Source: a virus (Duplodnaviria; Caudoviricetes). Taken from it: 40,683 nucleotides of DNA. The notes beneath the pieces are model-generated. The model saw nothing but the letters and a program-made list of their open reading frames with translations. It was not told the DNA's origin and made no database searches. The DNA lies in IMG/VR virus record IMGVR_UViG_3300036546_000170, positions 1 to 40,683 of that record; one strand, 5' to 3'. This document shows positions 1 to 40,683 of this stretch, piece after piece (within the stretch, counting starts at the first letter, position 1; each line of letters begins with the position of its first letter). The position numbers and the translations under genes are program-made.

Positions 1-93
1 TGCGGTCTTGGGCGATACACGCAGCCAACGACCTGCGGCCTGCTGTGTGAGGCCGAGGGTGGTTAGGGCGGTGCGGTATTCGAGCGGGGTCAT
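1..93 (-). CDS. HTH transcriptional regulator, 5' part (runs off window; allele of 39704-39961)
   Basis: Manual translation MTPLEYRTALTTLGLTQQAAGRWLRVSPKTA matches the 39704-39961 product. Confidence 0.75.
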   Translation of the reverse strand, partial: MTPLEYRTALTTLGLTQQAAGRWLRVSPKTA

Positions 94-404
94 TTCGGTA
101 TGACCTTCAGCCATTTTTCGGCATCGTTTGTCCATTCGGTGATCCGCCTTCCTTCAACCAATGCGCCCGGCTGCTTGCCCGCAAAACAACGTAGAGCCGA
201 GATTATTTGGGCGGCTTCGTTCAAGCGGTCACCGATCACTTGTGGCAAGTCAGACAGCATGGGCTTTTCACCCACGCCGGTTTTGATCCTTAGGTCGGCA
301 GTAGCTAGAAAAAGAGCGTCCGTTGCCTTGTGCGGATCGGTCCCCCAATCGCATGGCAGGGCAAGGCACAACGGGCAGCTTTCCTTGGCGGGTTCGGTTT
401 TCAT
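90..404 (-). CDS. Hypothetical protein with N-terminal CxxC...C motif (allele of 40058-40363)
   Basis: ORF track; ATGA overlap with next gene; protein conserved between the two copies. Confidence 0.7.
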   Translation of the reverse strand: MKTEPAKESCPLCLALPCDWGTDPHKATDALFLATADLRIKTGVGEKPMLSDLPQVIGDRLNEAAQIISALRCFAGKQPGALVEGRRITEWTNDAEKWLKVIPK

Positions 405-582
405 TTCGAAGTTCCTGTTCGCGGTGTTTGGCCAGATTGACCAAGCCCAACCGAAGAGATGAGGCGACGACGTTCAGCGCCTCGGGATTGTCGCTGTCGT
501 GGATCGCCTCAGCTAGTTCGGAGAGGAGCCCCCGCATCCGGTTGTCATGGATGCGGGTTAGCCAAAAGTCGTCTCGCCTCAC
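268..582 (-). CDS. Hypothetical protein (allele of 40236-40541)
   Basis: GTG start overlapping upstream stop (GTGA); MRRDDFWLTRIHDNRMRGLLSEL conserved in both copies. Confidence 0.6.
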   Translation of the reverse strand: MRRDDFWLTRIHDNRMRGLLSELAEAIHDSDNPEALNVVASSLRLGLVNLAKHREQELRNENRTRQGKLPVVPCPAMRLGDRSAQGNGRSFSSYCRPKDQNRRG

Positions 583-713
583 GCCACGAACACCCCTCGT
601 TCCGCCAGCCAAGCCTTGTGCCAAGCGATCTTGGCTTGGATGGCGGCGGTGTTGCCAATGCCCTGGTCGAGGTAGGCGTTCAGGGCTTCGATAATAACGA
701 TGTGACCGGCCAT
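579..713 (-). CDS. Small hypothetical protein, 44 aa
   Basis: Manual translation MAGHIVIIEALNAYLDQGIGNTAAIQAKIAWHKAWLAERGVFVA; promoter upstream; coupled to next gene. Confidence 0.6.
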   Translation of the reverse strand: MAGHIVIIEALNAYLDQGIGNTAAIQAKIAWHKAWLAERGVFVA

Positions 714-762
714 AATCTTCAATCCATCCGGCTAGTGCTTCATTGCCCTGCGCCGTTGATTG

Positions 763-791
763 GTTATGCCAGATGTGCAGATATTGCGCAA
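763..791 (-). promoter_or_regulatory. Putative sigma70-type promoter
   Basis: TTGCGC-17 bp-CATAAC upstream of the ATG at 713. Confidence 0.45.
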
Positions 792-803
792 CCCACTATC
801 GGA

Positions 804-1235
804 TTATTTTTCCTCCGACTTGAGAGCCGCAATCCGCATCAGCAAGTCATCGTCCGCCTTAGCCACCCAACCAACCGTCTGAATAGGCCCGCCGTCTGTG
901 CCGGTGTGTTCTAGGATCTGCTTCGGTTCGCGCCAGTCCTCTTCGGCGCAGTTAACCAGGGCGAACTTACGGGCGTTCATGGCGGGCGCAGGAACAGACA
1001 TGTCCATGATGCCGGTTTCCAAGAAACGCGCTCTGACCAGCTTGGCGACCTTGCAAGCCTGATCGAACTCAGGGTGCTGTTCACGCCATCCAGTGAGCGT
1101 GTCTCGCGCCACTAGGATGCCTCCACAGAAGGCACTTAAGGAAAAGCCCTTCGCCGCATCCTCAATCACAGCTTCACAGTAAGCAGGATCGTATTTGGTT
1201 GGGCGTCCGACTGCGGGTTTAAGTTCGTCTGTCAT
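804..1235 (-). CDS. terS: Terminase small subunit
   Basis: GRPTKY N-terminus, HTH segment TLTGWREQHPEF, C-terminal EHTGTDGGPIQ typical of TerS proteins. Confidence 0.8.
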   Translation of the reverse strand: MTDELKPAVGRPTKYDPAYCEAVIEDAAKGFSLSAFCGGILVARDTLTGWREQHPEFDQACKVAKLVRARFLETGIMDMSVPAPAMNARKFALVNCAEEDWREPKQILEHTGTDGGPIQTVGWVAKADDDLLMRIAALKSEEK

Positions 1236-1420
1236 GGCGTCTTTTCCTTACCGTCAGAGACAGCCTTTTCATACGCCTCTCGAATGCCGTCAGTGTTTCG
1301 CTTCAGCCGACCACGAGCAGAATCATAAGATGGCGTCCCTCTTCCGGTGCAGGCCTTGTGAAGGTTCATGCCCTTAGACACTCGCGAAAGCATCGTGTCG
1401 TATTTAACTCCGAAGCTCAC
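1232..1420 (-). CDS. Small HTH protein resembling an isolated TerS DNA-binding domain
   Basis: GAGGA RBS plus GTG; RVSKGMNLHKAC..GTPSYDSARGRL..IREAYEKA resembles the Sf6-type TerS N-domain pattern; ATGA overlap with terS. Confidence 0.55.
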   Translation of the reverse strand: MSFGVKYDTMLSRVSKGMNLHKACTGRGTPSYDSARGRLKRNTDGIREAYEKAVSDGKEKTP

Positions 1421-1604
1421 TTTATCCTCACTTGGTTGGCTAAGGTGGGGGAATGACTTTGGCGTCTCCTCACCCCTGTAAAGCCCCGCCGGGTTCCCCT
1501 AGGGGCTACAGGTGAGGAAGCCGAAAGTCAAGCCCACCACCGCCAAGTTAAACAGGGGGTGTTTTCCTCACCTGTTCCTCACCTGTGAGAGCAAGGTGAG
1601 GAAG
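1421..1604. other. Putative replication origin (iterons plus long imperfect palindrome)
   Basis: TTCCTCACCT at 1564 and 1575 (forward), 1510-1519 and 1594-1603 (reverse), degenerate copies at 1425 and 1467; palindrome 1455-1529; non-coding gap right after primase-helicase. Confidence 0.6.
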
Positions 1605-3620
1605 TCAGAATGGGTCCTCATACTCTTCGGGTTCGGGCGTTGAAAGGCCCGTCGCCATTGGGATTTCATTCTCTGGGCAGCGGACGAACTGGCGCATATT
1701 CCCCTTGCCGTCTTTGGCGAGTTCCATCACCAGCACCCCACTCTGAAGCCATGTTTTGATGGCGATGAGGAGTGTTGACTTGCCAGATTTATCCACAGAA
1801 TCGATGCCGAATTTCTTGCCAAGGATGTGACCGACCCAATCCGGTGACTGTGTGTCGTAGCGCGCGGCCATAGGTGCATCGTGAACGGCGCGCTGTGCGA
1901 TCATGGCTGCGTTGTGGGGAAGTGAAGCGAGAGCGTGGGCTTTCTCGGGCAGAGCGTAGTGCTCAACGACGCCAACGTGGTCAGAGACGCCTACAGGACC
2001 GTTGCATAGGTCGTGGTCGTGAAGGTGCCGCCATTTAGCGTCAGACGACCGCTTGGACATGTTGGCCTTGCCGTTGGTGACGCTGAAATAGGAGAAGCGA
2101 TCTTCAATGTTGAAGTTCGGGATGGCCTCAGCGATCTCCTCGCTCATGACGTTGAGGACGCGGGCCGAACGAACGCCACCAATGAGGGCTGATGCGCCGC
2201 GAGCGTCGTTAACGTCGGTCTGCTCCTTGGAGCCACCGCCTGGTTTGCGAACGTGGTGAACGATCTCGACGGCACAGTTAGCGCGCTCAGCGAGCTTGCC
2301 TAGGCGTTTGACGATGGCATCAATGGCGTTGTTGTCGTTCTCGCCCATGCGATGCGAGGACACGAACGGGTCGAGAATGAACACGTCGATCTGTCGCGCG
2401 AGGATCTCAGCCTCAAGGTCGTCAAAGAGGTCTTCATCCAGCGTAATTTTGCCCGCCGCTATCTCGCCCAGGGTCACGGCCTGCTCGCGTCCGGTGTCAG
2501 TGAAGAGGCGAGAGGCGAAGTCGTCGGGCTTAAGACCGTGATGCATGGCTGCGGCAACGACGCGGCGTTGTGTCTCGTCCTGCGGATCTTCACCGTTCCA
2601 ATACCAGACGCGAAGAGGGTCGGCGGTGCGGACCTTATCATCAACGAGGAGGTCGCGGCCCGATGTCATGGCGAGGGCCTCGACAAGCTCAAGGGACGAC
2701 TTGCCTAGACCGCCGGGGGACACTGTGACGGACACGAACCGGCGGATGAGGTGATGACCATAGAGCCATGCGCGGGGCTGGATAGCGCTTGGGTCGATCC
2801 ACTGAAACGGGGTGGGGGTGACTTTAGGAGGCTGGCCCTGTGCATTATCCAGACCCAAGTCAGCCGGATAAAGCGCCATGTCCTGCAACGCCTCGACTGT
2901 GCCGCCAGCCGTCAGCCAATCGGTCACGTCCTTATGAGGCGCTGGCATGGAGATGTGCGTCACGTCGGCAATGGCCTGCGAGACGCGATCACGCCAGCGA
3001 GCGCCGGTCGGGTCATTGTCCGCAATGGCGATGACTTTGCGACCGTCGAACCACTTGCCGAAGTCAAGCGTCAAAGGGAAAGCGGACCCACCTCCTGGGG
3101 CTGTCGTCGCCAGCAGTCCAAGGGCCGCGAGATTATCGGCGTCTTTCTCACCTTCGACTAGCCAGATGGTGTCGTCAGGACGGGCGATGATCTCGGGCAG
3201 ACGATAAGGGACGGGAGGGCCTTTGGGCTTGCCGTTCTCCCAGCCGTCGATTTCCCAATGCGACTGCGAGAACGTCTTGTCGGACTTGCGGGTGACGCGA
3301 AGGTAATTTTCGCCGTGCTCGTCCTGATAGACATAATGACAGACGATCTTCGGCTTGGTCATGAGCGGATGCATCCTGTCTGATTTGGCGGGTTGCCACT
3401 CGGGGAGACCAAGCTTGGAGCGGACATGCTCACGGCATTGGATTGGATCGTCGTCGGAGAAACTGTGAACGATGAATCCCTCGGGCGCATCAGGATCAAG
3501 CATCACGGACAAGCTGCGGTCTCTTGCGCTATGACCCGGACCAGGGCAGACTATCCCGTTCGGCGTCATGTCTCCACCAAGTGACCGAGCCGCGTGTGTG
3601 CGGTCGATGTAGTGGGTCAC
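1605..3620 (-). CDS. Primase-helicase (TOPRIM plus RecA-type AAA helicase)
   Basis: CPGPGH..DRSLSV N-domain, LVEGEKDA and ADND TOPRIM motifs, Walker A SPGGLGKS, ILDP Walker B, VHHVRK, ARGASAL. Confidence 0.9.
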   Translation of the reverse strand: MTHYIDRTHAARSLGGDMTPNGIVCPGPGHSARDRSLSVMLDPDAPEGFIVHSFSDDDPIQCREHVRSKLGLPEWQPAKSDRMHPLMTKPKIVCHYVYQDEHGENYLRVTRKSDKTFSQSHWEIDGWENGKPKGPPVPYRLPEIIARPDDTIWLVEGEKDADNLAALGLLATTAPGGGSAFPLTLDFGKWFDGRKVIAIADNDPTGARWRDRVSQAIADVTHISMPAPHKDVTDWLTAGGTVEALQDMALYPADLGLDNAQGQPPKVTPTPFQWIDPSAIQPRAWLYGHHLIRRFVSVTVSPGGLGKSSLELVEALAMTSGRDLLVDDKVRTADPLRVWYWNGEDPQDETQRRVVAAAMHHGLKPDDFASRLFTDTGREQAVTLGEIAAGKITLDEDLFDDLEAEILARQIDVFILDPFVSSHRMGENDNNAIDAIVKRLGKLAERANCAVEIVHHVRKPGGGSKEQTDVNDARGASALIGGVRSARVLNVMSEEIAEAIPNFNIEDRFSYFSVTNGKANMSKRSSDAKWRHLHDHDLCNGPVGVSDHVGVVEHYALPEKAHALASLPHNAAMIAQRAVHDAPMAARYDTQSPDWVGHILGKKFGIDSVDKSGKSTLLIAIKTWLQSGVLVMELAKDGKGNMRQFVRCPENEIPMATGLSTPEPEEYEDPF

Positions 3621-3808
3621 GGACGGGACGCCTGTTCCATGTCAATAAGCTCTTTCAGCGAGGCTAGACCCGCCGTCATAAGGTCAGGCCAAACGCCACG
3701 CGGTATGACATTGCGACTAGCCCACATACGGATAGTGCCATCACGATAGCCGCACACATTATGTAGTGTTTGCGGGGTTTTTTCGGCAATCCACTCTCGA
3801 AACGTCAT
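3617..3808 (-). CDS. Cro-like small HTH protein
   Basis: 63 aa; GTIRMWASRNVIP resembles a Cro-type recognition helix; first gene of a divergent control region; GAGGG RBS. Confidence 0.55.
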   Translation of the reverse strand: MTFREWIAEKTPQTLHNVCGYRDGTIRMWASRNVIPRGVWPDLMTAGLASLKELIDMEQASRP

Positions 3809-3816
3809 GTAAAATC

Positions 3817-3866
3817 CCTCTTGATTGAAAGATGGGTATCACATAGAGTGATGGCACATCAAGAGG
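3817..3866. promoter_or_regulatory. Symmetric divergent promoter/operator region
   Basis: Inverted repeat CCTCTTGAT (3817-3825) / ATCAAGAGG (3858-3866); central TATCAC-N5-GTGATG (3837-3853); TTGATT-17-TAGAGT rightward. Confidence 0.6.
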
Positions 3867-3874
3867 AGAGATAG

Positions 3875-4030
3875 ATGAAGCTGACAGAAAAAGATTGGCG
3901 CGCAGTGGCGCAGAAGGCCACGGAGGACGCTGCAAGAGCGCTTCGCGTTGGTGGGAACAGCGATGAGATTTGCTATCTACTCACGCGCGCTCTCGACGCG
4001 ATGAAAGAGAGTGCAGCAGCCAATGATTAA
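3875..4030 (+). CDS. Small hypothetical protein, 51 aa
   Basis: AGAGGAG RBS; MKLTEKDWRAVAQKATEDAARALRVGG...; overlaps exonuclease start. Confidence 0.65.
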   Translation: MKLTEKDWRAVAQKATEDAARALRVGGNSDEICYLLTRALDAMKESAAAND

Positions 4031-4706
4031 GATCCACACCACGCTAGAACAAGGCACGGAAGCATGGCTTCAAGCCCGCTGCGGCCTCATCACCGCCAGC
4101 GAAATGAAGCTGCTGTTGACCCCGACAATGAAGATCGCGGATAACGACAAGGTCCGCGCGCACCTGTGGGAACTTCTGGCGCAGCGCGTTACCCGCTATA
4201 TCGAGCCGCGCTATATTAACGACGACATGATGCGCGGTATTGAGTCGGAGCCTATTGCGCGTGAAATCTACGCCGAACAGGTTGCGATTGATGAGGCGGT
4301 CGAACAGGTCGGCTTCATCACGAACGACACCTGGGGCTATGCGATTGGGTATAGCCCTGACGCGCTGGTCGGGAATGACGGCCTGTGGGAGTGCAAGGCC
4401 CCGCGCCAGAAGACGCAGATAGAGACTATCGTTAGCGGTGAAGTCCCGGCTGACCACGTGCTACAGCTACAGACGGGATTGCTGGTGTCGGGGCGCAAAT
4501 GGATCGACTTCAGCAGCTACCACGGCGGCATGTATATGCCGACATATCGGGTCTATCCCGACGAGGCCGTGCAGCAAGCCATTTTGGATGCGTCCGCCTC
4601 CTTTGAAGCCAAGATTGCCGAAAAGCTGGCGACATATGAACAGCGCGTCGAGGCCGGGAAAATGATCCTGACCGAGCGCGCCATTGAAGAGGAGATGATG
4701 ACGTGA
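4023..4706 (+). CDS. YqaJ/lambda-exonuclease family recombination exonuclease
   Basis: EQGTEAWLQARCGLITAS, GYSPDALVG, WECKAP, QLQTGL motifs. Confidence 0.9.
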   Translation: MIKIHTTLEQGTEAWLQARCGLITASEMKLLLTPTMKIADNDKVRAHLWELLAQRVTRYIEPRYINDDMMRGIESEPIAREIYAEQVAIDEAVEQVGFITNDTWGYAIGYSPDALVGNDGLWECKAPRQKTQIETIVSGEVPADHVLQLQTGLLVSGRKWIDFSSYHGGMYMPTYRVYPDEAVQQAILDASASFEAKIAEKLATYEQRVEAGKMILTERAIEEEMMT

Positions 4707-5347
4707 GTGATATGGCGGCAATTATCCAGCCCAAGAGCGATCAGCTAAACGCGGATTCGCTGCTGGACGGACCCAAGACGATCAAGATCACGAAGGTGAC
4801 TGTGACGCCGAGCGTTGAGCAGCCCTGCACCGTGCATTACGAAGGCGAGGACGGACGGCCCTACAAGCCGTGCAAGTCTATGGCCCGCGTCATGGTGCTG
4901 GTATGGGGCGGCGACTCGAAAGCCTATGTCGGCAAGTCGATGACGCTCTATCACGACCCCGAAGTGAAGTGGGGCGGCATGAAGGTCGGAGGCATCCGTA
5001 TCAGCCACATGAGCGATATGAAGTCGAACGCTCCGTTGATGCTGACCGTGACGCGCGGCAAGAAAGCCCCGTATTCGGTCAAGCCTCTGGCTGCTGACGT
5101 TGTGCCGCTGAAGGTCGTTGAGACGCCCAGCGAGCCACAGGGTGACGCCTTCGACCTCCTCGCCTTCATGGGCGAAGTCGATAACCACCTGTCTACCGCC
5201 TGCGACGCGGACGAACTGCAAGCCTGGTGGGACGAACGCAAGCCCAACCGAATGAAGGCAGGCGCGACCGACAAGGCAGCGGCTATCAAGATCGCTGAAA
5301 CCGTTAAAGCAAAGATTGCCGCACTTCGCGGTGAAGGAGAAGTTTGA
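4703..5347 (+). CDS. Conserved phage protein, candidate recombination/annealing partner
   Basis: Coupled between exonuclease and SSB; no motif I can assign to RecT, Erf or Sak. Confidence 0.6.
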   Translation: MSDMAAIIQPKSDQLNADSLLDGPKTIKITKVTVTPSVEQPCTVHYEGEDGRPYKPCKSMARVMVLVWGGDSKAYVGKSMTLYHDPEVKWGGMKVGGIRISHMSDMKSNAPLMLTVTRGKKAPYSVKPLAADVVPLKVVETPSEPQGDAFDLLAFMGEVDNHLSTACDADELQAWWDERKPNRMKAGATDKAAAIKIAETVKAKIAALRGEGEV

Positions 5348-5736
5348 TGCAAACCCTGACCATCGCCGGTAACGTCGGCAACGTGAAAGACATCAAGGAC
5401 GTGAACGGCGACAAGGTGCTGAATTTCAGCATCGCCGTTGACAACGGCAAGGACAAGAAAGGCGAGAAACGCGACGCAACGTGGTTCGATTGCGCGCTAT
5501 GGGGCAAGCGCGCTGAGTCGCTGGCTCCGTATATCAGCAAGGGGTCGAAGCTGGCTGTGTCGGGCCGTCCGTCAGCCCGCGCCCATGACGGCAAGGCGTA
5601 TCTTGGCCTGACCGTGAACGAGTTGACGTTTATGGGTGGTGGGGCTGATCGGGGCGAGGCAAAACAGGAATACACGCCGCAAGAGGCCAGCAAACCGATC
5701 CCGGCCTATGACTTGAACGACGACATCCCCTTCTAG
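5347..5736 (+). CDS. ssb: Single-stranded DNA-binding protein
   Basis: IAGNVG, TWFDCALWGKRAE, KGSKLAVSG, acidic tail DLNDDIPF. Confidence 0.95.
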   Translation: MQTLTIAGNVGNVKDIKDVNGDKVLNFSIAVDNGKDKKGEKRDATWFDCALWGKRAESLAPYISKGSKLAVSGRPSARAHDGKAYLGLTVNELTFMGGGADRGEAKQEYTPQEASKPIPAYDLNDDIPF

Positions 5737-6080
5737 CCCGCCGCAATAGCCAGGGCCTCATCCACTGTCCTGGCTAACCCTGCCCGCCCACCTAGCGAGC
5801 GGACCATCTGAATATAGGCCGTCTGAGAATCACTCGGACGGCCTTTTTCAGTCTTGACCTCGATAGCGACGAACGCCCCATCTTTTGCGCAGCCTATGAG
5901 GTCCGAAACTCCTTCAGGCACACCCACGAACGGCTGAGCGTGTTTGATCGTCACTGATCCGTCGTTGTGGCGCTTGGTCGGCCCTACCCAGCCGCGACCG
6001 GCATTGACGCGGACAAGGCGATGTCCAGCGGTGCTAAGCGCACACTGGATCTCTCGCATTAGGCGGCCTTCAGGTGTCAC
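5733..6080 (-). CDS. VRR-NUC domain nuclease
   Basis: GVSDLIG..FVAIEVKTEKGRPSDSQ PD-(D/E)xK motif. Confidence 0.9.
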   Translation of the reverse strand: MTPEGRLMREIQCALSTAGHRLVRVNAGRGWVGPTKRHNDGSVTIKHAQPFVGVPEGVSDLIGCAKDGAFVAIEVKTEKGRPSDSQTAYIQMVRSLGGRAGLARTVDEALAIAAG

Positions 6081-7519
6081 GCGGCACTCCTAGCATCGGC
6101 ATACGCCTCCATAGCCTTGGAGAAAGACACAGGCTTGCCGATGACCTTCATGCGTTGGGCTATCCAAGCGGGCTTGTAACCCCTTTCTACAGCGACGCGG
6201 GCCACGCTGTCGAGATCGCGGCTTGAGCGCATGGTGCGTCGTGCCTGCTCCTTGCGTCGGATCTCCTCAAGCTCGCCTTCGATCTCTTCGACCTTGCGTT
6301 CTTTCACGACGCCTTCACTGGCGCACGACGGACAGCGCGGCTTGGATGCCGGATAGACGCCGAAGCACGACGCGCAATTCTTGATGCGGAAGTCAGGAAC
6401 ACCCTCTTGCCGCTTGCCCTCACGTCCAGCCAAGGACCACTCGTGTTCATCGTCAGGGAAGCCGTGATTGACCGTGCCGTCAGCGTTCATAATGATGTTG
6501 ACGTGATCTAGGATGATGGCTGGCTCAGGCTTAGGTCTCAGTGCGCGCCCCATCATCTGTCTGGCGCGTGGGAGGGACTTGGTAGGGTTGAGCAACTGGA
6601 CGGCCTCAACAGGCACGTCACGCCCAACCTGTGCCGACAGGTCGAACCCTTCGATGCACAGGGCGATAGACACAAGGATGAGCGCGCGGCCATCAGCGAA
6701 CCGCTCAATGCGGTCCAGGCGGTCACCTTTGCTCGTCGTGCCGTCGATATAGACAGCCGGGATGCCAGCGGCGTTGTAGGCGTCAGTGACGTGCGCGCCG
6801 TGCTTGCGGCTGATGGCGAACACCATCGTTCGCTTGCCTGCTGCATACTTTCGCCATGATGCGATGGCGTCGCCGTGAATTGCTGGCTTGTCAAAGCGGT
6901 CCTCAACCTCGCCAACCACATAATCACCCGCCTGGGTGTGCAGGCCTGACAGGTCGGGACGAGTCGGTGCATAGGCGCGATAGTCGGACAGGTGACCGTT
7001 GGCGATCAGCCAGCCTTCGGACGGACCCTCAACGAGAGCGTCGAACATATCGAGGGGTTTTCCGTCCAGGCGCTGAGGCGTGGCGGACAGCCCGACGATC
7101 TTAGCCCCTTCACCCTTGGCGGCGGCGATAAGGGCTGAGCGGGTCTTGCTCGCCCACAAATGAGATTCGTCAGGCACGAACAGCTTACAGCCCTTCAGCA
7201 ACTCAGGCCGGTTGCGGAGGGTGTCAGCGCTGGCGATATAGGCCTTGGCGAACGGGTTGTAGCCGAAGCCAGCGGCGATGTAGCTATATTTGATGCCGAA
7301 CTGATCGAAGGTTTTGGCTGTCTGTGTCGCAAGCTCGATCCGATGGACGCCGAAGATGATCTTTCGATCACGCGCGACAGAACGCTGAGCCATATAGCTG
7401 GCGATCACCGTCTTGCCGCATCCTGTCGGACCACGAAAGAGGATGGAGTCATGCTCAGCGAGTGCAGCGCGCATGTCGTCAATCGCGCGCTGCTGGTAGT
7501 CCCGTAGCTCGACGGTCAC
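6077..7519 (-). CDS. Superfamily 2 (DEAD/DEAH-like) helicase with C-terminal Zn finger
   Basis: LRDYQ, PTGCGKT, DESH, GLSATP, EGFD, QMMGRALR, CxxC..CxxC. Confidence 0.92.
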   Translation of the reverse strand: MTVELRDYQQRAIDDMRAALAEHDSILFRGPTGCGKTVIASYMAQRSVARDRKIIFGVHRIELATQTAKTFDQFGIKYSYIAAGFGYNPFAKAYIASADTLRNRPELLKGCKLFVPDESHLWASKTRSALIAAAKGEGAKIVGLSATPQRLDGKPLDMFDALVEGPSEGWLIANGHLSDYRAYAPTRPDLSGLHTQAGDYVVGEVEDRFDKPAIHGDAIASWRKYAAGKRTMVFAISRKHGAHVTDAYNAAGIPAVYIDGTTSKGDRLDRIERFADGRALILVSIALCIEGFDLSAQVGRDVPVEAVQLLNPTKSLPRARQMMGRALRPKPEPAIILDHVNIIMNADGTVNHGFPDDEHEWSLAGREGKRQEGVPDFRIKNCASCFGVYPASKPRCPSCASEGVVKERKVEEIEGELEEIRRKEQARRTMRSSRDLDSVARVAVERGYKPAWIAQRMKVIGKPVSFSKAMEAYADARSAA

Positions 7520-7647
7520 CGCTCACCCCTCTGCCGCATCGTCACCCACAGCCAGGTATATTCCCTGCGGCATTTCTCGCACTTCAGATCGTCCGTCACC
7601 TCCCCCTCGCACTTCTCGCACGTCGGGAGCTTGGAGGGGCGGGTCAT
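7516..7647 (-). CDS. Small Zn-ribbon protein, 43 aa
   Basis: Manual translation MTRPSKLPTCEKCEGEVTDDLKCEKCRREYTWLWVTMRQRGER; ATGA and GTGA overlaps on both sides. Confidence 0.65.
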   Translation of the reverse strand: MTRPSKLPTCEKCEGEVTDDLKCEKCRREYTWLWVTMRQRGER

Positions 7648-8438
7648 GTAAACAGACCCTTAGATGCGATCTCGGTCTCTACGCGCTCGCAAGCCTTGGC
7701 GTAATATTCCGTGTCACGCTCGATGCAGATCCAGCGTCTTCCGGTGCGCTCGGCGGCTATCGCAGTTGTGCCGGAGCCTGAGCAGTTGTCTAGGACAGCC
7801 ATGCCCTCGTCGGTGTAGGTGCGGATTAGGTATTCAAAAAGGGCGACGGGCTTTTGGGTGGGGTGGAAATGGGTTTCTTCCTTCGCGATTTCCAATATCG
7901 TGTGCGGAAACCCGGTCATAGTTTCATATTCACGACCGACGAGATTTGGGCGAGCCTTGTTGTAGCTTGGCTGCGAGCCCCTTTCCTTGATAACTTTGGT
8001 TTGACCGGTAGAGACTGCGCCCTGTGGGTTATAGCGCATCCGACGCTCGGCAAGTTGTGAAACGTGGCCCATCGGTGCATTCGAAAAGACAAGAACTTCT
8101 TCGTGTTTCCCCATCGGTCTATTTTTGGCGTGGACCGCCAACGTCGGTCGGTTCTTCACCCATATCCATGAGTATTTGAACATGGCGTAGTTCGAAGCCA
8201 CGAGAGCTGACGAGAACGGCTGATTGGCGGTCAAGACAACAGAGCCGCACGGAGCCATGAGTCTGCGATATTCAGCCCATAGAGGTTCGAAAGGGATCAC
8301 TTCGTCCCAGGCACAAGCCGTCGTGCCATACGGCAGATCGCAAAGGATCATATCGACCGAGGCGTCAGGCAATTCCGCCATACGTTCTAGACAATCGCCC
8401 AGCATGAAACGCCCCTGTCCAATGTGTCTATCCATCAC
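7644..8438 (-). CDS. Orphan N4/N6 DNA methyltransferase (beta-class order)
   Basis: GDCLE, CDLPYG catalytic motif, HPTQKP, VLDNCSGSGTT SAM motif; no adjacent restriction gene. Confidence 0.92.
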   Translation of the reverse strand: MMDRHIGQGRFMLGDCLERMAELPDASVDMILCDLPYGTTACAWDEVIPFEPLWAEYRRLMAPCGSVVLTANQPFSSALVASNYAMFKYSWIWVKNRPTLAVHAKNRPMGKHEEVLVFSNAPMGHVSQLAERRMRYNPQGAVSTGQTKVIKERGSQPSYNKARPNLVGREYETMTGFPHTILEIAKEETHFHPTQKPVALFEYLIRTYTDEGMAVLDNCSGSGTTAIAAERTGRRWICIERDTEYYAKACERVETEIASKGLFT

Positions 8439-9007
8439 ACCCTCCCCTCAGCAGCCAACCGCAAGGACGCTGAATATCGACCCATAGCCGCCTCAAAGAC
8501 CGCGCTGTTGATATACATCGAGGCGAGACGCGGTGAGCTTTCGCCGTTGCTGTTCGTGACCCGAATAGCGACGGCTTCGGCGTATGTGATGCCGATGCGC
8601 TCGCAATGGCGTCGGATGCCATAGATGACCGTCGTGTGGTCGCGCTTCATCATCCGGCCGATAGACGGATGACTCATGCGCGGACACGTGACGAAGATGT
8701 CGAACATGATTTCCTGACGAGGCCAAACGTATTTTTGGTTTCGCTTGTCGCCAAGGATGACGGCCGGATCGACATTCAGGCGCTCGCACGACTCCATAAA
8801 CACCGTCTTGGCGCGCTTGGAGCCATGCAGGGGCGTGGCCTCTGCTGCTGTCTCAGGGTTAGGCGTGGTGTAAGACCTTCGCTCCCTCGGCCGCAGATAC
8901 GTGATGTCCTGCATAGATAGCCCCGTAGCGCGCGATATGGCGTTGAGGGGCGTTCCTTTGGACGCGAGGTTCTGAGCGTATTCGTGGGCGGTCACATCCA
9001 CCTCCAT
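8435..9007 (-). CDS. Protein with DnaA domain-IV-like HTH
   Basis: VWPRQEIMF...SHPSIGRMMKRDHTTVIYGIRR matches the DnaA C-terminal signature RDHTTV. Confidence 0.8.
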   Translation of the reverse strand: MEVDVTAHEYAQNLASKGTPLNAISRATGLSMQDITYLRPRERRSYTTPNPETAAEATPLHGSKRAKTVFMESCERLNVDPAVILGDKRNQKYVWPRQEIMFDIFVTCPRMSHPSIGRMMKRDHTTVIYGIRRHCERIGITYAEAVAIRVTNSNGESSPRLASMYINSAVFEAAMGRYSASLRLAAEGRV

Positions 9008-9189
9008 GCGCCGTCTTGCTTAACAAGCCCGGCTGCTTTTGCTGTGCGTCTGCCGGGTTCGGTGCGACCGGCGAGGACGTTGCGAACGTAGGGCTCTGCG
9101 ATGTCGTGTTTTGACGAGAAGGCAGCGGGTCCGCCTGTCGCCTGGATCTTGGCTTGGATGATGGCAACGGCTTCGGTGTTATTGAGCAT
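8992..9189 (-). CDS. Small HTH-like protein
   Basis: GGPAAFSSKHDIAEPYVRNVLAGRTEPG HTH-like pattern; GGAG RBS. Confidence 0.6.
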   Translation of the reverse strand: MLNNTEAVAIIQAKIQATGGPAAFSSKHDIAEPYVRNVLAGRTEPGRRTAKAAGLVKQDGAWRWM

Positions 9190-9511
9190 CGGTGGCTCCG
9201 GTGGCTTTGGCGATAGCGGCGTTGATTTCGAGGTCGTTGTAGGCCTCTCCCGTTGCCTCGCGCTCATAAACTTCAAGCTGTGAACGCGCATCAATCAGCG
9301 CCTCCAGCAGATCAGGCGCGGCGGCGATCAGGCGGGCGTTGGCTTCTCGGTTGGTGGTCGTTGTGGTGTCGTTTAGCTTGACAGGGTACCAAGCGACCGT
9401 TGCGATCAACTCGCCCGTGCCATCAAATACCTCATGCGCCATGCCGTTGCGGACGGTCTTACGATAATCGTGCGACCAAGGCCCAGGCGTATGTCCCTGC
9501 TTCTCCCCCAT
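9179..9511 (-). CDS. Conserved phage hypothetical protein
   Basis: HTPGPW...EANARLIAAAPDLLEAL motif common in phage early genes. Confidence 0.8.
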   Translation of the reverse strand: MGEKQGHTPGPWSHDYRKTVRNGMAHEVFDGTGELIATVAWYPVKLNDTTTTTNREANARLIAAAPDLLEALIDARSQLEVYEREATGEAYNDLEINAAIAKATGATDAQ

Positions 9512-9666
9512 CAGACGCGGGCCTCCGATTGGGCGCGGGCTTTTTCGAGCGCGGCTTGGCGAAGCCAGACAGCCAATGGAGCGCTTGCGCGTCGGGCTGC
9601 GTCGATAACTTCGACCCGTTCCTCTGGCGTGAAATACAGTTGAAGTCGTGATGTTCTAAGCGTCAC
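9511..9666 (-). CDS. Ribbon-helix-helix DNA-binding protein
   Basis: AGGAG RBS plus GTG; RLQLYFTPEERVEVIDAARRASAPLAVWLRQAALE strand-helix-helix pattern. Confidence 0.7.
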   Translation of the reverse strand: MTLRTSRLQLYFTPEERVEVIDAARRASAPLAVWLRQAALEKARAQSEARV

Positions 9667-9694
9667 TAGCTGTTCTCCTATAGCGATGACCGAC

Positions 9695-9780
9695 CATATA
9701 CGCGGATCGATAAGCGTGTCTAGGGCGTGCAAGAAATATTCACAAGGCGCTTGACGCACCATCCTAGCCCGTGCTTATCT
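9695..9780. promoter_or_regulatory. Divergent promoters with inverted GATAAGC/CTAGG elements
   Basis: Rightward TTGACG(9751)-16-GCTTATCT; leftward TAGACA-16-TATATG; GATAAGC 9709-9715 inverted to GCTTATC 9773-9779. Confidence 0.55.
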
Positions 9781-9815
9781 CGGCTCAACGAAACGAGCCA
9801 GATGGAGAGATGGCG

Positions 9816-10094
9816 ATGACAGTAACGGCCCAACAAAAGCTAACCAACGCCTACAACGAGTTTATCCGCGATTACGTCGAGGCGCACGGACAGAACCAGG
9901 CGACGCGGGACGAGGCGCATGAGCGCGCCGCATGGTGTATCTCGCTAGGGCAGTCGGTTGTCGATCTGGCTAAACGGTTCAAGCTGTCGCCCCAGTCGAT
10001 TGACTGGATGATCGAGGCCCTGCCGGAAGTCGGTGCAGACGAAGCCTATCTCGTCGCCTGCGCTGTTGCGGTGGCTTTGGAGGAAGTGAAGTGA
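9816..10094 (+). CDS. Hypothetical early protein
   Basis: GATGGAGAGA RBS; first gene of the rightward operon. Confidence 0.7.
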   Translation: MTVTAQQKLTNAYNEFIRDYVEAHGQNQATRDEAHERAAWCISLGQSVVDLAKRFKLSPQSIDWMIEALPEVGADEAYLVACAVAVALEEVK

Positions 10095-10345
10095 GCGAGT
10101 GGCAACCTATAGAGACGGCTCCACAAGATGGCTTCTTTCTCGTTTATGAAGATGGAGCCATCAGAACCATGTGGAGACATGAGGGCAAGTGGGAACTTCC
10201 TGACATTCCCGTTTTGGTCAACGAGTATGGAGACCGAATGGTCAGTTCCGATGTCCAAAAGGCTTATGGAAAAACTCTTTCCATTTCTGGGGCAATTTAT
10301 GAACCCACGCATTGGCAATCCCTGCCGGAGCCTCCCCATGCATGA
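10091..10345 (+). CDS. DUF551-like protein
   Basis: MSEWQPIETAP...PTHWQSLPEPP. Confidence 0.8.
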   Translation: MSEWQPIETAPQDGFFLVYEDGAIRTMWRHEGKWELPDIPVLVNEYGDRMVSSDVQKAYGKTLSISGAIYEPTHWQSLPEPPHA

Positions 10346-10520
10346 CCCCGCAAGCTTTGAGGAAGCGATGTCCATCCTCACCCTCGCTATCGGCCACATC
10401 GACCGACACTGGCCCCAAACCCAATGCCAGTCCTCGCGTCTGGCTGAGCAAGTCGGCCGCCTGGATCGGACATGGGCCAAGTCGGCAAGCGCGATTTTGC
10501 ATAAGGGAGATGTAGCGTGA
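10338..10520 (+). CDS. Hypothetical protein
   Basis: GGAG RBS; overlaps both neighbours in the operon. Confidence 0.55.
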   Translation: MHDPASFEEAMSILTLAIGHIDRHWPQTQCQSSRLAEQVGRLDRTWAKSASAILHKGDVA

Positions 10521-10627
10521 AGAATGTAGATCGGATCGTGATGACGCCCCGTCAGTGGGCCGAGGGGCTGTTCTGGCCTGTTGTTGGCGCGGTTGCGCTG
10601 TTTGTGGCGCTGAAGGTGATGACGTGA
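10517..10627 (+). CDS. Small single-TM protein, 36 aa
   Basis: Manual translation MKNVDRIVMTPRQWAEGLFWPVVGAVALFVALKVMT; GGGAG RBS; GTGA and TGATG overlaps. Confidence 0.6.
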   Translation: MKNVDRIVMTPRQWAEGLFWPVVGAVALFVALKVMT

Positions 10628-10992
10628 TGCATTTATGGGAAGTAAAACACTCGTATTATTGCAACGAGGGTAACTTTTACACCTCTTCGCGCGAGCTTGG
10701 TCCGCACTACAAAAGATGGTCTGACTTTTTAGAGGAGTGGTCAGATTCTGATATGGACTACAACCTTTTCTTCCGGTGGGATTGGTCCGAAGAGACAGGA
10801 GACGGCGAGCCAACATTCAAGGGTGATGTGAATTACCGAAACGGAACCCTGAAAATGTTCATTATGGGCCAGCGCAAGGGTCTTTATAATTGGGTAACCG
10901 TCGAGGTTTGCCGTGCCGATGAACCGGCCGTCATTGAGTTTTTGCAACCTCGTGCGGAATATCTCAAGGCGCTTTGGAGCCCGCTCCTATGA
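10627..10992 (+). CDS. Hypothetical protein (aromatic/acidic)
   Basis: MHLWEVKHSYYCNEGNFY...; coupled start. Confidence 0.75.
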   Translation: MHLWEVKHSYYCNEGNFYTSSRELGPHYKRWSDFLEEWSDSDMDYNLFFRWDWSEETGDGEPTFKGDVNYRNGTLKMFIMGQRKGLYNWVTVEVCRADEPAVIEFLQPRAEYLKALWSPLL

Positions 10993-11141
10993 CCCTCTCA
11001 CCCCACGAAGCCCGCCTGATCCTCGCCAGCATGGGACAGGCAGAAGGCGCGATTAGGCCCGGCCTGTTTACAGGCGAACAGAAGCTAGACGTTTTGGACA
11101 AGCTGCGCGCGTGTGCGGCGATGGAAGATGGAGAGAAGTGA
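10989..11141 (+). CDS. Small hypothetical protein, 50 aa
   Basis: Manual translation MTLSPHEARLILASMGQAEG...; fills the gap with overlaps on both sides. Confidence 0.6.
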   Translation: MTLSPHEARLILASMGQAEGAIRPGLFTGEQKLDVLDKLRACAAMEDGEK

Positions 11142-11317
11142 TGTGCGGACGACCCGGTAATGAGGTCATTGAGTTTGCGGTTAGGGCTATCGCAGCCGGA
11201 GCAGGCGGAAAAGAGCTTGCCGCATGGGCGGTAGAAGAGCGGGAAAGAATCATTCAGATGCACGATTCGATGCGCATTGATTTCGACTCCGCTATTTTTC
11301 AAGAGATGGCCAAATGA
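11141..11317 (+). CDS. Hypothetical protein
   Basis: GATGGAGAGA RBS; TGATG coupling. Confidence 0.6.
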   Translation: MCGRPGNEVIEFAVRAIAAGAGGKELAAWAVEERERIIQMHDSMRIDFDSAIFQEMAK

Positions 11318-11586
11318 CCGCCCTTCGTATCCCCGTCCCCAGCCAGACGCAGGAACGCGCCCGCAACGCCGCTAACATGCTCGCCAGCGTCGCCAGCACC
11401 CTACAGGGCTTCACGACGGCTGATGGCGTCATGTCGGCTGAGATCAAGCTGAAGCGGGCCAAGGACGAGATCACGGCGCTACAGGCGGCTATGCGCGGCC
11501 TGAAGTCCGACGCCAAGCGCATGGAGCAGCAACGTATTCGAGACCGCGCGATTGTCGAGCGGGATGCGGTGGGGGTGGGGGCGTGA
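11314..11586 (+). CDS. Hypothetical coiled-coil protein
   Basis: ORF track; ATGA overlap. Confidence 0.65.
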   Translation: MTALRIPVPSQTQERARNAANMLASVASTLQGFTTADGVMSAEIKLKRAKDEITALQAAMRGLKSDAKRMEQQRIRDRAIVERDAVGVGA

Positions 11587-11873
11587 GTGATTGGCGACCG
11601 ATAGAGACGGCTCCTCACAACACCGACATTCTCGTCCTGACGCAGGAAGGGACTATTGATGTCGCAAATGATCGTTATGAGCCTGACCGTTATATAAAAG
11701 ACGCGCGTGGCAATCTGAACTTTTGGCCCGAGCGAGTTTCTTGGACGCATCCTCATAGCGGAGGTTACGAGTGGGATTGGGACTTGGAATATGAAAATCT
11801 TGTAGGATGGCAACCGCTTCCGTCCAACGAAAGCTCTCTGCGCGTCATCATTGAGCAGGACACGCAGTCATGA
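11583..11873 (+). CDS. DUF551-like protein
   Basis: MSDWRPIETAP...VGWQPLP. Confidence 0.75.
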   Translation: MSDWRPIETAPHNTDILVLTQEGTIDVANDRYEPDRYIKDARGNLNFWPERVSWTHPHSGGYEWDWDLEYENLVGWQPLPSNESSLRVIIEQDTQS

Positions 11874-12079
11874 CCCCTCCACGTCCAAGAGGCCTCGCCG
11901 CCTTAGCCCTCACAGATCCCGACCGCGCTAGGGCGATACAGTCGAAGGGGGGTAAGGCCAGTCAGTCGCGCCCCTGGACTGATCCCGAGCGCGCAAGACA
12001 GGCGGGCCTTAAGGGCAATCAGGCGCAAGGCAATAAAGTTGTTGACGTGCCTGACACGCTAAGCAATAAAGACACATAG
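11870..12079 (+). CDS. KGG-repeat (general stress protein-like) peptide
   Basis: Two repeats, DPDRARAIQSKGG and DPERARQAGLKG. Confidence 0.7.
   Translation: MTPPRPRGLAALALTDPDRARAIQSKGGKASQSRPWTDPERARQAGLKGNQAQGNKVVDVPDTLSNKDT
12042..12070 (+). promoter_or_regulatory. Putative internal early promoter
   Basis: TTGACG followed at about 16 bp by GCAATAAA, upstream of a GATGGAGAGA RBS. Confidence 0.45.
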
Positions 12080-12106
12080 CCGGTTGGCGGCTGGATGGAG
12101 AGAGTG

Positions 12107-12424
12107 ATGTTTGATAACGATCCGAATAAGCATCGCGAATGCGGCAAGGTTTTTCGGCTGGTGTTTGGGATTTGGGGCTATCGTTACGAGACCGAAACTA
12201 CAGTGTTCGGAAACTGTTCTGGTTTTGATAACATTTCCACCGCCGTAGCTAACGCCGTAGACCAGCTTCCCGAGGGTGATTGGGGCGTGAAAATGACGCT
12301 CACAAATCCCGAGACGCTTGATGTTTTGGTCGCTGAGTCGGAAGACGAAGACCCGGAAGAGTGGGGCCTTGAAAATCTCGTGTCTGCTGAGATCATCGGC
12401 TTTGCGCCTGACAATCACGACTAA
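12107..12424 (+). CDS. Acidic hypothetical protein
   Basis: GATGGAGAGA RBS; ORF track. Confidence 0.7.
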   Translation: MFDNDPNKHRECGKVFRLVFGIWGYRYETETTVFGNCSGFDNISTAVANAVDQLPEGDWGVKMTLTNPETLDVLVAESEDEDPEEWGLENLVSAEIIGFAPDNHD

Positions 12425-12458
12425 ATAAAAAAGCGGCGACCTCGTTAAAAGTCGCCGC
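12423..12458 (-). terminator. Intrinsic terminator oriented for minus-strand transcription
   Basis: Stem GCGGCGAC/GTCGCCGC (12433-12458) with an A-run on its left (U-tract on minus strand). Confidence 0.65.
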
Positions 12459-12487
12459 CATCACTCGCGGAACGGATGGAGAGTCAC

Positions 12488-13885
12488 ATGCCGCAAGATC
12501 AAGACGATATTAAAGGGACCGATGCGATGAAGCAAGCCCCCACACCCGGCCCGCTGAGCCAAATCCCGACAGATTTGGTCGCGGACACGATGAACGTCAT
12601 GGCGAGAGCCTATGAGCGCATCCACAGTATGCCTCGCATCTCTGATACTGAGTTGGCGATAAAGGTCGGTGAGGCAAAGGAGCGTCTTCGTCCCTTCCTC
12701 GCCCCCCCCGCTCCGGTCGAAGCGAGCGTGTCGGAGCTACACCCGGCGACCGTTGATCTGGTGGAACGGTTCGCCGCCGAACTGAAGTCTAAGCTCGCGA
12801 AGGCCGAAGCCAAATATGGCTATCGGGACGAATGGCTGAAGGCCGACTGGCAAGATGAACTGACCGAGAGCCTAGCCGAGCACATTCAAAAAGGTGATCC
12901 TCGGGACGTTGCCGCCTATTGCGCCTTTGCGTGGCACCATGGCTGGTCAACGTTCGATGTCGCCGGACACATTGCACCCAAATTCCACTTCCAAGCGAGC
13001 CGGGAACGGATTGCGAAGTGCATTCGACGTGCTGTCGGTGACGCCTGGATCGGTGAGTGTCAGGCTGAGGTGGCGGCTGATGCTATCCTGAACCTCCACC
13101 CCCAACCGAGCGGAGAGACGCGGGAGGCTGTGGCGCGGATCGTTGAGGCATTAGATGGCTCAAAAGATCGTGGAGACTCGTCGGTTATTCTGTCTCAATC
13201 CGACCTTCGCGCCCTCCTATCCGCTCGCCCCTCCCCTGTCGCCTCGGGAGGCCAGCACAGCAGCGGGGAGACTGAAACCCTGCGCGTCTTGCTGGACAAT
13301 CTGGTGATCGCCCAAACGCTGTCGAAAGACCTTCGCCAGAAAGCGACCGACGAGGCCCGATCCTATCTCTACGAACTACGCCATGCCGCCCCTGTCGCCG
13401 AAACGGCTGGGGAGGCGCACGAGGCGAGAGCCATCCGTCTGCAAGCCGCGCTCGACGCCGCAATCGCAGCGGACGACGGATTGGCGCGCGCTGCGGCAGC
13501 AGAGGCTCAACTGGATCGCTTGGTGGATTACCTAGCGGGGCATCTGAACGGCCTTCGCGTGGGGCGAAAAGAGGCGGTCGATACCGTGATCGTCAACCTG
13601 ACAAAGCTGATCGAAGCGCAAGCCACGACTCCTCCCGTCCCCGCACAGGATGACGACAAGCTGCGGGAGGAAGAGACCGAGGTCCAATACGAAGTTTGGG
13701 GCGCGGGTCCGCAGGGTGATTTCTGCGCTGGAGCGGACACGCTTTCTGACGCTCAGCACTATGCCGTTGTCTACGGTCAAGACGGACCTGTCGTCATTAA
13801 GGTTGCGACAACCACGCGCGTCGTTTGGGCGGAAGCATCTCCCGCCCTGAAATCGACCGCCGCACAGGATGGGGGTTCGAAGTGA
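12488..13885 (+). CDS. Large mosaic early protein with Ead/Ea22/Eaa-like domain
   Basis: KLAKAEAKYGY..W..L..HIQKGDPRDVAAYCAFAWHHGWST; domains separated by Pro/Ala-rich linkers. Confidence 0.7.
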   Translation: MPQDQDDIKGTDAMKQAPTPGPLSQIPTDLVADTMNVMARAYERIHSMPRISDTELAIKVGEAKERLRPFLAPPAPVEASVSELHPATVDLVERFAAELKSKLAKAEAKYGYRDEWLKADWQDELTESLAEHIQKGDPRDVAAYCAFAWHHGWSTFDVAGHIAPKFHFQASRERIAKCIRRAVGDAWIGECQAEVAADAILNLHPQPSGETREAVARIVEALDGSKDRGDSSVILSQSDLRALLSARPSPVASGGQHSSGETETLRVLLDNLVIAQTLSKDLRQKATDEARSYLYELRHAAPVAETAGEAHEARAIRLQAALDAAIAADDGLARAAAAEAQLDRLVDYLAGHLNGLRVGRKEAVDTVIVNLTKLIEAQATTPPVPAQDDDKLREEETEVQYEVWGAGPQGDFCAGADTLSDAQHYAVVYGQDGPVVIKVATTTRVVWAEASPALKSTAAQDGGSK

Positions 13886-14166
13886 TCTGGCTTGGAAACG
13901 GAGCAGAAGAAAGACTGGCAGCGTTCGATCTGGAATGTCGGCTGCGTTCTGAGCCAGAGGTGACACGTAGGCGCGAAGACTATCACCGCAAGGTCGGCTT
14001 GGCCCGTTCTGCCGCGAACAAAATGACGCGTGATGAGGTAGTCGCGGCGCTCATGGGACGGACGCCCAGCTACATTCGCGCTTTGCTCGAAACTGAGGAC
14101 GAGAGGTTTGGTTCGGGAGCGCTCGCTGATCGTTACGCCCACACATTTTGGAAAGACTTCCAATGA
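13882..14166 (+). CDS. Hypothetical protein
   Basis: GTGA-coupled start; ORF track. Confidence 0.6.
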   Translation: MIWLGNGAEERLAAFDLECRLRSEPEVTRRREDYHRKVGLARSAANKMTRDEVVAALMGRTPSYIRALLETEDERFGSGALADRYAHTFWKDFQ

Positions 14167-14636
14167 CCCCCTCTAACGCGAACACTTCGGGGCTGGTGTT
14201 TGTGGCTTGGCGTCGCCGTCCGAGATTGCTGGAAGGCAGGCCGTGGATATTTTTCGACGAAGCCTCCGATGTCGAGTTTTACACCGCCGTCAGCCGCAAA
14301 ACTCAATATGAGGTCGAACCCCTCGTCACCGCCCCATCCGCTCAAGCCAGGATCGCGGAGTTGGAGGCTGAGACCGACGTGCTGAAGGTCGAAGTGATCG
14401 GCCTTCGCGCTGCGATCTTCGGTAGCCACGACTACGATCCGACTTTGCGCCACGGCAACTTCATTGAAATGGCCCGTGCGACTGAGGACGGGAGGCAGGG
14501 GGCTGTTGCCCGAGCCGCCGCAGCCGAAGCCCGAGCCGATAGGCTGGCGAAGGCGTTGACCGAGATTTCCGAGAACAGCGCGGCGGCTGGGTGGTCGCGT
14601 GACCTAGCCCTCGCCGCCCTACAGCAGGAGGGGTGA
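14163..14636 (+). CDS. Hypothetical coiled-coil protein (Ea22-like)
   Basis: AQARIAELEAE and ARAAAAEARADRL segments; ATGA coupling. Confidence 0.65.
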   Translation: MTPSNANTSGLVFVAWRRRPRLLEGRPWIFFDEASDVEFYTAVSRKTQYEVEPLVTAPSAQARIAELEAETDVLKVEVIGLRAAIFGSHDYDPTLRHGNFIEMARATEDGRQGAVARAAAAEARADRLAKALTEISENSAAAGWSRDLALAALQQEG

Positions 14637-14637
14637 C

Positions 14638-14862
14638 GTGGCTTCCAAGATCACAGTCGAACGTATCCTACGCGATGACGATGACGCCTCGGGCCAGACA
14701 ATCCGAGAGTGGAAGCTGGAGCTTGAGGGCGACACGCTGACCATCAGCGGAAGCCGTCACCGTCCCGACTCTTGGCTCATCATCCGCCTGTCGGATGCTG
14801 ACGAGTTCATGGCCGACATCAAAGGCCTGATGTCGATCCACTATGCCGGAGAGATCAAATGA
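14638..14862 (+). CDS. Hypothetical protein
   Basis: GGAGG RBS plus GTG. Confidence 0.65.
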   Translation: MASKITVERILRDDDDASGQTIREWKLELEGDTLTISGSRHRPDSWLIIRLSDADEFMADIKGLMSIHYAGEIK

Positions 14863-15335
14863 CCATCCAGACCCCTACCGATGCGCTGCGCCTGGTGCCT
14901 TGCCCGTTCTGTGGCGGGGAGGCTGAGATCGTTCACATCGACGAGGGCGAGAACGCGGGCGGATCGTGCGTCTACTGCACGAAATGCCAAGCATCAAGCA
15001 ACGTCGAGTTCGAGTTCAAAGAGAACTTCGTCTCGAACTGGAACCGTCGAGCCGCCCCCGCATCGCCGCTGCCAGAAGGGGGCGGGGACGAGGCCCTGAT
15101 CGCTGAACTGAAGGAGGCGAGGGGGCTGATGAAGCCATTCGCGGCAATGGCCGACGAAGAAGGCGGATACAGGGACGACGACCGTCTGGCATGGGGGCTG
15201 AACCGCTGCGACATCACATGGGGCAACCTACGCGCCGCCCGCGCCTTCCTCGCCCGCAATGGGAAGGGGGATTTGCAGAAAATGCAAAACAACGCCCCAC
15301 GCAACGCTCCACGCGGGCTGAGCGATGAGTGTTAG
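14859..15335 (+). CDS. Lar-family restriction-alleviation protein with C-terminal extension
   Basis: LVPCPFCGGEA...VYCTKCQAS...NWNRRA. Confidence 0.75.
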   Translation: MTIQTPTDALRLVPCPFCGGEAEIVHIDEGENAGGSCVYCTKCQASSNVEFEFKENFVSNWNRRAAPASPLPEGGGDEALIAELKEARGLMKPFAAMADEEGGYRDDDRLAWGLNRCDITWGNLRAARAFLARNGKGDLQKMQNNAPRNAPRGLSDEC

Positions 15336-15619
15336 AAAGGCCAGAACCAAGGCCGCGAATTAGCCTCTGCAATCGCAACAACGGCTTCACGCCGAACGTC
15401 GCACACACGCAAATCGCCATCCCCTGCAAGGATCGCTTTCGACAGATCCCCGATGGTCTGAGCGCCAGAAACGTCCACAGTGGACTCGCACGGCGTCTTG
15501 AGGCTATCGGGGATTACGCTTGTCGCGCAGGCCGATACGTTTATGGCGCAAATCGCCATTAATGCCTTTATCTTAGCGGGAGTTATGGTAGTGTCATGCC
15601 ATGCGCGAAGATGAATCAT
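15332..15619 (-). CDS. Outer-membrane spanin (Rz1-like lipoprotein)
   Basis: KIK plus hydrophobic stretch plus lipobox-like VSAC; Cys/Pro-containing mature part; last gene of the lysis cassette. Confidence 0.65.
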   Translation of the reverse strand: MIHLRAWHDTTITPAKIKALMAICAINVSACATSVIPDSLKTPCESTVDVSGAQTIGDLSKAILAGDGDLRVCDVRREAVVAIAEANSRPWFWPF

Positions 15620-16140
15620 GGAAGCTCCAACTCACTCGTAGGGGAACGCTGCGACAGCGTAGGCCAAAACGAGTAAAAATACCAACTGATGCTGAGTTTA
15701 TCCTCGCCAGAATCGAGCCAGACACAAATGGCGGCTGCTGGCTGTGGACTGGGGCCATAAACACCGGTGGATACGGCTTCTCTAAGCGGGGCTTAGCCCA
15801 CAGGCTTTCTCACAAAACGTTCAAAGGGGAGCCTGGAGATTTTTTAGTGTGCCACACATGCGACGTTCGGTCTTGTGTAAATCCAGACCACCTTTGGCTT
15901 GGGACACACAAAGACAACTCTGATGACATGATGAAAAAACAAAGAGGAGGTTGGCATGAGAAAAAACCACATCACCTCTCAGTCTGGCACGACGGAGATC
16001 AAAATCCGTCCAGCAAACTTAGCAGTTTAAAAGCTGCGGAAATACGATCAAGTTCGCTTCACAAAGTTGATCTTGCTGAAAAATACGGAGTAAGCGTTTC
16101 GACCATAAATCGCATTCTTGCCGGGACTATTTGGATTTAG
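15601..16140 (+). CDS. HNH homing endonuclease
   Basis: CWLWTG..GYG..AHRLS..VCHTCDVRSCVNPDHLWLGTHKDN; C-terminal HTH; AT-rich; antisense to flanking genes. Confidence 0.92.
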   Translation: MREDESWKLQLTRRGTLRQRRPKRVKIPTDAEFILARIEPDTNGGCWLWTGAINTGGYGFSKRGLAHRLSHKTFKGEPGDFLVCHTCDVRSCVNPDHLWLGTHKDNSDDMMKKQRGGWHEKKPHHLSVWHDGDQNPSSKLSSLKAAEIRSSSLHKVDLAEKYGVSVSTINRILAGTIWI

Positions 16141-16417
16141 ACCGCCTTAGTTTCTCCAGTTCGTCGCCATACCCATCAGGCAAGCGCTGGTCAGAGCCTT
16201 CGATGTTGTCAACTTCACGCTGTTTGTCCTCTTGCTCTTGGCGAATGGCCGGTGTCTGTGTGGCAACGTTATCAAGCGCCTTGGATGTGGCTTTCTCGGT
16301 GCGCTGTGATTGGCCCTGTGATTGAGTGCATCGGCTGATGACGACCGTAGCGAGGATCAGAAGCGCAATCACAGCGGCGAGGTAGAGCCAGGATTTGGCC
16401 TCGCGGAGGAAGGTCAT
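16127..16417 (-). CDS. Inner-membrane spanin (Rz-like)
   Basis: N-terminal TM plus helical periplasmic region, directly after the endolysin. Confidence 0.65.
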   Translation of the reverse strand: MTFLREAKSWLYLAAVIALLILATVVISRCTQSQGQSQRTEKATSKALDNVATQTPAIRQEQEDKQREVDNIEGSDQRLPDGYGDELEKLRRSKSK

Positions 16418-17082
16418 GACCACCCACCCAACGTCAACGCGCGCTCAAACGCCCGAGCCTCGCCAGCGATCTTGTCGGCTTTGTCGGTGCCGTTAATGAT
16501 GCGCCGGTCGTTCACGTAATCGCCAGCCGGATATGACGCCAAGGACTTGCCGGTAAACCAGCCTTCTTCCATGCCGCGAACCATGATGTCAGCGGCGATC
16601 TTCGGATCTAGCGCTAAGCGATAGTCGCGCGTCAGTGCGCCATTTAGGCCTAGTTCCGTGTCGGCCTTCTCATAGTTGTAGTCCCAAGTCAGTTGGACAT
16701 AGCCGCGACCGTAGGCGACCTGACCATGTTTGCCGGGAACGCCATATTTCTTGCCGCGTCCTTTGCCGTATTCCTCAATCGGCTGCATGGTCGAGGCTGT
16801 TTCATGCCAAGCCGTCGCCAATCCATAGGCGACATACTGGACGGGCCAAGCCGCCATTGCTTTCAGCAAGGCGTTGAAGCCATCCACTTGCGACTGTGAC
16901 AGTGGACCGAACTTGGCTCGGACTTCCTTAAAGAAGGCGTCAGGGTATTGGAGGGTGTGTGCCTGCCTCTCAGACAGCCCATACGCCGCCCATGTTTGGT
17001 CGCCCGCCCATCCGTCCACCTTTAGGCCTTTAGCGGCCTGTGCGGCGCGGATGAAGGCTTCGTTATCGGAGGCTTTGGTCAT
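16414..17082 (-). CDS. Endolysin, GH19 chitinase/lysozyme-like
   Basis: AYGLATAWHET..MQPIEE, YGRGYVQLTWDYNY, RRIING; N-terminal GLKVDGWAGDQT peptidoglycan-binding-like motif. Confidence 0.9.
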   Translation of the reverse strand: MTKASDNEAFIRAAQAAKGLKVDGWAGDQTWAAYGLSERQAHTLQYPDAFFKEVRAKFGPLSQSQVDGFNALLKAMAAWPVQYVAYGLATAWHETASTMQPIEEYGKGRGKKYGVPGKHGQVAYGRGYVQLTWDYNYEKADTELGLNGALTRDYRLALDPKIAADIMVRGMEEGWFTGKSLASYPAGDYVNDRRIINGTDKADKIAGEARAFERALTLGGWS

Positions 17083-17312
17083 TTCTTCGCCTCCACCTTG
17101 GCAACCTCAACGTCAGCGGTTTTCTTGGCCCCAAACGCGACCTCTGCCGCCTTGGCTCCATAGAGCGCCATTAGGATAATGCCGCCCGCTGTGATGACGC
17201 CAGCGTCTTTACCGTCGAATATGGCCCACGAAACAGCCGTGCCAGACGAGATAAGGCAATAGGGACGGGCAATCTCCCCGACGAACCATGCCGTGCGTTC
17301 CCATCCAGTCAT
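17079..17312 (-). CDS. Putative holin
   Basis: 77 aa, two hydrophobic segments, charged C-terminus, immediately upstream of the endolysin. Confidence 0.6.
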   Translation of the reverse strand: MTGWERTAWFVGEIARPYCLISSGTAVSWAIFDGKDAGVITAGGIILMALYGAKAAEVAFGAKKTADVEVAKVEAKK

Positions 17313-17716
17313 CCCGTCACCTCAAACTCAATGCCGGGGCTTTCGGACACTTCCGTCAGGCCGGGGCAGATCACGCTTTCGCGCAGACGAATGATGTATT
17401 TCCCCGGAACAAGGGGTTCCGTTAGAACTGTCTCATAGGTGCTGATAGGCTCTTTGATGGTCCGTGTAGGCACCGGCAGTCGGATCGTCTCGACACCGCG
17501 CCGTAGCTCCATCTGAGGGCCATTCGTGCAGCCTTCGATTGGCTTGCGGTGAATCTCTGCACTGATCGTCAGCTTGTCGGGCTCAACGATAGGAGGAGAC
17601 ACGGACACCCACTTGACTTTAGGGTCATCAAAAGAGCGCCATCCCACCACGCCAGCGAAGGCGACAAACGAGACGACGACGCCAATCTGAATCAGGCGCA
17701 TGGTGTGAACGGTCAT
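17309..17716 (-). CDS. Membrane-anchored protein with beta-rich extracytoplasmic domain
   Basis: N-terminal TM; two Cys; coupled in the lysis operon. Confidence 0.65.
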   Translation of the reverse strand: MTVHTMRLIQIGVVVSFVAFAGVVGWRSFDDPKVKWVSVSPPIVEPDKLTISAEIHRKPIEGCTNGPQMELRRGVETIRLPVPTRTIKEPISTYETVLTEPLVPGKYIIRLRESVICPGLTEVSESPGIEFEVTG

Positions 17717-18240
17717 CAGCCTACGCCTTTGAACACGACAGCGCCGATAGCCGTCACGAACGCCAGGATAACCGCCATGCCGACCGTGCGGCTGTTGTTC
17801 TCCACGCCCTCTAGGCGCTTGCTGACGGCGCTTAGAGCCTCAGTCGTGGCATACCCTTTCAGCTTGGCGTCTAGCTCGCCGGGAAGGGCGGCAATGGCGC
17901 GAGAGACCTTGTCCATTTCCCCGCGCAGGAAGATGTCCTTTTGTTCGGCCATGGTCGAAGCCGCGCGCGTTCGCTCGTCAATCCTTGCCAGCAATTCGCG
18001 GTCTGTGCTCATGGGGTTCTCGTCTATCATTTCTTCCTCAACGCGCGACGGCTGTAGGCGAGACGCGGACATCAAAATCTGTTTGACGTTGGCGAGCGGT
18101 GCGGCAGGAACATAGGGCGGAACAGCCATCGCCATCATGTCCTTGATTTCTCGTCGGGACACCACCATGCTCAGCGCCCACGCCAAAAGCGACGCTCCAG
18201 CGACTGCGAAGATCGCCATACCAAGTGCAAACGAGTTCAC
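17716..18240 (-). CDS. Membrane protein (N- and C-terminal TM, central coiled coil)
   Basis: GGAGG RBS 8 nt before GTG 18240; possible second start at ATG 18030 with GAGGA. Confidence 0.65.
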   Translation of the reverse strand: MNSFALGMAIFAVAGASLLAWALSMVVSRREIKDMMAMAVPPYVPAAPLANVKQILMSASRLQPSRVEEEMIDENPMSTDRELLARIDERTRAASTMAEQKDIFLRGEMDKVSRAIAALPGELDAKLKGYATTEALSAVSKRLEGVENNSRTVGMAVILAFVTAIGAVVFKGVG

Positions 18241-18646
18241 CGATACGGCCTCCGCTCAGCCATGAAAGTCCCAAGACCTGCGCAATCAGTAGCGCATTTT
18301 CCGAATGAACGTAAGGCAACCAGAGGTCGGTGCCGATAGAATAGGCAAACCAATAAAGCCCATGCCACAAGACCATGAGAGAGAAGGTCGCGGGCATGAT
18401 CCATGTCCAACGATGGCGCGTCACTAGAGACAGGGACAAAAAACCCGCACACAGGTCAATCAACGCTCTGACTATAAGCTCAGCCTGTAGTTCTGTTAGA
18501 GCCCAAACCGGATCACTGATGACGGCTTTGGAGATAGCCGTCTGGACGAAGACAAGCGCTAGCAGGGCAAGCGAAGGCCACGCGCGCCGATCCATAGCTG
18601 CAACCACAGCCAAGACGATTCCTACAGTCCAGACGGCTTGGAGCAT
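18038..18646 (-). CDS. Multi-pass membrane protein (about 5 TM)
   Basis: Multiple hydrophobic segments; TAATG coupling to the upstream micro-ORF. Confidence 0.7.
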   Translation of the reverse strand: MLQAVWTVGIVLAVVAAMDRRAWPSLALLALVFVQTAISKAVISDPVWALTELQAELIVRALIDLCAGFLSLSLVTRHRWTWIMPATFSLMVLWHGLYWFAYSIGTDLWLPYVHSENALLIAQVLGLSWLSGGRIGELVCTWYGDLRSRWSVAFGVGAEHGGVPTRNQGHDGDGCSALCSCRTARQRQTDFDVRVSPTAVAR

Positions 18647-18738
18647 TACCGACTCGTTCGCGGTTTAGGGCGGGGCTTGGGCGGTGGCGGGCTGTTTTTC
18701 GGATTCATCGGAGCGCCGGTTTTGCGTGACTTGCTCAT
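18646..18738 (-). CDS. Basic polyproline micro-protein, 30 aa
   Basis: MSKSRKTGAPMNPKNSPPPPKPRPKPRTSR; TGATG and TAATG overlaps; GGGAG/GGAG upstream. Confidence 0.6.
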   Translation of the reverse strand: MSKSRKTGAPMNPKNSPPPPKPRPKPRTSR

Positions 18739-18848
18739 CACTCCGTCTCCCGGCTGTGCTTGATGGTGCAGTTTAGGCGTCCGCAAACACGGCATTGATT
18801 GGGCGGAGGAGGTGGATTTTGGGGGTCCAGAGGATCGCCGTCAGCCAT
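18738..18848 (-). CDS. Polyproline/Cys-His micro-protein, 36 aa
   Basis: MADGDPLDPQNPPPPPNQCRVCGRLNCTIKHSRETE; GGAG RBS 8 nt upstream. Confidence 0.6.
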   Translation of the reverse strand: MADGDPLDPQNPPPPPNQCRVCGRLNCTIKHSRETE

Positions 18849-18889
18849 ATCAGTAACTCCAAAGGGCGGGATTGCCCGGCATCAAGTTA

Positions 18890-20857
18890 TCAGTAGGTCA
18901 GGGGCGTGGCGATAGATTTGTTGACTGCGCCAGAGTTGTCGGAAACCGTGCTGAGGCAATCTCGGATGCGGGCGCGGTTAATTGTGAAGTTGGTGACAGA
19001 AGAACCAATGAAAATCCCCCAAGTAGGGGCGTTGGCGCTGGCCCCGCGTTCAACGATTCCCTCTCCAACGGAAACGTCATCAATCGCGCCCTGAAGCACG
19101 ATCCCCCCTTTGTTCGCGGCCCCTCCCGCTCTAATGCCGCTTAGCTTGTATCCGGGTAAGATTTCGATCTTTCGGCCCTTGCCGACATCAATTCCGTTCT
19201 CGCCAATGACCAAGGTGTTGTGGACATCAAATGCTGTCTTCAGCATATTGGACGAGCCGCTATCCAAGAACATAAGAATACCCGACTGTCCGGTATTGTA
19301 GATCATGGCAAACTCAAGAACGTGAAGCCCAAATCCTCCAGTGTATGAGCCGGTAGGGTCAATAATAGCCAGCCCATTCTCGGAGACGGTGTCTAGGTAT
19401 CCTTGAGAGATGTTTACGGAATACAAGATACTGTCGTCAGCGCGAGGAATCATAGAGATTGCGTTGCGGCAAAAACCAAGATGGGGCTGTGTCATAAACA
19501 GGCCGTCAACGTCTTCAATTAGCACGGCATGATGAAGGTGGTTGTTTCCATTCTGGCCGCGCCAATCGACGCTATCGATGTGAATTTCAGCGGGGATCGT
19601 AGGAGTGCTTCCCTTGCCTACGCGAAGCAGATGCGAGCCAGGTCGGAACGCTGCGAAGTTCGCATCCGATGTGATGTCGCAACTTCCAGCGATATGGCAA
19701 TGAACCGACCCCTCAAGATAGACCCCGCCGTGGTGAGCAGCCAATCGCGTCGTCCCGATACGAGCATTGTTCGCTTGTGTCAGTCGAATGATGTTGCCTG
19801 AAGTCGTATCAACTTGCGTGTACGAACCAAAGTCGTGAAACTCAACGCCTTGAATGTTGGGGCCGCTGGTGGGGTAGGCGTGAAACACATCGCCGTAATC
19901 CGTCATCGGCATAAACAGCGTTGCTCCGACTCCATCGCCCCTAGTGACCGTGCCGCTTCCCGTTATGTTTAGGGTGCTTCTTAGAGGGTACGAGCCAGAG
20001 GGCGCATATACTGTCGCCCCACCTTCGAGCGCCGCATCATCATAGGCCTGCTGAATGTAAGCCGACACGTCGCCAAAATACGACCGAGACGCAATGCTTG
20101 AGTGCAAATTCGTAGGGATATAATCGAGGACATTTATCGTCCGTTCGTTCAGATTTATTCGGAAGGTCCGACGCTGAACAATGTTTCCTCCTGCAATATC
20201 GGCCTTGCCTGCTACAACGGCGTTGGCGGCGGCTGTGCCAGCGGTGGATCCTGCCGTTGTTCCGGCCGCTGCGCCCGCCGTTGTTCCGGCCGCTGCGCCC
20301 GCCGTAGCACCAGCAGCAGCGCCCGCAATAGCGCCGTTGACCGTGGCGTCTTCAGCGGCTTGTTGGGCCTCTGCGACAGCGGCATTCAAGTCAGCCAGAA
20401 GCACCGACGCTCCAACGCCGATATTCCCGCCTTCAATGCTGACCTCAACGCAATCGCCATTGATGGAAACTTCAATATCGCCGCATGTGTCGCACGAACC
20501 AGCGTTGTTCAGGCCAAGCAAGATGAACGGGCCGCCAAGGGTCCAGTTTTCAAACCCGGAACCATCGGTCAGAACGATGTCGTAGGACAGGATTTCATCG
20601 TCAGTGTCAGGCGATCCACTGTCCAACAGCGCCATGTCCGCCTTTTCAAGCGTCAGGACTAGGGCGTCATCAACGTTCGCGAACACCGAGCCATTAGGGG
20701 TAGCTGCGCTCGTGACTTGCAGCAAAACAGTCGTTCCACGGCGGATCGTGAACAGCGGCGTAAAGGCTGCGAACGAGAAAAACCGTCCGCGCGGTGTATA
20801 AGTGACGCGCTTGTCGCTGTTGCGGCGGGCCAGGATTTTCTCAGCCGAGCAAGTCAT
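18890..20857 (-). CDS. Tailspike / receptor-binding protein with pectin-lyase-like beta-helix
   Basis: INVLDY..DVSAYIQQAYD..GGATVYAPSGSY..GDG motif; Ala/Gly linker; position after ejection genes. Confidence 0.85.
   Translation of the reverse strand: MTCSAEKILARRNSDKRVTYTPRGRFFSFAAFTPLFTIRRGTTVLLQVTSAATPNGSVFANVDDALVLTLEKADMALLDSGSPDTDDEILSYDIVLTDGSGFENWTLGGPFILLGLNNAGSCDTCGDIEVSINGDCVEVSIEGGNIGVGASVLLADLNAAVAEAQQAAEDATVNGAIAGAAAGATAGAAAGTTAGAAAGTTAGSTAGTAAANAVVAGKADIAGGNIVQRRTFRINLNERTINVLDYIPTNLHSSIASRSYFGDVSAYIQQAYDDAALEGGATVYAPSGSYPLRSTLNITGSGTVTRGDGVGATLFMPMTDYGDVFHAYPTSGPNIQGVEFHDFGSYTQVDTTSGNIIRLTQANNARIGTTRLAAHHGGVYLEGSVHCHIAGSCDITSDANFAAFRPGSHLLRVGKGSTPTIPAEIHIDSVDWRGQNGNNHLHHAVLIEDVDGLFMTQPHLGFCRNAISMIPRADDSILYSVNISQGYLDTVSENGLAIIDPTGSYTGGFGLHVLEFAMIYNTGQSGILMFLDSGSSNMLKTAFDVHNTLVIGENGIDVGKGRKIEILPGYKLSGIRAGGAANKGGIVLQGAIDDVSVGEGIVERGASANAPTWGIFIGSSVTNFTINRARIRDCLSTVSDNSGAVNKSIATPLTY
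20253..20324. repeat. 24-bp tandem repeat in tailspike linker
   Basis: GCCGTTGTTCCGGCCGCTGCGCCC twice plus a degenerate third copy; encodes GAAAGTTA units. Confidence 0.9.
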
Positions 20858-20871
20858 GTTATTGTGGCCCC

Positions 20872-21153
20872 ATGAACAGAATTCTAATCGTCGCCACACT
20901 TCTCGCCGTCGTGGCTTCTGGCTTTATCAGCCAGTTTTGGCTCTTTATCGCACTCATCGCGCTTGCGCTCGTGCTAGTGGTGGACTCAGAGACGCGACGG
21001 GAGCGTTTGCAGGAGCGCCTTGGTCTTGCTGAAGACGCTCTAGAAGCTGCATGTAAAGCGGCACAGCGGCGGGATTCTGATGAACCGTGTCCAGAAGCGA
21101 AAGAGCCTGCGCGGTTGTATCATCTCGACCAATGGCGCGATAAGCAGAGTTAA
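20872..21153 (+). CDS. Antisense two-TM membrane protein, candidate superinfection exclusion
   Basis: Strong hydrophobic hairpin plus charged tail; extended -10 element 6 nt upstream; lies between ejection and tailspike genes. Confidence 0.55.
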   Translation: MNRILIVATLLAVVASGFISQFWLFIALIALALVLVVDSETRRERLQERLGLAEDALEAACKAAQRRDSDEPCPEAKEPARLYHLDQWRDKQS

Positions 21154-23371
21154 CCGCGCGCTGGACAGGCGACGAGTACGCTGCCGAACCCGCTCCGATA
21201 CCAAGCGCACTAAGACCCGCGAGCGCCTGGCCGACAGGATTACCGAAAGCCGCCGCGCCTCCACCGAGGCCGCCTGCCGTTAGCAGGGACCGCAAGGGTG
21301 TTCCGCTATCAGGAACCGAGGAAGGCAGGACGGCCGCAGCCGCATCGCTTAGAGTCTGTAATCGCCCACCGCCACGGCTATAACGACCTTCGCCAGCCGC
21401 TTGACGAACAGCGCGGTTCATAGTCGCGGGAGACGCTTCTGCTCCACGTCCCGCCGAAGCTACGTCCGAGGTCGCCTTCTGGATGATCTTGAACGTGGCG
21501 TAGGCGTCATCGACATTGCGCACCGCCGCCAGGGCTTCTGGCGAGACAGCGCCCAGCCGTTCGGACCACAGGCCGCGAACCTCATTCAGTTTGTCACGCA
21601 ATAGGCGCTGTTCAGGCGCGTTTACAGCCGCCCGATCAGCAGCGCGAATGTCTGCCGAAAGCTCGCTATCAATGCGCTTCCATGTCTGGCCGTCAATCGC
21701 TTCATCAGCTCGCCCGACCGTATTAGAGATCAGAGAGCGAAGGTTGCGACGCAGGGTAGGTGGCATGGATGCATCGTCAGCAATACGCGTAAGCGCCTCT
21801 ACATAGCCATCAGGACGCGGAATCTCAGTGACGGGGTTAAGCGCCTCGTCATAAGACCGGCTGAAGGCCTGAGACGCGTCCTGCATACGCCCACGTCCGC
21901 GACGGGTCGTCTCTGAGCCAATCTGTGCAAGCGTGTCGTTTATGGCCGCGTCGTTGAACGTCTCAAGCCCACGACGTTGAGCACCCTTGATGGCGTCTCC
22001 CATGAACGGAATCGAGGTCAGGCCGTCCTCAATGCGCTTGAACGCACCACCGGCCATTTGCCCCGGCGTCAGATCAACGCCTGCATTGGACAAGATGCGA
22101 GCATCGGAAGGGTTAGACGCGCGATTAGCCGCTCGTCCCGCGATGCTTTCCGCCAGACGGTCACCGCCTCGTTGCAGCAAGCCTCCCGTTACAGCGCCAA
22201 GAGCGCCTCCCTCAAGGCCTGCTTGCGCTCGCTCCCCGAGGCCTCCATCAGCCGCCCCGGCTCCATACAGCGCGCCAAGGCCGCCACCGACTTGAGTGGC
22301 GCGAATAGCCTTTTCCGCAGCGTTCGTTCCGCGACCAATGAAACCCGCGCCAGGAGCGGCAAAGCTCAAGCCAAACCCAGCGACGCCGCCGAGATTACGC
22401 GCCCCCCGATTCGTCTGATTCAACAGATCTTTCGTCAGCCGCTGCTCATCGCGCACGTCGCTGTAACCACGACCAGACATCGCGCCCTGAGCCAATGCAG
22501 CCGCCTCATCCAGAAACGGCACTTGCTCCGATGCAGCGGTAGCGAATGCCTCTGTCGCGTCGTAGGCGTTAGGCGGACGAATATAGGTGTTGCTGCCCGG
22601 CTGAAACTCGCTGTTGCTGGTCGGCTGGCCTTGGAAGGCATCCCCAGTCAGTTGGAACGGCTGGCCTTCTTTGTTGATCGCCCATGCGCCTTTGACCAGA
22701 AGCGGAATCTGGTCGTTATAGAGCTTTTCGCGAAGGTCGATAGGGTTCTGACGAGTGCCTTGTTGGGCGCTGGGGTCAATGGCGTCCGCAATCTCGAAGC
22801 CTTCGGGAGGCGGCGGCGCTGCGACCATTTCTGTAGAAGGTGACATGTCAGCAGCGGCCGCAGGCATAGCGCCAGAACCACCAGACCACCGGCCTAGAAC
22901 CTCATCTGCATAGCGCTGCGTCTTCGGTCCCCACAGATTACGGTCAGGACCGCCATGATAATACATCAGGGCTTCACGCGCGTTGCCGGTCTTCTGGAAG
23001 CCCTCTTCCAGATAGGCACGACCCAATTGATCCTGATACGCCGCCGCTTCTGGCGTCGTTCCAGTCAGCAGGTCTTCGCGATAAGGGATGCCAAGATTTC
23101 TTGCGATACCACGTGCGGTCGAAGGTAGAACCTGAGTGCGCCCCAAGGCCTGACCGTATTGCGTCATGGGTCCGCGCACACCAGCACGACCACCCGACTC
23201 CTGAGCAACCAGCGAATCAAAGACCTCGTTCGCAGACGAAGGCATGGGACCATTATAACGCGGCTGCGCTGAAGCACGGTTTTGAGGCGGTGTGGATTGC
23301 GCCGGTGACGCCATTGCCGAGCCCTCAAGCTCAAACCCTGGCGGTGGCGGCGGAATGTCGTTTTGATCCAT
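20954..23371 (-). CDS. Internal virion/ejection protein with lytic transglycosylase domain
   Basis: VAQESGG..ALGRTQVLPSTA..YL..ALMYYHGGP SLT-like motifs; Gly/Ala-rich body. Confidence 0.85.
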   Translation of the reverse strand: MDQNDIPPPPPGFELEGSAMASPAQSTPPQNRASAQPRYNGPMPSSANEVFDSLVAQESGGRAGVRGPMTQYGQALGRTQVLPSTARGIARNLGIPYREDLLTGTTPEAAAYQDQLGRAYLEEGFQKTGNAREALMYYHGGPDRNLWGPKTQRYADEVLGRWSGGSGAMPAAAADMSPSTEMVAAPPPPEGFEIADAIDPSAQQGTRQNPIDLREKLYNDQIPLLVKGAWAINKEGQPFQLTGDAFQGQPTSNSEFQPGSNTYIRPPNAYDATEAFATAASEQVPFLDEAAALAQGAMSGRGYSDVRDEQRLTKDLLNQTNRGARNLGGVAGFGLSFAAPGAGFIGRGTNAAEKAIRATQVGGGLGALYGAGAADGGLGERAQAGLEGGALGAVTGGLLQRGGDRLAESIAGRAANRASNPSDARILSNAGVDLTPGQMAGGAFKRIEDGLTSIPFMGDAIKGAQRRGLETFNDAAINDTLAQIGSETTRRGRGRMQDASQAFSRSYDEALNPVTEIPRPDGYVEALTRIADDASMPPTLRRNLRSLISNTVGRADEAIDGQTWKRIDSELSADIRAADRAAVNAPEQRLLRDKLNEVRGLWSERLGAVSPEALAAVRNVDDAYATFKIIQKATSDVASAGRGAEASPATMNRAVRQAAGEGRYSRGGGRLQTLSDAAAAVLPSSVPDSGTPLRSLLTAGGLGGGAAAFGNPVGQALAGLSALGIGAGSAAYSSPVQRAVNSAYRAIGRDDTTAQALSLLDTVHQNPAAVPLYMQLLERLQQDQGAPANAPVASLSPPLARAQAR

Positions 23372-24495
23372 TAGAGCGGAACCCACTGCGAACCGTTCCA
23401 CTGAACACGAGCGCCGGTTCGGGGGTTAACGGCGATAGGACGTGCAGATGCTCCACCGCCAGTCGTGGGCGTCGTCTCACGGAGCTTCTTGACCAGACCA
23501 TCAACGACCGCAAACGACCGCTCAAGCTCTGGCGGCGACATATCAGCCGACAGACTGGCGACTGTAGCAGCCAGCATACGGGCTTCCGAATCCGACAGCG
23601 CGCCAAGGCCAGACGCACCAGTCGGGCTGCTGTTCTTCATATCCATAAGTTTGTCGAACGTCAGGTTGCCCTTCAGCGTGTCGATCTGGCCTTCAAGGTT
23701 TGCGCGCTTCTGCCGCTGCCACGGCAGAAGGTTCGTCCAAACTCCCGCCGCGTCAATAAACTCACGACCGCGCGTAAGGGCCTGCTCCATGCTGTCAGCC
23801 GTCTGCGTTTGTGCTGTCGCCTTACCTGCCGCAGCCGTTCGACGCTGCTCTTCGGCCCGTTGAGCCTCAGATTGACGAATGCCAAGGTCGGCCTGCTTAA
23901 TGCCGAGTTCGGCTTGCGCGAGACCGGTGTCAGTCGCGAGCTTGCGTTCGTCAAGACCAAGGCGACGATCAAACTGATTCACGTCAGCTGCCAATCTTCC
24001 TTGCTGGACTTGTTCAGCAATCGAGGGTGTCGTGCGCGTGAACACCGGTGCGATACCCTCTGAAGTTCGACGGAGAATCGTGTCTCCGCTCTCCGTAAAC
24101 GACGGCTGCTCAACCGTTCGGCGGCCTGCCACGGCTTGAGCAGCCCCTGCTCCGATGACTTGAGGCGCGTATTGCTGACCTACGTTTTTCGCCCACTCTT
24201 GAGGCGCGGTTTGGAACAGAGCCCGTTCGGTCGGGTCCGTGATTCCAGCCGCGATTGATGCTTGCTGCATACGCTGAGCCTGCGCCGCCTGTGACGCCTG
24301 CTCCCGCTGCTCATACATCCGCCCCACGTCGTTCGGATTGTACCCCGCCGCCACGCCCCAAATATAATCCAGCAGCCCCGGCTTCTTAGCCGCAGGCGCA
24401 CGGCCTTGAGGGATAGCCGCAATAGCCTCGTTCGCACCCGCAAACATGGATTGGCGGGGCGGCTGATTGTAGAGCGTGTCAAAGATAGACGACAT
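23371..24495 (-). CDS. Internal virion/ejection protein
   Basis: Helical Ala/Gln-rich; GLGALSDSEARML; synteny. Confidence 0.75.
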   Translation of the reverse strand: MSSIFDTLYNQPPRQSMFAGANEAIAAIPQGRAPAAKKPGLLDYIWGVAAGYNPNDVGRMYEQREQASQAAQAQRMQQASIAAGITDPTERALFQTAPQEWAKNVGQQYAPQVIGAGAAQAVAGRRTVEQPSFTESGDTILRRTSEGIAPVFTRTTPSIAEQVQQGRLAADVNQFDRRLGLDERKLATDTGLAQAELGIKQADLGIRQSEAQRAEEQRRTAAAGKATAQTQTADSMEQALTRGREFIDAAGVWTNLLPWQRQKRANLEGQIDTLKGNLTFDKLMDMKNSSPTGASGLGALSDSEARMLAATVASLSADMSPPELERSFAVVDGLVKKLRETTPTTGGGASARPIAVNPRTGARVQWNGSQWVPL

Positions 24496-25082
24496 CAGCC
24501 CGGCATCCCTGGAACCTTCGGAGCCCAACTAAACCCGAATTGCGACGTACTACCCGTCGATTTGTTCAGGCCTTGGCTTGTGCCGCTCGTGGTTGTATTC
24601 GCGCCCATGTAGCGCGCCAGAAGATCCGCAAGAGACTGGTTCTGCGTCATGCTGAAGGCGTTCTGGTTTTGATTTTCAGCCTGCGCAATCGCTTGAGCTT
24701 GCGAATAACCCTGTTGCATCAGGTTCGCGATGGTTGACGAGCGGTTGCGGTCGATATTGCCTGCAAGCTCAGCTTCGTAAACCCCTTGTCGCTTATCCCC
24801 GAACGCCCCTGCCTGCGCAAACTCCGCGCGCTGTTGATTGCCCGCAAGCTCGCCTTCGCGGTTAATCTGGGCGACAGATGAATCAATCACGTCCTGCTGA
24901 TACGGGTTGAAATACTGCGCCACAGAGCCAGGATCGAACTTTTGGTAGTTCTGACCCTCAAGGCGAGCCATCGCGTCGCGATAAGCGGACTCGCCCGCTG
25001 CGTTGAGCCCCGTATTTTGCGTAAAGGATTGCGAGGTCTCTTGGCTAGACTTCGACTTGCCCTTGCTGCCGCCGATACTCAT
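24495..25082 (-). CDS. Internal virion/ejection protein
   Basis: GGSKGKS start, YFNPYQQDVID, QAGAFG; Ser/Gln-rich; synteny. Confidence 0.75.
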   Translation of the reverse strand: MSIGGSKGKSKSSQETSQSFTQNTGLNAAGESAYRDAMARLEGQNYQKFDPGSVAQYFNPYQQDVIDSSVAQINREGELAGNQQRAEFAQAGAFGDKRQGVYEAELAGNIDRNRSSTIANLMQQGYSQAQAIAQAENQNQNAFSMTQNQSLADLLARYMGANTTTSGTSQGLNKSTGSTSQFGFSWAPKVPGMPG

Positions 25083-25454
25083 TCAAAGCTCCTTAGACAT
25101 CGAAGTCCAAGCCGGTTTATATCCTAACTCCCGCGCCCATCCGGGGCGGCCTACAATGTAGGATAGGGTGCATCCGTTGAGCTTGCCCCAAGCTCGGATA
25201 TTATCGTGCATTTTCTTCAGTTCGGCAAGACCTTTGCCGTTCGCGCTCAGATCTGCGCCCGCAAGCCAGAAGTTGAGGCCTCGTGTTCTTGGGAAGTCGT
25301 GGAACTGCGTCACCACGGCGGAATGTTCGCCGGGCCAAAACACCGCTTCGCCCTGCTCAACGTATTCCTTCACGTCCTCGATCCGGTATAGATCCGCGCC
25401 CTGCTCGTCCAAGGCCTGCTGAATCCAAGGCGCGCACCGATCCCATTCAGTCAA
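25083..25454 (-). CDS. Conserved podovirus protein preceding ejection genes (GNAT-like fold possible)
   Basis: WLAG..GRPGWAR..GY pattern; synteny. Confidence 0.65.
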   Translation of the reverse strand: MTEWDRCAPWIQQALDEQGADLYRIEDVKEYVEQGEAVFWPGEHSAVVTQFHDFPRTRGLNFWLAGADLSANGKGLAELKKMHDNIRAWGKLNGCTLSYIVGRPGWARELGYKPAWTSMSKEL

Positions 25455-25632
25455 AGATGCGCCCCATCATCTTGAGAAAGTCGCGCTGTTTTACAGATCG
25501 GTCGGGGAATAGGATCAGATCGTCACCAACAGACTGAGCCTTGAACGTCAGGCCGCCGATGACGACCGTAGCAATTTCGCCTTCGTTCGTGACCTCTGCG
25601 CCTTCCGGTAGATCAGCAATCGCATATTTCAT
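25447..25632 (-). CDS. Hypothetical protein
   Basis: ORF track; coupled. Confidence 0.55.
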   Translation of the reverse strand: MKYAIADLPEGAEVTNEGEIATVVIGGLTFKAQSVGDDLILFPDRSVKQRDFLKMMGRIFD

Positions 25633-25841
25633 AGCGGAACCACCACAAGCGCACCGGATTGGATAGCCACTCTATAACGAAAACCTGTCACTTCGTCACT
25701 CATGATAAAGGCTTCTGATGACAGTTCGAGGTCTTGGCCGATCATGCGCGTCTGCTGTCCGCGACGGTCCAGAAGCGCCCGGTAGCGGTCCTGCTCTTCG
25801 GAGGAATAGGCGGCGGGGGCTTTGGGTGATTTTGCGCTCAT
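25629..25841 (-). CDS. Small tail-associated protein
   Basis: ORF track; coupled to nozzle gene. Confidence 0.6.
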   Translation of the reverse strand: MSAKSPKAPAAYSSEEQDRYRALLDRRGQQTRMIGQDLELSSEAFIMSDEVTGFRYRVAIQSGALVVVPL

Positions 25842-27301
25842 CGTCCGCTTCCCACCTTCACGTCAAACCGAAAGTCGCCAACGCGGAAGTCCCGATCTGC
25901 AACCGCAGTCATCTTCACACTGACGCGGCGCGCCTGGAACCGCACGTCTGTCTTGTCAGTGGCAGTCACCGCAGCAACAATCTCATCCTCGCTCATGGGG
26001 TAGTCGCCATTGATGAACGACACAGCTACGTCCCCAAGATTGTTCTCATCAGGGATGATCGCCTCAACAGACATGAGCCGGTCGCCTTCGCCAATCTCAA
26101 GCGCCCCGGATTGCGAGTAAGGCGAGCGTCCATCGCGCTGCTGTCCAACCTCATGCTCAAAGACCTGACCGTCAGCGTCGATCATGAGCGGATATTGGAA
26201 CTCTCCGCGCGATGTGCCGCACAGCCGCACAAGAGCGCCAATGCCCCAATGGTTCAGGCGATAGTTGTAGAACACATAGCGATTGTTCTCCAGCGATGAC
26301 GCCGAAGGATAGAACCACCAGATTTCTCCGAACTCGGAAATATGCATACCCGACACCTTGGACGTTTGCCCGGTATTGATGTCGGAAAACACGAAATCCT
26401 GAACGTCGCATGGGAGCGGCTTTACAAACCCGTCATAGGTCCAGAACCCGTTCGTTCCCATCCACCAAGCGCGGTCATCGACACAGACCGGAGAGCCCTT
26501 GGAAATAACGCCGCAGTCCGTCGCAAGCCTCTCAAACGAATAGACGGTCGGCAAGCCCACATAGGTCGCCAAGTGTGCGTCTGTGTCTGAGAAGATCAGA
26601 TTACCGCCGCGAATTCGGCGTCCACACCGAAGAGCGCCAGTCGTCTGAAGGCGTTTCCCTCCCGCCTGATTCGTGGCTGTTGGCGTCCAATCAGTGTTGT
26701 CCTCAAGGTCGGACCAATCGACCGCGCGAGGGTCGCCATCCGCCCCAATCGCCATCATGGAGCGCTGCTCTGTCACAAGCACCGCTTCAGCCGTAGGTGC
26801 GTTGACGATCACCGCAGCAGGCGTCGCGACGTTCAGAGTCCACTCGTAAATATCTTCGCCATAGCTGGCGACGAGATATTCTCCCCAATTGTCCAGTGTC
26901 CAGACCCGAACCGGGATCGTGTTCAGCACGTCAGGGCGGGGGGTTCCGTAACGCCCCCGACCATACTTCCCGCGCCCATACCCGCCACCCGTCGTGGCAT
27001 CCGCAGCAGTCGGCGTGAACCCGACTGGCGTAATGTCCGACACGGTTCCGGGGCGATTCATGACGAACAGGCCCTCATTAGAGCCTAGTCCGCACCATGA
27101 CTGATTGTCGTTTGCGCGCCAAGTGAACATTGCGCGCGTCCGGCCTGGAACGTCGTCACTTGTTTTGGTTCGCCATCCGCCGACCGGCCGGGACGTGTTG
27201 TCGGGCCACCTCCAGAGGTCACAGTCATAAACGCGACCACGCGACTGATAGCGCGTTCCGTTACGATACGCGCCGGGAGGGACGGCATAAGGAATCAGCA
27301 T
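25838..27301 (-). CDS. Tail nozzle / head-closure protein (P22 gp10 / tubular protein B-like)
   Basis: Beta-rich, WTLDNWGEYLV, WSDLEDNTDW, EIWWFYPS; synteny. Confidence 0.75.
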   Translation of the reverse strand: MLIPYAVPPGAYRNGTRYQSRGRVYDCDLWRWPDNTSRPVGGWRTKTSDDVPGRTRAMFTWRANDNQSWCGLGSNEGLFVMNRPGTVSDITPVGFTPTAADATTGGGYGRGKYGRGRYGTPRPDVLNTIPVRVWTLDNWGEYLVASYGEDIYEWTLNVATPAAVIVNAPTAEAVLVTEQRSMMAIGADGDPRAVDWSDLEDNTDWTPTATNQAGGKRLQTTGALRCGRRIRGGNLIFSDTDAHLATYVGLPTVYSFERLATDCGVISKGSPVCVDDRAWWMGTNGFWTYDGFVKPLPCDVQDFVFSDINTGQTSKVSGMHISEFGEIWWFYPSASSLENNRYVFYNYRLNHWGIGALVRLCGTSRGEFQYPLMIDADGQVFEHEVGQQRDGRSPYSQSGALEIGEGDRLMSVEAIIPDENNLGDVAVSFINGDYPMSEDEIVAAVTATDKTDVRFQARRVSVKMTAVADRDFRVGDFRFDVKVGSGR

Positions 27302-27630
27302 CAGGTCCGCTCCAAATTCACCGGGACAGGAGCCGACTGATACGTCACACCATTGACCACGGCCTCATACACAAACGATGCCGTTCGCGCCTCTGGAGAG
27401 GAAAAAACAGACGTGAAGGCTGTAGTTTCGCTAGAAGGCGCTGTAGCATTTATCGAGGCCGAACCAGACACCCGCACCCAAGAGGCAGACGTAGCCGCTC
27501 CACCAACAATGGTAGCAGTCACTGTGTCGCTCGTTACGACACTGGCTGACGACACGCCGTCCGCAGAAGACGGAGAGACAGTGATGGAGACGGCGGACGC
27601 CCCGACCAGGGCTGCAACGGCCCCGGTCAT
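27301..27630 (-). CDS. Small beta-rich tail protein
   Basis: Ser/Thr/Val-rich; coupled on both sides. Confidence 0.6.
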   Translation of the reverse strand: MTGAVAALVGASAVSITVSPSSADGVSSASVVTSDTVTATIVGGAATSASWVRVSGSASINATAPSSETTAFTSVFSSPEARTASFVYEAVVNGVTYQSAPVPVNLERT

Positions 27631-28190
27631 GCGATGCCTACACCGCTTAGCGTCCATACATTAGAGGCCTCATGAACAAGCGTAGCCTGACCATACGCCG
27701 CGACCGTCTTGTTGCTGTTCGTGTCGCTACCCACCAACCGAAGCGCAACGCCCGAACCACGGGCCAGCGTGATAATGCCGGTTGATCCGGCGCGAACGGC
27801 AATGATCGTCCCCACAGGAAAACCGACCGTCCCCACAGGGGGAATAGTCCATGTCCGGTCAGTCGTTCCAGACAAACGGATCATCTTTCCCGCGTCGGTC
27901 AGCAAGAACGTCCGCGTCGCATCAATCGAAACGACAGGCAAGCCACGATAACCCGCTGAATACTGCGATCCAGGCCCGACATCGGCCAAGACAACATCGC
28001 CGGTCATCGTGCCCCCCGCCTTGGGTAGGGCGGCGGTCGATAGCGTTTCGTTCGCATTGATGGCCGCAGCGTAGGCGTCCAGCGTTGGCTTGATCTGCGA
28101 CCCTAGAGCCGTGTTAAGCTCAAAGCCCCACGTATCTTCGTCGGCATCATAGGTCGGGACGTTGCCGTCATAGGTGTTGGTGACTGGCAT
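27627..28190 (-). CDS. Tail fiber/needle-like protein
   Basis: DTWGFELN and ALPKAGGTMTG fiber motifs. Confidence 0.7.
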   Translation of the reverse strand: MPVTNTYDGNVPTYDADEDTWGFELNTALGSQIKPTLDAYAAAINANETLSTAALPKAGGTMTGDVVLADVGPGSQYSAGYRGLPVVSIDATRTFLLTDAGKMIRLSGTTDRTWTIPPVGTVGFPVGTIIAVRAGSTGIITLARGSGVALRLVGSDTNSNKTVAAYGQATLVHEASNVWTLSGVGIA

Positions 28191-28798
28191 TATGCAATCG
28201 CCCTGACTTGAACCTCGGCATGAGCGCCGAACTGAGACTCAATCGAATCCGCGTTGATGGTGGCGTAGGCTTCCTCGACAAACGACTTCCACACGGGGAT
28301 GCGCTGATCGTCCAGAAGGAAAGGAGCCGCCTGCAAAGCCGCGCCATATAGGTAGGCGTCAGGGTTTTCCGACAGCATCCAGTTGCATGTATTCTGGTCG
28401 CTCAGCGGGTCGATGCCGGTCCAATACCGCACTACGCATTCTTCGTCGCCCGCGTTAGGCGAGAAGTGAAGCTGATTGCCGATGATCGTGTAATAGAGCG
28501 ATGCGCCATTCCAAGCGGAGCGCGCGTCTCGCACGTCATCCAACTGTTCGGGCGTGACGTAGGTCAGGGCGTAGTTGCCCGCCCGGATAGCCTCGACGCC
28601 CTTGAAGTTGCACGGCAGGGACTTGGGGTCGCCGTTCAGTGTGAACGTCATGCGGCCCTGCATCCGATAGTGCTTGATTCGACGCGATGCCTGCGCTTCG
28701 AACAGGCGAATGAATGACGGGATTTGCGCCGTCAGGTTCGTCTTGTTCAGTAGCAGCGCGACTTCGGCCTGTAGGCCTGCGTAGGTGTCGAGACTCAT
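28190..28798 (-). CDS. Head-tail adaptor protein
   Basis: TYAGLQAEVA..IPSFIRLFE..NWMLSENPDAYLYGAAL..APFLLDDQRI. Confidence 0.8.
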   Translation of the reverse strand: MSLDTYAGLQAEVALLLNKTNLTAQIPSFIRLFEAQASRRIKHYRMQGRMTFTLNGDPKSLPCNFKGVEAIRAGNYALTYVTPEQLDDVRDARSAWNGASLYYTIIGNQLHFSPNAGDEECVVRYWTGIDPLSDQNTCNWMLSENPDAYLYGAALQAAPFLLDDQRIPVWKSFVEEAYATINADSIESQFGAHAEVQVRAIA

Positions 28799-29142
28799 CG
28801 CATCACCCCGTTGCTAACGCCTAGCCGCCCCGGCGCGGTGCGAAGATAGGCGTAGTCAGGGTCGTTCAGCTTGCGAGCCAGCTTGTCTTGATGATTGGCG
28901 TCCAGGCAATCCCAGCCTTCCTCGTTCAGCCATTTCAGGCGCAACAGGGCCGGAATACGGGCAACCCTACGCAACTCGCGCGTAGGGCTGTAACCGTCAT
29001 TGTGCGTCTGCATTTCGCGGTTCTGATCGAGAAGCGCACCAACGTCCGAAGACATGCGAACCTCGATCCCGCCATTGCCGTCGTGGCGGTAGTCTTTCCT
29101 GACGCCCGTCAGTTTGTCGTAATTGCCGAAGCGCCAGGTCAT
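28795..29142 (-). CDS. Conserved podovirus protein downstream of capsid
   Basis: VARIP..KWLNE..LNDPDYAYLRT. Confidence 0.7.
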   Translation of the reverse strand: MTWRFGNYDKLTGVRKDYRHDGNGGIEVRMSSDVGALLDQNREMQTHNDGYSPTRELRRVARIPALLRLKWLNEEGWDCLDANHQDKLARKLNDPDYAYLRTAPGRLGVSNGVMR

Positions 29143-29145
29143 GAC

Positions 29146-29436
29146 TTAGTTAGCTCCTTCTTCCGAAGCGTTCTCAGCCTTCGGTGGGCGACCAGGGCCG
29201 CGACGGGCTTGCTGGATCTCAGCGAAACCACGTTCCTCAAGGGCTTCGGCAATGTCACGCGGAAGGTCCAGCGTGTCGCCGCGTTCGTAAACCTCGTCGC
29301 CCCCCTTGGGGTCGTGATTGCCGCTCGAAATCATGCCGTCACCCTTCGGCAAGACGCGGATTTCCACCATCTCGTTTTTGACTTCCGGCTCATGGATGCC
29401 AATCGCTTCATTCTCGACTTCACGTTTCGTCTTCAT
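29146..29436 (-). CDS. Hypothetical protein
   Basis: GGAG RBS; AEALEERGFAE; RGPGRPPK tail. Confidence 0.65.
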   Translation of the reverse strand: MKTKREVENEAIGIHEPEVKNEMVEIRVLPKGDGMISSGNHDPKGGDEVYERGDTLDLPRDIAEALEERGFAEIQQARRGPGRPPKAENASEEGAN

Positions 29437-29493
29437 GGTCTTCTCCGTTGTGGGTGGGACGGTCCACAATGAACCGCCCCTTGCCCGAGTGTA

Positions 29494-30447
29494 TTAGGTC
29501 AAGTCGGCTATTACGGCAGACGATTTCTCGTTGCGCGCGATGAGAACTTTCTCAGCCAGGATGTGGAACTGCTGAGCATCGCCCACCTTGGCGAGGTTTT
29601 CGGTCTTCATCGGACGCAGGGTGCCAACAGCCCAATAGGACGGGTCGATCAGCAGAACGTCGCGGGTCAGGCCATATTGCACCGGAACGGTGGACAGGGT
29701 GCCGAAGTCCGACACATACACGTCAGCAGCACCGATGATGGTCGCCTGCTCGCTTCCGCCCACATCCTTACGGATTTGAGCGATGCCGGTGAAGGTCGAG
29801 AAGACTTGCTTCTGAACCGCTCCCATATAGGCTTGCGAGGGACGCGCGCCGTTGGTGAAGGCCGAAGCCATCGACGCCTTCAGCAAAGCTTCCGTAAAGG
29901 CGCGCTGGGTGCCGTTGGTCGCAGCCGTCACCGTGCCAGCCGAATAGCCGCCCGATGCGCCACCAGCGCCACGAGAGACGTTGGAAGTCATGAAGGCCAG
30001 CGCACCGGCAGACTCAGCAGCGACAGAAGCCGAACCAGCGACCGAGGCGTAGTTACCCAGGAAGCGCGCTTCGATGTCGGTGGCGACCTCTTCGCCCTTC
30101 TGGACCTTCTGCCAGGCCAGTTCGGACGAGACGCCCGCGTGATCGACGGCTTCTTGAGTGCCGGAAACCGAACCGACTTCCTTGAAGATCTGAGTGCGGT
30201 TGCCGGGGCGAACCGTGACCTTCGGAGCGGTGTTCGCGGCGGTATCGCCCTGAACCGCAGCATTTAGCGGATTGGGGGTGCGCAGCGAGAACGTCTGCCA
30301 CTCGTGATAAGTGGCGGTGACGTTTTCCTTGCCGATATTCGACGTGAACGGCGTCTTGTTGGCGGCGATTTTGTAGATCGCATTTTCCAGGTCTTCGCGG
30401 TTGCCAACCGTGGCGAAGGTGGATTGGGTATTAGCGGGAACAGCCAT
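29494..30447 (-). CDS. Major capsid protein (DUF5309-like)
   Basis: GNREDL, TPF, HEWQT, NRTQIF..SVSGTQEAV, DVYVSDFG, LAKVGD; follows scaffold. Confidence 0.9.
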   Translation of the reverse strand: MAVPANTQSTFATVGNREDLENAIYKIAANKTPFTSNIGKENVTATYHEWQTFSLRTPNPLNAAVQGDTAANTAPKVTVRPGNRTQIFKEVGSVSGTQEAVDHAGVSSELAWQKVQKGEEVATDIEARFLGNYASVAGSASVAAESAGALAFMTSNVSRGAGGASGGYSAGTVTAATNGTQRAFTEALLKASMASAFTNGARPSQAYMGAVQKQVFSTFTGIAQIRKDVGGSEQATIIGAADVYVSDFGTLSTVPVQYGLTRDVLLIDPSYWAVGTLRPMKTENLAKVGDAQQFHILAEKVLIARNEKSSAVIADLT

Positions 30448-31473
30448 TTAGAGAATGCCTTGTTTCATTAGGAGGGCGACGGCGTCTCCCCGGTCTTTCG
30501 TCTGGTTGAACCGGTTTTTGAGCGCTTCGACCTCCCGTTGTTTGGGAGGTGCCGCTGCCGCAGACGCCGCAGGAGCGATGCCGGGCTTAGGCGTGGGTTT
30601 CGGGGTTGGCTTCGGCAGATTCTTCCGCAACTCTTGGAGCTGCATGGAATCGTAGGCCAGAGCCATAACAGCCGCCGACACATCTCCAAGGTCTTGTTCC
30701 TTGGCCCCCCGCGACTTCAGATAGTCCAAAGTCTTCTGAAACTTTTCCTTACCCTTGACGGGGTCGGTCAGTTCGGGAGCGTAGGTCTTGAGTTCCTCGG
30801 CCTGTGACTTAAGCCAGTTTTGCCTCTCAACCCTCGCAGCGGCATCCTTGGCGGCATTCGCCTGCTGTAATGCATTCTGCTCGGCGTCATATTGAGCGCG
30901 GAGTTTAACGTATTCCTGTGGATTCTCACGCGACAACTGAAGCCAGATCTGATCCGTCATCCCGTGCCACTTGCCTTGGAAAGTCTCTTCGGCCACCGCA
31001 GCGGCCTCCGTTACCTTGGCAGCGATCTGAGACAGGGCCTCAGCCTGAGTTTCAGCGGTCTTGCGAGCCGCCGCAGCCTCTTCGAATTTGGCGCTGATTG
31101 CCTTCTGCGCCGCCTTGTCCTGCTCAACAAGAAACCGCTGAGTCTCAGGAGGTAGCGTCGCGAAGTTATCCTTCGCCTCTTTCGACCAGAACTGAGGGGC
31201 ATCGACTGCCTGTGCGGCTTGGTCACCCTCATCTTCGCCTTCGGTCGGCCCTTCGGCTCCGTCAACGCCCTGATCCTGGCTATCAGGGGTAATATCGTCA
31301 TTTACCACATCAGCGGCGGTGTCGCTAGTCGCTTCATCAGCGCCCTCAACGACTTCGGCCTGCGCCTCTACAGGCTCCGCAGCAGCAGCCGGAGCCGCCT
31401 GTTCGACAGGTTCCGCCATTGCCTGCACCTGGGCCACAATATCAGCCCGCATTTGCGGCTCAGTCATGCTCAT
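30448..31473 (-). CDS. Scaffolding protein
   Basis: Acidic N-terminus, long helical region, upstream of capsid. Confidence 0.8.
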   Translation of the reverse strand: MSMTEPQMRADIVAQVQAMAEPVEQAAPAAAAEPVEAQAEVVEGADEATSDTAADVVNDDITPDSQDQGVDGAEGPTEGEDEGDQAAQAVDAPQFWSKEAKDNFATLPPETQRFLVEQDKAAQKAISAKFEEAAAARKTAETQAEALSQIAAKVTEAAAVAEETFQGKWHGMTDQIWLQLSRENPQEYVKLRAQYDAEQNALQQANAAKDAAARVERQNWLKSQAEELKTYAPELTDPVKGKEKFQKTLDYLKSRGAKEQDLGDVSAAVMALAYDSMQLQELRKNLPKPTPKPTPKPGIAPAASAAAAPPKQREVEALKNRFNQTKDRGDAVALLMKQGIL

Positions 31474-31715
31474 TGTTCGTTCTCACTAATGGCCGATGCC
31501 GCATCCCCATCGGACACAGCTTGTCGGAGGTCGTCTTTCAGGGCCTCTACGGCCTGAATCTTGGCATGAAGCGACAGAATTACGTCTGTCTGCATGGGTG
31601 GCGTGTCGATGAGCATTCGCATCATCTTGTCTCGCAGCCCGTCAATCGCAGGCTCGACAATCTCTAGTGCCATCCTGACGCGGTGACCGTGTTCGATGGT
31701 CTCTTGTTCGTTCAT
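31470..31715 (-). CDS. Hypothetical protein (head module)
   Basis: Coupled between portal and scaffold genes. Confidence 0.65.
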   Translation of the reverse strand: MNEQETIEHGHRVRMALEIVEPAIDGLRDKMMRMLIDTPPMQTDVILSLHAKIQAVEALKDDLRQAVSDGDAASAISENEQ

Positions 31716-31945
31716 CGCTTCGGAAGCTCCAAATATTCCATCGGTTGAGAGCGAGCGAACACGGACTGAAGCCATGCACCGAATGCTGTGTCAGTCGCGA
31801 ACTCACGCAGAGACGACCATCCCTGCTTGCGACGCTTGGCGACGCGGAGGCCGTATTTAGCGTCAGACAGTCGTGTAATCTCCAGCGCTCCAGCGGCTGG
31901 ACGCTCGATCACCACGCGCTCCGTGTTCGCGGTCGTGGTCTTCAC
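31712..31945 (-). CDS. Hypothetical protein
   Basis: GTGA and ATGA overlaps. Confidence 0.55.
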   Translation of the reverse strand: MKTTTANTERVVIERPAAGALEITRLSDAKYGLRVAKRRKQGWSSLREFATDTAFGAWLQSVFARSQPMEYLELPKR

Positions 31946-34071
31946 TTGTCCAGATCCCCACCAGGCCGGTTTCGGCTCATTTCAGCGCGCTCTTTAGAGG
32001 CCATCTGCATTTGCGCGAGGTCGTATTCATCCTGCGCCTTTTGTGCAGCCAGACGCGCCTCGAAATCCGCCTTGTCGCGGGCCAACTGCGCCTGCATCTG
32101 CGCCTTCTCGCGCTCAAACTGAAGCATGGCGTCCGAGCGCTCGCGTTCAGCCATCAGACGCGCTTCGGCCTTCATCGCCTCGACCTCTAGCTGTCCTTGA
32201 GCCTTCTGCTTGGCAAGCTCCATGTCAGCCGCAGCCTTCTGCTTGTCGAACTCAAGGCGCTGTTCAATCTCTTGCTGCTTGGCCTGCATCTCCAACATAG
32301 CCGGATCAGGCTTGGGCTGTTGCGGAGGCGCTTCCTCTGGATTGGTGAGGAACGAGTCAGCCGACCGAAACCCAAGGCCACGTTCGAAGGCTTGCTTGGC
32401 GTAGGCGTATATGTTCTCAACGGTCACAAGAGGACCAGATGGACCGCCCTGCATGGTCACAAGCTGCTCAAGCGCCTGCCATCCCTGCTGATACATGACC
32501 ATCTGCTGTTCTTTGCCGCCCGATCCGACGCCAATCTCAACGGTCATGTCATTACGCGAGCCGAACGAGGTCCGGTCGATCTCAACCCACTTGTTCTTTA
32601 GGCGGACGCGGCTGGAGTCCTTGGCGTTCTCGCGGATAACGCGGTGCATGATCAGGAACAAGTCTTTGATACCCGTCTCAGCCAGAATACGGGCCACCAT
32701 GCGAGTGCGCTTCTGAGCCGCTGAGAGCATGATAGACGCGCCCTTAGCAGTATCGTGCAGCGTGTCGGGGTTCAGGCCTTGAGCGTTGCGCATGACGCCC
32801 GAACGCTGCTCGCCCTGAACGCTCATATATTCTAGAGCGCCGAACGCATCGAACGACAGACCACCCGACGACATGGGAGAAATCACCTCGTTCGGTGCGC
32901 CCTTGCCGCGAATAGGCCGGTTAGGTTCGTTCGACAGGAGATCGCGCATCGTCCATTCGTGCGCCTTCTCCATGTTGACATACATGCGCTGGTTCAGCGC
33001 GAAGTTGCCCGAATCGAGCGCCAGGCGAAGCAGCACGGTCTTGATGCGCTGGATCTCAAGCAGCTTGTCGGCAATCGACTGACCGTAGAACTGATGCGCC
33101 ACGGGGTAGGGCGTCATGGCGGCAAAGCACACGTAATCGTGGTCTTCGCTCTCAAGCTCGATTCCGCATGTCGTGTCGGTCAGGACGCGCTTGCGACCGT
33201 CCTTGGTCAGCAGATAGTGTTCGATGACCTCGACAATGCGCTGATCACCATCGCCGCCCACGTCGTTCAGGTCTTCGCCCCCAATAGAGCGCGCCTGCTG
33301 CATGTCAGTATCCATGATGCCGTATGCAGGGAGCTTTGCGACGGTTTCAGCGCTGACACCACGGTTCAGAAGCTCATAGGCCCTGACGCGGGTCCGATGC
33401 CAGTGATAGGGACTTTCCTTGAGGCGCGTGGTGTCCTGCGATACGCCGAAGTCTTCAGGCGGGACCGAATAGACGCGCGCGTAGCCCGAATCAACGCCCT
33501 TGACGGTGTAGTCGTAGGTCGGCTCGCCACCCTCTTCCGGATCAATCTCTGGCCTGGAAATGGGCGTCTCGTCACTTAGGATGACGCGGTCACCATATCG
33601 CTGCACGGCTTGAGCCAGCGAATCCAACGACTGATCTTCAAACTCTTCGTCAGGCTCTTTCTTGTCGCACCACGACACCTTGACGATGCCGGTCTTTACT
33701 TGACACGCATCCTTGATCATGTCGTGCAGGATCAGAAAGCCGTCATTCTCCTTGAAGAAGGCGTAGTTGATGTAGTCAGTTTCTTGCTGGGCGGCCTCTT
33801 CGTCTTCTGGCCCGACCGGCTCAAACGTAACCACGTCCTCAGACCCGGTGAAAATCTCGATCAGATCCGGCATGATCGAGTCGATGGCTTCGGCAACGTC
33901 CTGAGAGACGGCCCGTGAGCGCTTCTCTGGCGCTAGAACGTCGTCAACATCGCCCTTGTAGTAATTAAGGGCGCGTTCCCGTTGCTCGTTGACCTCTTCG
34001 CCACCAAGGCCGGTCGAGCGTGTCCACTCGCTCGCAACCTGGGACAGAAGAGAGTTTTTCGCAGCAGCCAT
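31942..34071 (-). CDS. Portal protein (P22-like, C-terminal helical barrel)
   Basis: RERALNYYKG, FEPVGPEDEEAAQQETDYINY, KTGIVKV; long Gln/Ala coiled-coil C-terminus. Confidence 0.92.
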   Translation of the reverse strand: MAAAKNSLLSQVASEWTRSTGLGGEEVNEQRERALNYYKGDVDDVLAPEKRSRAVSQDVAEAIDSIMPDLIEIFTGSEDVVTFEPVGPEDEEAAQQETDYINYAFFKENDGFLILHDMIKDACQVKTGIVKVSWCDKKEPDEEFEDQSLDSLAQAVQRYGDRVILSDETPISRPEIDPEEGGEPTYDYTVKGVDSGYARVYSVPPEDFGVSQDTTRLKESPYHWHRTRVRAYELLNRGVSAETVAKLPAYGIMDTDMQQARSIGGEDLNDVGGDGDQRIVEVIEHYLLTKDGRKRVLTDTTCGIELESEDHDYVCFAAMTPYPVAHQFYGQSIADKLLEIQRIKTVLLRLALDSGNFALNQRMYVNMEKAHEWTMRDLLSNEPNRPIRGKGAPNEVISPMSSGGLSFDAFGALEYMSVQGEQRSGVMRNAQGLNPDTLHDTAKGASIMLSAAQKRTRMVARILAETGIKDLFLIMHRVIRENAKDSSRVRLKNKWVEIDRTSFGSRNDMTVEIGVGSGGKEQQMVMYQQGWQALEQLVTMQGGPSGPLVTVENIYAYAKQAFERGLGFRSADSFLTNPEEAPPQQPKPDPAMLEMQAKQQEIEQRLEFDKQKAAADMELAKQKAQGQLEVEAMKAEARLMAERERSDAMLQFEREKAQMQAQLARDKADFEARLAAQKAQDEYDLAQMQMASKERAEMSRNRPGGDLDK

Positions 34072-34097
34072 TCGGTCCCGACCTTCTATAGCCTCGG

Positions 34098-34126
34098 CTT
34101 ATACCAACGGTTCGGACGATAAGCAA
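34098..34126 (-). promoter_or_regulatory. Putative promoter for portal/head operon
   Basis: TTGCTT-17 bp-TATAAG with TG extension. Confidence 0.45.
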
Positions 34127-34127
34127 A

Positions 34128-34340
34128 TCAAAGGATGCCTGACGATTCGCCTGTGATTGGCTTGCGGTCGCGCTGCTGTCTCGTCAGGTGCCATTGACCA
34201 CAGTGAGGACATTCATACGGGTAGAGCGTCGCACTCTCTTTAGCCGCTGAGATCATGCCAACAATGCGCGCCCGGTTCTCCGTCTTATACCGCGACTTCT
34301 TGCGGCAGTTGCGGCGGGACAGCGCCTCACCAGCCAGCAT
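34128..34340 (-). CDS. Small Zn-binding protein
   Basis: CRKKSRY...YECPHCGQWHLT. Confidence 0.65.
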   Translation of the reverse strand: MLAGEALSRRNCRKKSRYKTENRARIVGMISAAKESATLYPYECPHCGQWHLTRQQRDRKPITGESSGIL

Positions 34341-35697
34341 AGTTACCGACTTCAAGTTCGCCGTTGCCGTCCATCGTGACGGGCGGCTCATACGCGACAG
34401 CCCCAAGCCCCTTGGCGTCAGCGCCGTGAGAGGCATCATCGTGGTTAGGTCCAAGGCCGATATTGGCCTTGTCGTCCCATTTCTCGTGATAGGCGCGTAG
34501 GCGCTTCAGGCCTGCTGCCGTGCCTTCCTTGTCGAAGCGCATACGGGGGAACAGGCGGCGCAAGGCCTCAATGCGCATATTGGCAGCGCCCGCGCCCTGA
34601 TTAGGGACCACCTTGACGCGGAACCCTGCCTCTTTCAGCGCACCCTCTGGTGTGACCTTGTGAACCGTGTCGTGCTTGCGTCCATCGTGCGGAAGGATGC
34701 AGATGGCGTCGCCATATCCGTTCTTGCGCAGCCAAGCGACGTGCGCATCCATAGGCTGACCTACAGCCTCATAGTATTTCAGGACGCGGATTTCCTCACC
34801 CACCCACTGTTCAATCCAGATTGCGCAGGCGTCGGCCTTGTTGCCCGTGCCGCCCAAGTCCCAAATGGCCCGGTATTCCATCAAAGGGTCTGGCGCGACA
34901 TAGCCGATGCGCTCGTCTAGTTCGGCTTGACGAATCTGCTTGGTGAAGTAAGCACCCCTGTAAATGGTCTTAAAGGCCCCTTCCCAAATGTGCTCGTAGT
35001 TGTCCGGGTCGTTCTCTTGCGCGCGAAGTCGGTCCCGATCCATCTTGGATGTGAACCAAGGATTTTGGGGCCAATTGATTTCTGCCCCCTTGATTAGGGG
35101 GTCAGACCCTGACTCCCATATTTTGCGGATGTTTTTATGAACCCAACTGTTTTCAGTTTCTGGGTTATAGATAAGCCAAAGCTCAGACCCTTCCTCACGG
35201 ATCGTCGGAATCAGCTTCTCCCATGCATCTCCTTGGATGTACTCAGCCTCTTCCGCGAAGCATCGTAGGATTCGTGACTTAGATTTGATGCTGGATAGGT
35301 TGACGGACGTTCCGCTGAAAATGAACTTGATGCGGCCCGAGCGAGTGCGGATGTATTTCTCGCCAACGTCATAGACGGAAGAAAGCCATGGATCAGACTG
35401 GATCGAGTTCTTTAGGTCTTGCAGGCTGGAGTCGTCCAGGCTGTTCATGAACTCTCGAATGCACAAGATTACGCCAGCCACCCCCATGGCATCGAAGATA
35501 GCCCCCTGCGTAGCGAGCATCTTCGTGAAAGCCCAACTTTTTCCCCCGCCGCGCCCTCCTACGCTGAACCGAATATCGGCCTTGCCCTCAAATACAGGGA
35601 TCAGCACTGGAGGAATATCGCTTGCGGTAAGGGGGCAGAACCCTCGCTTGTAAAGCTCAATCTTTGCCGCTGTGATTTCGGCTTGTGTTATTTGCAT
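34327..35697 (-). CDS. terL: Terminase large subunit
   Basis: GGRGGGKS Walker A, FAEEAE Walker B, PTIREEGSE..YNP, WDLG, LPHDG, SHGADA nuclease motifs. Confidence 0.95.
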   Translation of the reverse strand: MQITQAEITAAKIELYKRGFCPLTASDIPPVLIPVFEGKADIRFSVGGRGGGKSWAFTKMLATQGAIFDAMGVAGVILCIREFMNSLDDSSLQDLKNSIQSDPWLSSVYDVGEKYIRTRSGRIKFIFSGTSVNLSSIKSKSRILRCFAEEAEYIQGDAWEKLIPTIREEGSELWLIYNPETENSWVHKNIRKIWESGSDPLIKGAEINWPQNPWFTSKMDRDRLRAQENDPDNYEHIWEGAFKTIYRGAYFTKQIRQAELDERIGYVAPDPLMEYRAIWDLGGTGNKADACAIWIEQWVGEEIRVLKYYEAVGQPMDAHVAWLRKNGYGDAICILPHDGRKHDTVHKVTPEGALKEAGFRVKVVPNQGAGAANMRIEALRRLFPRMRFDKEGTAAGLKRLRAYHEKWDDKANIGLGPNHDDASHGADAKGLGAVAYEPPVTMDGNGELEVGNYAGW

Positions 35698-36362
35698 TGG
35701 CGAAGGTCAATTTTGGAATTGACGGCAACTTCAATGGGGTAGCCAATTTTTAGTCTGTAAGAAATTGTTCCAACACCAACTCCACACAACCGTGATAGCT
35801 GCATCATGGTCATTTCCATCCCACGATATTCCACAATCCGGTTACTGCGTTTGTTGTTCGCTTGCGTATTTGCATCTGTCCATCGACAATTTCCAGGCTC
35901 ATAGTCCCCATTCGTGTCAATGCGATCAATAGTTAGGCCCGGGAGACGGTCGCCCATATCTTCATAGAACGCGGAAAAATCGTCCCATCTTTCGCACACA
36001 CGAATTCCGCGACCACCATAGTCCTTGTAATCGCTATCATTAGGATTGTTGCACCTTGCTCGCATGTCCTTCCATGAGCGATAAGCCTTGGAATGCGCTC
36101 TAGAAAGTCCGTGCGTTGTGTTTCGCGCAACCAAAGTTTCACGCGCTAGGCAGCCGCAACTCTGTGTATGCCCCTGCGTTAAGAGCCAAGCGTTAGCGAC
36201 TTTTTCTTTTCCGCAATCACATACGGCAAGCCAACGGTGGCGACGGGCAGGAGAGTGATCTCGCTCAGACAACCCAATCACAGTAAGGCGACCGAACCTC
36301 TGTCCTGTTCGATCAAGGAGAGGCCTGAGTCTCCGTCCATCTGCGCCTTTGTGTTCTTTCAT
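35688..36362 (-). CDS. HNH-type homing endonuclease
   Basis: GQRFGRLTV, CDCG, SCGC, YGGRGIRVCERW, TIDRIDTNGDYEPGNCRW..QANN; AT-rich. Confidence 0.9.
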   Translation of the reverse strand: MKEHKGADGRRLRPLLDRTGQRFGRLTVIGLSERDHSPARRHRWLAVCDCGKEKVANAWLLTQGHTQSCGCLARETLVARNTTHGLSRAHSKAYRSWKDMRARCNNPNDSDYKDYGGRGIRVCERWDDFSAFYEDMGDRLPGLTIDRIDTNGDYEPGNCRWTDANTQANNKRSNRIVEYRGMEMTMMQLSRLCGVGVGTISYRLKIGYPIEVAVNSKIDLRQCK

Positions 36363-36399
36363 GAGAACAATTTAACACAGAGGGCTGCCGTATGAAAGC

Positions 36400-36468
36400 C
36401 TAAAGGCCGCGACGGTGTAGCTCTAGTTTCGCGCTGACAACATCGGCCTGCGTAATGGTTGTCGTCAC
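36400..36468 (-). pseudogene. Truncated remnant of a terL 5' end (22 codons)
   Basis: AGGA RBS plus GTG; MTTTITQADVVSAKLELHRRGL* aligns to TerL MQITQAEITAAKIELYKRGF (10/18 identical, most others conservative). Confidence 0.8.
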
Positions 36469-36477
36469 ACGGCCATC

Positions 36478-36936
36478 CTACACCGCGCTATTCTGTAGCG
36501 CGATTACCGAGACGCGAACGCCTGATGCGGACCCCGAGAACGGATTGACTGTTTGCGATCCGACCGCGACGCTAATGCCGACAACCGAGACAGCAGCGAG
36601 CGTCGTAGGAGCACCCCTATAACCCCTGACGATGCAGCCGGTGTAGTCAGGCCCGGTCATAACCCAGCTATCCACTTGGAGCGCGACAGGTTGCGTCCCG
36701 CCTGGTGCGATGGGCGTCAGGTCAACGCTTGGCTCGACGGGAAATGAGCGCGTGAATGTCGCGGTCGCCAAGCCCGATCCGTCCAAGGTCACTATGGTTG
36801 CAGACGTGAGGCGGGGGTGCTGGTGATCAGCGCGCGCGAAACGGTCGCTCGTGGCCCCGACAGATCCTGTGCGGCTCTCGCTCGACGGTGTGGCGTCCGC
36901 AGGCATGGGCGGCGGGACGCTTGTAGACTGCGCCAT
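36478..36936 (-). CDS. Virion fiber/decoration-like protein
   Basis: FARADHQHP fiber-type motif; beta-rich Ser/Thr/Val composition. Confidence 0.6.
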   Translation of the reverse strand: MAQSTSVPPPMPADATPSSESRTGSVGATSDRFARADHQHPRLTSATIVTLDGSGLATATFTRSFPVEPSVDLTPIAPGGTQPVALQVDSWVMTGPDYTGCIVRGYRGAPTTLAAVSVVGISVAVGSQTVNPFSGSASGVRVSVIALQNSAV

Positions 36937-36939
36937 CGT

Positions 36940-37347
36940 CTAGAATGTCTCTAGGTAACTGACGATCTGAACACCGCCTGTGGCGATGCCCGCAATCTGC
37001 GCATTGGTTGGGATGGTGACGCTTGCACCGATCACGCCGGGCAGAAGCAGGCCATTCGCCGCCGTCACAGTTCCTGTGCCGATATAAACCGGATTCGTGC
37101 CGTGGTTTGTGATTGTGATCGCTCCACGGCTAGAGCGTGCGGCTGCGATCTGCGTTGAGGTAATGGCGACGCTGACCTGAGCCGTAGCAACGCTCGCAAA
37201 GCCATAGTCTCGCGTAGGGGCGGGATTGGTTGTAGACGCCGCCACTGTGCCATTAGCGCCAGTCGTTGCCACAGGAAACGGAGTCGCCGTACTGACAGAG
37301 GTCCGATTTCCGAACGCATCGCCGGTAAGGAATTGCATCAAGCCCAT
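36940..37347 (-). CDS. Beta-rich virion-like protein
   Basis: ITITNHGTNPVYIG..NGLLL pattern; Thr/Ala-rich. Confidence 0.6.
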   Translation of the reverse strand: MGLMQFLTGDAFGNRTSVSTATPFPVATTGANGTVAASTTNPAPTRDYGFASVATAQVSVAITSTQIAAARSSRGAITITNHGTNPVYIGTGTVTAANGLLLPGVIGASVTIPTNAQIAGIATGGVQIVSYLETF

Positions 37348-37431
37348 AGCGTAACCCCGTTAATCTAACCTCGTATAGCAAAACCGCCCGCCCCAATCAA
37401 GGAACGAGCGGCCAAGCTGTGTCGGGCTGCT

Positions 37432-37644
37432 TTAGCCGTCCAGGTTCTTGTCAGACTTGCGCTGGACAGCCTCGGGAACCTTGCCCTTGATGACTTCCTC
37501 ACGCTCGGCTTCGTCAGCCTGAGCCTGTGCGACGTTGTGCTTGTGGTTCTCTTCGTCAATGCGACGCATCTGGCGGTTCGCATCGTTGTCGAGATTGCGG
37601 GCGTCGTATTCGCCGTCGTGCGGATTGGGGGCCTTGGTGGTCAT
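37432..37644 (-). CDS. Hydrophilic hypothetical protein
   Basis: AGGAG RBS; ORF track. Confidence 0.65.
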   Translation of the reverse strand: MTTKAPNPHDGEYDARNLDNDANRQMRRIDEENHKHNVAQAQADEAEREEVIKGKVPEAVQRKSDKNLDG

Positions 37645-37706
37645 TGCGGATCTCCTGACAGGGAGGCTGGATAACGCATCTGGGGTCGGATGGTTGCCCC
37701 AAAGAG

Positions 37707-37741
37707 AAAGCCCCTCGTCCGGTTAGGGAGCGAGGGGCTTT
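37707..37741. terminator. Bidirectional intrinsic terminator
   Basis: AAAGCCCCTCG / CGAGGGGCTTT inverted repeat. Confidence 0.7.
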
Positions 37742-37779
37742 GTATTAGCGTCCACCCCTGAACGCATAAGCATCATACG

Positions 37780-37813
37780 AAAAACCCTCCGACACTGCAA
37801 TAGCATCGGAGGG
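37780..37813 (-). terminator. Intrinsic terminator
   Basis: CCCTCCGA/TCGGAGGG stem with A5 on its left. Confidence 0.6.
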
Positions 37814-37869
37814 CTGTATGGCGCTTTGGCAAAAGGCTCGAAGACCAACGCCGTCTCAACTCATTCCAA

Positions 37870-38034
37870 CTACAACACCCCCGCCCTCTGCGCAACCCAC
37901 AACGCGGCGAAGAGGACGACAACAGCCTGGATTAGTCGCTTGATGCGAACATCACCGAGCGGGATCAGGTCTATGGCGTAAAGAACGAGCGCCAGGACCA
38001 CGAGGGCGATTAGGAAGGTGAGGAGGAGGGTCAT
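37870..38034 (-). CDS. Small two-TM membrane protein, 54 aa (Thivi_2564-like)
   Basis: Manual translation MTLLLTFLIALVVLALVLYAIDLIPLGDVRIKRLIQAVVVLFAALWVAQRAGVL. Confidence 0.7.
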   Translation of the reverse strand: MTLLLTFLIALVVLALVLYAIDLIPLGDVRIKRLIQAVVVLFAALWVAQRAGVL

Positions 38035-38113
38035 TTACGAGAGCTTTCCCAAATTGTCCAAATCAACCAACACACGCAGGCCGAAAGAGCAAGCATAACA
38101 GATACAAAAATCA

Positions 38114-38398
38114 TCACTTCTCTCCGTCAGCGTTTGGCGTGGGGGTTGGTTCCAGAATGGTGTCGATCATCAAAGGCCAAACGGCCTCTGGCGCGTGGTC
38201 TACGGTGCTTTTGTCGTTTTGCCACGCATGGTTATTGGCGCGGTGCCACAAATCAGGCTCTACAGACCGCACAGCCATCAGCACGGCGCGGCAATAGCCT
38301 CGGATCGTTTCTCTGTCGGCGTCGCGCATGGTGTCCCATTCGCAACCGAAGTGGCCAGCCAAAGCCCTAGCCGCGCGTTCAAGGGTCGGGTTGGTCAT
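38114..38398 (-). CDS. Hypothetical protein
   Basis: GAGGTGG RBS; LERAARAL..RAVLMAVR. Confidence 0.7.
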   Translation of the reverse strand: MTNPTLERAARALAGHFGCEWDTMRDADRETIRGYCRAVLMAVRSVEPDLWHRANNHAWQNDKSTVDHAPEAVWPLMIDTILEPTPTPNADGEK

Positions 38399-38399
38399 T

Positions 38400-38597
38400 T
38401 CACCACCTCGGAGCATTTGCGATAAGGATTTCGACGGCTGCGGATCTTCCAACGCTCTGAGACGAGGCGAACAGGTCCAGCTTGAGAAGCGTGTCTTGGT
38501 CTAACCAGAGTTCGCACCTCACCTCCCCCGCCTCCTTCCTGCGCAGGCGTTCGGCGCGTTTGTTAGCCGTCTCTGCGGCGCGGCGGGAGGGGGTCAT
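38400..38597 (-). CDS. Small RHH-like DNA-binding protein
   Basis: ERLRRKEAGEVRCELWLDQDT..L..GRSAAVEILI. Confidence 0.6.
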   Translation of the reverse strand: MTPSRRAAETANKRAERLRRKEAGEVRCELWLDQDTLLKLDLFASSQSVGRSAAVEILIANAPRW

Positions 38598-38818
38598 GCG
38601 TTATTCTCCATCAAATACGCCAGATCGTAAGCGGCCTGGATGCGCTGGTCTCTGTCAGCCATGTCCGGTGCGAAAAGATCCGATTGAATCAGAAGGTTTG
38701 TCATCCTCCTCAGCTTAGCTTCGTGGGACAGACTTCCAAGCGGCGGCAATCCACGCCCCTCTCGAATGTCAGCTACAGCACCTTGCGTCATGCCTTTCGG
38801 CCAGCCATGGACGTTCAC
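38594..38818 (-). CDS. Hypothetical protein
   Basis: GTGA-coupled start. Confidence 0.55.
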   Translation of the reverse strand: MNVHGWPKGMTQGAVADIREGRGLPPLGSLSHEAKLRRMTNLLIQSDLFAPDMADRDQRIQAAYDLAYLMENNA

Positions 38819-39060
38819 AACCCAACTCTTTCCTTGAGCCATTCGTGATAGGTCTGCGTCATGCCTACCGTGCCAATGCACCAGCAGGGCCAGACGTAGC
38901 CAAGAGCATCTGTGCGGGCCTTCCACTCCACGACGTGCTTCTCGCACCAGTCCATGAAGGCGCGCTGCTCTTGCGTGGTCCAATCAGGACGCGGACCCAT
39001 TTCAAAGCCGGTATCCTTCTCGTAGCATTTGACGATTGTTTGCGGATCATCCTTCGCCAT
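38815..39060 (-). CDS. Hypothetical protein
   Basis: ORF track; TGATG coupling. Confidence 0.6.
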   Translation of the reverse strand: MAKDDPQTIVKCYEKDTGFEMGPRPDWTTQEQRAFMDWCEKHVVEWKARTDALGYVWPCWCIGTVGMTQTYHEWLKERVGL

Positions 39061-39197
39061 CAGTTCATGATCCCGAACTGCTTGGCGCTCAGCTTGTGAT
39101 CTTGACCGTTCACCGTGACGATCACCGACTTACCGTTGACCTTGGCGACGACGCCCTTTCCGTAAACGGTGTTTGCTTCTTGTCCAACGATTGCCAT
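39060..39197 (-). CDS. Small hypothetical protein, 45 aa
   Basis: GATGGAGAGA RBS; MAIVGQEANTVYGKGVVAKVNGKSVIVTVNGQDHKLSAKQFGIMN. Confidence 0.7.
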   Translation of the reverse strand: MAIVGQEANTVYGKGVVAKVNGKSVIVTVNGQDHKLSAKQFGIMN

Positions 39198-39221
39198 GCC
39201 CGTCTCTCCATCTGATAACCG

Positions 39222-39250
39222 ACACTATCCACGACCGGTCACGGTGTCAA
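39222..39250 (-). promoter_or_regulatory. Sigma70-type promoter
   Basis: TTGACA-17 bp-TAGTGT. Confidence 0.7.
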
Positions 39251-39254
39251 CGGG

Positions 39255-39707
39255 TTATTTTCCCGTCAGCTTACGACGCAAAGCCATAGCATCCCACCAT
39301 GCGTTATGCTGAACGGCACCTTCCAAATCAGTCGGATAGCAATCTACGTTGTGAACCTCAAATGTCATGCGCGGATAGTCGGCAGAAGCCCAACCGCCAT
39401 CCGGTCCAGTTGATAGAGCGCGACAGAAGCGACCCACGTCAACAGGGCTATCAGTGACAATCACTGGCGACTTGTCGGCGCTCATGAACCAGCGCAGAGA
39501 CCCGCCAACCTCGTTCGGGTAAATTGTGCGCGAATAATCTGCTTCGTGGCTGTCCATTAGGGGCAATACGTTTTGGCGGACCCACAGATCCATAGGATCA
39601 ATGTCAACACGAATGTGTATGCTCTCGCCATCTTCTCTCACCATCCCAACGCTCAGAAGCGGTCCATCGTGTCCGTCGAATTCACAATCAACATAATACT
39701 TCATCAC
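39255..39707 (-). CDS. DEDDh 3'-5' exo(ribo)nuclease (Rv2179c-like)
   Basis: YYVDCEF..LLSVGMV..D..HNAWWDA. Confidence 0.75.
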   Translation of the reverse strand: MMKYYVDCEFDGHDGPLLSVGMVREDGESIHIRVDIDPMDLWVRQNVLPLMDSHEADYSRTIYPNEVGGSLRWFMSADKSPVIVTDSPVDVGRFCRALSTGPDGGWASADYPRMTFEVHNVDCYPTDLEGAVQHNAWWDAMALRRKLTGK

Positions 39708-39961
39708 CCCGCCTCCCCTTTCAGGACCTCTGACAGCGCGTCAATCCAATCATCAATATCGATGTCATTGCGAGACACAACCATCTCAGCCAACACCGGC
39801 ATCAACGCCAAGCGCATCTCCACCGCCACAGCAGCAGGCCCGCTAGGACCGTGCTTGGCGTAGTTCTGTGCGGTCTTGGGCGATACACGAAGCCAACGCC
39901 CTGCGGCCTGCTGTGTGAGGCCGAGGGTGGTTAGGGCGGCTCGGTATTGGTCGGAGTTCAT
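39704..39961 (-). CDS. Xre-like HTH regulator
   Basis: YRAALTTLGLTQQAAGRWLRVSPKTAQNY. Confidence 0.75.
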   Translation of the reverse strand: MNSDQYRAALTTLGLTQQAAGRWLRVSPKTAQNYAKHGPSGPAAVAVEMRLALMPVLAEMVVSRNDIDIDDWIDALSEVLKGEAG

Positions 39962-40057
39962 CTGTGTGCTATTCACTTATTTTGAGCGCGCAAGAAAATT
40001 GTGCGTCTATCGAGGGCTTTGGCGGCTTGGGCCAGCGTAGCAAAACCAACCGCCGCA

Positions 40058-40363
40058 TCATTCGGGCTCCATAAGCAGCCACTGCTGCGCCTTGTAGCGC
40101 CATTGTCCCGCGTCCTTGCCGAAGACCGTCTTTCCTTCTGGCGCATCCGTCAAATCCTTAAGCGCGGCGATGATCTGCGTGGCCGCGCTCAATCTGTCGC
40201 CGATGATCTGGGGCAAGTCAGACAGCATGGGCTTTTCACCCACGCCCGACCGAATTCTTAGGTCTGCCGTAGCTAGAAAAAGGGCGTCCGTTGCCCGGTG
40301 CGGATCGGTTACCCAATCGCACGGCTGAGCCAGACAGAGCGGACAAGATTCTTTCTCGTTCAT
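40058..40363 (-). CDS. Hypothetical protein (allele of 90-404)
   Basis: KESCPLCLA..ATDALFLATADLRI..GVGEKPMLSDLPQ shared. Confidence 0.7.
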   Translation of the reverse strand: MNEKESCPLCLAQPCDWVTDPHRATDALFLATADLRIRSGVGEKPMLSDLPQIIGDRLSAATQIIAALKDLTDAPEGKTVFGKDAGQWRYKAQQWLLMEPE

Positions 40364-40541
40364 TGCGAAGCTCCTGTTCGCGGTGGCTGGCTAGGTTAAC
40401 CAAGCCAAGTCGGAGGGATGAGGCGACAAGATGCAGCGTGTCAGGGTCGTCGCTGTCTTGGATGGCCTCTGCTAGTTCGGAGAGCAGCCCCCGCATCCGG
40501 TTGTCATGGATGCGGGTTAGCCAGAAGTCGTCTCGCCTCAC
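40236..40541 (-). CDS. Hypothetical protein (allele of 268-582)
   Basis: Homology to copy A. Confidence 0.6.
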   Translation of the reverse strand: MRRDDFWLTRIHDNRMRGLLSELAEAIQDSDDPDTLHLVASSLRLGLVNLASHREQELRNERERILSALSGSAVRLGNRSAPGNGRPFSSYGRPKNSVGRG

Positions 40542-40672
40542 GCCACGAACACCCCACGTTCCGCCAGCCAAGCCTTGTGCCAAGCGATCTTGGCTTGGAT
40601 GGCGGCGGTGTTGCCAATGCCCTGGTCGAGGTAGGCGTTCAGGGCTTCGATAATAACGATGTGACCGGCCAT
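40538..40672 (-). CDS. Small hypothetical protein (allele of 579-713)
   Basis: Same 44-aa product as copy A. Confidence 0.6.
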   Translation of the reverse strand: MAGHIVIIEALNAYLDQGIGNTAAIQAKIAWHKAWLAERGVFVA

Positions 40673-40683
40673 AATCTTCAATC

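What the first reader, a model, noticed from the sequence alone, without database searches (positions are those of the whole stretch)
35000..36468. HNH cassette separates a terL 5' stub from a complete terL with a diverged replacement start
Seen: a 22-codon ORF with RBS at 36468-36400 (MTTTITQADVVSAKLELHRRGL*) is a clear homolog of the TerL N-terminus (MQITQAEITAAKIELYKRGF), with the HNH gene between them. The functional terL ATG (35697) lies inside the HNH 3' end. The 5' part of terL is AT-richer than its 3' part (hand count: 25/60 GC at 35101-35160 vs 38/60 at 34561-34620). Known: free-standing homing endonucleases often target terminase genes. Inference: a non-splicing selfish element entered an essential gene and avoided lethality by carrying a recoded, cleavage-resistant 5' portion of that gene (possibly the whole ATPase domain), leaving a chimeric TerL and a fossil stub.
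Basis: partly seen in the sequence, partly recalled or inferred. Interest (0 to 1): 0.82.

Follow-up and report, generated by a model that had tools for sequence, protein, structure and literature searches.

The report
Phage nuclease swaps terminase motor half
This phage's essential DNA-packaging gene is a hybrid whose front (motor) half has a different origin from its back half and sits behind a nuclease gene, with the old gene start left as a 22-codon stub; a distant phage shows the same layout, so this is likely a selfish element that spreads by cutting and replacing half of the gene without splicing.

Summary
Observation confirmed and extended. Stub (36400-36468), HNH gene (35688-36362) and terL (34327-35697) are real. 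TerL is a chimera joined near codon 230 (about 35010), between the ATPase and nuclease halves: 95% identical to P0002 after the join and 70% before it; 84% to L002 before and 59% after. L002 has the same HNH and overlap; its HNH-less relative L128 shares 223 of 224 nuclease-half residues but only 67% of the ATPase half. A distant phage (L082, TerL 31% identical) repeats the layout: its stub matches HNH-less relatives (26 of 26 residues), and its swap ends at the same motif. Each of the three cassettes starts with a promoter-like sequence. Best reading: a mobile unit of promoter + HNH + ATPase half that likely homes without splicing, working like yeast WHO elements but on a 5' half. Cutting is untested, 3 of 5 loci with this ATPase class lack the HNH, and the DNA around P0002 was not seen. 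I found no phage case in print; this scan noted similar layouts on other DNA. New variant of a known kind; interest 0.66.

The parts
36473..36479 (-). Shine-Dalgarno-like sequence of the original terL start, overlapping the stop of the upstream gene
   Evidence: sequence; kept in L124 and in contigs of runs X3 and X4, where the upstream genes differ
36400..36468 (-). 22-codon stub of the former terL 5' end
   Evidence: profile hit E 3e-9; best of 40 N-terminus rows is P0002 (14/21), own TerL 10/21
36363..36399 (-). Cassette leader with promoter-like sequence (-35 at 36391-36396, 16 nt, TG, -10 at 36369-36374, 6 nt, ATG); predicted leaderless transcript
   Evidence: shared with L002 (0 of 2000 shuffles); post hoc score in top 0.1% of background; standard scanner found no site
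35688..36362 (-). 224-aa His-less (PacI-like) HNH endonuclease with N-terminal Cys motifs
   Evidence: PHROG 374; family-invariant R147, Y154, N158, Q167, N170 kept; best fold match PacI, Z 6.1, rmsd 2.5, 76 aligned
35688..35697 (-). 10-nt overlap of HNH stop and terL start; likely translational coupling
   Evidence: sequence; same overlap in L002
35011..35697 (-). Incoming terL 5' half (codons 1-229, ATPase domain, class A allele)
   Evidence: 84% to L002, 91% to L129, 70% to P0002; tree
34993..35022 (-). Right-hand junction, codons 226-235, at the DPDNY motif
   Evidence: informative sites; same break in other pairs and in L082
34327..35010 (-). Resident terL 3' half (codons 230-456, nuclease domain)
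   Evidence: 216/227 identical to P0002, 132/225 to L002

Best explanation
The locus is a chimeric terminase gene whose ATPase half (codons 1-229) came in together with the HNH gene and a promoter-like leader, replacing the resident half and leaving its first 22 codons as a stub; the HNH likely drives this by cutting alleles that lack the cassette. Inferred steps: in a mixed infection the HNH would cut or nick the other phage's terL in its 5' half, probably close to the DPDNY linker; repair would cross over in the conserved DPDNY..HIWEG codons on the right and copy leftwards through ATPase half, HNH and promoter. The left end joins wherever some likeness exists: a shared terminator hairpin in L002 (no stub), or a few matching bases inside terL in the window (codon 22) and in L082 (codon 27), which leaves a stub. 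Because the cassette brings a promoter and a terL start that overlaps the HNH stop, full-length TerL would still be made with no splicing. The incoming allele is predicted to resist the HNH.
For: Shown: chimerism (max-chi 0 of 10,000 permutations against two reference proteins; AU p 9.7e-05 against window+P0002 in the ATPase half; AU p 3.6e-80 against window+L002 in the nuclease half). Occupied/empty pair 1: L002 (HNH) and L128 (none) share terS 95.5% nt and nuclease half 223/224 aa, ATPase half 132/198. Occupied/empty pair 2: L082 (HNH, stub) against L294/L295 (none): stub 75/81 nt and 26/26 aa to their terL start but 56/81 and 21/26 to its own; TerL 83% before residue 196 and 100% after; the DP motif there aligns with window residue 230 although the two TerLs are 31% identical. 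The three terL-linked HNHs fall in one 17-row cluster (SH-like 91) whose other 14 rows have no DNA context; of 76 genes downstream of family members only the window's and L082's were terminases (L002 not in that scan). Promoter-like sequence starts within 4 nt of the left junction in 3 of 3 cassettes. GC3 drops in the ATPase half of both HNH-bearing clade loci (0.61/0.69; 0.64/0.77) but not in L128 (0.79/0.77). Known: free-standing HEGs cut hundreds of bases from their gene, and one-sided repair with microhomology junctions occurs in T4 (PMC2988022, passages).
Against: No cleavage data. Class A ATPase halves occur without an HNH in 3 of 5 loci with context (L126, L129, L130); 0 of 7 class B loci have one, which is not significant (hand-computed p 0.15). 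The window's ATPase half is closer to HNH-less L129 (91%) than to L002 (84%). A/B swaps are common in the clade (8 changes on the nuclease tree), mostly with unknown context. The DNA around P0002 was not seen, and the stub prefers P0002 by a small margin (14/21 against 13/21 for five other rows). The two-way break for window/P0002 falls at residue 266, not 230, and 5 of 11 pairs break elsewhere (224-274). L082 shows no GC3 break (0.61/0.59). The promoter score was defined after seeing the pattern and the standard scanner found no promoter. The fold match is middling (Z 6.1) and Foldseek gave no hit at E 0.001 or better.
Confidence: 0.68

Rival explanations
1. Ordinary domain shuffling: ATPase halves swap by homologous recombination at the conserved linker, perhaps favoured by host sensors of terminase or by fit to TerS and portal, and the HNH only rides along with one allele. 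The stub is the scar of a non-homologous left end with no homing involved.
For: Class A without HNH in 3 of 5 loci; 8 A/B changes on the nuclease tree; the linker is the one place where a swap keeps both domains whole (established two-domain layout of TerL). Avs2 and Upx sense terminases, Upx the ATPase core by a model (PMC13601566, abstract).
Against: Without a cut there is no evident reason for a one-sided event that destroys the resident start. In 2 of 169 distinct terL loci a clear stub was found and both have this HNH family between stub and gene (L082 entered the set through the HNH search). 4 of 68 HNH-family loci show stub-HNH-gene, at three kinds of host gene.
Confidence: 0.22
2. Two separate events: the HNH first inserted at codon 22 with only a short new start, and the ATPase or nuclease half was exchanged later by unrelated recombination.
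For: Only the start overlapping the HNH stop and codons 1-20 are closer to L002 than to L129; from codon 31 on the window is closer to L129, so later exchange within the ATPase half did occur.
Against: In L082 the stub and everything after residue 196 match the same HNH-less relatives while all between is foreign, which one event explains. L002/L128 shows the same single block.
Confidence: 0.07
3. The HNH is a packaging cofactor like HK97 gp74, or lies in an intron that is spliced out to join the stub to terL.
For: HNH genes next to terminase can be cofactors (PMC10448857, Discussion part 1). An in-frame U/G splice pair can be drawn by eye between stub codon 19 and terL codon 18.
Against: Absent from 10 of 12 clade loci. 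No Rfam match at E up to 1 in 34000-37600, only 37 nt lie between stub and HNH, and L002 has the same HNH-terL overlap with no stub, so the overlapped ATG must serve as start.
Confidence: 0.03

Closest known systems
WHO elements at FBA1 of Torulaspora and Lachancea yeasts (PMC7282813, abstract passages; bioRxiv 10.64898/2026.08.13.744650, abstract, Introduction and Discussion)
   Same: Endonuclease gene plus a variant half of an essential gene; no splicing; chimeric gene whose halves have different phylogenies; relic of the old gene end.
   Different: Phage, HNH rather than LAGLIDADG; 5' half replaced, so the unit brings a promoter and start; most of the old half is deleted (22 of 229 codons left); no tandem clusters seen; cleavage not shown.
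Mobile endonuclease ORFs of fungal mitochondria that create hybrid genes: Allomyces atp6, Glomus atp6/atp9/cox2/nad3, Ophiostoma rps3 (PMC3630166 and PMC4019555, passages)
   Same: Endonuclease carries a foreign gene end; native end displaced, partly or fully replaced.
   Different: Those replace C-termini in organelles with LAGLIDADG or GIY-YIG enzymes; here a whole N-terminal catalytic domain.
Intronless homing by free-standing T4 endonucleases (seg and mob genes) (PMC2988022, passages; PMC12724721, passages)
   Same: Free-standing nuclease beside an essential gene; distant cut site; co-conversion of the allele; one-sided repair with microhomology described.
   Different: In the passages read those genes sit between genes; no replacement of a gene start or stub is described.
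HEGs near phage terminase genes and HEG islands (PMC10448857, sections 19 and 25 part 1 and passages)
   Same: Terminase neighbourhoods are HEG hot spots; cargo travels with HEGs.
   Different: Whole genes or spliced exons; no half-gene swap in the parts read. Its supplementary tables were not read.
PacI-type His-Me finger nucleases (PDB 3m7k; PMC5714182 and PMC4081073, passages)
   Same: No catalytic His; invariant Tyr; best fold match of the model over residues 85-174.
   Different: Z 6.1 only; residue-level match not shown by the tool; PacI is a restriction enzyme.

Membership tests
WHO elements | Endonuclease gene directly beside a variant half of an essential host gene | tested here: met
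WHO elements | The two halves of the host gene have different phylogenies | tested here: met
   AU tests, (groups chosen after seeing trees)
WHO elements | No RNA or protein splicing | tested here: inconclusive
   no Rfam match, complete terL ORF, L002 lacks a stub; no RNA data
WHO elements | Allele-specific cleavage of the host gene, own allele resistant | not testable with these tools
   needs an enzyme assay
WHO elements | LAGLIDADG plus zinc finger enzyme, host gene FBA1, 3' half replaced | tested here: not met
   HNH family, host gene terL, 5' half
WHO elements | Displaced half kept from the cut site on; tandem clusters | tested here: not met
   only 22 (window) or 27 (L082) codons remain; one HNH per locus in 3 of 3
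Free-standing phage homing endonuclease | Patchy presence among close relatives | tested here: met
   2 of 12 clade loci; L082 against L294/L295
Free-standing phage homing endonuclease | Intact nuclease domain plus DNA-binding parts | tested here: inconclusive
   family-invariant residues kept; no Pfam hit at E 0.01; PacI fold Z 6.1
Free-standing phage homing endonuclease | Cuts a nearby gene of phages lacking it and is over-inherited | not testable with these tools
   needs crosses or assays
HK97 gp74-type packaging HNH | Conserved part of the packaging module | tested here: not met
   absent from 10 of 12 clade loci
Group I intron with HEG | Ribozyme core between the exons | tested here: not met
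   37 nt between stub and HNH, HNH overlaps terL; no Rfam match

The most novel reading that the evidence does not exclude
A family of phage WHO-like elements (promoter + PacI-type HNH + entire TerL ATPase domain) cuts terL next to the ATPase-nuclease linker and is the engine behind the repeated ATPase-domain swaps in these terminases, with an arms race between HNH specificity and the codons before the linker; HNH-less class A loci are products of co-conversion or HNH loss, and coupling of terL translation to the HNH frame protects the element from decay.
Probability: 0.45. Interest if true: 0.82.

Novelty: new variant of a known kind. Interest (0 to 1): 0.66.

Why it matters
WHO elements are described as a rare third class of homing element, so far in yeasts (bioRxiv 10.64898/2026.08.13.744650). 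A phage counterpart with two occupied/empty pairs and a junction fixed to about ten codons gives ready substrates for a cleavage test. It would show a selfish gene moving the whole motor domain of an essential enzyme between phages with different portals. It also warns that TerL, a standard marker for phage trees, can be two genes in one: in this clade identical nuclease halves carry ATPase halves only 67% alike.

Tried and rejected
Degenerate stub in L002: suggested by a gappy alignment, not above chance (473 and 642 of 2000 shuffles). Splicing or ribosomal bypass from stub to terL: rejected. Sigma-70 scanner: no promoter in window 35600-37600 or L002 3900-5100. Profile search of solved structures with the HNH alignment: no match; Foldseek: none at E 0.001 or better. 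INPHARED: no cultured relative above 60% identity. Rhizobium phage RHph_Y1_10 has an annotated homing endonuclease overlapping its terL start; I saw no stub in its ORF list. L274 scored 51 against a null of 48 in the stub screen and was set aside as marginal. L417 (SSB) looked like a stub but was not among the top rows of the stricter screen. Literature searches without a phage half-gene replacement in the listings: (open-access library only; most hits seen as listings).

Full report
Setting. The window is a 40.7-kb phage contig with major head, scaffold, SU10-type portal, primase-helicase and a terS at 804-1235. No cultured phage has a TerL above 60% identity. The finding lies on the minus strand.

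Observation. All coordinates hold. The stub 36400-36468 is hit at E 3e-9 by a profile of related TerL starts; the best unrelated hit in 292 loci was E 0.58. The HNH gene (PHROG 374) begins 37 nt after the stub's stop and overlaps the terL ATG by 10 nt. The locus is found again in L001 (identical over 11,162 nt) and L124 (99.8%), and a contig of run X3 spans the later junction with 1 difference. L124 and contigs of runs X3 and X4 keep stub and HNH but have other DNA upstream of 36480.

TerL is a chimera. Among 120 listed homologues, P0002 matches the window at 216/227 residues from residue 230 on but 139/198 in residues 28-229. L002 gives the reverse, 132/225 and 170/202. Three-way informative sites put the switch at residues 229-241 (0 of 10,000 permutations for both references). 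Trees of the halves disagree. The ATPase tree (43 rows) has two supported classes, A and B, and rejects window+P0002 (AU p 9.7e-05). The nuclease tree (37 rows, L128 and P0033 left out) rejects window+L002 (p 3.6e-80) and needs 8 A/B changes. Both groups were named after the first trees were seen. Of 11 pairs examined, 6 break at residue 230, in four nuclease lineages; the others break at 224-274, window/P0002 itself at 266 because it has a few differences in 241-265. The composition break is real but weak (GC3 139/230 against 157/226, p 0.05).

Occupied and empty alleles. Twelve distinct clade loci have DNA context; the window and L002 carry the HNH, ten do not, and only the window's phage has a stub. 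L002 has a 78% identical HNH, the same overlap, a different portal and gene order, and DNA likeness to the window from 36379 to 34565. Its HNH-less relative L128 shares terS (95.5% nt), the next small gene (91.5%), a terminator hairpin and the nuclease half (90-98% nt, 223/224 aa), but only 50-75% nt in the ATPase half; in L002 the cassette starts right after the terminator and a 71-codon gene is gone. Against a tight link: class A also occurs without HNH in L126, L129 and L130, and L129 is the window's closest ATPase half (184/202). Among 40 N-terminus rows the stub is closest to P0002 (14/21), five rows reach 13/21, and the window's own TerL 10/21. The DNA around P0002 could not be fetched, so the empty allele of the window's own lineage is not seen.

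An independent replicate. A screen of 169 distinct terL loci for upstream copies of the terL start gave two clear cases, the window's phage and L082. L082 reads terS, two small genes, 27-codon stub, HNH (50% identical), terL overlapping the HNH stop. Its HNH-less relatives L294 and L295 start like the stub (75/81 nt, 26/26 aa) rather than like L082's working start (56/81, 21/26). L294 and L082 are 83% identical before residue 196 and 100% after. The DP motif there aligns with window residue 230 in proteins 31% identical. L082 has no GC3 break. The three terL-linked HNHs lie in one 17-row cluster of a 110-row FastTree (SH-like 91, not starred; 14 rows lack context). In the wider family, 4 of 68 testable loci show stub-HNH-gene above 4,556 mismatched pairs (p 0.0002 or less): the two terL cases, a D12 adenine methylase (L087) and an unnamed gene (L373); chimerism was not checked for the last two.

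Left end and expression. The 38 nt before the HNH start are shared by window and L002 (0 of 2000 shuffles). In all three cassettes a -35-like hexamer begins within 4 nt of the left junction, followed by 16-17 nt, TG, a -10-like hexamer, 6-7 nt and ATG; each scores in the top 0.10-0.14% of background, but the score was defined after seeing the pattern, and the standard scanner found nothing in the two regions scanned. I infer an own promoter and a leaderless HNH message. The stub's last codons resemble the terminator tail that precedes the cassette in L002 (6 of 7 bases), which suggests a microhomology join (inference). I see no Shine-Dalgarno before the terL ATG in window or L002, so terL is likely translated by coupling to the HNH stop.

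The enzyme. It keeps all residues invariant in an 88-sequence alignment, among them R147, Y154, N158, Q167 and N170, and Cys motifs at 48-50 and 69-71. The model (pLDDT 93) has PacI as best match (Z 6.1, rmsd 2.5, 76 residues); Foldseek was not significant. PacI uses Tyr in place of the general-base His (PMC5714182, PMC4081073, passages); Y154 in that role is my inference.

Mechanism. Shown: chimeric gene, position of the join, co-occurrence with the HNH, empty alleles, replicate. Inferred: cutting of cassette-less alleles, resistance of the incoming allele, one-sided repair, promoter, coupling. T4 work gives precedent for distant cut sites and for one-sided repair with microhomology junctions (PMC2988022, passages). 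Confidence 0.68; plain domain shuffling with a passenger HNH 0.22 (host terminase sensors could favour swaps, PMC13601566, abstract); two separate events 0.07; cofactor or intron 0.03.

Comparison and novelty. It works like a WHO element (endonuclease plus replacement half gene, no splicing) and like mitochondrial mobile ORFs, but it is not a member of either: other enzyme family, host gene and gene end, and the old half is mostly deleted. Six searches of the open-access library listed no phage case; subscription papers and the supplements of PMC10448857 were not seen and may hold one. Earlier notes of this scan describe similar layouts in other phages; they are unchecked and were read after I had reached this reading. 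Verdict: real, new variant of a known kind, interest 0.66.

Noticed in passing
L082:3881-5997: Second stub-HNH-terL cassette in a distant terminase lineage, with HNH-less relatives L294 and L295.
   Followed up: yes
L087:3907-5376 (HNH identical in L088, L090): 9-codon stub, promoter-like sequence, related HNH and a full D12 adenine methylase gene with the same start.
   Followed up: partly
L373:2436-3462: Stub of about 29 codons, related HNH, then a full homologous Cys-rich gene of no Pfam family.
   Followed up: partly
window 36478-37347: Two genes (152 and 135 codons) form a variable block: absent from L124 and from runs X3-X5, where a short remnant ORF ends at the same stop; similar genes lie downstream of terL in L002.
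   Followed up: partly
window 804-1235: terS lies far from terL, about 5 kb upstream if the contig is read as a circle.
   Followed up: no
window 15601-16140: A second HNH gene of another PHROG family, on the plus strand facing the endolysin gene.
   Followed up: no
P0012 (566 aa): A clade TerL about 110 residues longer with Pfam PF13403 (recalled as a Hint domain), probably an intein in the same gene family.
   Followed up: no
P0263 and P0271: Another ATPase-half swap (74% before residue 191, 100% after) in the L082 lineage; context unknown.
   Followed up: partly
L123:1587-3053 (Rhizobium phage RHph_Y1_10): Two annotated endonuclease genes flank the small gene before terL; one overlaps the terL start by 20 nt.
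   Followed up: partly
L225:2942-3895: A 318-aa HNH of another family (PHROG 1891) directly upstream of a related terL; no stub in the screen.
   Followed up: no
L002:4267-4296 and L126, L128, L151, L162: A near-identical terminator hairpin precedes the variable slot before terL in several phages and may serve as a crossover point.
   Followed up: partly
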